Assembly: GCF_006345805.1 (NCBI RefSeq)
Contig: NC_043011.1
Coordinates: 22,704,464-22,768,463, forward strand
Reading direction: 5' to 3'
DNA from: Octopus sinensis
Taxonomy: Eukaryota
DNA length: 64,000 bases
This document shows positions 1 to 64,000 of the stretch, piece after piece. The translations under genes and the position numbers were made by a program. The notes below the pieces were generated by a model that was given only the letters and a program-made list of their open reading frames with translations, searched no databases and was not told the origin of the DNA. The first letter of the stretch is position 1. Every line of letters starts with the position of its first letter.

Positions 1-106
<106 letters not shown>

Positions 107-708
107 TGTGTTTGTCCCCACAACATCGCTTGACAACCGATGCTGGTGTGTTTATATCCCCGTCGGGGAAAAAGAGACAAAAAAAGAGACCGATAGAATA
201 AGTACTGGGCTTACAAAGAATAAGTCCCGGAGTCGATTTGCTCGACTAAAGGCGGTGCTCCCGCATGGCCGCAGTCAAATGACTGAAACAAGTAAAAGAG
301 TAAAAGAGTAAAGAGTAGTCTTAAGCCTCTCGAGATGCAAATAATATTATATATGTATGCGTGAATATATGTAAGTATGCATGTGTATATAGTAACAAAC
401 ATATCATATATATATATAATAACAAAATAATATATAAAACATATGCATATATACATACGTATATGTTCATACCTACATCTATATGTATATATACATGCAT
501 ATATGGGTACAGGACAACAAAAAAACGTTGAACACAATGAGAAACGAAAACATAAAAACAAAAACATGGAAACGGACTTTTTTTCAAACAACGAAAAAAC
601 AGAGTACAAGTCATACAACACAAAGAATATTCCCCTTCTTCAGTTGCCCCTGTTTCGGCTACTCCGCGTTTCGAAGGTAAGGGCAAGGCGCGACTTCGTT
701 GAAACAGT

Positions 709-758
<50 letters not shown>

Positions 759-761
<3 letters not shown>

Positions 762-1016
762 GAAGGTTTGGAGATGATGTACAGGTATTATATATTAGAA
801 AAATTGAGGTAATCAGATCAGATGGTTCATATTTGTAGATATTTATTTATATATTACATTTTTTACATATATATCATATCATTCGGATTAGCGCTTGCTC
901 CCATTCTAGTGGGAGCAAGCGCTAATCCGAATGATATGATATATATGTAAAAAATGTAATATATAAATAAATATCTACAAATAGAACCATCTGATCTGAT
1001 TACCTCAATTTTTCTA

Positions 1017-1069
<53 letters not shown>

Positions 1070-1326
1070 TATATATATCGGAAGGTTTGGAGATGATGTA
1101 CAGGTATTATATATTAGAAAAATTGAGGTAATCAGATCAGATGTTCATATTTGTAGATATTTATTTATATATTACATTTTTTACATATATATCATATCAT
1201 TCGGATTAGCGCTTGCTCCCATTCTAGTGGGAGCAAGCGCTAATCCGAATGATATGATATATATGTAAAAAATGTATATATAAATAATATCTACAAATAT
1301 GAACCATCTGATCTGATTACCTCAAT

Positions 1327-1340
<14 letters not shown>
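759..1340. repeat. Two tandem copies (period about 319 bp) of a long near-perfect palindrome with about 115-bp arms; Penelope-type inverted terminus
   Basis: Arms about 789-903 and 910-1022 around loop ttctag; second copy 1078-1340; flanked by (TA)n. Confidence 0.85.
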
Positions 1341-1375
<35 letters not shown>

Positions 1376-1557
1376 TATTATATATACCACCTTCGGGAAA
1401 GAGGAGTGTCAGAAGAAACAAACATGAAATATTTGAAAAAATCAGCTTATCCAATTCTTTTTTCAAATATATACAATGCAATATCTATATAAGTATCATA
1501 CACACACAAACACACTCACACACAAACAAACAAACACACACACACACACACACACAC

Positions 1558-1590
<33 letters not shown>

Positions 1591-1639
1591 TATAAAGCGC
1601 CTTAGCTTTATGGCACTTAGCGAAACCAATGGATACTCA

Positions 1640-1990
1640 ATGACCGGCCATAACTCCCTTCTATACTGAGACTCCATTTGATGTGCTGCAGTATACGTAT
1701 GCTGATCTTGGGAAAGTGCCATCTCCCTTCTCTCTCGAGACTCCATCTGATGTGCTGCAGCATGCATTTTCTGATCTTGGGAAAGTCTCATCTCCCTTCT
1801 CTATTGAAATTCCATTTACGTCCTGCAGCATGTGTTTGCTGATCTTGAGAGAGGTTCATCTTATTTCTCTCTTGAGACTCTCGCCTTCGGTTTTCTACAA
1901 TCTTCCTTGCTTTATATTTGTTTCTGGAGAGATTACGTCTTTTCTATAGTGGCATAGATTTTTCAATATTGTAAGCCAAAAATTATGAAC
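1640..1990 (-). mobile_element. Probable Helitron Rep-helicase N-terminal remnant with 23-aa repeats
   Basis: KRRNLSRNKYKARK..RRES followed by about 69-bp repeats (MRLSQDQKMHAAAHQMESRERRE), resembling Helitron N-termini; contains stops and frameshifts. Confidence 0.45.
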
Positions 1991-2812
1991 ATAGAAGAAA
2001 TTATACAATAATCGCTATTATTGTAAGCAGTTGTATGTATGTAGTATGTCTTCATTTTTGTATGCAGTATAAATTAACCAAATGTAAGCAAATTAACCAA
2101 ATAGAAGCACATGTATGAACTGCTAATTTAACGGTAAATTTTCAGCTACTGCGATAATTATTAACTGGTAATTGAATGGTAAATGTGTATTCTTATATAC
2201 CTAGGACGTGCCACCTCATTGTTTTTTGTCAAGAGTTTCATCTCCAGCCGTTCGTTATGTCAGTCAACACACATACCCTGACACACCATTTCGCTGTCGT
2301 GGCCGTAAAGACGGAAAGTTGTCGATGCATTATGTTGTTCACATTAGGATATAATCAGAATTAAAAGTGAAAGAATAAAAGTGAAACAATATTATAGTCT
2401 TATCACATAATTAAAAGTGAAAGAATAAAAGTGAAACAATACTATATCACGTTACAATATAGATGTTATTCTTTCACTTTTGACATGTAATACTGAACCA
2501 GTGCTAATGTTGTATTGTTTTAATCCAAATGAAAACAAATACGTGTTGACACTCAGAAGGCCTGATATTATTACCATGTAAAATTTGATTTGATTTGGTC
2601 GAGCCGTTTGAGAATGCATTGAGAACAGGCGGACAAAGGATTTGTGTATGCATATGTACATGTATATATATGCATATACATATATTTACATATTTGTATA
2701 TACATATATATATATGCATATTTGTGAGTGTGTGCGTGAGTATCAATATAGAGAGCAATAATAGAGATATCGAGAAAGAATAAGAAATAACCTCCATGGA
2801 TATTTTACTTAC

Positions 2813-2984
2813 CAGAACCTAAAATGAACGTTGATAAAAGAAGGAAACCCACTCCATAACTAACATTCTCCGCAATAAGGCGTCCATTAAACGGGGTGAA
2901 ACTGTAGATACACAGCAAAACAAAAGCCAGAAAAGTAATATAAAGACATGCTATGGTCGCAGACGACGGACGTATCGCCGCCAT
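2813..2984 (-). CDS. First coding exon of an unidentified membrane-protein gene (MAAIRPSSATIACLYITFLAFVLLCIYSFTPFNGRLIAENVSYGVGFLLLSTFILGS + 1 nt); gene continues left of the window
   Basis: Strong start context aacATGGCGGCG at 2984, 57 open codons with two hydrophobic stretches, and a consensus donor G|gtaagt at 2812. The start is locally CpG-rich. Read-through stops 2 codons into the intron, so it falls below the ORF-track cutoff. Confidence 0.7.
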
Positions 2985-3576
2985 GTTGCATTTTCACGCG
3001 ATTTTTCACCTTTCTACTGTTTATGCTTCACTCTTTGATCTCTGCAATATACGAAGAAATATATAATTAAGATTCCCTCACTTGTTTCTTTAGAGATGAA
3101 TGGTAAATAGTAAGAAGTAATTGAACTGCCTACATTAATCTAAATTTTCTAATCTAGCAGAAAGATGCAGTCTTAACAATACAACAAATCCTTCGCCTTC
3201 TGAAAAATGACCGACTTGCTTTCACTATGTATTAGTTATTTGTTAATTTCGAATTGGATATATCTATTTTTTCAGATCATTTTCCTGGTTGCCAAGAACA
3301 AGAACGCTATGTTCCCGGAAATATTTTATTTGTTACCGATTCTTGCATGACTTTGCTGAGTGTACAAGCCTTAATGTATTGTCAGCAGAAAATAGTCACG
3401 TAGAACAAACATTGCAAAGTAAATAATCGTTATGAAACGTTTCCTTACCCCTCTTCTCACGCTCTCTTCCTTTTCTTCCTTCTCTCTTTCCTTTTTCTTT
3501 CTTGCTTTCTTTCTTTCTTTCTCTCTCTCTTCACACACACACACACGTATATACATACATACCCACATGCATACAT

Positions 3577-3655
<79 letters not shown>

Positions 3656-3749
3656 CATACATATACACATACATACAAATATATATTCTTTTATTTATTT
3701 CATACGATTCAGCGCTAAGGCTGTGACCATGCTGGAGCACCGCTAGTGT

Positions 3750-4334
3750 AATTTCAATGGTCAATCTTATGTAATTGGCTTTTGGTGAAAGAGGCAGCTC
3801 GACACTGCTGCCCTCTTTTGAGTTTCCTGCCTTGATATAGGTTCATCCTCCATAGAACCAGCATAGTTTCCTGGTCCCTTGTTTTGAAGGTTCTCAGAAT
3901 CCATCTGGTCATTCGCCTGCACATGGCCACCATCTAGTAGGTGATCGTGTACGTGAAACGAGGCATCAGTCCCTAGATCACGCATGGTACGTGACTCTGG
4001 GATTGCAGCTTGTGAGCACCAATTAGCTGGTAGCGGGAACTTATATATATATTAGGTTGTCAAGAAAGTTCTTAGCAGGAACCTATATATATATATGCAT
4101 GTATATGCAGTTAAGTCTATATCCAGTCACAGAGTGACCAATAGTTTCGCATCCCTAAAGGGCTTAGCCCCATGTATGGCTCATCGGACTTTAAAGCCGA
4201 AGCTATTTATCACTTCAACTCTGAGCTCAGAGTTATATGACCGGACATAGACTTAACAGCATAAAAACACATTACTGCTCTTTACTGCTCTCAGCTTTAG
4301 TGTGTGCTTCTTTCTCGGATATGTAATACATTGA

Positions 4335-4372
<38 letters not shown>

Positions 4373-4830
4373 AGTATATATATATGGAGTATATATATAT
4401 GTGTGTATATACACTCCAACGATTGGTGTCAGTCCCTCCAGGATTTTCCATATATATATCACTGCATACCTCTCCCGTTTTCGCTCCAGGGAATAGAGCC
4501 GTAGCGCTTCAGTCTCTCCTAGTAGCTCAGCTGTTCTATTGATGAAATCTTCCTGGTATAGCACCACTAAATTGCCCCATGTTATGCTATTAATTTTACT
4601 CTGTAGGGTTACCACAGTTGAGAGCAATTGTCCAGGCGGCTAAGTACAAATGTCCCCCATAGAACCAGTATGTTTTGAAGGTTCTCAGAATCCATCAGGT
4701 CATTCGTCTGCACATGGTCACCATCTAGGTAATGTGTATGTGAAACGATGCATCAGTCCCCGGATCACACACTGTACGTAACTCTGAGATTGCAGCTTGT
4801 GAGCACCAATTAGCTGGTAGCGGGAACCTA
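3750..4830 (-). mobile_element. CR1/L2-type LINE reverse transcriptase C-terminal fragments, partly duplicated
   Basis: RDLG..DASF, WILRTFKT, VLSRLD.CSQLW.P, LRLYSLERKRERY..IYIWKILEGL.P; 3853-4073 duplicated at 4658-4860. Confidence 0.75.
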
Positions 4831-4838
4831 TAAATATA

Positions 4839-6020
4839 TTAGGTTGTCAAGAAAGTTCTTGCGGTTTTTAACCTTTAAATTTAGATGCACATATCTCGGC
4901 TCAAACAAAACTTTTTAAATCGAAATCAATACACTTTTGCCAACGCGAAACAAGTTTATTTATGCCAATAGTGCAAAAATCCTGCGTCCTGGTGGCGATG
5001 AAGTCGTTGAAGGCGTGTTTGGTATCGTCTTGGTTTTTGAAGCATTTCTCTAGAGGAAGTTGTCGAGATGCTTGAAAAAGTGGTAGTCGGTAAGCGAGAG
5101 GTCTGGTGAGTATGGCGGATGAGGCAGAGTTTCGTAACCCAATTCGTTCAACTTCTGCAGGGTCAGTTGTGCGACGTGCGGCCGAGCGTTGTCGTGGAGA
5201 AGAATTGGTCCTTTTCTATTGACCAATGCTGGCTGTTGTCGTCGGAGTTTCTTATGCATTTCATCCATTTGCTGACAGTACTTCTCCGCCGTAATGGTTT
5301 CGCCTAGATCCAAAAAGCTGTGATGGATGAGACCGGCCGCAGACCACCAAACAGACACCATAACCTTCTTTTGGTGCAACTTAGGCTTCGGGAAGTGCCA
5401 TAGAGCTTCGTCGGCGTCCAACCACTGAGCTGAGCGTCGCCGGTTGTCGTAAAGAATTAATTTTTTATCGCAAGTCCTGATATTATTACCATGTAAAATT
5501 TGATTTGATTTGGTTGAGCCGTTTGAGAATGTATTGAGAACAGACAGACAAAGGATTTGTGTATGCATATGTGCATGTATATATATGCATATACATATAT
5601 TTACATATTTGCATATACATATATATATGCATATGTGTGAGTGTGTGCGTGAGTATCAATATAGAGAGCAATAATAGAGATATCGAGAAAGAATAAGAAA
5701 TAACCTCCATGGATATTTTACTTACCTAAATCCGATCGAGATTGTTGGGAAGACGACACTTCAAAACGGCGTTATTTTCCTTTTTTTTTTTCGGTTGTCG
5801 TTCATTTCGTGCGGCACCCATTTCTCAAGTAATTTTGTTTTTCCAATCTCTTTCAAGTGGTTGGAAATTGTCGTATCCATTACATCTAATTCAGAAGCAA
5901 GCTCTTGAACAGTTGTGTGTGGATTGGCTTCGACTAAGGATCTTAGTTGATCGTTGTCAACATCCGATGGCCGACCACTACGCTAATCATCTTCAAGACT
6001 CTCGTCACCGCTACGAAATT
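4839..6020 (-). mobile_element. Mariner (Hsmar1/SETMAR-like) transposase pseudogene with one TIR, interrupted by a 250-bp insert
   Basis: TA + TIR ttaggttgtcaagaaagttctt; KKVMVSVWW, LLHDNARPH, HPPYSPDL..DYHFF motifs. Confidence 0.93.
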
Positions 6021-6026
6021 TAAATT

Positions 6027-6078
<52 letters not shown>

Positions 6079-6410
6079 TGTATGTATGTATGTATGTATG
6101 TATGTATGTATGTGTGTGTGTTTATGTGTGTATTATGTATGTATGTATGTATGTATGTATGTATGTATGTATGTATGTATGTATGTATGTATGCATGTAT
6201 GTATAGGTATTCATTCGATTAGTAGACAAAATCTTTCTCTATCGATGTTAAACATTTTAAAACAAAGGAGCTTGGGAATGCACTTCAATAAGAGAGCTTG
6301 AGTACTTGATTGAAATTTTTGGGTAATATAAACAAAGAATACGAAAGTGGATCTGGTCTTTTAAACTCACGATATTGCATATGTGAAACCCAATCGTACA
6401 TGTAAATTTG

Positions 6411-7636
6411 TACGAGGGTTGGCTGAAAAGTTTATAGGTTGACCAAGATACACTCACGAAATACTACCAAATGAGGTTTATTTTGAAACATACTCCCACT
6501 TGCAGTTTACACACTTCTTCCAGCGGTGTTGTTGTGCTTGGATCCAAGTGGTGAAGAAGTCATCAACAGCAGATGTGACGTCCTCATCACTCCGATACTG
6601 GTTCCCATCCAAGTGCTTTTTCGAGTTGGTGAACAGATGATAGTCAGATGGGGCCAAATCAGGAGAATAGTGATGGTGATCAACCAGTTCAAAGCCACAG
6701 TCACGCACAGCAGCCTTTGAAACCAAGGATTTATGTGCTGGAGCATTGTCCAGATGAAACAAGATCCCTTTCGTCAGTTTTCCTGGGCGTTTGGTCTTGA
6801 TAGCCTTTCGTAACTGCCTCAGCAAAATGGCATATTACATTCCATTGATGGTGTGGCTCTTTTGAAGATAATCAATAAATAAAATGTCTTTTGCATTCCC
6901 CATTGGCCTTCTTTAGAGCAGGTGAGGAGGGTGCTTCTACTGCTTAGATTGTCTTTTTGGCTTTGGCTCAAAGTGATGAAGTCAACACTCATCCTGGATT
7001 AGGAAACACTCAAGGAAACAAGCTGAATCTGCCTCAAACAATGTCAGATTTTCCCGTAGTGTGATAGCCTGGTGCGCTTTTAATCCGGTATCAGAAGGCA
7101 TGGCACCCACCGAACAGAAAGTTTCGTGAAACTAAGTTCATAGTGTAGAATATTCTTAACTCTCACACAAGATAAGCTAATAGCATTGGTTATTTGATTT
7201 ATAGTTAATCGCCTGTCATTCATCACCATGTGGTGAACACAATCAGTGTTTCCCCGTTGGTGGCACTTGCAAGATGTTAGATCTTGGGTCACATTCAACA
7301 CTCTCCCTTCCCCTCCTCCATTCGGCTGCCCCCTTTTGATAAAGCTAGAGCGTCATCCTCTGATATAATAACCATGTCAGCATGAATGTCCTTGGGGGCT
7401 AAACCCTTTTTTCTGCAAGTATTTGATAACACCACGATGACAAGTTTTGCCCATTTTCATGAGAAGTCGCTATTAGTTACTTTTGAAGTCTTCTTTGAGC
7501 AGTCAGATGTCAGTTTATCTTGAAAGAAACAATGCTGTTATTAATAAGAAGGATTGAAATTAACGTACGTAAGATTTCACAGCTTTAACATCACCCCTTC
7601 ATAGCTAGCTTAGGAACTTTTCAGCCCACACCCGTT
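6411..7636 (-). mobile_element. Near full-length degenerate mariner element
   Basis: TIRs TAcgagggttggctgaaaagtt / aacttttcagcccacacccg; WVP.LL, DNAPAH and YSPDLAPSDYHLF motifs, with frameshifts. Confidence 0.92.
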
Positions 7637-7877
7637 TGCAGAACAGGCTCCTAGAATATTTTCTCTCAACAATATTGTTTACATTCATAATCAGCTTCAT
7701 TACATTCTATTACAATATATATTTTTAACTCGTGCTACTGCCAACTGAGAAGAATATCATGACTGAGGAGGTCTAATAAAACCGAAACATATCGGTCACT
7801 TTCGCTATCAGACACATATCAGTTTAAGTACCAGATGATCTATCTACTGCCTTTTAATGTACATTTTAAACAAGCAC

Positions 7878-8440
7878 GACTGTGAGGTTAAAAAGTTAGC
7901 TTGTAACCACGAGGTTTATGGTTCAGAACCACAGTGCGGCACTTTGAGCAAGTGTCTTCTGCTATAACCCCGAGCTGCCCAATGTCCTAAGGAGAAATTA
8001 GGTAGACGGAAACTGAAAATAGACCGTCGTTTTATATGCGTGAACGTGTGTTTGTAGGTATTTGTGCTTGTCCCCTTACTGCTTGAAAACCGGTGATGGT
8101 TTGCTTACGTCCTTGTAACTTCGCGGTTCGGGAACTGTAAAAGAGACCAATGAAATAAGTACCAGACTTTTATATCTTTGTATTTGATATATAACAAAAC
8201 GAAGCAGGGATTAGGGAGGAATTATATGCACGACGCACTTCTATTAATAATCAAAGGTTCACAGTGAACTGCTACCTACACGAACTGCCAACCTTTCAGT
8301 CATTTGAGGGATGGTCGGAATCTTTCCACAACACATATTTCAAAAAAATAAATACTAGGATCGATTTGTCCGCTAAATCCTTCAAAGTGGTGCTCCGGCA
8401 TGGTCACAGTCCAATGACAGAAACGAGTAAAAGGTAAAAG
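7878..8440 (+). mobile_element. CORE-like tRNA-derived SINE, diverged and interrupted
   Basis: Similar to the intact copy at 62224-62633. Confidence 0.7.
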
Positions 8441-8894
8441 AATGACCTCGTGTTTTAACAGCTACACCAATGCTAACAATTTTGGAAATGGCACGACCAC
8501 CATGAGAACTTTTTAACCCACATCCTTATATGTTGCCTTTATGGTTTTGGAAATGAGATGAACATCATGATAACCCTATTTCGTCCTAATTCTTAAAAAA
8601 AACTCGGTCTTTGTGTCGAGCTTAACAGAAATTGCACTTCTCTTATATTTTGGTGGGATTCTAAGTTTAAGCTATTCTTGGTCAATACATAATTTTATTT
8701 TATGAAAAGTAGCTGTAATTTCAATTGCAGACTAGAGTCTTGAGAAACATTGACTTCATGTGCTACTTGCCTTTTATAAAGTACTTGAAGATGAGAACTA
8801 GCGGCAAACCACCTCGGAGGCTTCTAAATTACCACTCCACCGACTGAAGAGATTGCTACCAAGTCTTGTTCAGATCCCACCTAGTGTCAGAAAC

Positions 8895-9415
8895 GAGCTG
8901 GCAGAAACGTTAGCGCGCCGGGCGAAATGCTTAGCGGTATTTCGTCTGCCGAGGTCGACTTTGCCTTTCATCCTTTCAGGGTCGATTAAATAAGTACCAG
9001 TTACCTACTGGGGTCGATATAATCGACTTATTCAGTTTCTCTGTCCTTGTTTGTCCCCTCTGTGTTTAGCCCTTTGTGGGTAGTAAAGAAATAGGTATTT
9101 CGTCTGCCGTTACGTTCTGAGTTCAAATTCCGCCGAGGTCGACTTTGCCTTTCATCCTTTCGGGGTCGATTAAATAAGTAGCAGTTATGCACTGGGGTCG
9201 ATATAATCGACTTAATCCGTTTGTCTGTCCTTGTTTGTCCTCTCTGTGTTTAGCCCCTTATGGGTAGTAAATAAATAAGTATTTCGTCTGTCGTTACGTT
9301 CTGAGTTCAAATTCCGCCGAGGTCGACTTTGCCTTTCATCCTTTCGGGGTCGATAAATAAAGTACCAGTTACGCACTGGGGTCGATGTAATCGACTTAAT
9401 CCCTTTGTCTGTCCT
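8895..9415 (+). mobile_element. Nin-domain tRNA SINE with a tandemly triplicated body
   Basis: Head gagctggcagaaacgttagc; core gccgaggtcgactttgcctttcatcctttcggggtcgat; units start at 8937, 9095, 9279. Confidence 0.85.
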
Positions 9416-10069
9416 AATACTGTCATTTAAAGAAATGAATGTTACATTAGACGATAATAGTGCTGGATGTTCCATGTCTAAAGTTGAAGTTAGGTTATGT
9501 ACGAAATGCCTTTCTTTTTAGGTCTGCTCATCAAGGCTGACCTGGGTGCTAAGCAACAGCAACAATGTCATCAACAACGAAAGTTGTGGTAGTGAGCGAA
9601 CGGCTCGGTAAGATTTAGAATAAAAAAGTATGTTTAGTCTATTGTGGTTTATATTATCCAGAGTAAACTTATTTACAAGTGTTGCGAACTTGATGTTTGC
9701 TGATTTATTTATTTTTCAATTTTATCATATTTGTTTATTTCATTTTTGTTTTTTTAAATACCACACAGACAGATGAGTGTAGATACCTGTAAAACTCATT
9801 TATGGCGGTTACACCGAGCAGAGCATAATGAGTATCATATTTCACCAAGACTCATTGAGATAGAATATTTCAATTGTTCAGCTTACATGCAGTTTAATAG
9901 ACAGCAAAATAAAGTGTAACGTAACTAGCAACTATGAGCTACAGTATTACTCTCAAATGTAATAACAAAATTGCCATACGTCTAATGCGGCAGTATTACG
10001 GACGGGATGCCAAGTGTATGAGTGAATGACAAATCATATTAGATTTGCTCCCCACGTCTCACAAAATAC

Positions 10070-10620
10070 ATTTTATTTCCACAGAAGTCAAAAGATCGTA
10101 AAAAATACGGATTTTCATAGAAAAAAAGCACCTTTTTGATGTAAATAATTTTTGGTGTTATCATGGTCCGATTTGAATTTTTTCTTCTACAGAAGGAAGA
10201 GCAAGCCTTCTTCTATCATACTCTCAATTTTGGTCAACTTGCGCCGCAGAGTCTCGGAGGAGATAGTGTTAGTTGAAGGCTACCAAACCTGCCATATACA
10301 AACAACATCAGCTTTATATATATTTACTAGCAGTATCGCCCGGCGTTGCTCGGGTTTGTAAGGGAAATAACGATATAAGCATTTTTAGAGAGTTACTTCC
10401 CTTATATAACCCGAGCAAATATCATTAAAAATGTGGGAAAATGATGGTAATTTTTTTTTTTTTAATCGTAGACTCATCGTAGACGCGCGCTAATACACAG
10501 AAGGGCTCGATATGAATGACGACTATAAGATACCCGCTTTTGATTAAACTGCACCGCAAAATGTGGGAGTAGTTAGGAATCTAAATCGGAGGAGACAGAG
10601 TCTCACACACACAACTTCCG
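10070..10620 (-). mobile_element. Two abutting non-autonomous Helitron-type segments
   Basis: Minus-strand 3' end with hairpin cccgagcaacgccggg then CTAG|T at 10327-10330; Helitron-like 5' motif tatataaagctgatgttg near 10300-10320. Confidence 0.7.
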
Positions 10621-11560
10621 AGAAAGAAGCACACTATTTAGTTGTGCACCCAACAGGAAAAGTATATTAGCTAACACCTATAAAACACGGGGAGAGGCAA
10701 GTTGCTCTTGCTGGGTGTACAATGACTGTCCAGCAGGAGGCCAATGCGAGGCCGAGAGAGTCATCTATGAGGCTGTGGTGATACCCAGGCCTAGCGACCA
10801 CAGTAATAGTAATAGTAATAGTAGCAACGGATCATCCAACAACATCGACGGCATCGGGGGGCAGCGACAGCGGTAGAAACACCAGCACTGACGCCAACGA
10901 CCCCAGTACCAGCACTACGGCCGGAGAAGATGACCATGCCGACACCAGCAGTACCAGCGAGGGCTATCGGCCCCACACCCAACATTACCAACGACGGCAC
11001 ATACATCACCGACGTAGCACAAACCCAACGGCCAGGGACGACCACCACAACGAAAGCAACTACAGCAGCATTGCCAGACCCGCACATCGTAATGGTAACA
11101 GCACTGACCGCAGCCCTAACAACACCGGTGGCAACAACAACATCCCCAGGCCCGGAGCCAACCAAAGATGCATCAGTAATGCGAACGCGCAACCAACACC
11201 CAAGCCTAGAAATATATCGGGTCAGACGGGACAGCATTGAAGCGACGCCTCTACAATCACAGGTCGTCCTGCAGGGTCCCGGAAAGCGGATTCGTCACAT
11301 CCCTGGCCAGCCATGTGTAGCGCCTCAAAGATGACGGGCTCCATACGATATCAAGTAGAAGATCTTAGAACGGCCAGAAGATCTTAGAACGGCCAGGACC
11401 CTATATCAACGGGAGCATACGCTGCAAGCTTTGCATAACCGAGTGAGCTAGGATACTCAAAGACTCACTGAAACCAGAATCACAGAATACTCGCTAAGAA
11501 ATCTTCACACCATGCATCCATTTCAAGTGCTGCCTGTGCAAGCATGGGATTGCCCATTCG
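10621..11560 (+). mobile_element. Penelope-like element GIY-YIG endonuclease remnant
   Basis: SCAPN.KSIL, CSC..DCP..G.C..RVIYEAVV, KYIGSDGTALKRRLYNHRSS, TSLA.HV.RLKD, PY.NG..RCKLCITE across frameshifts. Confidence 0.8.
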
Positions 11561-12540
11561 CTAACTAAGCCCGGGAGAGTTCTTTCGATCCAAAAACAGT
11601 CCAAAGAATAAATCTCTTGTTCCCCTTTCCCGGCCTACAAATAGCTGGCCGGACTAAATCTGGCACTTATTTTATCGACTCCGAAAGGATGAAAGGCAAA
11701 GTCGACCTCAACGGAATTTGAACCTCGAACGCAAAGACAGACAAAATGTCACTCACGATTCTGCCAGCTCGCCGCCTTAGATCGCTTCATCATTGCCAGT
11801 GATCTACTGTAGCCTGCAATCGCGAGGCCTAACGATACACCTCTCACCGTTCTGATTCCTGACCTCGAGGATAAATGAAGAATGAGGAAGAACTGTTACA
11901 CAGCAGCACTAAATCCACAATAGAATTTCCTTTGCAGTCGATGAGACTGAGTCTACCTGTCCCGTATTGGCATCATCGGCAGCCAACAGCGAGATTGCAT
12001 ATACAGTTGCTGTCATGAATCTTCCTTCGCGAAGCCAAGCCTTTGATGGTGACTCCCACGCGACAAACATACCTGGCCATGAGCCGAGTTGAGTGAAAAA
12101 AAAAATCATTCTTTGAACATTGTTGTAATTGCTGCTATAGCTGTTGTTGCTAAGTAAACCTAAATTCAAAGATATTCAAATCCAGTAATAGAAGTAGATA
12201 GCAGGAATAGGGTAGGCTAAAGTCCAAGAAGCAGAGGCAAGACGCTATAAGTTACCTTCCACACTCTCATTTACCTGAAGGACAGAGGAATGTCGTCACC
12301 TTGCGTATCCTCCCAATCCCACCCCATATAACACTCCAATCACTGTTCAACCTTTAGTCATTCCATGATTTTTTTCTTTCTGACATGTAGGAATGCATTA
12401 TCCAATATGTTTCCTTTTTTTTTGTTTTTAGACATATGGTATGATTCGTGTGGTAGTTTTGGCTGCTACTTCTAGCAGAACAAGCGATCTCATAGAGGTT
12501 TTATTAGTGACTTATGTACAACAGGTGTGCACTAGTTGGA

Positions 12541-12775
12541 AGGCGGCGAGCTGGCAGAAACTTTAGTACGCCGGGCGAAATGCTTTGCAGTATTTCGTCT
12601 GCCGTTATGTTCTGAGTTCAAATTCCGCCGAGGTCGACTTTGCCTTTCATCCTTTCGGGGTCGATTAAATAAGTACTAGTTACGCACTGGGGTCGATATA
12701 ATCGACTTAATTCGCTTGTCTGTCCTTGTTTGTCCTCTCTGTGTTTAGCCCCTTGTGGGTAGTAAAGAAATAGGT
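12541..12775 (+). mobile_element. Full-length Nin-domain SINE
   Basis: Head aggcggcgagctggcag through tail aaagaaata; aggtgtgcact repeated on both flanks. Confidence 0.85.
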
Positions 12776-13111
12776 GTGCACTGGCTGTTGTTGTATATAG
12801 CCCTAGGTTTGCCTTGATCGAGCACATCAAATACCAAAGTAATTAAATAATTCCAACCCGTTTCTTTTAAGTAAAAGCTACCGAAGATAACATTTTCCAA
12901 ATGCATCCATCGCTTTTTATTTATATATATATATATAAGACAGATGTTATTTAAAGATTCGGCTGCTATTTTTAGTGAGTCGAGTGACCACGTAGAGGTT
13001 TGGTGGTGTATCATAGTGGTTTAGTCATATATCAGAGTCGTCAAGTAAGGAAGTAACTTGTATGTACCTGACTCAGGCAACAAGAGAGTAGGTTGTTCTC
13101 CAACACACGCA

Positions 13112-13170
<59 letters not shown>

Positions 13171-13284
13171 GCACGCACGCACACACACGCACACACACAC
13201 ACACACAAGTGCACGCGCACACACACTGGTGGCAGAAAATAAGCTTGGTTAAGTGCCATGCTGTCTTCATTCCTTAGCTATATA

Positions 13285-13377
<93 letters not shown>

Positions 13378-13696
13378 ACACACACACATATATTTTTTTG
13401 TTTTGCTTTGTTGCTTTTATTTTTTTTTTCTACACCTGTCTACGTCACAACATCTATTTCACACGTTCCTATGTTACACACTACTTTCAGCCTTCTTTTC
13501 TTTCTGCATCCTCACTTCATCTGTGTTTGTGATGGAGTGAGGGAGAACAAGGAGTATGGATCTCCGTCGGTTTCGATGATGAGTGTTCCGTTGATTTTTC
13601 TATCAACTTAAGCCGCCTCTTCATTGAATTAGCGAAACGTGTACCCTTGACGTGATTCTCAGGCAGAATCAGTGTGACAAGGCTGAACCTTTAATT

Positions 13697-13796
13697 NNNN
13701 NNNNNNNNNNNNNNNNNNNNNNNNNNNNNNNNNNNNNNNNNNNNNNNNNNNNNNNNNNNNNNNNNNNNNNNNNNNNNNNNNNNNNNNNNNNNNNNN
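13697..13796. other. Assembly gap (100 N)
   Basis: Run of N. Confidence 1.
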
Positions 13797-13799
13797 TAG

Positions 13800-14372
13800 A
13801 TGGATTTCTTTTTGGACTCACAAACGGCATTGCAAGCTTTTAACGTATAACTGATGACAATCGAAAAAGGAATCACAGCTCACAGCTTACTATTCACGAT
13901 GGATACCGAAATTTTCTAGAAACTCTGTTCTCTAGTTACTGCTAAATGCTTTCCTCTCCCCTTTTCAGCTCTGCAAGCTTATGAGAATCTACAGTAGGAC
14001 ATTGCTAACTTTGCTGTGAAAGTTAATGAACCTACGATGCCACCAGTGGTTACGACCAATGTTTCATATCGTATTATTGCTGCTGCCCTATATCGTTTGT
14101 GACTCCCAGTAGCTTTCTATCTATGAACACTTTCAGTTTGTGAACAGAAACATTCTTCTGTGGACAGAGAAGCTCATGGTATTGTCGAATCTTTAAAGAA
14201 GTGGAGCCACTATCTACTTGGTCACCGATTCCAGCTGATCGGAAATCAGTTGCCTTCATATTTTGATAATAGACGAAGCAGTAAAATAAAGAACTGAGAA
14301 AATAATCTTTGACATTTAGAACTCTCCTGCTTTCAATATGACATAACTTTTATAGGCCAGTAAAAAAGACCA
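13800..14372 (+). mobile_element. Ty3/gypsy pol fragment (RT end and RNase H), degenerate
   Basis: FGLTNGIASF.R; HSSVDREAHGIVESLKKWSHYLLGHRF; KSVAFIFD...KIKN; LELSCFQYDI.YRP. Confidence 0.85.
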
Positions 14373-14630
14373 TGGGGTTGTACCTAGAAAGTTCCCTTCA
14401 AAGGCACAAGCCTGAGCAAAGTTGTTTGTGTGCAAGACCTTCATCCAAGGGAAAAAGAAAAGCCGATACAACTTGGCACCAGCGATGTCACAACTCATTT
14501 CTACAGCTGATTGAACTGCAAGCGAAATAAAGTGTCTTGCTGAAGAACACAACACACAGCCCAGTCTGGAAATCGAACTCACAACCTCACGATTGTAAGC
14601 CCAACGCTCTAACCACTGAGTCATGCATTT
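14370..14630 (-). mobile_element. tRNA-derived SINE, third family (relatives at 41697-42030 +, 58620-58880 -, head at 32070-32390 +)
   Basis: tRNA-like A/B boxes (tggctcagtggttagag ... gagttcgattcc) and a shared body. Confidence 0.8.
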
Positions 14631-15146
14631 TCACGTACATGATAATATAGAAAATAAGGTTGTCTGAGATTTCTTTCCCATTGATTGCAAATATTTCTTA
14701 GTGTTTATCTAGGGCAGTGTGAATAACTATGAGAAAATTGAAATGTCATGCCGAGTACTTCATTATCTTGTTCCTTTTTTTTTTATCCTTGATAAAATGT
14801 AAAATATATTTATCCATCCATATAAATTTGAGATAATTCCCATAACCCTTGGGAATGGGTATTTGTTGGCTTAGTTATAAAATTCTTGTAAATGTGTAAA
14901 AAAAAAAATAGAGAAACAAATTTTTGTCCTAATGGCAAATCAACACAATTCTTTTTTATTTATAAGAAAAGTCATTCAGCGTATGATTAAGATTGCTTGA
15001 TGTGAAACTCTATGACTTAATTAAATGCCAGGGGTCAATTAAGATTCAAGAACAAGTTAGGTTCTTTTCGTTGTCATTTAACTGGAAATCAATCCTTATT
15101 GAGCAGACATTATGTTTAAAGATGTTCCAGTTGTGATCAACCAATA

Positions 15147-15180
<34 letters not shown>

Positions 15181-15473
15181 CAGAAATAGTGAATTCAAAA
15201 CCACATTATCCAATGTCTCCATCCTCTTTTATGTTGCTAACAAGTCGTTTGAGGATAGTTTGGTTACTATTCTATTTCCTCAAGCACCAACATAGTGGAA
15301 ATGTGCTTGGGCCCATATCAAGTTATTTGGAGGAGTCCTAAACTTTATGTCTGAAACAAAATTCTTCAAACAAGTACTTAACAGTTTCTTTCTTTCTTTT
15401 TTTTTTTCTTGCTTTTTTTGCACATATGCTAAAAAGGAAGGAATTCAGTCATCTTAATACATAAAAGTACATG

Positions 15474-16750
15474 TACGAGGGTGGTACCGAAAGCCATGCA
15501 AAAGTAGCTTTAACTTTTTATTAACTGATATAGGTCGTTCAAAGCACACGTTATGTTAATAGAGTAATTCTTCCTCTACAGTAACCCTTCTTTCTCTTCT
15601 TCATTGCAGGCAAATAATGGGTTCTAAGCAGAAGCAACATGTCGTCATTGAGTCCTTGCTGAAGGAGGGGTGCAGACTTTTTCGAACATGTACATGTTTA
15701 AGATGACACCATTGTCAAGAGTTATGGATGAAGTTTAAAGGTGATGAGCTGGCAGAAACATTAGCACGTCGGGCGAAATGCTTAGTGGTATTTTGTCTGC
15801 CGCTACGTTCTGAGTTCAAATTCGGCCAAGGTCGACTTTGCCTTTCATCCTTTCGGGGTCGATTAAATAAGTACCAGTTACACACTGGGGTCCATATAAT
15901 CGACTTAATCTGTTTGTCTGTATCCTCTGTGTAGCACATTGTGGGCAGTAAAGAAATAAGATGGATGAAGTTTAAAGGAGAGACAAAGCAAACAGTTGAA
16001 GATTAACTGATACCACTGACACAAATCACCAGCGAATGAAAGGACATGGGTCAGAATCTGAGCTTATTACACGATTCGACTGTCATCACAATGCTTTACA
16101 GAAGATGAGAGAAGACTTTATGTATCAGAAAGTGTGTGAAAAGTGGGTATATCAGTACTTGACACCTGATTTGAAGGCGAGAAATGTGGAAGTCTGCTTT
16201 GAACTATTGAAAGCATTTGAAGCCAATGGCGATGCATTTTTTTCTGATCTGGTGACAAGGGATGAAACGTGGTTGAATCTTTGATCCAGAAATGAAGGAT
16301 CACTCCATGGAATGGCATCACACCTCTTCTTCAAGGGCCAGGAAATTCAAGAGCCAGTGATCGACATAAAAAGTCATGGTGACTGTGTTTTGGAATGACA
16401 TTCTCATGATTTTCTGAAATGTGGCTGTACCACGAGCGATACTTTGAGACACTCAAAAATGTTATAGAATCCATTAGGAGCAAGTGAATGAACAAAAATT
16501 TGAAAACACTCCACAATGAAATTGCACAACCACATTCATCTTTGAGAATAAATCAGGCAATCAACAAACTAAATTGGTCAGTAATCCTCCATCACCATAC
16601 TGCCCGGATCTCGTGTCCTCCAGCTTCCACCTGTTCAGTTCAAAGCAAGGAAATCTTTGGGGACAATTTGATGACATAGACAAGATGCAAGTGGCTGTGA
16701 AGAAGTGGATATAACAGTGCACAATTGAACTGGGTCAGGATTGGAATGCT
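15474..16750 (+). mobile_element. Degenerate mariner with a nested SINE
   Basis: TAcgagggt terminus; KVC.KWV...LT, VTRDETW, and HP.Y.PDL-like motifs. Confidence 0.8.
15742..15960 (+). mobile_element. Nin-domain SINE with an 18-bp target site duplication
   Basis: atggatgaagtttaaagg at 15724-15741 and 15961-15978. Confidence 0.9.
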
Positions 16751-17029
16751 TTTGATGATATTAAATTGAAAAACATTTGTCAAAGTATGGGTATCCCGGA
16801 TAGTAAAACCTGGGATGCTCTTATGTTGTACTCACAAAGAGGAGATATGTATATAGACAAAGAGCTCAACATGAGTATATTATTGATACTCTATCAATAC
16901 AAGAAGGATGAAATGCTAAATCAGTATAAGTTATTGTCCACTTAACTATAATCTGTAAATAGAGACACAAGCCAACAAGTGAGTCATCAGGGCATTTAAG
17001 AAAGTCAAATTCTTAGTAGTTTGCTCCAA

Positions 17030-18580
17030 TGCATCTGCCATACATGAAGTATGCCTTCTCTGTTATTTCACATCTTTCTTGCATCCATATGGAGTCTAGT
17101 CTATACCTATACCTTTTGGGTATATCAAGCATGGCCATTTCTGACAATACCAAAGTCCTGTCTTCTTTCTTAATTACTAAAACCTTAGTCTTTGCTTAGT
17201 TTACCATAAAACCGCTCAATTCTAGGTTTTACTTCTATACCTGTAATTTCTTCTCCAATTCTATGTGATCCAGCTGTAAGAACCAGATTATCAGCATACA
17301 TCATTTCCACTGTGATGGTCAGTATATTTAGGATAAATAAGAGTACTGAGCTTTGATGAACCACTACATTCGTGATAAATTTGTTGCTAAACTCATCAGT
17401 AACTCTTACTTTAATGATTGCACCTTTGTACATAACTTGAGCAGCTTTCACAAGGTGTTCATCAATAGCTAGTTTCCTTAATGACCAGAAGTTTAAAGTA
17501 TGGCACTTTATCAAAGACCTTCAAGTTAGAGAATGAAAGATACAATAGTTTCTGCCAAGTGAGCCTTTGTCATTTCAAATATAAATAATCCAATGACATC
17601 TTGGTTTTCTCTAACACTGTCTTGTGATCCTGAACACAATATAACATGTGCAAGTCTCTTCTTTTCTGCTTCTTCCCTCAGCATATTTGTCACCTAGCTT
17701 CCCTAATAGCTACTTCATAATGCTCTCTACTTCTATCTTTCTTCCATAATTTCCAAACCTGTTTTTACAGCACTATTTACTGTGTTATTCTATCACCTTC
17801 GGTTTGCTTGCGATCTTACATCAGCCACACATTTGGTCTGTAGTTTTCAATAGATTATTTCATATCTATCTCCTCCCTAGTCACATACATCACTTAGAAT
17901 TTCACTGAAAATATGACCAAATGCAGATTCTTTTAGCATCTGTATCGACAAGTCATTCACCACAAAAGTTGAGGCATTTACAATGGCCTGACTATCACGT
18001 TTCTTAATGAGAGGAGATAAGATCTAAGACTTGCTTGCCAGATTTGTAGGTGATGAAAGGCTGGTCAATTTCTTGAAGTATGTGCAGTAAACTGTTGGAG
18101 ATCAGTTGCTTCACAGAACTCCAGGAGGATTTACATTTCTCTAGAAGCCATCGTGGTTTTGACCAACATGCCTGTTAAAGTCACTAATCACAATAAGGAA
18201 GTCATAATTGTTGTTGAAGAAGCCCACAGAAAGGTCTCATAGGAACAGTACTTCTGTTCATCTGTCAATCCTGATTGTAGATCGTGTGCAAAGATAAATG
18301 TTGCTGTTCTCTTAATACTCTTGTCTGGATTATCCCATCCCTCACTTTAACTCAGTTGCTTTATCTATCCATTTCTCGGCAAACACTATGGCTACACCTT
18401 TTCTACCATCACTGTTACTAACCCAGAAGAATTTGTATTGCTGCTTTTTGGCAGTGATTGTTTTGGCTGAGGATCCTTTCCATCATATCTCTTGCACACA
18501 GCCACTCAAGCATCTCCACAATCTCACCAGAGCTTACCTTTCATCATGCCTACACTAAGGACTGCACCATATCTTGCTGA
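17030..18580 (-). mobile_element. Old RTE-clade LINE (endonuclease and RT remnants)
   Basis: WSLRKLAIDE.LV.A.Q.MY, YAD.LVL, plus APE-like remnants; same family as 32409-33980. Confidence 0.8.
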
Positions 18581-19171
18581 CAGCTTTAATTGAAATGTTA
18601 TCAATCACTCAAACTCAAGTGCTTTGCTACACAAGTTGTTGTAAATACTGTTTACAACTGTCATCAATATGGTTGTTATTATTTAGATATATATGTACGT
18701 ACACATGTGCACATGAATATTTACTTTCTGTGTCAGCAGTGATGTCAGGTTATACTTGGTAATAAAAACTGGATTACAGACTAGACTTGTTGGGAGATTA
18801 ACTCACTAAGTAATTGGTAGCCATCATTAGTTTAATGTAGTTTAAGAAAATGTATCAAAGTAAGGATCAAGATCAATTACTACAAATAATTCAAATAGGG
18901 AAACTAACAAAAAAAAATTACAAACAACATTAATTTAACCAGAGTCTGTTTTATTTATATAGAATTTTGATACATATTGGCCTTTGGTTGTACACAATGT
19001 TTTGGGAAATTTTATTATTCTGCTAGATGATTTCTTTTTTGAGGGACATTTGACAGCATATGCACACATACACACACATATTTTTTACATACCAGATAAC
19101 TATATATGCATGCATGCGTGTGTGTATTTTCCTACACATATTAGTAATAAATGTATGCATATATATGTATG

Positions 19172-19227
<56 letters not shown>

Positions 19228-19281
19228 CACACACACATGTATATATCTATATGTATACAGCCATATATATGTTTACATGTC

Positions 19282-19318
<37 letters not shown>

Positions 19319-22300
19319 AATGCATGTATGAAGAGCTAAGATATCAAAGAATACATATAAAAATTTATGGAATCAAACAAGAACAATGACAAAGAAAACC
19401 GAATGTAACTCATCATTCTCATTCTATAACAAAACTACACTTAACCTAACACCAGGTTAGTACTATCACCTGGCCTATGAGTGCCTATTCAGGTCAAGTT
19501 GTTGGTCTGTGAAATTTACTAGTTCCTCAGGTTCTAAAAGAGATTAGGGAGTACTTCACTTCCTATGCTAAACTACTAGGGAAAAAAAATACTAACAAAC
19601 ATTACTGTGTCAGATAAAGACTTGCAGTGGTGTATGTTGGCCAGATAAGAAAATCTATTCAATAACTAAATAGTTTTAAAGTGACTATGAGAATTCTAAT
19701 ATTTTTTTTTAACATTAATATTATCCACTTCATATTTCCTTGAATTTTGATTTCTTTCATCTACAGGTAACGTACACCTTCCCATGCTTGGATTTGATCC
19801 AAACTTTAAAAGTTCATGGAAAACTGCAGTGCAGAATTGTATTGGTACTATCAGAGAAAAATGAGAATCATGCCAAAATTGTTCTTTACTCTTGAAGTTA
19901 GGAGCTTTACATGACTATTGTACATGATAAATATTTTTAAAATTAATAGAAATAAAGAACAGCCTCATAGATATGACAACTTGATAAATCTACCTGCTAG
20001 ATTAAACACATTAACATAGAATATCTAAATGAGATGAAAATATTGCTTAAGATCATTTTTAATTAAAAACAAGAGGAGATTAACCTAAGTAATGTTATCT
20101 ACTACATTTATCATCATTTAAAAAAAATTGTTTTATTTAAAATTGTTCTTAATCACGCACTTAGAGATAAACAAAACCATAGTTAATACTAAAAATACTA
20201 CTAATAATCACACACACGCAGAAAGAAATAAGTACACCAACTTTTTTTTTTCCATTTATGTCTGAGAAGGAAAAAAAATGAAAGTACTTTCTGAACAAAA
20301 TGTTTAAAAAGCCATGTAAAGAGATAACTCCAATGAAGTAAAAACACTTCGGGAATTTTCGTTGTATGGCACAAGAAAATTTACAGAGGAAAAAAATCTA
20401 GAGTTATGAGAAGTGAAGCACAAATCAAATATTAATCATTTTAATTACTGAGGAACATGATGGATGATAGCATTGTGCTAATTGACTGAAGACGTTCTAG
20501 CTACAACCTACTAGAAGACATGCAAAGATCTTCAGCCATACCAAAAAAATCCAACTGCAATCAGTGAGACAGCCTCTACATGGTTACTTGACTTGCTAGA
20601 AACAGCAACCAAATCTCCATTTAGGGGATAAAAAGAAAAAAAGAGACAGGGATGTTGATGATTGGAATGCCTTTGAACATAGGCCTGTTCAAGCAGGGAT
20701 AACTTAGGGCTAAATAGCAACATTGTGACTAACAGGAGAGCCTCATCATAGTTACTCAACCTGTTAGAAACAGCAGCAAAATTTATCTAAAAAAAAAAAA
20801 AAAGGTGACATTATCTAATGTAATCTCAATAAAGACAGCATGATTAAAGTTTCAATGTCTTGAGTATATGTGTACTTGATCAGGGTTGACTTGGGACAGG
20901 CTTCTAAACCAACCTTGAAGAATGAAGGTTATGATCGTGAACATACAAAAAAAAACAGTTCAAACATTTTTTATAAGTTTAATAGTCATGGTGTGAATTA
21001 AATACAAACTTTTCTACAATATAATAACCAATCAAGCAACTACTTCATTAAATTTGGGTGTACATATATCTCTTTAAAAACTATTTTGAGCAACTATGCA
21101 TAAAATTTTAAAATTATTCATGGTAAATTGGTCCAGATTTAAGATGTCAGCTATGAAACATCTATAAAACTTTTTTTTAAATTAATGGCTCCATTAATTT
21201 AACACAGACATTCACATTGCAAAGATATCTTTAAATAATCTATTCCATTATATGTACTTAAAAAAAAATAAAACTGACTGGACACTTTCACAATACACTT
21301 CATGCAACCTTATACAATTTAGAAAGTTACTAAGCAATTGCCTTGGTAACAAATTTCACTAAGCTGAGCAGGTGTCTGACAAACAAACAATGACATAGAT
21401 TTAAACACAACCAGCACACCCGCCTGTTCATGCACACAAAAAGCAGTGTTGACTGAATCAATCCCCCTGCATATTACTGCTACTTCCTTTACTAACCTTA
21501 GAGGAATGAAAAGTTAAATTGATTCTGATTGGATTTTAATAGATAGGGCCAAAACTCTCATGTTAACAACATACAAAACATCTCTATTATATGAATATTA
21601 AATCGATTTCAGTATTCAACTGATAACTTTTATTTTATTGACCCTGGAAAGATACAAAGCAAAACTGGCTTCGACAGGATTTGAACTCAGAATGTAAAAA
21701 GCTGCAAACTAAATATTGCAGAAATTTTGTCTGATGCTCTCCTGATTCTGCCAGCTGGGAAAGAATGTAGCAGATCAAGCCAAAATGATATTTTGTAGCC
21801 ACGATAGTCTGAATGTAACTATCATGAGAGGAGGATAGGTTAATATGAGGGTAATTTGTACAGGATATAATTAGTTTGTTTTTTTTTGGAAAAACAAAAA
21901 TATTATATTAATTGTAGCTTTGATAATGGTGTTTATGAGGGGAAAACGTCTAATAAGGCTATAATGGCAGTCAGGGGTAGAGTGGAGAATGGATGGGGAG
22001 GGCATTCTCATAAGATAAATAAAAGCTTATCATTTAATAGCTGATGCCTGTTATATCAATATAGCCAGACACAGATATAAAAGTAGTTTCAGACAATATA
22101 AACATTATGAAGAAGTAGATTATTAATGTATATAACTGAGAAAGAAAGAAAAGATGAAATGTAAATGAATATGATTATTCATAAAATTTCACTAAATTTT
22201 ACAATTAAAAAAATAAATAAAAATGTTGAGGGTATGGTAATATGGAGATTTTGAGGCTATTTTTCTTTCCTTCTTTTCCTTTTTATCAGAACCACTGGCT

Positions 22301-22325
22301 TCAGTTTGACAGAATAGACTACATA

Positions 22326-22435
22326 TTAGCAGCAATTCTGCACACCAGGTGCTTTGCGTACTTTTACTGTGCCGTCAGCATTGCCAAAATATGCTACTTT
22401 CGCCAAATTCAAGAACAGACCAGTTTCAACAACAC
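22326..22435 (-). CDS. RPIA: RPIA last coding exon (GVVETGLFLNLAKVAYFGNADGTVKVRKAPGVQNCC*)
   Basis: GVVETGLF motif; ttcag acceptor; TAA stop at 22326-22328. Confidence 0.96.
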
Positions 22436-23066
22436 CTGAAAGATAACAGAAAATAAATAAAAAAAGAATTGTAAATAACAAAACTGCAAACATCTTCAAT
22501 TTGATTTCAATGCTTATCCTCATGGTTATGAATGTCTGGTAATGACTGAAAGAGTATGTGCGAATACTAATGGCCTAAACAGGGTTTCTCTGAAGGATTT
22601 CTAGAGTAACGTTACTCTACAGGGTATTTAGCTTGGAGATCAAAGAGTCTTTCCAGGTCAAACCACTCCTCTGGTACTATAGACATGAGGTTAAACTATT
22701 GAAGGAAACGGATTTCTTCAAGTTGAGACAACTGGAAGAAGCCCTAAGGGTGAAGCAAGAACAAGATAGTTGGATAATATCCACAGTCTCAGTTGGTTAC
22801 ACTTGGGATTCCAGCAAGAAAGTGTAAATGATAACTGCTTTTTATAGTAGTTATGGAGAAAGCACTTTGAGGATTTTACTCCTGTTATCCTTCCAGAAAT
22901 AGTGGGCAGAGAAGATGGATGGATGGATAGACTGTATCAAACGAGGTAGTAGCAGTGGTATAACGATCATATCTAGTTATCTACCAATATCTGGATTTAC
23001 TGAACTCTTTCGACTGATTCATAATCAAAGTTTGACTTTTTGCTCACTTGGAATGTCCCCACCATA

Positions 23067-23510
23067 TTAACCCTTTTGTCACAGTATTATTTTGAGATGC
23101 TCTGCGTTTCTTTCAATTACTTTAAATATAACAAAGAATTTAGTAAAATAACTTAGTTATCATTCAGCTAGTGTTAGGGAACATAAACTGTGACTAAGGT
23201 TTGGTGGAAGATTTTAATTCAAAATTTATGGAAACAAGACATTTGTACTCAGGGCCAGAGCCAGTTTCAGCCAGGTTGGTAACAAAAGGGTTAAATCATT
23301 AACCTTTTAGCATTCAGACAACTCTGTCAAATGCAATGCTGATTTTTTCACATTCATTTGAATTAGTCATGCATTATCTTGTAACTTTGAGCTTTCAATG
23401 ACATGATTGTTTATTTCTAGAATAATACTGTAAGGTAAGTGTAAGAGGCCAGATCTGGTTAGTTTGAACATAAAACTGATAAAATATTTTGGCCGGATAT
23501 AGCTGGTTTA
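23067..23510. mobile_element. Two adjacent TTAA-specific piggyBac-type MITEs
   Basis: TTAAcccttttg...caaaagggTTAA (23067-23294); the second starts TTAAccttttagcattcag at 23299 and is related to 56140-56367. Confidence 0.75.
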
Positions 23511-23944
23511 ATACTATTATTCTATCGCTCAGTTACCACTCCGTTTTTACGGGGGGAGGGGGCCAGTCAATTACATCAACCCTAATACCCAACTGGTATT
23601 TATTTTATCGACTACAAAAGGATGAAAGGCAAAGTCAACCTCAGTGGAATTTAAAGTCAGAGTATAAAGACAAATGAAATTTTGTTGAGCATTTTGCCCA
23701 GCTACAAGCAGATATAATCGACCCACTGTGGTAGCTCATCCAGTAGGAAATAACAACCAAATTTCTTGCCAAGATATACCCCTAAATAAAGATTGTGTGG
23801 TCATGGCTGGAATAACTCTGATAATAATATCTGCTTGATCAGAATTGGTCTGGGGTGGCGGAACAACACACCACCAACAACAAACAAAATGGAATGTAAT
23901 TACTTGATGTATTTTAGAAAGGTGCATGTCCAAATTAGATTTAC

Positions 23945-24044
23945 CTGGAATCAATTTAATTGCAGTATTCACCTCCACCCAGTCAGCATGTTCTTCAAAT
24001 AGCCAATCAAGGACAAAATTACCATTATCAGTAACAATTGGGCC
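23945..24044 (-). CDS. RPIA: RPIA penultimate exon (GPIVTDNGNFVLDWLFEEHADWVEVNTAIKLIP)
   Basis: GP.VTDNGN..LD motif; ttgcag acceptor and gtaaat donor; 100 bp. Confidence 0.97.
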
Positions 24045-25307
24045 CTGCAATAGAAAAATATAAATACATAAATGTTTTACCCTTTCGTGGCTATATTTCT
24101 TACAAAATACCATGTTTTTTTTTTTTTTTTTTTTTTTTTGGGGGGGGGGGGGGTCAATCATCATCATCACCATTCATTTTCCATGCTGGCATGGGTTAAA
24201 TGGTTTGAGTGGAACTAGTAAGCTGAAGAGCTGCACCAGGCTTTAGTCTGTTTTGGCTTGGTTTCTACAGCTGGATGCCCTTCCTAATGCCAACCACCCC
24301 ATAGCGTGTACCAGGTGTCTTTTACGTGTCACCAGCACTGGCTACAACTATGATTTCACTTAGCTTGATGTATCTTTTCAAGCAAGGAAAATTGCCTAAA
24401 GTCTTGGTGACTTCTCATCATCTCCATGAGACTCAACATCCAAAGATCATATTTCACCATTTCATCCCATATCTTCCTGGGTTTACCTCTTCCACAGGTT
24501 CTCACCACAATTAGAGATCGGCACTTCTTTACACATACACACACACACACACACAAATGTGTGTGTGAGTGTATTAATGTTTCCTTGCTTTGGCATCACA
24601 TGACAGTTGTAAGAGAGTTTCACTGTCGCTCATTTCCAATCTTCCATGGAAACATGTCTGGTCACAGGGAAATATTACTCTACTCAGAAACAGGTGAGGG
24701 TTGGCAACTGGAAGGGCATCCACCCATAGAAAATCCACCTCAACAAATTAGGTCCAACTCATGCAAAGCAAGGAAAAATGTATGTTAAAACATTAGTGAT
24801 GATGATGATGATGATGAATCAACAATTTTTATGACTACAACAAGTTAGTGTTTGCAACAAGGAAGTCTAAGGCTTCAATTTCAATATGGATATTTTAAAA
24901 CAAGCTTTATATCACAGAGCTAGAAGTGATCACAAATAAGTAGGTGCCAAACACATGAAATTTCATGTTAAAAGTCACATTTTACTTTAACAACCAATCA
25001 GAATTCTGTTTACATAGTCAGTTTGATCGGTCACCTTCCTCTGTTGGTTGAGCAAAGTGTTATTCAAGTTGATGTTTATTGATAAATAAACTTATTTAGC
25101 AATACTTGTGAGTATTTATCAGCTTTGTTTTTGTTGATAGGAATTATCAACAACTTTTCCTGTGACTGTGATTTGAGAAGACATACAGAAGTATGCTATA
25201 TATATAATGTATGTATGTATGTATATATATATATATATATATACATACACACAAATATATATACATACATACACACATACACATATATGTTCATATATAT
25301 ATGTTTT

Positions 25308-25345
<38 letters not shown>

Positions 25346-25539
25346 GCTTGTTTCAATTTCCATCTGCCAAATCCACTCACAAGGGGTTGGTCAGCCTGAG
25401 GCCATAGTAGAAGACACTAACCCAAGGTGCCACCCAGTGGGACTGAACCTGGAACCATGTGGTTGGGAAGCAAGCTTCTTACCACACAACCATAATAAAG
25501 TATTTACACATTTTACATACACAAATCATAAATACTTAC

Positions 25540-25681
25540 AGCTTTGTACTCAGCCATTCGTAGTTTAGCCACTCCACCAAGCATAGCTTCAATTTTTAGT
25601 TTCACTGGTCGATAAGCAACTGGCAAGACTTCAATAGGAACTCCACGCTTCCACTTTTGGCCAAGGTTTTCAGAATCTTTT
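25540..25681 (-). CDS. RPIA: RPIA internal exon (RKDSENLGQKWKRGVPIEVLPVAYRPVKLKIEAMLGGVAKLRMAEYKA)
   Basis: G(V/I)PIEV motif; tgtag acceptor and gtaagt donor; 142 bp; phases match both neighbouring exons. Confidence 0.97.
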
Positions 25682-26054
25682 CTACAATAGGCATAAAAGA
25701 AAAAAATTTGTTTTCACTTTGTAATCCAGATAATAAATAATTTATTCAAAATATAGATATATATTTAAAAAAAAAAAAATAAAAGAAGTTACATATATTG
25801 AATTGAATATATAAATGCATCATCATCATCATCATCATCATCGTTTAGCGTCCGCTTTCCATGCTAGCATGGGTTCGACGGGTCAACTGGGGTCTGTGAA
25901 GCTGGAAGGCTTCGTCAGGCCCAGTCAGATCTGGCAGTGTTTCTACGGCTGGATGCCCTTCCTAACGCCAACCACTCTGCGAGTGTAGTGGGTGTTTTTT
26001 ATGTGCCATGCATAATACCGTTATATTCGTGAGTGGGGAGTATGTGTGTGTGTA

Positions 26055-26108
<54 letters not shown>

Positions 26109-26190
26109 GGTCCGGGTTGATTCGGGGTTAACCACAGTAAATAAGGTACTCAATACATAGTAGAGTAAAATTAATTTATTATATAGAAGG

Positions 26191-26241
26191 AGCTTCTACA
26201 GGACTAGAACTGTTTCATTCAAGAGAAATCTTCAGGAAGCT
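26191..26241 (-). ncRNA. Identical hammerhead ribozyme motif on the opposite strand
   Basis: Exact reverse complement of 30241-30291, within a 103-bp inverted repeat (26174-26276 / 30206-30308). Confidence 0.75.
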
Positions 26242-27989
26242 AGTTAACAAGAATTGTATTGGCATTTATACATTTAGGCAGGTTTAAAGGGGTGTTGGTG
26301 GGGGACTTTTTGGGGGTAGGCATAGCGCAAAATATCATACTTGGGGGAGTGGTCAAAGAGTCAGTGTTAAATTAGATAGAAGAATAAATAAAAAAATAAA
26401 AAAATATATAAAAATATATATAAAAAAAGGGGAATAGAGTTTTAGGTAAATAAGGAGATTCTCACTTATACCTATGCACATATGTATACATATATACACA
26501 CACATACAAACATATATACATATACATACACACATACGTACACACACACATATATACATATATATACACTTACACATACATATACATATCTACACATACA
26601 CATATATGTATACATACACACATACACACACTCACATGCATACACGTATACACACATGTATATATACACACATGTATATATACACACATGACCACACATA
26701 CATATACACACAGAAAAATATATATACACATACACACACATACTCACATACACGCATACACACACATATCCACACACACATATGCACACACAGCACACTA
26801 GTCCCTATATACACATATATACACATACACACACATATACACACACATACATATACATACATATATATATATGTATATATATATATACATATGTGTACCT
26901 ATGCATACCTACACATACACACATATATATACACATACAAATACAGACCCATTCCCTAATTTTAATTTTATTATCTTCATTTATTACTTTTGTTATCTTT
27001 GATCGCTGGTCACAAACATCTTGGCTATGACAGCCAGTCCATTTATCTGTCTACTGGAAAACAAGCACTCATTTACTCATGCACACTCTTTAGCACGTAC
27101 ACTCACTCATTCGCACACTCATACACATACACGCACGCGTTATATTCATACATACATACATCTACATACATTCACGTATATTCACATACGTACGCGTACC
27201 TACAGATTCATGTCTACACTCTTAGAAGGCTAGTCTATACATATACACCAATAAATATAAATACACACACATACATATACACCTACATACAAATACATAC
27301 ATGTATATATATATACATATACATACATATTCACATATATATACATACACATATATATACATATATATATATACATATACATACATATTCACATATATAT
27401 ACATACACATATATATACATATATATATATATACATATACATACATATACACATATACATATATATATATATATACATATACACACACATACACATACAC
27501 ACATACACATACATACGTATACATACATCCATACATACATACATTTATACACATACACACACCCACACGTATACATATACGTACATATATATACGCGCAT
27601 GCATACACATACAAATACATACACATACGCATATACATATACATACATACATATACAAATATACGCACACACATACATACATACTCATATACACATACAC
27701 GCACATACACATGTACATGCGTACCCATACACACACACACACACACGCGCATCCATATATACACATAAGTACACACATGCGTAAAAGTATACATATATCT
27801 ATGCTTACACATACACACACACGTGCCTCCTTATATTCATACTTACATGCATACTCAAAAAATAAGTAAATAGTAAAATATATATACGCGCAGTTATTCA
27901 TACATGCATACTCAAAAAATAAATAATAAATATTAAGTATATGTACGTGCAGTTACCTATTATATAGACGGATACATACATATAAACTT

Positions 27990-28058
<69 letters not shown>

Positions 28059-28279
28059 TACACACATATATATACATATACATATATACATATATATATA
28101 CACACACATATACACATATATATATATATATACATACTTACACACATGTACAAATACATACACACATAGATAACTCTACGTACCTACATATACATAAACA
28201 CACGAGCGTACACGTATATATACATATACACATACACACGCATATATATACATACATACATACACATACACACATATAC

Positions 28280-28332
<53 letters not shown>

Positions 28333-28807
28333 TATACATGTGTGCAAACATACATACATACTCATACACGCACACACACTTACATATACATATATACACA
28401 CACACACTTACATATACATATATACACACACTTACACACATATATATACATACACATATACATACATACATACATACATATATGCATACATACATACATA
28501 CATGCATACATACACACACACATATATATATATACATACATACACATACACATACATATACCTATATACATGTATATATACACACACATATATATACGCC
28601 TCTACAGTTTGTATCTACACTCACATACATGCACATACACATAACTCTACATACCTACATATACATCGACATACTCGCGTACACTCATATATATACACAT
28701 ATATACATATACACACACACATACATATACATATACATATATATATATATATGTATACACACACACACACACATATATATATATATGATCCTCGGTCGAA
28801 AATTTGC

Positions 28808-28868
<61 letters not shown>

Positions 28869-29180
28869 TTTCAGCTTCGCCTTGTATTGCATATTATTTC
28901 TCCATACAGGGGTTTTTTCAATGGCGGCCCATTTTCGCGGGGTTCCACTATTTCCCTTCTCTCTCTCCCTCTTTTACGTTGTCTGCCATCCCCCCTCTTC
29001 CTTTGCTAAGAGCATTTAAGCCAGCCCGTCATATTCCCGTGTCAGGCCGAAGAACGAAATGTTCCCAAGATAAGAGAGTCTTTCTAATCTAATGTTGTGG
29101 TTGAGCTGTTTATTATTTATTATTATTACTATTATTAGTAGTATTAGTATTGTCCCTTTGATCCTCGGTCGAAAATTTGC

Positions 29181-29226
<46 letters not shown>

Positions 29227-29888
29227 TTTCAGCTTCGCCTTGTATTGCATATTATTTCTCCATACAGGGGTTTTTTCAATGGCGGCCCATTTTCGCGGGG
29301 TTCCACTATTTCCCTTCTCTCTCTCCCTCTTTTACGTTGTCTGCCATCCCCCCTCTTCCTTTGCTAAGAGCATTTTTAAGCCAGCCCGTCATATTCCCGG
29401 TGCACCCGCCCTTGCCCACCCCCACCACCAATACCGGATATCTCTATATTTTTGCTCCATCTATACCGGATGTCGCTTCTCCCACCACCATTATAGGTGT
29501 CTACTCTTCGAACCCCCCTCTTCAATACGCTATTTGACCATGCATTACCCCTCTCTTGATATCCTACGTTCTACTTGCCTAGAACCTGTCATCATTTCTC
29601 TGAACCACCCCTCCCCACTGGTGCTCCCCTATATTTCTCCCCCCCCCCCACATAAAAAGCACCATCCGAACGTGGCCGATGCCAGACCCCTCTGGCACCT
29701 GTGCAGGTGGCACGTAAAAAACACCCACTACACTCGCGGAGTGGTTGGCGTTAGGAAGGGCATCCAGCTGTAGAAACACTGCCAGACTAGACTGGAGCCT
29801 GGGGCAGTCCCGAGCTCCCCAGACCCCGGTCGAAACCGTCCAACCCGTGCTAGCGCGGAAAACGGACGTTAAATGATGATGATGATGA

Positions 29889-29925
<37 letters not shown>

Positions 29926-30240
29926 CATACATACATGTACATATACATATACATACACACATATACACACACATACATATATCAACAATTGAGGGTAAAG
30001 TTAATTAGTTATTAATCAATTTCACCAAGTATTCAGTATGTAAAAGGACCATTATTTTTTTGAGTAAATAATGTCTGAGGGAAAATATTCTCTAAGTAGT
30101 GGAAGAGGCTAAAAAACTTTTTTGGCTGCTATTTCTAGAAAGTTCAGTGTGTGGCAAAGTAATTTATTTTACTAAGCCCTAATTATATAATATTTTATAC
30201 ATACATAAATGTATAAATGCCAATACAATTCTTGTTAACT

Positions 30241-30291
30241 AGCTTCCTGAAGATTTCTCTTGAATGAAACAGTTCTAGTCCTGTAGAAGCT
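30241..30291 (+). ncRNA. Type I hammerhead ribozyme motif in a Penelope-type terminal repeat
   Basis: agcttc-CTGAAGA-tttctcttgaat-GAAA-cag(ttctagtc)ctg-TA-gaagct: full core, 6-bp stem I, stem III, GUA cleavage triplet; stem II is weak. Confidence 0.75.
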
Positions 30292-30302
30292 CCTTCTATA
30301 TA

Positions 30303-30336
<34 letters not shown>

Positions 30337-31792
30337 TTAGTGTACATTTAAGTATTTTTCATTCCCTTTGAAATTGCTCTTAACTGTGGTTGGGACTTTT
30401 TGACTGTTCTTTCTAGTATGTTAGGCAACCTGTTACAGCTTGTACACTAAATTTTTATATGAAAATTATGTCTATTGACTTTGTATATATACTAGGTCAC
30501 TGGTAGAAAAAATTTCTATAATTTTTCTTACCCTACATTAATTTTACAAAATTTGGCCTCCGTGCCAGTGGCATGTAAAAATCACCATACGATTGTGGCC
30601 ATTGCCAGCCTCGCCTGGCCGCTGTGCCGGTGGCACGTAAAAAGCACCATCTGATCGTGGCCGTTGCCAGCCTCGTCTGGCACCTGTGTCGGTGGCACGT
30701 AAGAAGCACCCACTACACTCATGGAGTGGTTGGCGTTAGGAAGGGCATCCAGCCATAGAAACATTGCCAGATCAGACTGGGCCTGGTGCAGCCTTCTGGC
30801 TTCCCAGACCCCAGTTGAACCGTCCAACCCATGCTAGCATGGAAAGCGGACGCTAAACGATGATGATGATGATGATGATATATGAAATTATAGATTGCAC
30901 TCGCATGTACATTTATACACCTGTGGAACTTAATATCATGTAAACCAAATGCCTTTATTTTTCATTTTATATGTATATGCAGATCCTTAATGCTTTGCAT
31001 GGTACTGTAGTTCTATTGTTGTTCGTGTTTTTGTTATTATGTTGCTAACCGTGTGATGCATATATTGTTTTGCTAGTATTAGTGTTATTAATAATAATAA
31101 TAATGATATTAGTAGCAATAGTGGTAATGATAATAGTAATGATGTTAATATGAATGACATTTTGTAAATTAATATAATGTACTCTTGACTTTGTATGTCT
31201 GCATTTGAGTATTAATATGTGTATGTTTTCTACATTGTAATATCATAATATTAAGTTGAAAAACTGTAACATTGAATATGGAACATATGTTTGTATATTG
31301 ATTTATATTATTATGTATATGTATATATATATGTATAGGAGTATGAGTATATGATATATTATGGGTATGTACCCACACTTGTATGGGTGTGCCTACTCTG
31401 ATATTCATATTTGATTTAGTTTGTATTTCATAATCTCCGAAGAGGCCTTGGGATATTTTTGTAAGTGTCTCATTTATAACTACATACTGACCTATCACAC
31501 ATGGCTAATATGAGCAAAATGAGACACCCATATCTGCATGGCCGAAACAGCTGTAAGATGTAGTTTATATTTATATTTTTATGTTCTCTTATACATACTG
31601 TACTTATTGTACCATATTACTCCTTCATGTACACTGTTTTGTTCTATATTATTATGTTTGACCTTAATGTTCATATGTAGTGGTTTAATAAATTATGTGA
31701 TTGGGTATTATCTGGTAGTTGATAATTGATTTAGATGTATTTCTCCATTTTCTTATTTTGTATATATATATATATATACACACACATACACA

Positions 31793-32056
31793 CTAGATGA
31801 CGCACCCAGTAATTCCTGGGAAAGCGGGGCTTATCTCTTGGTTCCGTTCTCATAATTGTTTTGATAATCCAGTAACAACAATACAAAGTATGTAGCCCAT
31901 AAAACAGTTTTTGTGCTTTTATTGAGAATACCGAACTGTCTTACACAGGATCTTATTTTTAGGAATTCCCAATAAGTTATGAATACCCAAATTGTGAAGT
32001 TAGATAGCAATGCCACAAACAAACACACCCACAGATTTCCACATAAGTAGAAGATA
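31793..32056 (-). mobile_element. Non-autonomous Helitron-type element
   Basis: Minus-strand hairpin cccaggaattactggg followed by CTAG|T at 31793-31796. Confidence 0.6.
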
Positions 32057-32408
32057 TATGCTTCCTGGAGGTGCATGGCTTAGTGGCTAGGGTATTCATC
32101 TCAATGATCATAAGGTTGTGAGTTTGATTTCTGGTGGCTGATTGTATCCTTGGGCAAGATACTTTATTTCACATTGCTCCAGTTCACTCAGCTGGCAAAA
32201 ATGAGTAGCATCTGCATTTCAAAGGGCCAGCCTAGTCACTCTCTGTGTGATGTAGTATCTCTCTGGGAACTATGTTAAGGGTATGCATGTCTGTGAAGTG
32301 CTCAGCCACTTGCACGTTAATAGCACAAGCAGGTTGATCTGTTGATCGGATCAACTGGAACCCGCAGCATCATAACTGAGACAGCGCCAGTTTTTTTCAT
32401 GTGCTATC

Positions 32409-33980
32409 CAAGATGAGATGCAGTTGAGTTTTGTGCCAAGAAGAAGCACTGCTGATGCTATCTTTCTAGTAAGGCAGCTACAGAAAAACCACTTGGCCAA
32501 AAACAAACCCCTGTATTTGGGTTTTGCTGATATGAAGAAAGTTTTTGACAGGGTGCTCTGCTCCCTTATTTTGTGGGCAATGTAAGAGATATGGATAGAT
32601 GAGTGGTTGGTGAGGGCTGTACAAACCATGTACCGGGATGCAGTCAGTAAGGTGAAAGTCGGTAATGAGTATAGCAAGGAATTTAGTGTACAGGTAGGAG
32701 TTCACCAGGGATCTATTCTCAGCCAACTCTTGTTTATCATAGTACTCCAGACCATAACAGAAGAATTTAAGGCAGGCTGACCTTGAGAACTCCTCTATGC
32801 TGATAATTTGGTTCTTATTGTTGAATCACTATCAGAACTAGATAAGAAATTTCAGGTGTGGAAGCAAGGTCTGAGATCAAAGGGTCTTAGAATTAATTTA
32901 GCAAAGACCAAAATCCTAGTAAATAGGAAACCAGGCAAATCACTGATACCTTCAGGAAGATGGTCCTGCTTGATGTAGAAAAGGTGTTAGTAAAAACTCC
33001 ATATGGTGCACCAGGTACAAACTATTGACACTTATGAAATGCAGTGGTACCTCAAGAAATTTAACAGAGAATGTGGTCTTATATGTGGCAGATGTGCAGG
33101 TACATTAAACACCAGGAATGTACCGAAAATGGACTCCTTCGAATGTTCAGGAGAATCCTCAGAAGTGGTAGACAGTTTCCATTACCTAGGCAACCAAGTT
33201 AGCAGTGGAGGTGGTAGTTCTAAAAGTGTAGCTGCTAAAATAAGAACAGGCTGGGCAAAGTTCAGAGAGCTTTTACTTTTGTTGGTAACAAAGGGTCTCT
33301 CCCACAGAATGAAACGCAGATTTATGATGCCTGTGCACAAACAGCTATGCTACATGGCAGTGAGGCATGGGCTGTGGCTAGAGGATGTATGAAGGCTTGA
33401 AAGAAATTAAGTCAGCATGCTCCACTGGACAGGTAATGTCAGTGTGTGTAAGATAGAGTGAGAGTGATTTGAGAGAAAAACTAGGTATACAAGGCATCAG
33501 ATGTAGTGTTCAAGAGAGAAGACTGTGTAGTATGGTCATGTGATGCATATGGATGAAGACAACTGCATTAATCTCTAATTGTGAAGGGAACATGTGGAAA
33601 GGGCAGACCCAGGATGATGTGAGATAAAGTGGTGAGAAAGGATTTTCAGATGTTGGGCCTCAAAGAAGAGGTGACAAGGGGAGACTAGAAGCTAAGTAAA
33701 TCATGCTATTGCTACACACCCTCTCTCAGCCAAGAGAACCTAGTCTTGTGGACTTATGGGTGCTGGTGCCATGAAAAAGTGCCTGGGCCAGTACCACATA
33801 AAAGCACCCAGTACTCTGTAAAGTGATTGGAGTTAGGAAGGGTATCCAGCTGTAGAAAGCATGCCAAAACAGTAAAATGGAGCCTTGGCAGCCATCCAGC
33901 TAGCCAACTCCTGTCAAACCATCCAACCGTTGCCAGCATGGAGAATGGACATTAAAAGACAATAACGATGATGATGATAA
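32409..33980 (+). mobile_element. 5'-truncated RTE-clade LINE (RT to (GAT)n tail)
   Basis: DEMQ..FVP.RST.DAIFLVRQLQ, GVHQGSILS, LLYAD.L, WAKFRELL; family 3' UTR. Confidence 0.9.
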
Positions 33981-34104
33981 TGGGTTGGTGCAGTACTCAG
34001 AGAACCTACCTTAAGATAGCACTTGTCAAGACAGACAGGGTGTATTAGATATCTAAACTTTTTGGGACCCATTCCTTTGTTAGTCTAATTCTTCTTCTTC
34101 TTTC

Positions 34105-34273
<169 letters not shown>

Positions 34274-35119
34274 ACTAATACTATATCTACTGACTCTGAA
34301 GGCAAAGTTAAATTAGGTAGGATCTGAACTTTAAGTGCAGAAGGTTGAAATGAATACCATATGACATTTTATCTGACATTCTAATTTTCTACCAATTCAC
34401 CTGTGATATGTATACATACATACATTTTAAACACACACAAATACATATGTGGGGAGAGAGACAGAGAGAGAGAACTGGGTTAACAGAATACTGAGGTTAT
34501 AAACTCAACTATTTACTTACAGTAATGTGTGTTTATGTGAGACTGACATATCCAGTATCTATATTTATAATAAATTCAAAATAGATATGATTTGGTATGA
34601 ATGAATGAATGACAAAAAAATGAAATTCATTTTTAAATACACTTGAAATGAAATCTCCTTAATTTAACAAAAGTGAACCCCCACCTCACTTCAAGTTTCT
34701 ATGGAGACCTGATAGCAACCAATCTCCTTTCTGCTTTCTTTTAAATCAAACAACATACCCACTATTAGCACCAACAACAACTGCCAAACAAATTGTTTAA
34801 CCTCAAATTTTCAGTATGACTAAAATCACCTCAAGACTTGACTTTTTTTTTCTCTGCAGACTATACATATCTTAACCTCAAGCTAATTTTGACTATGAAA
34901 TCTAAGACAGTGTGCTGTGCTCTTATCTAGAACAGTACATCTAATCTAATTTAAGATATTCTAATGAACCAATGAAAAGGACTTATGGTTTGACAACCAG
35001 ATCTTCCTCATAAAGTTTAGATTTGCTAAATTCACACATGCCATCTACTATGACACTATATAGCATTAAAAGGCCTTTACTAGACAACTGACCCAAGTAC
35101 ATCACATATGACTTATTAC

Positions 35120-36210
35120 TTAACCCTTTCATTACTATATTTCTGACTAAAATACTCCTTATGTGTTTCAATTAATTTCTAACATAATCATAAATTTAGT
35201 CTGGTTTCATTAAACAACTATAACTTTTTTATTTATCAATATATTAATGTGATTTTTGGAAGATAATTTAATGAAATGTTCTCAACCAATTCTATACTAT
35301 AATTTTTGTCACAAAGTGACTCTAATTGCAGGTAGATACAGGTAAATTCAACAAAATATAAAATTATTAAAATTTTGTTCAAACATCGCTATAGAAAATG
35401 GGTTATTAGCTAATATTCAATTGGGTATACAACAAAATTTTACGATAGAATTTGTTATTCTGGGTAACTTTCTGATACCCATAATAATATTTATGGCAAA
35501 ATAGGCCTTAATTTCATTTAAGGTTGTGGGAAACAACAAACTATCCTTCCTTTCTTTCGCTTTGTTTACATTTAGCGTAACGGTTCGTTTCCGCCGTAAT
35601 GATTTCAAATAGGCTCATTCGAAAAAGTAAAAAGAAATAGTCTAAGGCTTTACTCTTCTGGGAAAGTCTGTGGCTTGGTCCAGTTTCTTCAGAAAAATCA
35701 CTGAAAGAAACAGTTTTTAAATTTTCATTCCATTCAGGTGCCAATTCATTTTCTTTATCGCTGTCGGAGCTCTCGGATTCATTTTCGGAAAATGAAACAT
35801 CGGATTCATTATCAAATACCACGTGCTTTTTTTTTTTCAGTCATCGAGTCAGATTTATGAAGGTCTTCAGTAGAAAATCCTTCGAATTCTGACTCGCTGC
35901 TTGATATAATGAAATTCATATCCATTTTTTTGTCAGAATTACAAATTTTGAAAACACAATAGGAACAAATTTCGGGAAAAAATCTCCCAAAATTCACGGA
36001 ATTAAAATTACACTTCGATCGTTGTACAAAACTGTAGATGAACTGTTTACGAAGTATAATCACGTGTTTTCACGAATGTACTAAAGAGAATTGCTCTGAT
36101 ATTCTCATTTAAATATGAATAGGTAAATTCGGGCGGCTTTGGGCAGTTTGGTCACATTAACCAAAATTTTTTTCAGGCGGCTTTGGGCGGTTTGGTAACG
36201 AAAGGGTTAA
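35120..36210 (-). mobile_element. Internally deleted piggyBac (PGBD4-like) element with both TIRs and TTAA TSDs
   Basis: TTAAccctttc ... gaaagggTTAA; acidic N-terminus SESEFEGFS, ETNRYA, EIKAYFAINIIMGI. Confidence 0.9.
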
Positions 36211-38254
36211 CTCCTCAGCAATGTCCTGCAAATCACATACATCTCTTCAAAAACATCAGCAACAGTGAGAGCAGCAATAAACCAACAACAAATTGTTGCT
36301 GAACAACATACAGTCAAAACTTGAAATGGTCTTAGAAAGAAACCAAAATGTCATCATCGTCATCATCATTTAAGTTCTGTTTACCATGGTAGCATGGGTT
36401 GGACAGTTTGTCCAGGGGCAGCACCAGGCTCCAATGTCTATTCAGGATTGGTTTCTACAGCTAGATGCTCTTCCTAATGCCGACCACTCCACAGAGTGTA
36501 CTGGGTACTTTTTAAGTGGCACCAGCAATGACATCAATTCTACTGTGGTGGACAAGTCTTCTTGAGTACAGCAAGACACCAGATATCTCAGTCTTTAGTC
36601 ATCTCCTTCATAAGGTTCAGTGTCTTGAAATTGGCCTTCAATACTTTGTCCCTTGTCTTCCACAACTTCCATCCACTTTAAAGTGATCGTCACTTATGTA
36701 TGCAACTGTCCAAGGGAAAAAATTTGTCTACCTTTGGACAGTTCTTAACAACCAGAAGAATTATTATTGGAAGTCTGGACAGAAATCTACAGAGTCTATA
36801 AACTTATTAAATGCTTTCAACTCTCTCCACCAAGGTAAAAAAGGAATAAATTCTTCTTATAAATGGTATACTTCAAGAAGTAGTAGCAGTGGTAATAATA
36901 CTTGACAAGAACACAAAAGCTGAAGTATGAATACTACCATCTTAAAAATGAATAAATAAATTTGATAATGTATCCATGAATATAATATGATAGAAAAGGA
37001 AATTTAGGATAGTTGTAGTTTGAACTATAAATAATGCAGATTAATAAAATATGAAAATTCAAATTAACATTAGTGTAGTCATTCTTGTCTTTTCAGGCAT
37101 CCTGCCTAATATTGTGAACTCCTAAAGGACCAAGATACCTGGTGCCTTGCTGTACTCAAGAAGACCCATCCTCCACATTAGAAGTGTTAAGGCTGCATCC
37201 CCTGGTAAAGAGGATTGGCCTGCAAGAGTCCAATGCCAATCCCACATAAAAAGAACTTGTGCTGGTGCCACGTAAAGGCAACCGTTGCCAGTGACATATT
37301 AAAAGCATCCAGGACACACTGCCAAGTGGTTGGGCAAGCTATAGAAACCAAGCTAAATCAGACTGGAACCTGGTGCAGCACTCCAGCTTGCCAACTTTGT
37401 TCAAGCCATCCAGCTCATGCCAGCATGGAAAACAGGCTTTAAACGATGATGTTGATGATAACGAAGAATATATTTACAAACCATCACATTTAAAATGAAA
37501 TTTAGTTAGTTAAAAATCTGTGTGGGCAGACACGCATAAATGTGAGAGTTATGCAAATGACAATACTAGTCTTAATTTTACCATTAACTCTAAATGGGAG
37601 GGTAAGGAGGTGTATAACTGATTATTAGACAGTGCTCATCTAATAATATACAGAGCTGAGAGATACATGCAGACACAGGTGTAAATAGATACAGTGAGCA
37701 GTACGCAATTATAAACGATACACCAAAAGTAAAAATAAATTTCTGTGGGTTACACCTTAAAGCATCAGATCTAATGCCAAACTAAATGTTGATTAAATAA
37801 CAGTACCACATCAATTCCAAAATAACAATATGGATGTATATGTGCATGTGTTTGTGTGAGTGTGTGTGTGTGCAAAGAAATAAGAAAGCACCAACATTCT
37901 CACAGAGCAGTCCGACTGCAAAACTCTGTGCATAGGGCAGAGGTGTACAGGGTGTGCCAAGCTATTTTTAATAATGAGATTTAATGCCAACACGCATTAA
38001 TTATCAACAGCCTAACTCATTTAAAAATTCAGTTGTTGCAACAGCTGCACAAGGCTTCTCAAGTGAATGCAGTGTTTATATTGGTTAGTCACTAGACCCA
38101 TTTAATATTCCCCAAATTGGAATGTCATGTAGATGTCATGAACAACATCTCTTCCTACCAATGTTAAGTATTTGTCTGTAATGTAAATCCATGCAATGTC
38201 TGTAATATAAGTCTGTTGAATTAATGATTTTATATATATATATATACTTTATAT

Positions 38255-38451
38255 AAAGCAGCAGAAAATTCAACAAAACCTGTTACTCTGAGTTTCCTGT
38301 TGCCGTAAAAACTGTCCGATGAACGGCAACGGGAAACTTAGAGTAACAGGTTTTGTTGAATTTTCTGCTGCTTTAAATAAAGCATATTACTCTACCACTG
38401 GTATTTGAGTACTCTTTTTTCCACCTTGTTTCACATTTATGTGTTTACTCC

Positions 38452-38455
<4 letters not shown>
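38255..38455. repeat. Hairpin with about 52-bp arms plus a Penelope-type tail
   Basis: aaagcagcagaaaattcaac...gttgccgt / acggcaac...ctgctgcttt, then aataaa..ttactctacc..ttgagtact, a tail resembling 26105-26180 reversed. Confidence 0.7.
38312..38349 (+). ncRNA. Variant minimal hammerhead motif (core CCGAUGA) in a Penelope-type hairpin terminus
   Basis: ctgt-CCGATGA-acggcaacgg-GAAA-ct(tag)ag-TA-acag. Stems I and III pair; there is a U4-to-C change and one stem II mismatch. Confidence 0.5.
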
Positions 38456-38489
<34 letters not shown>

Positions 38490-38494
38490 CACAG

Positions 38495-38870
38495 GCACAG
38501 GAGTGGCTGTGTGGTAAGTAGCTTGCCTACTAACCACATAGTTCCAGGTTTAGTTCCACTGCATGGCACCTTGGGCAAGGGTCTTCTACTATAGCCTCAG
38601 GCCAACCAAAGCCTTGTGAGTGAATTTGGTAGACAGAAACTGAAAGAAGCCTGTTGTATTTACATGTACATGTTTGTATGTCTGTGTTTGTCCCCCACCA
38701 TCGCTTGACAACCGATGTTGGTGTGTTTATGTCCCTGTAACCTAGTGGATCAGCAAAAAAGACTGATAGAATAAGTTCTAGGCTTACAAAGAATAAGTCC
38801 TGAGGTTGATTTGTTCAACTAAAGGTGATGCTCCAGCAAGGCCTCAGTCAAATGACTGAAACAAGTAAAA

Positions 38871-38905
<35 letters not shown>

Positions 38906-39060
38906 TGTGTGGCAAAGAAGTTTGCTTCCTAGCCACATGGTTTCAGGTTTAATCGCAGTATGTGGCACACTAGACAAATGTCTTCTACTACAGCCCCAGG
39001 TTGACAAAAGATCCACAAGTGGATTTGTTAGATGGAAACTGAAAAGAGACCATCATGTGT
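38495..39060 (+). mobile_element. CORE-like SINE, full copy plus a partial second copy
   Basis: Matches the 62224-62633 family. Confidence 0.85.
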
Positions 39061-40879
39061 GTGTGTGTATGTATGTATGTATGTATGTGCATCATCATCA
39101 TTTAGTGTCCATTTTCCATGCTGGCATGGGTTAGACAGTTTGATCAGAACTGGTAAGCCAGAGAGCATCAGGATCCAGTCTGATTTGGCTTGGATTCTAC
39201 AACTGGATGCTTTTCCTAATGCCAACCACTCCAAGAGTGTAGTGGGTGCCTTTTACGGGTCAACAGCACTGACCACAACTACGATTTCACTTGGCTTGAC
39301 AAGTCTTCACAAGGACAGCAAATCAGCAAAGGTCGCGGTCATTTGCCATCACCTCTGTAAGACCCAACAATCGAAGATCATGTCTCACCACCTCGTCCCA
39401 TGTCTACCTGAGTCTACTTCTTCCACAGGTTCCCTCCACAAACAAATGTAGTCATTAGTTAGTTACCTTCTCGAGACATGCCAACTCATAAGGGCCAATC
39501 TCCCTGTTTCCCACCTGGACAGGATGCCAGTCCATTACAGGATTACTCATTTTTGCCAGCTAAGTGGACTGAAGCAATGTGAAATGAAGTGTTTTGCTCA
39601 AGGACACAATGAACCACCAGTCTAGGAATTGAAACTATGATCTTATGATCATGAATCAAACATCCTAACCACTAAGCCATGCGCCTCCACAGACAGATAT
39701 ACAGATATCTTGATGTGTGCACATGCCTGTTTGTGACCTCTTGTTTTAGCATGGAATGATGGTCATACAAGTGGTCCCCTTTGCTTTTAATCTCATGTAA
39801 GAAGTCATCTGGCTATGGAGAAATATAACATTGCTTGAAATCAAGTGGTTTGGCGAAAGGAAGGGGATCTAGATGCATAAAAAATATACCACGACAAAAC
39901 CCTGTCTGACCCATGCAAGCGTGGAAAAGCAGATGGTGCAACTGTGTGGCAGACTGACTGACTGATTGAAATGGGAAGGAAGGAGGGAAGGAATGGAGAA
40001 GAGAAGAAAGAAAAAAGGAAGGAAGAAAGAAAAGGAGGGAGGGAGGGAGGAAGAAAGAAAGAAAGAAAAAAGAGAGGGAAGGAAGGTAGGTAGACAAGAA
40101 GAAAGGTAGGCGGGAAGGAAGATATGTAGGAAGGTAGGTAAGTAGGAAGTGTGGGACAGTGAGAGGGGGAGAAAAAGGAAAAAGAAAGAAAGATTTGAAC
40201 TTATGAAAGGGTGTATAAACTTGACTATGTTGTTTCCATTCTGCAGAATATACAATAACACAATTTTTAAGCTTTGCAGTTATAATAACCAGCTTACAAT
40301 ATAAAAAGTCATTAGACAAGTTATGAAAAGGCTGCACTGAGCCTGTTATTGAATAAAATAAGACTTAAGTGCAGCCTTTCAGGTAGCAGAAATATAACGA
40401 GCGTAAGCAGAAGTGGAAAGGTATTTGAGAGACTAATTAAATATATTATCTTACAAGAAAACTGATAGCTATATGGAAGAAATAGCAGGCAAGGCAGTTG
40501 AAACTATACACATTTGTGTATTGCTTTACATTTATCTTTTCAGGTCATCATTTGGCACATCTTTGAATTGCTGAAACTGCAAGCCAGCTGCAGACAATAC
40601 AGACAGAGCCGAACGCTCAGAGCTTAGTTGTAGGTCTGAAAAGGAACAGCAGACTACAGCATACGAGTGATCATAAAAAACACAAATTTCACAACTTGTG
40701 AAATAAAAACACTGATGTCACTTGGCACACTGCCTCATAAAGGTCACTGCTAGCTCTCACTGCACAAACAACCATGTGTTGCCACCTGTTGGTGTGCTAC
40801 AGAACTAATCTGGTTTTTTTGGGGGGTTTTTTTTTTTTAATACTACCTCATATGTATATAAGGTAGGGGGTTCTATATG

Positions 40880-41520
40880 AAAACAAAATATATGTGATTG
40901 GAAAATGTAATGCAAGGGCAAACAGAGGTGGGAAGTGATGAAATCAAGGCGGTGAAGGAGTACATCTATGTAAGGTACTCAGTGAATATGAGCTGAGCTA
41001 TGGATACTGAAATCTCAAAGAGAATAAGGGTAGGATGGAAGGCATTTAACTCAATAAAGTATGTGTTCCAAACAGAACTAAACAATGCCATACATGCCAG
41101 ACTCTTCAATAGCACTGCCCTACCTATGCTCCTATATGCAAGTGAGACATGGACTACTATGAAGAGGACTGAACATCTATTGGCTATGATACAAAGGGCC
41201 TTGGAAAGATTCTTGCTAGGAAGATCATTAAGAGAGGACATTTGAAATGAGATAATTAGAGAATGGAATGAAGCAAACAATGTGATCAAAGAGTACCAAA
41301 AGCACAAGTTCTGCTGGGGCTGGACATGTCACAAGGTTCAGAGACAACAAGCGGGTCTGTGCAGTGGCCAAGTGGTATCCAAGAGATTGGAAAAGGCCAC
41401 TAGGAAAACCTCCATGATGATTTGGTGAAGCAATTTGGGTCAAAGATGGAAAAAAAACAGTGCAATCAAGACAAAACTGGAAGCACATTGTGGCTAGCAG
41501 TGTGAAACATCTTCCAGCCA
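40880..41520 (+). mobile_element. RTE-clade LINE 3' ORF fragment, second family
   Basis: EISKRIRVGWKAF, LP.LLYASETW, QRA.ER..LG, WAGHV.R-like motifs. Confidence 0.85.
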
Positions 41521-43229
41521 GTTTACATTTCCTCTCTCCCATCAACATCTTGCTGAGGATATGTATAGTTAAAGAGCCTTTCTTACTACATAAAGGTTTA
41601 TATAAATATGCTGACTGACAGTTGTTCGAATGTATGTATATATATAAATGTGTATATATATATATGTATATAAATGTATATATATAAATGGGTGAAGGCG
41701 CATGGCTCAGTGGTTAGAGTGTCAAGCTTACGATCGTGAGGTTGTGAGCTCGAATCCCAGACCTGGCTGCATGTTGTGTTCTTGAGCAAGACACTTTATT
41801 TCACGTTGCTCCAGTTAACTCAGCTGTCAAAATGAGTTGCGACACCACAGGTGCCAAGCTGTATCAGCCTTTGTCTTTCCCTTGGATGACACTGGTGGCA
41901 TGGAGAGGGGAGGATGGTATGCATGGGCGACTGCTGGCCTTCCATAAAAAACCTTGCCCGGACTTGTACCTGGGAGGGTAACATTTTAGGTGCAATCCCA
42001 TGGTCTGTGTCATGACCGAAGGGGTCTCAGAAATGTATGTGTGTGTGTGCCAGTATGGAAGGAGGAAATCTGAGTTGCCAATTTTGACATATGAGGTATC
42101 AAAAGATTCAGTAATCTTTCAGCTACCAAATAAAGTATGTTTTTTTTTTAAAACAACAATGCTTTTTTACTACAAAAATAACCTCGAAAATGAGATTGGG
42201 GTACAAATTTTTGAGGTCTTTAGCTAAGGAAGGCAATTCTGCTTGAACAATCTATGTGGAGTTTTACCAGGAAATGTAACTTCAAAGAAATACCATAAAT
42301 TTCATTAGGATTATTTAGTAGATAATCTTTTAATGTGAAGTATGTTTGTATTTTGTTTAGTCCAGAGTTGCCTCTGATGTAGCAGACTCAGTGCATAGTT
42401 TTTTTTTTCTTCCTGAAATACTGCAAATCTGTGTCTTTCTTTTGATGAAAGGATGTGCTTTAAGAGAGATGTGGCAGATATTTGTAGTAGCTCAAGTTAC
42501 CAGACATACCTGTGTGTGTGTGCGTGTGCGTATGCACGCACACGCACATGTTTTGTTGTGGTGAAAAAAATACTTTTTCTCAGAATATTTTGCACAATAA
42601 ATTTTTAAAGAAATCTGGACATCTTTCTTACTGCTAACCATTCAACTTCAAATTACAATTGTTAATTGCTGGAAGTCAAGTAGACTGTGATGTATATATA
42701 CTGTTATCGTAAAGAGTGGAGGTTCAATACAAAGTTTTGAACTATTTACCTGGAGGTTAGTAATCCATTACCTTAAATTTGAAGCCACTAAGTCTTTAGA
42801 CATTATTTTACTGGGTTTAATCGTATGACTGTCGTCATGATGGGATATCACTTTTGAAAAATTTAACTGATCATATTGACCTCATTACGTATTTCAATTT
42901 GACATTTATTTTATATATCTCTGCTTGATAAGCTTTGAGACAGAGTGGGACACAATACTTGATTTAACAACAAATGTAACAACACACACAAACATATTTT
43001 AGGCACAAAAATGACTGTGTGCTTCAGAAGTTTGCTTCCCAACCATATGGTTCCCTGTTCAGTCCCTCTGTATGGTACCTTGGGCAAGTGTTTTCTATTA
43101 TAACCCTAGGCCAACCATTAACTTGTGACTGAATTTGGTAGATGGAAACTGCAGCATTGTTCATCAGAAAGTGACCATAAAACATGTTTATAATGAAGAG
43201 TGGTTTGCTTCATACTCCTCCTGTACCAA

Positions 43230-44505
43230 TTCTGCTCATAAGAAAGGAACAAAACAATGTGACTGAAGGTCATAACACCTAGGCAATGCTGGGGGGGCAT
43301 TGCTAGTCTTAGATACATTAACAGTTACATTTATCTCAGTTTATGATCCATAATCTGGGCTGGCTGATGACCAGAAGGACCAACGTTATGAGGTTCTTTT
43401 GTAAACTACCTCAATGACAAATGACAGACTTGGTTATTGTGGCTGGTGACTTCAATGGAAATGCTGGGCAGCATCTCCATGGATTTCATGGTGTGCATGG
43501 AGGTTATGGCACTGGCTATAGAAATGAAGAGAGAACAAGGCTGCTGGAGTTCTGTGATGCAAATAATCTCGTTATCTGCAACACTAACTTCAGGAAACCA
43601 GCCAGCCACCTGATCACCTATCAGTGGTGAGCACATAATGTCAGACTGATTACCAGCAAGTTTTTAAAATCCTCACAAATGCAAAGTCTTTCCCAGGTGA
43701 AAAATGTACATAGATTACTAGATGGTGACTTCAAAATTAGAACTAGAAGGACTTGGAGAAATGGCATAAAGCCATAAAAACCATGCCAAAACAGACTTTG
43801 TTAGCACTGATGCCATGTGAAAAGCACCAAATCTACTCGGTCAAAGTGATTGGCAATAGTTAAAAAGAGTATCCAGCCATAAAAACCATGCCAAAACAGA
43901 CTTTGTTAGCACTGATGCCATGTGAAAAGCACCAAATCTACTCGGTCAAAGTGATTGGCAATAGTTAAAAAGAGTATCCAGCCATAAAAACCATGCCAAA
44001 ACAGACTTTGTTAGCACTGATGCCATGTGAAAAGCACCAAATCTACTCGGTCAAAGTGATTGGCAATAGTTAAAAAGAGTATCCAGCCATAAAAACCATG
44101 CCAAAACAGACTTTGTTAGCACTGATGCCATGTGAAAAGCACCAAATCTACTCGGTCAAAGTGATTGGCAATAGTTAAAAAGAGTATCCAGCCATAAAAA
44201 CCATGCCAAAACAGACTTTGTTAGCACTGATGCCATGTGAAAAGCACCAAATCTACTCGGTCAAAGTGATTGGCAATAGTTAAAAAGAGTATCCAGCCAT
44301 AAAAACCATGCCAAAACAGACCTCACCAGTGCTGGTGACATGTAAAAAACATGTTAACTCTGAAAAGTAATTGACATTAGGAAGGACATCCAGCTATAAA
44401 AACCATGCCAAAACAGACAGTAAAGCTTGGCACAGTCCTCTGGCTTGCAAGCTCCTGTTAAGCTGTCCAACCCATGCCAGCATGGAAAACGGATGTTAAA
44501 TGATG
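43230..44505 (+). mobile_element. RTE LINE remnant (endonuclease piece joined to a 3' UTR carrying a tandem array)
   Basis: AGDFNGN.G...HGGYG.G.RN.E..RLLEFCDA..L.ICNT.FRK; family tail. Confidence 0.85.
43771..44320 (+). repeat. Perfect 105-bp tandem repeat, five copies plus a partial
   Basis: Unit starts at 43771, 43876, 43981, 44086, 44191, 44296. Confidence 0.95.
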
Positions 44506-44984
44506 ATATATATGTATGTATGTATCAAGCTTTTCAAGCATACAACCACACCTATTCCATAAAATTGGGAATTTTTGTTTAATCAATCATTTTTGCATAC
44601 CATATTACACTTAAAAGAAATTTTTCCTTTTATGTCATCCTTCTGCTTCCTTGTTTTTTGTCACAGATAATACATGATACACATTACACACACAACCCAG
44701 ATATTTCAGATACTTTGTGTGAGTGTATATCATCATCATTATCATTTTACATTTGCTTTTTTGTCCTAGCATGGATTAGACAGGTTTTCTAGAGCAGTGT
44801 TTTACAGGTGGATGCTCTTCCTATTGCCAACCCTTTTGCGAAATATAGGGACACAGCAACTATTCTGAGACACAGTAACTATTCTAAAACTAAGATGGGA
44901 TGTGTGTGTGTGTGTGCAGATGTGTCTATTCAAGAAACAACTGCCAAAAAATCTGAGCTATCATTGAACTGTTGTAAGGTGGTG

Positions 44985-45945
44985 AGTTGACAGAATCATG
45001 AGCACACCAAGCAAAATGCTTAACGGCATTTCATCTGTCTTAACATTGAGTCCAAATTCTGCCAAGTTTGACCTCGCCTTTCATCCTTTCAGAGTTGATA
45101 AAAATAAGTGCCAACATAATCTACTAGCTCCTTGCCATAAAATTTCAGGCCTTGCACCTATCATAGAAACGGTTACTGAACTGCTGTAGATGTTCTTCAA
45201 AGTTTTTGATTTCAAGACCATTGTCACTAATGTGTATAACCATCCTTTAGTAAATCATATGTTGGACATATTTTTGAACTTGCATTGTTTGCTGACAATC
45301 ATATCGGTTTCAAATTTTGGCACAAGGCCAGCAGGTTTGGGGGACGGGGCAAGTCAGCTGGTACTTCTTTTATCGAGCCTGAAAAGATGAAGGACAAAGT
45401 TGACCTTGGTTGATTTTGAACTCAAAATATAAAGATGGACAAAATGCCTTTAAGCATTTTTCCCGGCATGTTATTGATTCTGTTAGCTTGCCACCTTATA
45501 ATTAAAAAAATGTCAGGGGAAGGGGCAAATCAATTACATCAACCCCAGTACTCAGCTGGTACTTATTTTATCAATCCCGAAAGGGTGAAAGGCAAAGTTG
45601 ACCGCAGTGGAATTTGAACTCAGAATGTAAAGACAGACAAAATGCTGGTAAGCATTTTGCCCAATGTGCTAATGATTTTGCCAGCTTTCTGCCTTCCACT
45701 GACAATTATATAAACTAGCTGGATCCATGAAAATTTCATGGAAAACATAAAAAATGTAAGCATCTGTAAACAGTGTACTGGTGCCATAAGAAATGTTTGC
45801 ATATTATGGCTGTCTGTCTTTACGTTCTGAGTTCAAATTCTGCTGAGATCGACTTATCCTTTCGAGGTCGATAAATTAAGTACCAGTTGTGCACTGGGGT
45901 CGATCTAATCAACTGGCCCCCTCCCCACAAAAATTTCAGGCCTAA
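44985..45945. mobile_element. Cluster of diverged Nin-domain SINE fragments in both orientations
   Basis: Repeated gcctttcatcctttc / gaaaggcaaagttgacc cores. Confidence 0.75.
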
Positions 45946-46394
45946 TAAAGTATATTGTGACAGTTACAGAATATAGAAAGTAATGTAACACCAATGACTA
46001 TATACTCCAACCAAAATATCTCAGTTACACAAATGTAGAATTACTATTTAACCTTAAAATACATCTTCTTAGTTGTACAAAAAGTTTTTCTGATATTCTT
46101 TTATCTTGTTTCAGTTATTTGATGGTGGCCATGATGGAGCACCACCCTTTAGTTGAAGACACTGACCATGGACTTATTGCTTGTAAGCCTGGTGCTTATT
46201 CTATCAGTCTCTTCTGCAGAACGACTAAATTACAGGGACGCAAACACACCAACATTGGTTGTCAAGCAATGGTGGTGGTGGGACAAACACAGACACAAAC
46301 ACACACACACACACATACATATATGATGGGCTTGGAGAAAGTGGTGCTGTGCTGGCTGTGTAATTTTGTGGTTTGCTGGTATACTGAGAGAGAT

Positions 46395-47045
46395 CTAGCG
46401 AGCCCCTAACTGGTTCCCCAATCTTAAAGGTGTAATGTGGATGTGTACTGATGGAGTGACTGGTGTGGTGGTGATGCTAGCTGGTGCAGTGGTCTTCCTC
46501 ATAGTACTTCATGGTAGACAATATTTTGTGTGTATGTCACACCACGTTTTTGGCCTTGTCTGTTATCTTAATTGAGTGTCATAACTCTTACTTTGATATT
46601 GTTCATAGCTCGTGCTCCTGAAAATGTGACTTATATTTGGCCATGAGAAAATACCGGTTGAGACAAATGTATTCCAACTTTTTTCAAATGTTTGCCCTTG
46701 AGCCTTATTAATTGTCATTGAATATCCAAGGCAAAGTGGAAACTGAAGTCTGTTTAGTGTGAATGGAATTTTTGCATCACTTTGGCTAAGTTTAAATCTG
46801 GGAATCAGAACTGTACGACCTTTGTTGGAGTCTGTTACCAGTGATGCCTCTAAATAATATTCATGAAGCCTTGCACTTTCATGCGAGTTCCATTACCAGC
46901 ATTACAATAGCCCCTACTTTTAAGTTGAGGCGATGAGGAGACATACTGTATGGAGTGAGTTTATGAATTCAAATGGATAGTTCTGAACCCCCTCTTCATT
47001 ATTGCAGAACACTGAATCTGTGCTTAAGTATGTTTTAAGTGCCTC
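46395..47045 (-). mobile_element. Helitron PIF1-type helicase C-terminal fragment
   Basis: YP.EFINSL, PH.L.LKVG, NGTR, LIPR, RLQFPL.L.YSMTINKAQGQT..KVGI.L..PVFSHGQ; CTAG at 46395. Confidence 0.9.
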
Positions 47046-47839
47046 TAGTATAATATTAAGAACTTTTTCATTTATTGCAAGGTAGTCAGAATTTTTAGGA
47101 GATAAAAACTACTCATTTTACCATTTCTTCTGGCATGCAGTTGTTGAAAATTCCTGGGTACAAATTGAAATGCAAAAGAACGAAATAATAAATGGATTTA
47201 TGAATAAAAGTTTGGTAATTATGTTTATTCCACCACGTGACACTTATTATTGCAAACATGTTTTAACAAACCTATACTATTTACGCACACAAATACATTC
47301 ATATATGTATATATATATAATATGTCTCAAGTTGTAGCTGTAATTCAAAGGGGCCAGCCTTGTCATATTCTGTGTGAGGCTAAATCTCCCTAAGAACTAC
47401 GTTAATGTTATGCATGTCTGTGGAGTACTCAGTCATTTGTGAGTTAATTTTATCATCGTGTGGTAATGAAAAGTGAAATTGACAGCCAATATTTGCTGTG
47501 TGCATGTATCTATGTATGAACTTTTCTTCGGATTTCTGTATCTACTGTCTCTCTCACTTTCTCCTTCACTTCCTTTGTGTCACTCTTCTCTCACGCTCTT
47601 GATTTAACAACATGTGTGTATATCTATGTATCTACTTTCCTTGCGATGTGATAAACATTTAAAAACACAAAATGAACACCGTCACCACTCACCGTCTCTT
47701 TCACTCTCTTATGTCCTTAGTAACTAAGGGGGATTTGGTTGCAATTTCTCAGAGTGAGACTCCCATGATAGTAGAGATGACGGATTTGAAATATAAAAAA
47801 AACAAACAAAATACATGATGAACAGAACAAGGGTTTTAC

Positions 47840-47973
47840 CTGTAATCAGCAATAATTATAAAGTCTTTCGCACATGAGGCAACAATCTTTTCTTGGAACT
47901 GACATGCACCACCACCTTTGATGCAATTCAGTTGGTTGTCAACTTCATCAGCTCCATCAATAGATATATCTAA
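47840..47973 (-). CDS. RPIA: Ribose-5-phosphate isomerase A, internal exon ([44 protein letters not shown])
   Basis: RpiA signatures DGADEV and KGGG..EK; tttacag acceptor and gtaaaa donor; 134 bp, phase 0 to 2. Confidence 0.97.
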
Positions 47974-48486
47974 CTGTAAATAAAGTACAAAAAGGATATA
48001 TATAAAAATACATCTGCATGATTTGTGAATTTACAATTGTATTGTATAATGTATAATGCATATTAGTGTAAATATGTAAACATAATTTATTATACACTGA
48101 AATTATTATTACATGAAGGCAGCTGTGAAACAGCTGTAACCCTAAGGATGACAAGTGGATAAATATATTCAACTGTCATGCTCCTTAATTAATTATGGTT
48201 CATAACTACACTCACGGAGTGGTTGGCGTTAGGAAGGGCATCCAGCTGTAGAAACACTGCCAGATCAGACTGGAGCCTGGTGCAGCCCCTGGCTTCCCAG
48301 ACTCCGGTCGAACCGTCCAACCCGTGCTAGTGCAGAAAACGGACGCAAACGATGATGATGATGATGATTTGTGTGTGTGTATGATAAGAAATAGTTTTCA
48401 TTTCTTTTTATGGAAACAAAAAAGATACAAAGGACTGCAAAAAAAAAGTGCTTAAGTGAGATTGAGACAAAAATCATTGATTAGAG

Positions 48487-49012
48487 AACAAACATCAAAT
48501 TTGGACCAATGACTTTATATAATCCCACGCTTCTATACATTTCATCATATACAAATAATACCATGGCCTTCAACACATAAGAAATACATATACAAACACC
48601 GAAGGTTAGAAATATATATATGCACATATAAAAAAATGTATAGAAGGACCTGTATTGAAAAATGTAGATAAAAATCAACTAAAGCAGGTGATTAAAAAGA
48701 ATTACTAAAACATCAATCGACTTAAAGACTTTTATGCTCTTATGTTCCTTTGATGCCAGACCTACCATGGATTGCTTCATTTTTAATCAATGGGTGAAAA
48801 ATCTTTTTACTCAATTGATATATTTTAATAATTCATTCTAATCAACTACTTTAGTCGATTTTTATATACATTTTTCTGGACAGATCCTTCTATATATATT
48901 TTTATGTGCATATTTTATGTATTTCTTTTATATGTTGAAAGCCATGTATATATGATGAAATATATAGAAGCGTGGGATATATAAAGTCATTGGCCCAAAT
49001 TTGATGTTTGTA
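48487..49012. mobile_element. Foldback/MITE-like element with about 250-bp imperfect inverted arms
   Basis: acaaacatcaaatttgg.ccaatgactttata...cccacgcttcta mirrored at 48940-49012; symmetry extends inward. Confidence 0.75.
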
Positions 49013-49040
49013 CTATTATCGAAGGTTTTTATGTATACAT

Positions 49041-49107
<67 letters not shown>

Positions 49108-49159
49108 CATAGAAATACACACATATATATACATAGAAATACATATATATATATATATA

Positions 49160-49330
49160 TACATAAAGAAAAGCATCAAGTGCCGAAAATGAACTTTCTT
49201 ATCTTCCATTTTAAAGGGTTACAGAATTAACACAGGTTATAGGAACATAAACCTTCTTCCACGAAAAGATAGCTTAAACTGTGCTCTAAATGGAGGTGTA
49301 GTCAAATCTAATTTTATGGACTCAACTATA
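49160..49330 (-). mobile_element. Mariner 5' fragment
   Basis: [16 protein letters not shown]-terminus, truncated at a microsatellite. Confidence 0.65.
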
Positions 49331-49544
49331 ATAATAGTAGGGAATATAATTCCAAACTTACAGGGAAAAATTCAATTTAGCAATTCTAAATCAAATTTCA
49401 CAATATATAATATATGTATATAATTGAGAGGAAAACCTCTATTAAGCAATTCAATAGTGAAAGACGCTATTCACACCATAAAGAAAAAATAAATATACTA
49501 TAAAAACCGGTTAATATAGGGCGTAACAAATATCAGAAAATCAA

Positions 49545-50030
49545 AAAAAAAATGTGTGTAATAGGTGTAAAACAACTTCCTATGAACGAATATGAAAAAA
49601 AAAAATTCGCGCACGCGAAAGGGGGGTGGGGGAGAGGCCTCGGAAATTCACATCGGGAAGTTCCGAAAGCGTCTGAGGAGCTGACCCGGGCACCAAAACA
49701 AAAAAAAAATAGTGTAATATGTGTAAAACAACTTGCTCTAAACGAATATGACAAAAAAATTGCGCTCTCGCGAAAGAGGGGTGGGGAGAGGCCTCGGAAT
49801 ATTTATATCGGGAATTTCCGAAAGCGTCTGAACCGGGCACAAAAACAAAAACAAAAAAAACAGCGTAATAGGTGTAAAACAACTTGCTCTAAACAACTAT
49901 CATGAAAAAAATGCGCGCTCGCGAAAGGGGGGTGGGGGAGAGGCTTCGGAAATTTCACATCTTCAGTCCACGGCCTTTAAACTAAGAAAAAATAGTGTAA
50001 TTGGTGTAAAACTACTTGTTCTAAACGAGT
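49545..50030 (+). repeat. CpG-rich tandem repeat of about 155 bp, three copies plus a partial
   Basis: Unit: taataggtgtaaaacaactt...cgcgaaaggggggtgggggagaggcctcggaa...ccgaaagcgtctga. Confidence 0.85.
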
Positions 50031-50660
50031 ATCAAGAACACACACTCACACATGAATCATAAACTCCGTATTTCGCAAAAAAAAAAAAAAAAGAGAAGAA
50101 ATTCTGGAAAAAGTGAAGAAATGTTGGATCTCATTCCAAGGAATGAGATCAAAGCTATTTTTAAACATTAAATTTATGCTTTTCTTTGAAATAGTTCAGA
50201 TATATGCAATTCTTCTCACTTATTAAGATGCATTTATCAGAAAAAATTATTATTTTGTGTCAATCCTTCCCTAATTATCCTTTATTAATTAGTTTTGGCG
50301 TGTATTTTTTTCCCAAATTTAATTTTTCACCTTTACAACACTGTTTAGTAAAAACCTTATTCTAAAAATCAATAAAGTAAGTACATAAACATAACAATAA
50401 ATAAACGAAAAACATTTAACAATATTACTAAAATAAAACCATAACTTATCTTAACGAAGAATTTCTGTTAATTAAAAATTTTAAACGTAATACATAGAAC
50501 TTAGTGTTTATAAGAAATATATCGCGTGAAAATATGGCGTAAATAAAAATTATAGAACAAATAGATAGAAATATGTATTTAATCTGTTAAAATGACAAAA
50601 TGTATTTTAGCTGTGAGTATAAGAAAAAATTAACTGTAATATACCATTTACTGGAAAATT

Positions 50661-52126
50661 TTAACCCTTTCGTTACTATATTTCTGACCAAAATACACCC
50701 CTCATGAGTTTCAATTAAATTCTAAAATAATCATGAATTTAGGCTTGTTTCATTAAATAACTAACTTTTTTACTTATCAACATTTTAATGTGATATTTGG
50801 AACATAATTAAAGGAAGGGTTCTTAATCAATTCTATTGCATAACTTTTGTCTCAAAGTGACTTTAATTACAGGTAAATTGAGCAAAAGGTAAAAATATTA
50901 AAATTTTAAATTGAGCAAAAGGTAAAAAATTAAAATTTTGTTTAAACATCACCATAGAAAATGAATCATCAGCTAATATTCAAATGGGTATGCAACAAAA
51001 TTTGATAAAGAAGAATTGTGCACATCACTATATCATCAGTTGAATTTAATGCACGACAGGTGTACCATAAAGGTGGAATAAAGTGAAATACTGGAATCCA
51101 CCGTAAGCTTGACCGAACTAAAGAAATCGGTCAAAAAATAATATACGGCCCTGGTTATGGAATGGAAGTGATAAATTCCAGACCACATCGTTCCCTAGGC
51201 CATGCTGACTAACATTATTTTCCCTGTATAAAAACTAAATCCACGCAGTACCCAGTAATTTGCTTCACAAATTTCCCAAACTTTGAACCCCGATTTTAGG
51301 TTTGTTTACAATTTGCGTAAGTGTGTTTCCACATTGATCGCTTCAAACAATAACTTCCAGACCACATCGTACCCTAAGCCATGCTGACTAACATTAGTTT
51401 CCCTGTATAAAACTAAATCCACAACAGTACCCAGTATTTGCTTCACAAATTTCCCAAACTTTGAACCCCGATTTTGGGTTTGTTTACAATCTGCGTAAGT
51501 TTGTTTCCGAAGTGATCACTTCAAACTAGCATACTGAAAAAAATAAAAGTCTAATGGTTTCACTTCCTAAGAAAGGCTATAGATCAAATTTATCTCCTCA
51601 GAAAAATTGCTAATAAAAACATTTTAAAAGTTTTTTTACTTCATTCCGATGTAAAATCGTCTTCGCTGTCGCCTTCGCCGCTTTGTTTCTTCGGAAGGCG
51701 CTGCTTTCATCTTCGGATAAAAAAATATTCATTATTTTGTACACCACGTGCTTTAGTACCTATTTCATTCTTTTTCTCGATATCTCCCTATTTTCCGTTG
51801 ACAAAGCTTTAAATTCGGAATCAATGCTTGATAACATGAAACTCCTATCCATTTTCAAAGTTGAAGAAAAATCGATGCCGAAAAACGTGTGGAAAAAAAT
51901 CTCCCAAACTTCACTGAGTTGAGATATCACTTCAAGCAATGTCGGATACTATAACTTAACTATTTACAATGTGAAATCACATGCTTTAACGAATGTACCA
52001 ACGAGATTTGGGTTCAAATTTACATTTAAATAACAATGGGTTCTAACGGCCGGGTATGGCCGGGTTGGTACTTTGAACCAAAAAATATTTCGGCCGGCTA
52101 CGGCCGGGTTAGTAATGAAAGGGTAG
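50661..52126 (-). mobile_element. Non-autonomous piggyBac relative of 35120-36210, with an internal duplication of about 180 bp (51172-51530)
   Basis: TTAAccctttcgttacta ... tagtaatgaaaggg; shared subterminal sequence. Confidence 0.85.
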
Positions 52127-52379
52127 GCTAAATAATTTAAAACCAAAATAGGTAAAATACATAATATACATAAATTAAGCTAAATTTCTATAATCTATTT
52201 ATTTTATAAACATTTTAGTTTAATCTTATTCTAATTATGTAATATACACTATATAATCTCGTGCTAATTTATACACATTTTACTACTTCAAATTATAACT
52301 ACAACAATTAGTAACTTAAAATAGAGTTTCATCATCATCATATATATATACACACAAATTAGCTAAACTTATTATATAA

Positions 52380-55315
52380 GTAATTTAACTTATGTCTACA
52401 TTTAATTTTTCATTCATCTAGGGTATTAATCAATTTCTTATTATTAGTTAATAATATCTCCTTAAATTCATTAGTACATAATAAACAAAAATTACTACCT
52501 ATTCGATAAGATTTTGCCTTACAAATTATCTCCCAATTTAAATTGTACTTAATACTTTTAGATTTTAGTTCCCATATATATATTTACTAAGCCCAGTAGA
52601 ATTAATTAAATTTCTATTCTTAAAAGAATTCATGTGTTGAGCCACCCATAATTTAATTTTATTAGAATTCGACCCTATGTAAATCACATTAAATTACAAC
52701 CATTCCTATTATTATTATCATCAATCAAGCCACTACACATATACTACATCATCCAAATTATATTTATTATTAAATTTACATTTAGTCTTATCTCTACATG
52801 TACACTTAATCATATTCTGGTCTTTATTATTATTATTGGATATAATTATTTGATTTGTTTTTGTAAAACTTATTCAGCTTAAATTTATTAAAAGAAGAAA
52901 TAATGTTATCAACATTATTAGTAGTAGAATAACCAACTCCAAATTAACCAAATTTCGTTCCTATTATTTATATTATTATATTTATTTTATATTATTAAAT
53001 TTATTATTATCGTTTAAATGAATTAAATTTAATCTTATTTTTTAGTCTATTATATTTATGTTTTGTATTATCAAAATACCTATTATTAATACCATAATTA
53101 CCTAAATAAAACTTATAATTCTTAATGTCAGGTTTTATTATTATTATTATTATAAAAAATATAGGAATAATTTATATTATAATTATATTGGAATTATTAA
53201 AGAATTTAATATTATTACCACATCCTGCCTCCCGCAGGGTTTCATTATAATAAGGTCCGTGATTTTGGAAAATCTAAAAATTAGAAGAAAGCAACAATAT
53301 TCTTTTACCTATATAATCTGTCAAGGATTTCTTAATTGAGGGTGGATGATTACTATTAGCATTACTTATGGAATGGTTGGGTTTTACCTGTTATTAAATT
53401 AGAATTAGCATCTAAATAATTAACATTATAGTTTTCATTTAGAATCGAAGGGCCTCAGAGTCAATCTAGCTAAAACCAAAGTCGTAATCAGTAGGAAGGT
53501 AGACAAATCACAAACACCTGCAGGTGGATGGCCCTGCTCGATCTGTAGAAAAGGTGTGTAGGTAGAAACTCTATAAGATGCACCAAGTGTAAGCTATGGA
53601 CACATAAGAGATGCAGCAATGTCAAAGGAAGGCTAACTAGGAAGATGGTTTTTTGTATGTGGCAGATGCTCAGGAACAATAAACACTGAAAATGCTCTGA
53701 GACCAACTTCCGTCACTTTCTAGGGAGAAAAACTAGAAATAGTTGATAGTTTCCGTTACCTAGGTGACCAAGTCAGCAGCAGGGGGGGCGGGTGTGCTGA
53801 AAGTGTAACTGGTAGAGTAAGAATAGCTTGGGCAAAGTTCAGAGAGCTCTTACCTCTGCTGGTGACAAAAGGCCTCTCGCACAGAGTGAAAGGCAGACTG
53901 TATGATGCGTGTGTACGAACAGCCATGCTACATGGCAGTGAAACATGGGCCGTGACTGCTGAGGATATGCGTAAGCTTGCTAGAAATGAAGCCAGTATGC
54001 TCCGATGGATGTGTAATGCCGGTACTCACACTCGGCAGAGTGTAAGTACCTTGAGAGAAAAGCTGGACCTAAGAAGCATCAGTTGTGGTGTGCAAGAGAG
54101 ACGTTTGCGCTGGTATGGTCATGTGGCAAGAATGGATGAAGATAGTGTGTGAAAAAGTGCCACACCCTAGCGGTTGAGGGAACCTGTGGAAGAGGCAGAT
54201 CCAGGAAAACCTGGGACGAGGTGGTGAAGCACGACCTTCGAACTTTAGGTCTCACTGAGGAGGAAATGACTAGAGACCGAGACCTCTGGAAGTGTGCTGT
54301 GCGCGAGAAGACCCGGCAGGACAAGTGAGTCCATAACCCGTGGCCTTCTACATGGAATGGAGCCAGCCTACGTATGCATACCTTCCCTTCTTGGGACACA
54401 AAACTCTACTAGTGAAGACGTGTTGAGGCAAGTGAGGATCAGAATCGAAATCGATCAATGGAAATTGCGGATGTGTAACCAGTGCCGGTGGCATGTCGAA
54501 ACTCTACTGTGAAGACCCGTTGAGGCAAGTGAGGATCAGAATCGAAATCGATCAATGGAAATCGATCAATGGAAATTGCAGATGTGTTACCAGTGCCGGT
54601 GGCATGTAAGAGAACTTTCCGTTTCGCGACCGTTGCCAGCCAGCCGCCCCGTTTCGTGTCCGTTGCCAGCCTCGCCTGGCCCTCGTGCCGGTGGCACATA
54701 AAAAGCACCATCCGTTCGTGGCCGTTTGCCAGTTCTGTCTGGCACCAGTGCGGGTGGCACGTAAAAAGCACCCACTACACTCACGGAGTGGTTGGCGTTA
54801 GGAAGGGCATCCAGCCGTAGAAACACTGCCAGATTTGACTGGGCCTGATGAAGCCTTCTGGCTTCACAGACCCCCAGTAGAACCGTCCAACCCATGCTAG
54901 CATGGAAAACGGACGCTAAACGATGATGATGATGATAGTAATACTTAATCCATATTTTAAAAAATCTGTATAGTTTCTTCTTATATAATTCTAGTGTTCT
55001 ATTGGTGCAATTCTTAGTTATTAATAAAAGGTCATCCCTATATAAACAACCCTCTAACTTTACTTTTTCTAATTGAAGTTCTGATAATAAATACCTACTA
55101 AATCAGTTGCCTGTGCAGAATCAGGTGCCCCATAGGTATATCAAAATAGTCTCTAGTATCCTTCCCTAGCCCACAATTTATTATTATATCTAATCAACGA
55201 TTTCCTAGCCATTTTAACTACATTAGCTTCATCATAAGTCATTCCTACTTTATGCATAATATCAGTTTTATTATCTAACTTATATTTCATCATGATTAAT
55301 TTAGAGGCCTTATTT
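52380..55315 (-). mobile_element. Penelope-like retroelement (RT plus GIY-YIG), degenerate and split by an RTE insertion
   Basis: RT: ARKSL, FDIPMG..DSAQ..DLVG, LYRDD, SNHPPSIKK, PYYNE.LR.AG. EN: CTCRDKTKC, YIGS, LSKYIWELK...WEII.KAKSY, CLLCTNE. Asn-rich linker. Confidence 0.85.
53441..54935 (+). mobile_element. Relatively young 5'-truncated RTE-clade LINE nested in the Penelope element
   Basis: GLRVNLAKTKV, Cys/His finger, KGRLYDACVRTAMLHGSETW, RRLRWYGHV.R, full 3' UTR and (GAT)n tail. Confidence 0.93.
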
Positions 55316-56139
55316 ATATTATAAAGAGTATTTTCTGGAACAATTTTCTATATCTATATCTATATATACACACACACACACACTTGAACACCTTTTGTAT
55401 GCTGACGCATAATATACACATATGCACTAATTTATGGTCACATTCTATCTCCACTCCCATTCTTCTATGCATGAAATTACTTTCTCTCTTCAATTTCACA
55501 TCTAGATGATTTCAAAATGTCACTGAAATTATTCAGAATGTTCCTACACCCTTTTTCTAGTTTTTCTTTCTCTTCTTTTTTACTCCTTTGTTTTGTTCTT
55601 TCTTTCTTTCTGATGGATTTACATATGTTAAGATATTTCTAATTCCCAGGGCATTAACATTAATAATGATAACTTTTATCTTGACTTCTGTGTGTGTTTT
55701 ATCATTCACACATCACCATCATAACATCGATGTTTCCCAACTCACACAGATCAGATGAAATTTGGTGAAGTGGATTTCCTATGGCTGGATGCCTTTCCTA
55801 TCACCAACACTCACCTATTTCCAAGCAAGAAATTTTTTCAATAGCCAGACGCACATACGTATAAGAGAACAAACAAAGTAATTTAGACCAAGTTAGAAAT
55901 GTGGTGGTGTGCAGTCATCAATCATTCAACAACCTTTGCTACTATATTGAACTATATTCCTTGGAATTGGTTGGTCTTGTGCCTCCTCCAGATATTCCAA
56001 TTTCACTTATCCCTCTAACCTTCACTCATGTTGTGTCCAACCTACTTTACTCAGGGCTCATACAAATAGTCCTTTTTCCCAAAAAACATCGATCCTCTGG
56101 AATCTCATTCCTGCCCATGTCTTTCCTGCATGTACTGAT

Positions 56140-56367
56140 TTAACTCTTTAGTATTTAAACCAATCATATCAGGCCAAAATATTCTACCTGTTTTATGTTC
56201 AAAACAGCCAGATGCAGCCTCTCACACCAACCCTACTATGTCATTCTAAAAATAAACAATTACATCATTGAAATCTCAAAGCTACAAGATAATGCAAGAT
56301 TAATTCAAAACAATGTGAATACAAAAGCATTGCATTTGACAGAATAATCTGAATGCTAAGGGGTTAA
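56140..56367. mobile_element. TTAA MITE
   Basis: TTAActctttagta ... tgctaaggggTTAA. Confidence 0.75.
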
Positions 56368-56558
56368 CTGGAACATCAACTAACAGCATCAATCTTACTG
56401 CTCTTGGAGAACCTGCAAAGATCTTGCAACTGTTCTTTCTCTTAATCTACCAAACAAATAAAAAAAGAAATTAAGAAAGGCAGTAGAAGACACCAGAAAG
56501 TAATAAACCTCCTCTTTTATTGTTTCAGATCGCTTAACCCAGATACAAGTAGATCCAT

Positions 56559-58387
56559 TTAACTCTTTCTTTACCAAACAGCCCAAACCTGCCTGAAAAA
56601 ATTCTGGTTCATATGACCAAGGTGCCCAAACCCTCCCATAACCACATATTCATATTTAAATGAGAATTTCAGTGCAAATCTCATTAATACTATTTGTGAA
56701 AACATGTGATTCCACTTCGTCAACAATTGAGTTACAGTTTCTGACATCAATTGTGGATTTTGGGAGATTTTTTTTTTTCTAAGTTTTTTTCTGATCAATT
56801 TTTTGACTAAAAATGGATACTACTAGCTTATCTGTCAAGCAGCGAGTCAGAATTCAAAGAATTTTCAACTGAAGACCTTGAGAAATCTACTAAATCTGTA
56901 ACTGGTAAAAAAAAATAAAGAAAAAAAAAACCCACATGGTATTTGATAATAAATCCAATGTTTCATTCCCTGAAAGTGAATGCTGTGATTCTGAGAACTC
57001 CGATGACAGTGATAAAGAAAATGAACTTACACCTGAATGGAGTAAGAATATGAAAACTGTTTCTTTCAGTGATTTTTACGAAGGGACTGGATTAAGTTCC
57101 AATCTCTCTCAGGAGAGAAAACTGTTAGACAATTGCCTTTTAGTTTTTCCTCTTAGCTTGTTTCAATTAATTGCAGTGGAAACAAACCGTTATGCTGAAT
57201 ATAAACAAAGCGAAGAGAGATAGATAGTTTATGGTTTCCCACAAACGTAGATGAAATTAGAGCATATTTTGCTATAAATATTATTATGGGCATTAGAAAG
57301 CTACCCAGAATTACAAATTACTACAGCAACGATGAAGCCTTTGGAGATAATTATGTCTCAAGTTTAATGACGAGGACATGGTTTCTAAAATTAACATGCG
57401 ATAGACATAAACAGTACATCAGTACAAGGAGAACCAGGCTTTGATCCCTTATTTAAAATAAGACCCCGCAATGACTGTGTTCAAAGCACATATAAAACAT
57501 TTTACAAACCAGGGAGATATCTATCCATTGATGAGGGTATGGTGGGCTATAAAGGCAGAGTACGTTTTTAACAATATAAGCCAAGAAAGCCCACAAAATG
57601 GAGGATCAAAGTTTGGAAGATTTGTGAATCGAATACCGAGTACTGCTCTGGATTTGAATTTTATACAGGCAAAAGAGACAATTATGTAAGCCAGCATAGC
57701 ACAGCCTAGAGTAATATTGTGGTCTGGAATTTATCACTTCCATACCATAACCAGGGCCGTGTATTATTTTTTGACTGGTTTTTCAGTCCAGTCAAACTTG
57801 CTGTGTCAACACATACATGTGCTACAGTGATTGCTAGTAGAAAAGGACTGCCATTGGATATAAAAAAAAGGCAAAATTTTAAAAAAAAAAAGGGTGAAAT
57901 AATTCAACGGCAGAAAGGAAATCTGCTAGTGACCACAAACAGAGATAAGAGGTAGATCAATTTCCATTTACCCATGCACAGACACATGTGAATGAAAATG
58001 GCACTCCATATAAAATGAAGAGTCAGACTCGAAAGGGCAGATTTTTGTTTCTCAAGGCGAATAAAATGGAATTTACAAATTTTTAAAGTTTAATCTGAGC
58101 TAACTTTATCAATTTGGGAAATCACATATTTCTCTAATGTTGTAAGGGTTCATAAGGGGATGAATTTTCAAAATCGCCATCATGTAACGCAAAATACCTT
58201 GCAGTATTCACTCTGGTTCCATCCGTTTCAAAGTTCAAGTCTCGCCGAAGTTGACAAACACTGTCAATGCAGCACTGAAATTTGTTGGTTTTCCCTTTTC
58301 TGTCTGGCTTGTAGATGCAATTCAAAGATCTAGGCTAATCATAGCGTGAGACGCTGATTCGACCTGACTCTAGTGTTAAAGTGTTAA
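56559..58387 (+). pseudogene. piggyBac (PGBD4-like) transposase pseudogene
   Basis: ETNRYA, DPLFKIRP, SIDEGMV.YKGR, QYKP.KP.K..IK, FEFYTGK, FFDWFFS, RKGLP; multiple stops and frameshifts; TTAA-bounded. Confidence 0.9.
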
Positions 58388-59114
58388 GGATACATATGTC
58401 TGTGAAATTACGAAGTGGTTCACAGCTTAATTTCAGATGTAAGAATTCAATTATTCGACAATTGGATGCTCATTGTCGATAGCGATGAAGAATCCACAAG
58501 GTTAGTTTTACCAATTTGGAAATTTTGTGTTATCACTTTACTCAAGGTAGCCACGACAGTAACTCTGAGGGAAGATGTCGGATTACAGTAATGTTTTTTC
58601 TATTTCTGTATACCTGACTTCTGAGACCCCGTTCGGTCACGACACAGACCATGGGATTGCACCTAGAAAGTTACCCTCCTAGACACAAGTCCGGGCGAGG
58701 TTGTTTATGGAAGACCAGCAGTCGCCCATGCATACCAGCCTCCCCTCTCCACGCCACCAGTGTTATCCAAGGGAAAGATAAAGGTCGATGCAGCTTGGCA
58801 CCTGTGACGTCGCAACTCATTTCTACAGCTGAGTGAACGGGAGCAACGTGAAATAAAGTGCCTTGCTCAAGAACACAACCTGACTTAACGTTCATATATT
58901 ATAGAAAGCCACAAACCACTTGAGTATTCTCAAGACGAATACTGTAGTTTTGTGGCTTTCTATAGTATACACACGTTGAGTAAAATATACAGAATGCTAT
59001 TCTGAACCAATACAGCTTCTGTCGCTAAATAAATTTTCTTTTCTGATTTTTTTTCTATTAGCTTTTTTTTTTAGTATATTTTCTAACAGACAATTTTATT
59101 ATTTAATATTTCAG

Positions 59115-60200
59115 GATGCAAAAATGGTGATCAATTTTCCAAGAAAAGACGGTTCTATGTTTCCCGAAAACGGAAGACCTGGAACAATAACGGATAAAGC
59201 AGGAGATTTCGTCGCTGAAAGTGATGTTATCATACTGTCTTCTCCTCCAAACCATTTCCAAGATTATTTAAAAGCCATGAAGAAATACATTAAAAAGAGA
59301 ACGGTTATCATCGGTGTACCTGGCAGATCAGGTTTTGAATATCAGTGCCGGACAAGTCTGGAAGAGCTTGGTGAACAATGTACCATCGTTAACTTAGAGA
59401 CGTGTCCTTGGGTATGCGAACAAGTCAAATTTGGTTCTCAAATTGATGTCAAGGTGACAGTAGCATCGATCGTAACCTCTACTCTGTTCGGGACATCTCC
59501 CCCGAAACGTGGGCCACTGTCAATTTTGCAGTTAATACTTGGCGGTGATTGTGCTCTTCAAAATTCTCTTAACTTTATGTCTGTACTCCTGTCGCCCTTC
59601 GTATATCTCGAATGCTGTCTTTTGTTTGGAAGATGGAGTGAATGGGACGAAAAGCCGCTGGAAAGTGAACTGGGATTATTCGAAGACGTCAGCGAAAAGA
59701 CAGCCGAAATGATTTCAAAGTGTTCTAATGAATGTTCTAAAATTATCCAGGCTATAAAAACAGGCAAACCAGAATTGAAAATCAACGACTATAAAGGAAT
59801 AGAAGAATGGTTTGCCGGATTTAAAGACTGCATTGGAGACAGCAGTAGCTTACTGACAACATTGAAAACTTGTAAGATATGGGGAGACATTAAGCACCCA
59901 ATGAAAAAAGATAGGAAAAAGTCAGAATACACACCAGATTTAGAAGAGCGAATCTCAGAATATTTATCGTATGGTTTAATTGTAATTCGAGGTGTGGCTG
60001 AAATTCTTCAGCAAGAAACGCCCGTGATTGACAAATTGATAACTTGGTGCCAGACAAAAAGCAAAAAGAATTACATGAAGGACGGTAAAGTGTTAACAGA
60101 CAAAAACATTCAGAACACATCCTGCCCTCAGAAGTTTAAGTTCAGCACACTTAACGAAATCCTTTTTGTAAAAGCGTTACCGACAGATATAGAACTTTGA
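59115..60200 (+). CDS. Octopine/opine dehydrogenase family protein, one large exon; catalytic residues appear substituted
   Basis: The 358-aa ORF from ATG 59124 aligns colinearly, by eye, with molluscan octopine dehydrogenase: GFEYQCR, ET.PW, LFGRW..WD.KP, CSNEC, HP.K, G.IV..GVA, DKLI.W.Q, CPQ. A polypyrimidine tract plus tttcag acceptor at 59114 is in frame (DAK-M). Confidence 0.9.
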   Translation, partial: DAKMVINFPRKDGSMFPENGRPGTITDKAGDFVAESDVIILSSPPNHFQDYLKAMKKYIKKRTVIIGVPGRSGFEYQCRTSLEELGEQCTIVNLETCPWVCEQVKFGSQIDVKVTVASIVTSTLFGTSPPKRGPLSILQLILGGDCALQNSLNFMSVLLSPFVYLECCLLFGRWSEWDEKPLESELGLFEDVSEKTAEMISKCSNECSKIIQAIKTGKPELKINDYKGIEEWFAGFKDCIGDSSSLLTTLKTCKIWGDIKHPMKKDRKKSEYTPDLEERISEYLSYGLIVIRGVAEILQQETPVIDKLITWCQTKSKKNYMKDGKVLTDKNIQNTSCPQKFKFSTLNEILFVKALPTDIEL

Positions 60201-60266
60201 AGGACTTCTGATTCTAAACCTGTAAAGTTACGCTAACATTACAAGGAGCTCTTAACAATTCAAGAA

Positions 60267-60272
60267 AATAAA
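60267..60272 (+). promoter_or_regulatory. Candidate polyadenylation signal of the opine dehydrogenase-like gene
   Basis: AATAAA 67 nt after the stop codon. Confidence 0.5.
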
Positions 60273-60346
60273 GGAAAAAGTAACACTAATAACTATATAT
60301 AATATATATATATATATATATTATGTATATAATACATATATAAATA

Positions 60347-60429
<83 letters not shown>

Positions 60430-60874
60430 GTATATATAAATATATATACATATATATATGAGTATACGCACAAGTGTGTGTATATATGTATATATATGTA
60501 AGTGTGTGTAGGTATGTACGTGTGTATTTTACGTTTACATTTATTGTACATACATAACACGCACATATATAATATGAATATGTATATATATACACATATG
60601 TATGTATGTATTTACTATCTGCATACATACATGCATACATACATACATACATACATACATACATACATACATACATACATGCATACATACATGCATACAT
60701 ACATACATACATACACATACATACATACATACATACATACATACATGCATACAACGTACATACATATTTTTTTAAGGAATAAATTATTCCATTTAATATG
60801 CTTCAAGCTTCTGTCATTTTTTCCCCTTACAAATCATATCTTAGCGGAATCGTTAGTGCTCAAAAGAAATACCT

Positions 60875-61290
60875 GAGCTGGCAGAAACGTTAGCACGCCG
60901 GGCGAAATGCTTAGCGGTATTTCGTCTGCCGTTACGTTGTGAGTTCAAATTCCGCCGAGGTCGACTTTGCCTTTCATCCTTTCGGGGTCGATAAATTAAG
61001 TACCAGTTACGCACTGGGGTCGATGTAATCGACTTGATACCTATGTCTGTCCTTGTTTGTCCCCTCTGTGTTTAGCCCCTTGTGGGTAATAAAGAAATAG
61101 GTATTTCGTCTGCCGTTACGTTGTGAGTTCAAATTCCGCCGAGGTCGACTTTGCCTTTCATCCTTTCGGGGTCGATAAATTAAGTACCAGTTACGCACTG
61201 GGGTCGATGTAATCGACTTAATACCTATGTCTGTCCTTGTTTGTCCCCTCTGTGTTTAGCCCCTTGTGGGTAATAAAGAAATACGTATTT
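60875..61290 (+). mobile_element. Young Nin-domain SINE with a tandemly duplicated 184-bp body
   Basis: Units at 60917 and 61101 nearly identical; a third starts at 61285. Confidence 0.9.
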
Positions 61291-61535
61291 AATAACACGC
61301 CTTCATGTTCTGAGTACAAGCCTTCCCGAAGCCAACTTTGCCTGTCATCCTTTCGGAGGCCATAAAGTAAGTATCGGTTAGCTACTGGGATCAATATAAT
61401 TGACTATGTATCCAATCACCACCGCTACCACCACCAGATATGTCAGCCTTATGCCGATGTGAGAAATCAATACTGTCCAATACTAAAATGGCGATAAAAT
61501 TGCAGCAACGGTGCATCCTCAGCTCAAAAAAAGAA

Positions 61536-61588
<53 letters not shown>

Positions 61589-62223
61589 CAGAAAGAGAGA
61601 GAAAGATCAATGGTCGTCTTTCGCTTAATAATTTTCCCAGATTCAACTAAATAACTTTCATCATCCATCATCATCATCTTCTTCTTCTTCTTCTTCTTCT
61701 TCTTCTTCTTCTTCTTCTTCTTGTCTTCTCTTCTTCTTCTTCCTTCTTCTCTCTTCTTCTTCTTCTTCTTTATTCATCATCATCATCATCGACATCATCA
61801 AATACTGCTGTTCGTTAGTTGTGTGAAATGTTGACAAATCATAACACCTCAATTCATACTTTACCGTCTTCAAAATAAAATTTTAAAAAGAGATATAGAA
61901 TACATGGTTGAGACGTCGTGAGCGAGTATTATTAGTCCTATTAAACTATATCCTACCAGAAGACTGGTGGTCATATTTGGAACGCTTTGCATCATGGATC
62001 TATTCGATCATCATTAACTTTGATAAAGAACGACAAGAATACCAGTGTAGTTGGCATGGTTTTAGCGGGGAGGGGGCGCTTTCAAAGATTGGAAAAACAT
62101 GGCCGAAATATATAAAACATTATTTGTCATGAAGGGAAACTACTTTAGCAGTGACTGTAATGACATGAAGAATTTAGATAAATTCAATTGTGACGAGAGC
62201 GAGGAAGTTAGAAAAATTTTTGT

Positions 62224-62633
62224 AGGCGCAGGAGTGGCTGTGTGGTAAGTAGCTTGTTTACCAACCACATGGTTCCGGGTTTAGTCCCACTGCGTGGCAC
62301 CTTGGGCAAGTGTCTTCTACTATAGCCTCGGGCTGACCAAAGCCTTGTGAGTGGATTTGGTAGACGGAAACTGAAAGAAGCCCGTCGTATATATGTATAT
62401 ATATATATGAGTGTGTGTGTGTGTCTGTGTTTGTCCCCCTAGCATTGCTTGACAACCGATGCTGGTGTGTTTATGTCCCCGTTACTTAGCGGTTCGGCAA
62501 AAGAGACCGATAGAATAAGTACTGGGCTTACAAAAGAATAAGTCCCGGGGTCGAGTTGCTCGATTAAAGGCGGTGCTCCAGCATGGCCGCAGTCAAATGA
62601 CTGAAACAAGTAAAAGAAGTAAGAGTAAAAGAG
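62224..62633 (+). mobile_element. Intact CORE-like tRNA SINE with an internal microsatellite (3' half also at 100-320)
   Basis: ggcgcaggagtggctgtgtggtaag ... ccttgggcaagt ... (aagagtaa)n tail. Confidence 0.88.
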
Positions 62634-62799
62634 ATCCTAACGACTTGTTACCGACAAACACCAACCGTCGACTTTTTCCTTGAATTCCGGATTTTAGCCT
62701 GTTTTCGGCGGCCTGTTGTCTCGTGTGGTTAGATGTCATTCTCCTCAATTAGAGGATTCCATGTGCAAAGTTAATTTGAATGACAAAAAATACATATTG

Positions 62800-62897
62800 C
62801 CTACAGCAGACCCAAAAGTGCCGCCGCCCCATAAAAGTGGTGCCGCCCCATAAAAGTGCCGCCCGGAGCGTGCCGCACCCTCTAGCTACGCTAGTGT
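62800..62897. mobile_element. hAT-like terminus with subterminal gtgccgcc repeats
   Basis: Three gtgccgcc(c..ataaaa) units then ctagctacgctagtg. Confidence 0.45.
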
Positions 62898-63069
62898 TGT
62901 GAAGTTCACAGCAAAGCAAGTCAGACAATGTTGACTACAGAACGAAGACGACACTGATTCCTATCCTGACATCCAAGACCAATAATTTTCAAAATAAGTT
63001 CCAGTCACCCCAACGCTGCCCCCACACAAATAAATATTACTGAAGTCTTTTGCTCTACCGCTATCAATT

Positions 63070-63520
63070 ACTTAATTACTTATTTACTTAAGCCCTTCAT
63101 TCCAGTTGGAACATAGGCCAAAGATGACTTTACTCCACTGTTATCGACTCTGAGCTGGCTTTTCTGCATCTTTCGCGGTGGATTCCTACTTTTTCAGTTC
63201 TGCCTTAGTATCCCGCCTCCAGCAATTTGGTGGGGCTTCCTCTCTTCCGCCTCCTTTGTGGGTTACTTTGAGGGAAGGTTTCCTGGGTCCTTGTCATCGA
63301 TGCTTCCATAACTTTGCTTTATTGTAAGTAGGAGGTGTTGGCCCTACGCAAGCCCATTTGTATCTCCGAGAAGAGGTGGTCCATAATAGACTAGCCTTTA
63401 TCCTTTGGCCTGTCCAGCATAGGAGTCCCTATAAGAAGCTTGTTCTCCGCTGGCATAGATCTCGGGGTCATTGAGGCACACGGACCACCACATCGCAACA
63501 AGGACTGGACGTTATTGGTT
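63070..63520 (-). mobile_element. RTE-type LINE end with a (TAAG)n tail
   Basis: NPQ.RRKRG.P...WRR motif followed by a taagtaa tail. Confidence 0.6.
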
Positions 63521-64000
63521 TCTTATTAAGGTACAGGGTTAGCTGTTCAGTCGATTACATCGAACCCACTACTTGACAACAACGCTATTTCATTGACACC
63601 CACAGAGGTATGAAAGGCGAGGATTGACTCCAGCAGGATTTGAACACAGAACATAGAGAACCAGAACAAATACTCCGACAATTCTGCCAGTTCGCCACCT
63701 CCTCTCTTAATTATTTTTGATTTAGGCACAAGGCTAAATTGAATGGAGGCGGTTTGGACGTTTACATCGACCCCAGAACTAAACTGCAACATTATTTTAT
63801 CGACCCCGAGTATCATTATCTGCCATGGGTTGGGCGATAGAGTAAATAATGGATTTGTTTTGGTGGAAAACGAAACGTTCTCCAAGTGGAATTGCTATAT
63901 GTGTGAAACAGGACTCACACCAAATTTATATAAAACTAGCAGGACCTGTGAAAATTCAACAGTGTAAGTCAGCATATTTGAAAACATTATGTAGGTAGGT

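Follow-up and report, generated by a model that had tools for sequence, protein, structure and literature searches.

The window, the whole 64-kb stretch of Octopus sinensis DNA that was analysed, contains on its minus strand a 142-bp exon of RPIA (25540..25681), which matches Pfam Rib_5-P_isom_A with an E-value of 2.7e-06 and lies downstream of the insertion described here. The next upstream RPIA exon ends at 47840, so the intron between them likely comprises 25682-47839. Two arms located in this region (26174-26276 and 30206-30308) are exact reverse complements across 103 bp; the identity stops there. A type I hammerhead descriptor, applied to both strands of the 64-kb window, gives two matches only, one per arm, in agreement with the original prediction of identical inverted repeats that each carry such a ribozyme. 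The first hammerhead runs from 26241 to 26191 on the minus strand, with a predicted cut after 26197 (GUA). This copy has the sense orientation of RPIA, and 510 nt separate it from the acceptor of the 142-bp exon, as had been proposed. The second (30241-30291, plus strand) is antisense in the RPIA pre-mRNA, and the descriptor puts its cut after 30285, likewise the position originally foreseen (3' of A30285).

Each hammerhead contains the CUGANGA, GAAA and NUH core elements together with stems I to III, all conserved among copies. Stem I has 6 bp, stem II has 3 bp plus a U-U opposition and stem III has 4 bp; loop III, UUCUAGUC, contains the palindrome CUAG, which had been noted in the DNA as CTAG. 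A hammerhead model or motif search had been suggested as a check. The descriptor bears the motif out, whereas Rfam at gathering thresholds gives zero matches to the window hammerheads; at E<=10, no hammerhead is present among the 150 of 154 matches listed. Rfam miRNA matches in the window were rejected as dinucleotide-repeat noise. In isolation, the motif folds no better than shuffled sequences (z 0.15), so that its support comes from the motif and its conservation in the family, not from folding energy.

The insertion had been assigned the interval 26174..30308. The arms remain as drawn, but the left boundary moves, as a 68-nt tail extends the insertion to 26106. From left to right, a (TA)n target microsatellite (26065..26105) is followed by this tail (26106..26173, minus strand), which the other arm lacks; (TA)n borders nearly all of the family ends shown. 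In full-length copies (L037, L074, L082 and L084), the tail lies between the pLTR and the ORF. Next comes the long arm, the 3' end of the element and of its pLTR (26174..26276, minus strand), identical to the inverted arm. The downstream part of the element's 3' UTR (26277..28786, minus strand) is made up of UG/UA-rich microsatellite blocks and unique islands common to other copies. A private nested insertion in a TA run of the UTR (28787..29890, plus strand) separates it from the upstream part (29891..30207, minus strand), where 5' truncation ends the element at 30207, about 310 nt before it would reach the ORF stop. Inside this upstream part lies an inherited head-to-head stub of an unrelated hammerhead tandem repeat (29979..30191, with 29979-30053 inverted and 30057-30191 forward). 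The inverted, tail-less short arm (30206..30308, plus strand) joins the long arm via a 2-bp TA overlap. The right flank of the insertion is again a repeat, by its sequence the (TA)n target microsatellite (30309..30333), and because both flanks are (TA)n, no target-site duplication is discernible. Two SINE copies, 25822-26008 and 30693-30879, are 91% complementary and enclose the whole insertion, making a second duplex possible in the RPIA pre-mRNA.

Copies were counted as exact pattern matches across the 2.72-Gb genome. The genome-wide count originally called for, run with the 43-nt hammerhead core, gave 1,991 exact copies, against 0 for the reversed control. Two end forms exist, each then followed by (TA)n: one with the 68-nt tail (1,597 exact matches) and one without (1,000, a lower bound, since tail-less ends vary). 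Pairing was assessed on C1 as far as 154.6 Mb, where 157 ends were listed, counting adjacent divergent pairs within 12 kb. Forty such pairs were found, of which 38 combine a tailed and a tail-less end, two have both ends tailed and none has both tail-less; the window pair follows this rule, its left arm being tailed and its right arm tail-less. A partner of this kind accompanies 38 of the 57 tail-less ends, where about 0.004 is expected by chance, while 19 of the 57 are without an exact-match tailed partner. The two arms could be two unrelated insertions of the same repeat that face apart by chance, or an assembly artefact, and the assembly does contain many 1-bp homopolymer indels. We regard this as extremely improbable: UTR and short arm meet directly at the 2-bp junction, the probability of such a neighbour is the same ~0.004, and family sequence is found in independent runs from three organisms. 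The original view of a single insertion, rather than unrelated repeats, is upheld by the same junction and chance figure.

The layout of these pairs is that of EN+ Penelope-like elements, with a pLTR from a partial tandem, an inverted 5'-truncated copy and a tail on one end. A tail on one side only, together with an inverted copy that is 5'-truncated, is described as a Penelope arrangement in the accessible portion of PMC8557442, and divergent hammerhead pairs are recorded from Schistosoma in that of PMC4209133. On C1 (124500797-124502800), three stub pairs of the Penelope-like family occur within 2 kb, either an insertion hotspot or a local duplication.

The interior of the window copy aligns with other loci at 82-98% over 26106-28786 and 29891-30207. 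One of these loci, L037, contains a complete unit of 5,671 bp on one strand, in the order tail, ORF, 3.3-kb UTR and hammerhead; in L074, L082 and L084, the order is pLTR, tail, ORF, UTR and pLTR. The ORF-bearing loci number 21, namely L037 and 20 taken from 115 protein matches, mostly top scorers with six of low identity. Of the 21, 18 have ORF, UTR and hammerhead in collinear order, and the distance from ORF to hammerhead, measurable in 18 loci, is 2,536-3,871 bp in 17 of them and 517 bp in L083. The latter (3213-3900) represents a sister subfamily whose UTR measures 517 bp, whose loop II differs and whose tail is the same, and it helps to root the UTR expansion. About 3 kb of the window copy's interior is 3' UTR of its own family, and its collinearity with coding Penelope-like copies agrees with the Penelope origin and pLTR hammerhead that had been proposed. 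The interior was also said to be devoid of protein-coding capacity. Its ORFs are indeed repeat translations or short frames, a property that this one copy owes to 5' truncation.

The original prediction went further and made the element a non-autonomous, retrozyme-like derivative with inverted hammerhead ends and unrelated microsatellite cargo. The window copy is non-coding, 22 of the 40 sampled pairs are ORF-less stubs with at most 152 bp between the ends, and according to the accessible text of PMC3846280 pLTRs can mobilise intervening DNA in trans. Against this, ORF-bearing copies have a UTR collinear with this interior, and in longer copies the ORF lies just upstream; pair interiors range from about 50 bp to 10 kb, as a truncation series; and the window locus has no head-to-tail short units. 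This explanation is largely refuted, and scarcely credible for the family as a whole. Non-LTR retrozymes are non-coding head-to-tail hammerhead units, and here an ORF is present and insertion is as a divergent pair. The idea of cargo survives in part: microsatellite does spread with the element, but it is the element's own 3' UTR and not foreign. In the accessible parts of bioRxiv 10.64898/2026.07.22.740005 and PMC7229834, animal non-LTR retrozymes also have a type I hammerhead and are Penelope-related; they are non-coding tandem repeats, whereas the family here encodes RT-EN and only the stub at 29979-30191 is such a repeat.

Alternating-dinucleotide runs make up about 45-70% of the UTR, and the UTR of L077 contains 18 runs of (TA)5 or longer. 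For an island about 1 kb into the UTR, 487 exact matches were obtained, and certain copies hold two. Complex 20-mers from the microsatellites are common to nine of nine family copies (0.05-0.87), compared with 0.00-0.04 for controls. One UTR block shows 446 matches in 448 aligned columns with L077, while the unique islands differ from that copy by 5 substitutions in 1,013 columns (about 0.5% diverged), indicating that the insertion is recent. By these alignments, the UTR microsatellite blocks are inherited, and not independently grown.

Two further elements are nested in the UTR. The best copies of the 1.1-kb segment 28787-29890 are 95-100% identical and lie in unrelated flanks, and the segment is absent from L037. 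As family cargo it was rejected, since seven of the seven other full copies examined lie outside the Penelope-like element; by its sequence, it is a separate young element that entered a TA run of the UTR in this copy only. It consists of a tandem unit of about 360 bp with (TTA)n, a 240-bp middle part and a SINE-like 3' end with (ATG)n. Its relatives (L092-L098) contain up to about 15 tandem 360-bp units with (TTA)n, the 240-bp part and the SINE-like (ATG)n end, are variably 5'-truncated and, in L093, have an inverted 5' junction.

The second, the island 29979-30191, has 384 exact probe matches, many of them in short inverted pairs or ~565-bp tandems elsewhere. Ten such loci (L131-L140) contain an unrelated, non-coding tandem repeat of 563-569 bp, with its own hammerhead in seven of the ten. 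This repeat is likely a retrozyme with Penelope-style head-to-head insertions, of which 29979-30191 is, on sequence comparison, a miniature. Of 20 ORF-bearing loci tested, 11 have the stub junction as well. In a UTR tree that is midpoint-rooted only, the three deepest-branching of the tested loci and the five members of one nested clade lack it, a distribution consistent with one capture and one later loss. In L133 and L137, the 563-569-bp repeat adjoins ends of the Penelope-like family. L077 also contains, at about 7014-7075 (plus strand) and just downstream of the family copy, another type I hammerhead, which is unrelated and has a stem I of 7 bp.

As in EN+ Penelope-like elements, longer family copies, though not the window copy, contain a single ORF with RT and C-terminal GIY-YIG. 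Its motifs are RWR, DKT, GLYRDD, a CNCX5C linker (CNCPDKTTC), VY...YIG, CDLC and CMH; RWR and DKT align with RWK/RWR and DKT/DKS in the homologues. Seventeen homologues of 669-738 aa were found, with 37-42% match and E<=3.6e-53, while a Pfam search of the ORF gave neither an RT nor a GIY-YIG domain and a PDB search gave no significant relative. None of the translations examined is an unbroken full-length ORF, the longest (652 and 675 residues) being 5'-truncated. The many 1-bp indels look like assembly errors, so autonomy is deduced from near-intact copies.

The accessible part of PMC8557442 lists RWK/DKT, CxCX5C, CxxC and CxH as features of the Hydra clade. The family ORF has the CxCX5C linker and has CxxC and CxH around a conserved E and N, with CCHH absent on inspection by eye; a canonical hammerhead is located near the 3' end and insertion is into (TA)n. 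That account of the clade is matched in the C-terminal GIY-YIG, RW[K/R], DKT, CxCX5C linker, CxxC and CxH, and equally in the (TA)n target, the 3' type I hammerhead of the same layout, the inverted 5'-truncated copy and the one-sided tail. A length below 3 kb, typical of the clade but not diagnostic, is exceeded by the 5,671-bp L037 unit. Consensus lengths given there are 1,080-3,045 bp, against about 5.7 kb here with a UTR of 2.5-3.9 kb, and tails are 30-40 nt long instead of 68 nt; the family here also differs in a stem II of only 3 bp and a loop III of 8 nt. The family thus has Hydra-clade motifs, an assignment based on motifs and homologues. Identity with Hydra-1_Obim, as far as PMC8557442 presents it, was rejected by eye, as protein N-terminus and hammerhead both differ. 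Recently active Penelope-like families of Octopus vulgaris are counted, without description, in the accessible part of PMC13282606, whose repeat library may hold the family. In the literature as searched, mostly available in part, neither the family nor a microsatellite UTR in a Hydra element is described. The coding Penelope-like family is new within a known clade, and its insertion footprint is known as well; what is unusual is its long, inherited, target-like UTR, which collects other elements.

Taken together, the locus most probably (at a rough probability of 0.88) arose when a coding Penelope-like retrotransposon with Hydra-clade motifs inserted recently, in 5'-truncated form, into a TA microsatellite of the RPIA intron, likely by way of two reverse-transcription events. 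The element's endonuclease would cut both strands of (TA)n, and one cDNA would be primed from each cut target strand on RNA of one source element. The first cDNA would start at the tail site and run about 3 kb into the UTR, while the second would start at the inner site and stop after 103 nt, the two being joined by microhomology at the 2-bp TA overlap. Since each cDNA would begin just beyond the pLTR ribozyme, both arms would include a hammerhead. Being rich in TA, the UTR would in turn be a likely landing pad, which took the retrozyme stub that was later passed on and, in this copy, also the SINE-tailed element. We infer this two-cDNA origin from the two fixed start sites, the overlapping arms and the concordance of variants at hammerhead position N7. 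The last was scored by eye in 23 pairs, with 21 A/A, two T/T and none discordant, so that all 23 agree but the variant itself is present in only two.

The main rival to the two-cDNA origin places the same family at the locus and derives the inverted arm from fold-back or self-priming on one template, or from template switching. In its favour, the junctions of stubs are concentrated at the stem I palindrome AGCT, 38-45 nt upstream of the cut, the concordance of variants would equally fit one template, and self-priming is proposed in the accessible part of PMC3846280. Nevertheless, it appears unlikely, given that 38 of 40 pairs have arms terminating at two different fixed sites, that both arms can be kilobases long and overlapping, and that another Penelope element, in the available sections of PMC11167929, shows in vitro two RT start sites, cleavage of both strands and two primed strands, along with a protein-assisted hammerhead. 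That element, Poseidon PAc of Anolis, resembles the family here in the two RT start sites that delimit the tail, in AT-rich targets and in the extension of both strands. It belongs to another clade, and its hammerhead overlaps the ORF start.

Most copies hold an uncut ribozyme motif. Variation was inspected by eye in 100 of 1,357 flank-anchored hammerhead copies. The dominant recurrent substitution, A>T at the free core position N7, occurs in 10 of the 100; a pair-breaking G>A in stem III occurs in two or three, and the remainder are mostly single indels. In run X1, the sites varying in at least 3% are N7 and one loop III site within 51 nt, as against seven in the adjacent 54 nt. The expectation that the core would be conserved among genomic copies is thereby borne out, variation falling mainly at the free position. 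No compensatory pair changes were seen among the hammerhead copies, because the family is too young. Fourteen tailed ends have a non-A before the cut: nine are true starts at the cut and five are mutated full motifs, with control positions giving 0/9 and 0/9. Microhomology of the 6-bp stem I can explain six of the nine cut-site starts; of the three it cannot, two have both arms starting at or within one base of the cut. By these starts, cleaved RNA was likely the source of a small minority of copies. In the accessible account of PAc (PMC11167929), the hammerhead is dispensable and protein-assisted, to which the family here may be likened, and the predominance of uncut copies is in line with such a ribozyme; reads that end at the cut are absent for PAc, but a few genomic copies of the family here start there.

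The active hammerhead fold is predicted at a frequency of about 0.02 alone and of 1e-4 to 3e-4 with downstream sequence, which is predicted to form a hairpin over the cut site that competes with stem I. Probably, the ribozyme has weak activity and is retained in source elements. Penelope-like hammerheads had been noted as able to act as dimers; the two in the window are encoded by opposite strands, which excludes dimerisation in a single transcript. Unlike such an in-cis dimer, an intermolecular loop III duplex may be possible, with a predicted -13.4 kcal/mol; a natural U>A variant in loop III lengthens the palindrome and strengthens the predicted duplex to -15.8 kcal/mol.

Cephalopods show heavy A-to-I editing. 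A functional role in RPIA, in which the sense hammerhead self-cleaves near the acceptor or the 103-bp duplex is edited by ADAR, would draw on this, on the intact sense ribozyme 510 nt from the acceptor and on the perfect duplex of the arms, predicted at -173 kcal/mol across 3.9 kb. One RPIA transcript contains one sense and one antisense hammerhead, the antisense arm preceding the sense arm on the minus strand. A perfect 103-bp masking duplex could form in this way; any pair with this geometry would allow one, without selection. With the antisense arm already transcribed when the ribozyme is made, and with the downstream hairpin competing with stem I, the hammerhead is predicted to be mostly silent in the RPIA pre-mRNA. 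In contigs that pool all copies and are possibly derived from RNA, there is no excess of A>G or T>C. A regulatory role is very unlikely since the insertion is so recent: it is about 0.5% diverged from a sibling and one of more than 1,000 alike, the predicted frequency of the active fold is low both alone and in context, and youth explains the identity of the arms. The RPIA-intron locus itself is an ordinary Penelope footprint. Retrozymes are reported to be excluded from introns in the accessible part of bioRxiv 10.64898/2026.07.22.740005.

Long or repeat-rich spacers are known from other Penelope elements, as far as the sources are accessible. Pen1_Av of Adineta vaga has a long captured spacer of 0.9-1.5 kb before the 3' pLTR (PMC3846280), and shrimp Penelope elements, with consensus sequences of up to 7.6 kb (PMC3124438), carry SSRs, so that microsatellites move with the element (PMC7878876). 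The spacer here, by comparison, measures about 3 kb; it is built from the target sequence of the element itself, is passed on stably and harbours an inherited retrozyme stub. What looks like kilobases of simple repeat in this genome is retrotransposed UTR, which simple-repeat masking would hide, and a microsatellite UTR can gather other elements and hand them on. A wider proposal, which we offer tentatively and hold to be rather doubtful, is that a TA-targeting retrotransposon evolved a multi-kilobase target-like 3' UTR, that microsatellites and hitch-hikers spread with it in a self-reinforcing manner and that the head-to-head antisense arm shelters intronic hammerheads. If so, each long copy would plant about 18 new (TA)5+ sites together with stubs of other TA-targeting ribozyme elements, and the antisense arm, lying upstream of the ribozyme in host transcripts of either orientation, would let catalytically competent hammerheads persist in introns. 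The family is young and abundant enough for testing how Penelope inverted ends form and whether pLTR hammerheads cut in vivo.

Elsewhere in the window, the RPIA intron contains a perfect tandem array (43770-44321; 105 bp × 5.3, 100% identical), and two arrays of a similar 184-bp tandem unit are located at 8948-9415 and 60916-61290.

Follow-up and report, generated by a model that had tools for sequence, protein, structure and literature searches.

A candidate pseudoenzyme of the opine dehydrogenase family conserved across octopods

A degenerate paralog of octopine dehydrogenase (ODH), whose last coding exon lies in the Octopus sinensis sequence analyzed here (the window, 64,000 nucleotides; Table 1), is probably a conserved pseudoenzyme that has the predicted two-domain fold of the family and would serve as a non-catalytic binder of a metabolite or a partner. 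The sequence-only reading of this locus had suggested that the paralog is under selection and has either lost its catalytic activity or been repurposed; within the limits of sequence comparison, this suggestion is supported by the loss of the catalytic dyad, the loss of the NADH-binding loop in the orthologs, the conservation of the protein, a hint of splicing and the presence of an intact paralog. Octopine dehydrogenase plays in octopus muscle the role that lactate dehydrogenase plays in vertebrates, and a disarmed version conserved beside it could be a candidate for regulating or sensing the octopine pathway. The gene itself is already known, being present in databases under an enzyme-like name; a pseudoenzyme in the opine dehydrogenase family, with parallel losses across molluscs, appears to be new. 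Searches of the open full-text literature, which leaves out most subscription papers, including the family reviews, yielded no description of an opine dehydrogenase with a degenerate catalytic site in octopus or any other mollusc.

Table 1. Features of the window discussed in the text, with window positions
Feature	Position	Strand	Evidence
Last coding exon, degenerate opine dehydrogenase paralog	59115..60200	+	PF02317 match, Pecten ODH alignment
Polypyrimidine tract and AG splice acceptor, phase 0	59090..59114	+	Sequence, starts of RNA-like contigs
AATAAA, candidate polyadenylation signal	60267..60272	+	Sequence
Broken piggyBac-type transposase remnant	57205..58009	+	Four pieces match DDE_Tnp_1_7; cut off at 58009
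Ribose-5-phosphate isomerase A (RpiA), four 3' exons	22371-22442, 23943-24047, 25543-25686, 47839-47976	-	
Glu replacing catalytic His212	59610..59612	+	His in 125/125 relatives; Glu in 4/4 other octopod records
Tyr replacing catalytic Asp329 (His in Argonauta)	59961..59963	+	Asp in 125/125 relatives
Glu replacing Arg149 (PWACR to PWVCE)	59418..59420	+	Arg in 125/125 relatives; Glu in 4/4 octopod records
Retained Glu at the position of Pecten Glu142, which contacts the guanidinium group in the scallop enzyme	59397..59399	+	Alignment; accessible part of PMC2924402
Trp kept at Pecten Trp278 (guanidinium contact)	59808..59810	+	Alignment; accessible part of PMC2924402
Arg probably equivalent to Arg324 (NADH sensor)	59949..59951	+	Alignment; adjacent Tyr325 deleted

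The exon and its orthologs

The exon comprises 361 codons followed by TGA, and is preceded by a phase-0 acceptor (TTTCAG) with its polypyrimidine tract. Its uninterrupted frame, reported earlier from inspection of the letters, is borne out: when the exon was shuffled 2000 times, the mean length of the longest frame without a stop was 84 codons, and none exceeded 193. The polyadenylation signal noted earlier 3' of the exon was likewise found, as a candidate AATAAA 67 bases after the stop codon. Intactness holds for the exon but not for the whole gene within the window, as about 51 N-terminal codons sit in an exon outside it; the orthologs carry 51 additional N-terminal residues, which form the first Rossmann strand and the glycine loop, and the gene has an intron after codon 51.

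The exon product matches PF02317, the helical domain of the family, at 47.5 bits (cut-off, 30), and the HMMER alignment with Pecten ODH (3c7a) has an E-value of 1e-60. It is identical over 361/361 residues to the C-terminal part of a named O. sinensis model (P0004, XP_029646135), and four other octopod records are 83-99.7% identical to it: O. vulgaris (P0005; 360/361), O. bimaculoides (339/361), Argonauta hians (299/361) and a further octopod record (332/358). The named records among these are called 'octopine dehydrogenase(-like)' or 'opine dehydrogenase domain-containing' in the databases. A search of the ESM Atlas for the disarmed paralog returned only PF02317 clusters.

Loss of catalytic and cofactor-binding residues

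As a reference, we assembled 125 enzyme-type relatives, namely, the 118 nearest to the intact octopus enzyme (380-460 residues) and 7 intact members of the scallop ODH clade. Across this set, which was chosen by similarity and includes few assayed proteins, His212, Asp329 (which we take to be the numbered catalytic Asp of the Pecten dyad), Arg324, Glu38 (presumably part of the NADH site), Arg149 and Lys163 are invariant (125/125), and Gly11 is present in 124/125. Work by Mueller in 2007 is said to have found the H212A/D329A double mutant of the Pecten enzyme inactive. According to PMC2924402, the Pecten enzyme employs a His-Asp dyad, in which His212 holds the arginine carboxyl; NADH is sensed by Arg324, and the guanidinium group is contacted by Glu142 and Trp278. 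NADH binding is said in PMC11084901 to require the GXGXXA/G motif.

The HMMER alignment to 3c7a confirmed the replacements that had previously been read by eye, namely, SFVHPAIL to VYLECCLL (H212E), RYLTEDIP to the one residue shorter R-ISEYLS (D329Y), PWACR to PWVCE and LGTK to KVTV. The position of the gap differed in a faster alignment, and there is no Asp at 329 under either gap placement. The loss of the dyad stands after this alignment. Argonauta combines Glu212 with His329, which could be a reversed acid-base pair and would then be a partial compensation. The Arg of LEER aligns with Arg324, which is probably kept, judging by the alignment, although the deletion of Tyr325 beside it may shift this residue.

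As searches of this assembly yielded no exon 1, the state of the NADH loop is taken from the orthologs. In all three full-length orthologs, the GGGNGAH loop is replaced, with GSNPTSQ in O. vulgaris and O. bimaculoides and GSEPTAQ in Argonauta, and Glu38 is replaced by Ala. Like the Pecten maximus enzyme (3c7a, 3iqd; PF02317), to which it is 32% identical, the octopod copy has Glu142, Pro145, Trp146, Cys148, Trp278 and, probably, Arg324; unlike it, the octopod proteins have Asn or Glu at position 11, Val for Lys163, Arg for Gln118 and Phe for Tyr235, have lost Pro331 and Tyr325, and carry the replacements of His212, Asp329 and Arg149 listed in Table 1, together with the loss of the glycine loop and Glu38 in the orthologs. 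New acidic residues appear at positions 149, 212, 236 (in place of Gln), 237 (in place of Gly), 322 and 323. Of 82 near-invariant positions of the family, the O. vulgaris ortholog keeps 43, compared with 81 in the intact paralog.

With both the dyad and the cofactor loop lost, opine synthesis is unlikely. A slow but genuine opine dehydrogenase that has unusual residues and acts on a different substrate would be consistent with the probable retention of Arg324 and with the tolerance of the clade for change, seen in clam members of which some have an altered loop but still possess His212 and Asp329. Nevertheless, replacements have affected both dyad residues, the second loop glycine, Glu38, Arg149 and Lys163, each of them invariant in 124-125 of the 125 relatives, which makes this reading very improbable.

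The intact paralog and the phylogeny of the family

The genome contains two PF02317 matches, the degenerate exon and an intact ODH (P0009, C15:31.98 Mb), which are located 9.2 Mb apart on the same contig. The intact gene (G000:C15:31977724-31978938; L002/L005) is a single open frame of 405 codons with all motifs present, and its product is 83% identical to Sepia ODH. Cephalopod ODH (Sepia, Loligo, Doryteuthis and P0009) is of the same family as the disarmed copy, and P0009 lies on the same chromosome-scale contig; unlike the disarmed copy, cephalopod ODH retains all motifs within one open frame and belongs to a different clade, and the two are 31% identical.

Trees were built with FastTree (97 rows) and with IQ-TREE under a mixture model (38 chosen rows). 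The octopod degenerate proteins fall into an 18-row clade (support, 100/98) together with P0337, which at 813 bits to 3c7a is closely related to Pecten ODH, and apart from the cephalopod, gastropod and most bivalve enzymes. The sister of the octopod proteins is P0011 (93/96). The octopod stem is 1.14 changes per site long and is followed by tips of 0.02-0.13; such long branches call for care. Placement of these proteins as sisters of cephalopod ODH, as expected from a recent cephalopod duplication, was rejected (p-AU 0.0013). No squid or cuttlefish ortholog was recognized among the named records, and the search of representatives was empty between 84% and 36% identity. By these sequence comparisons, the disarmed gene is a member of the ancient scallop ODH clade, and because chitons, bivalves and cephalopods are all represented in this clade, the duplication would be older than the divergence of these classes. 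The crystallized scallop enzyme and the cephalopod enzyme are accordingly paralogs, with the disarmed gene as the octopus counterpart of the scallop enzyme. Opine dehydrogenases do not group by substrate, as stated in the accessible text of PMC11084901.

In Mactra, members of the two clades adjoin, with consecutive locus tags (ACF0H5_005505 and ACF0H5_005506), and in Mercenaria, Mya, Dreissena and Argonauta, the contigs that carry the members of the two clades have the same length (the pairs being P0178/P0329, P0200/P0322, P0194/P0327, P0198/P0328 and P0159/P0003). This proximity suggests an old tandem duplication.

Degenerate relatives in other molluscs

The scallop ODH clade also includes proteins of a chiton, an ark clam and heterodont clams, many of which have His212 replaced by Tyr, Gly, Asn or Arg. 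Degenerate 'octopine dehydrogenase-like' proteins from Liolophura (XP_064605857), Tegillarca (KAJ8306082), Mercenaria and Mactra, along with P0011, P0013 and P0334, share with the octopod copy the clade, the replacement of His212, the altered loop and, often, the loss of Arg149. Most of these proteins differ from the octopod copy in that Asp329 is present and 46-66 of the 82 near-invariant positions are retained, compared with 43 in the latter; identity is only 28-35% in the pairs measured. Annotations as 'octopine dehydrogenase-like' in octopus, chiton and clam genomes, hence, cannot be counted as enzymes.

A well-supported clam subclade (P0322, P0327, P0328, P0329, P0338 and P0010; 100/100) has an altered loop and has lost Arg149 and Lys163, and some of its members have lost His212 as well. 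A single origin of the eight degenerate rows from different classes was neither supported nor rejected (p-AU 0.36). Judging from the sequences, degeneration occurred more than once, the clam subclade being separate. A limpet protein from the other clade (P0282) has Asn in place of His212.

Predicted fold and conservation across octopods

Structure prediction, proposed earlier as a check, points to retention of the two-domain architecture, with Rossmann and helical domains. The O. vulgaris ortholog was modeled twice with AlphaFold2, at pLDDT values of 88.4 and 90.5; the first model superimposes on scallop ODH (3iqd) with a TM score of 0.91 and an rmsd of 2.0, and a second comparison gave a Z score of 52.3 and an rmsd of 2.5 over 401 aligned residues. 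Some bias of the models is to be expected because the underlying alignments included active enzymes.

Selection was assessed at the protein level. When point mutations were simulated neutrally up to the distance from Argonauta (83% identity), the frame remained free of stop codons in 16 of 1000 simulations, and none of 1000 matched the conservative spectrum of changes observed in the comparison with Argonauta. Retained family positions vary at only 1 of 43 sites versus 80 of 331 others (p=0.0003), whereas replaced positions vary at 8 of 38 sites, much like the same background (p=0.84). The latter result gives no support for a new binding site under special constraint. Together, these patterns are a signature of purifying selection on the protein sequence across octopods.

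The same patterns bear on the notion of a rewired enzyme, which would catalyze another reaction through Glu212, Tyr or His329 and new cysteines on the side of the cleft (144, 213 and 214, with the retained Cys148), with the cofactor site altered or absent. The long stem and the subsequent stasis are what a new function would produce; Glu212, Glu149, Arg118, Cys144 and Cys213 are the same in all four other octopod records; and His329 of Argonauta, together with the retained Glu142, Pro145, Trp146, Cys148 and, probably, Arg324, also speaks for this notion. Against this, positions 329 (Tyr in Octopus, His in Argonauta) and 11 (Asn or Glu) differ among octopods, unlike a fixed catalytic site, the replaced positions show no additional constraint, and structure and profile searches yielded no match to another fold or family, so that we regard a rewired enzyme as rather unlikely.

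Strong constraint on the positions that maintain the fold, but not on those of the cleft, would also be expected of an enzyme-derived structural protein valued for stability and bulk in the lens, skin or another tissue. There is a precedent in the same animals, the S- and omega-crystallins of cephalopods, which derive from glutathione S-transferase and aldehyde dehydrogenase, respectively. Like enzyme-crystallins and metabolic pseudoenzymes, the octopod protein combines a conserved enzyme fold and lost catalytic residues with an active paralog alongside; unlike enzyme-crystallins, it belongs to a different family, is present as a single copy in the genome, in contrast to the expansion of S-crystallins, and is known here from sequence rather than from abundance. 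Given, in addition, that a chiton and clams, animals that have no cephalopod-type lens, also possess degenerate relatives, we consider such a structural role quite improbable.

Evidence of splicing

Four sequencing runs were compared with positions 58300-60290; the RNA nature of three of these is a guess, and the fourth is probably DNA. Three RNA-like contigs, one from each of three studies, start at 59113 and span the exon, carrying 500, 272 and 456 additional letters that do not match the intron. Unique bins of the intron are without cover in the three RNA-like runs, whereas the probable DNA run reads into the intron. These contig boundaries are a good hint of splicing rather than a measure of expression level or tissue. 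In one run, there are just two differences from the exon, one synonymous and one nonsynonymous. Downstream of the exon, contigs end near an AT microsatellite, including in the probable DNA run.

The divergent accession is absent from the supplements of two octopus proteomics papers (PMC6635378 and PMC5434110), which cover differential proteins only; PMC6635378 lists an accession other than that of the degenerate gene. The accessible portions of PMC5434110, PMC7438024 and PMC12536604 contain nothing on this gene.

Proposed function

The observations suggest a scenario in which an old gene duplication in molluscs would have produced two lineages, A and B. With cephalopods making octopine by means of lineage A, lineage B, that of scallop ODH, would have been free to change quickly and would then have been held fixed in octopods. 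The disarmed protein would bind a metabolite or a partner in its cleft without turnover. The nature of the ligand is the weakest step of this scheme. Arginine, octopine or another cationic or guanidino metabolite is a tentative candidate, as the octopod proteins retain Glu142 and Trp278 and have acidic residues in place of Arg149, His212, Gln236 and Gly237; a basic partner could be bound in the same manner. Glu142 and Trp278 are present in alanopine and tauropine dehydrogenases as well and, therefore, do not single out arginine.

In a broader and decidedly speculative form, the octopod protein would be the extreme member of an overlooked molluscan lineage of disarmed ODHs dating back to the divergence of chitons, bivalves and cephalopods; such a protein might link the metabolism of burst swimming to a partner protein by sensing arginine, phospho-arginine or octopine without a cofactor. 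A regulatory subunit is a related option; three runs of complex prediction for the O. vulgaris protein and the intact paralog were discordant (0.01, 0.75 and 0.01) and do not weigh on it in either direction. The non-catalytic binder that we favor would be cheap to examine, as a single soluble protein of 46 kDa with the active paralog as a control.

The missing first exon and the genomic neighborhood

Exon 1 of the degenerate gene was not found genome-wide in this assembly by protein search and two degenerate patterns, or by tblastn or motif scans of the 150 kb upstream, the 150 kb downstream and 200 kb around a duplicate of the neighboring sequence. The first 76 residues of the database model P0004, assembled from 56936-57055 and 58436-58558, were rejected as the missing N-terminus: these stretches are unrelated to the family, and three other species have an ODH-homologous N-terminus. 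They are likely to be a mis-annotation caused by the missing exon.

A 44-kb segment of the window (13797-58009) is repeated about 400 kb away with 97-99% identity (G000:C15:23113143-23156485, near C15:23.16 Mb). The copy in the window stops inside the piggyBac remnant at 58009, and the other copy runs on past this point. As the former starts at a gap and the latter ends near one, the repeat is probably an uncollapsed haplotype. An assembly break or a deletion is probable at position 58009, and exon 1 would have been lost with it. The region holds another gene, RpiA, represented by its four 3' exons on the minus strand and head-to-head with the degenerate ODH. Both genes lack their 5' ends in this assembly: searches of the octopus copies of RpiA yielded no 5' exons (profile positions 1-72). 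The concurrent absence points to the assembly as the cause, and we infer that one lost stretch held the 5' ends of both genes.

A decaying pseudogene, with a frame open by chance, might account for the missing exon 1 and for the divergence from Argonauta, which is about twice that of intact ODH (17% versus 9%). However, the exon bears no marks of a pseudogene (stops, frameshifts or neutral change), the frame is open in five octopod records, the neutral simulations miss the conservative spectrum of changes, full-length models exist in O. vulgaris, O. bimaculoides and Argonauta, and the truncation of the neighboring RpiA implicates the assembly. Conservation and splicing, thus, make decay unlikely, and we hold this explanation to be barely credible; a conserved, non-catalytic protein remains the preferred reading.

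The sequence-only reading had also described every transposon frame in the region as decayed. This is correct for the piggyBac-type remnant just upstream, which is broken into four pieces, and the other frames of at least 200 codons in the window look like simple repeats or have no Pfam match where scanned. The claim is limited by long open frames at up to 55 kb from the window (L027:594, plus strand, 831 codons; L008, minus strand, 607 codons; L009, minus strand, 399 codons), which are perhaps retroelement genes. The exon is flanked by high-copy short interspersed repeats at 58620-58880 and 60875-61405, the latter containing a tandem duplication of about 140 bases. Elsewhere in the assembly, a 112-kb contig carries an intronless RpiA gene (G000:C8750:50694-51329; L048), approximately 40-45% identical to the octopus exons, and a broken second copy; this contig is probably DNA of a foreign organism.
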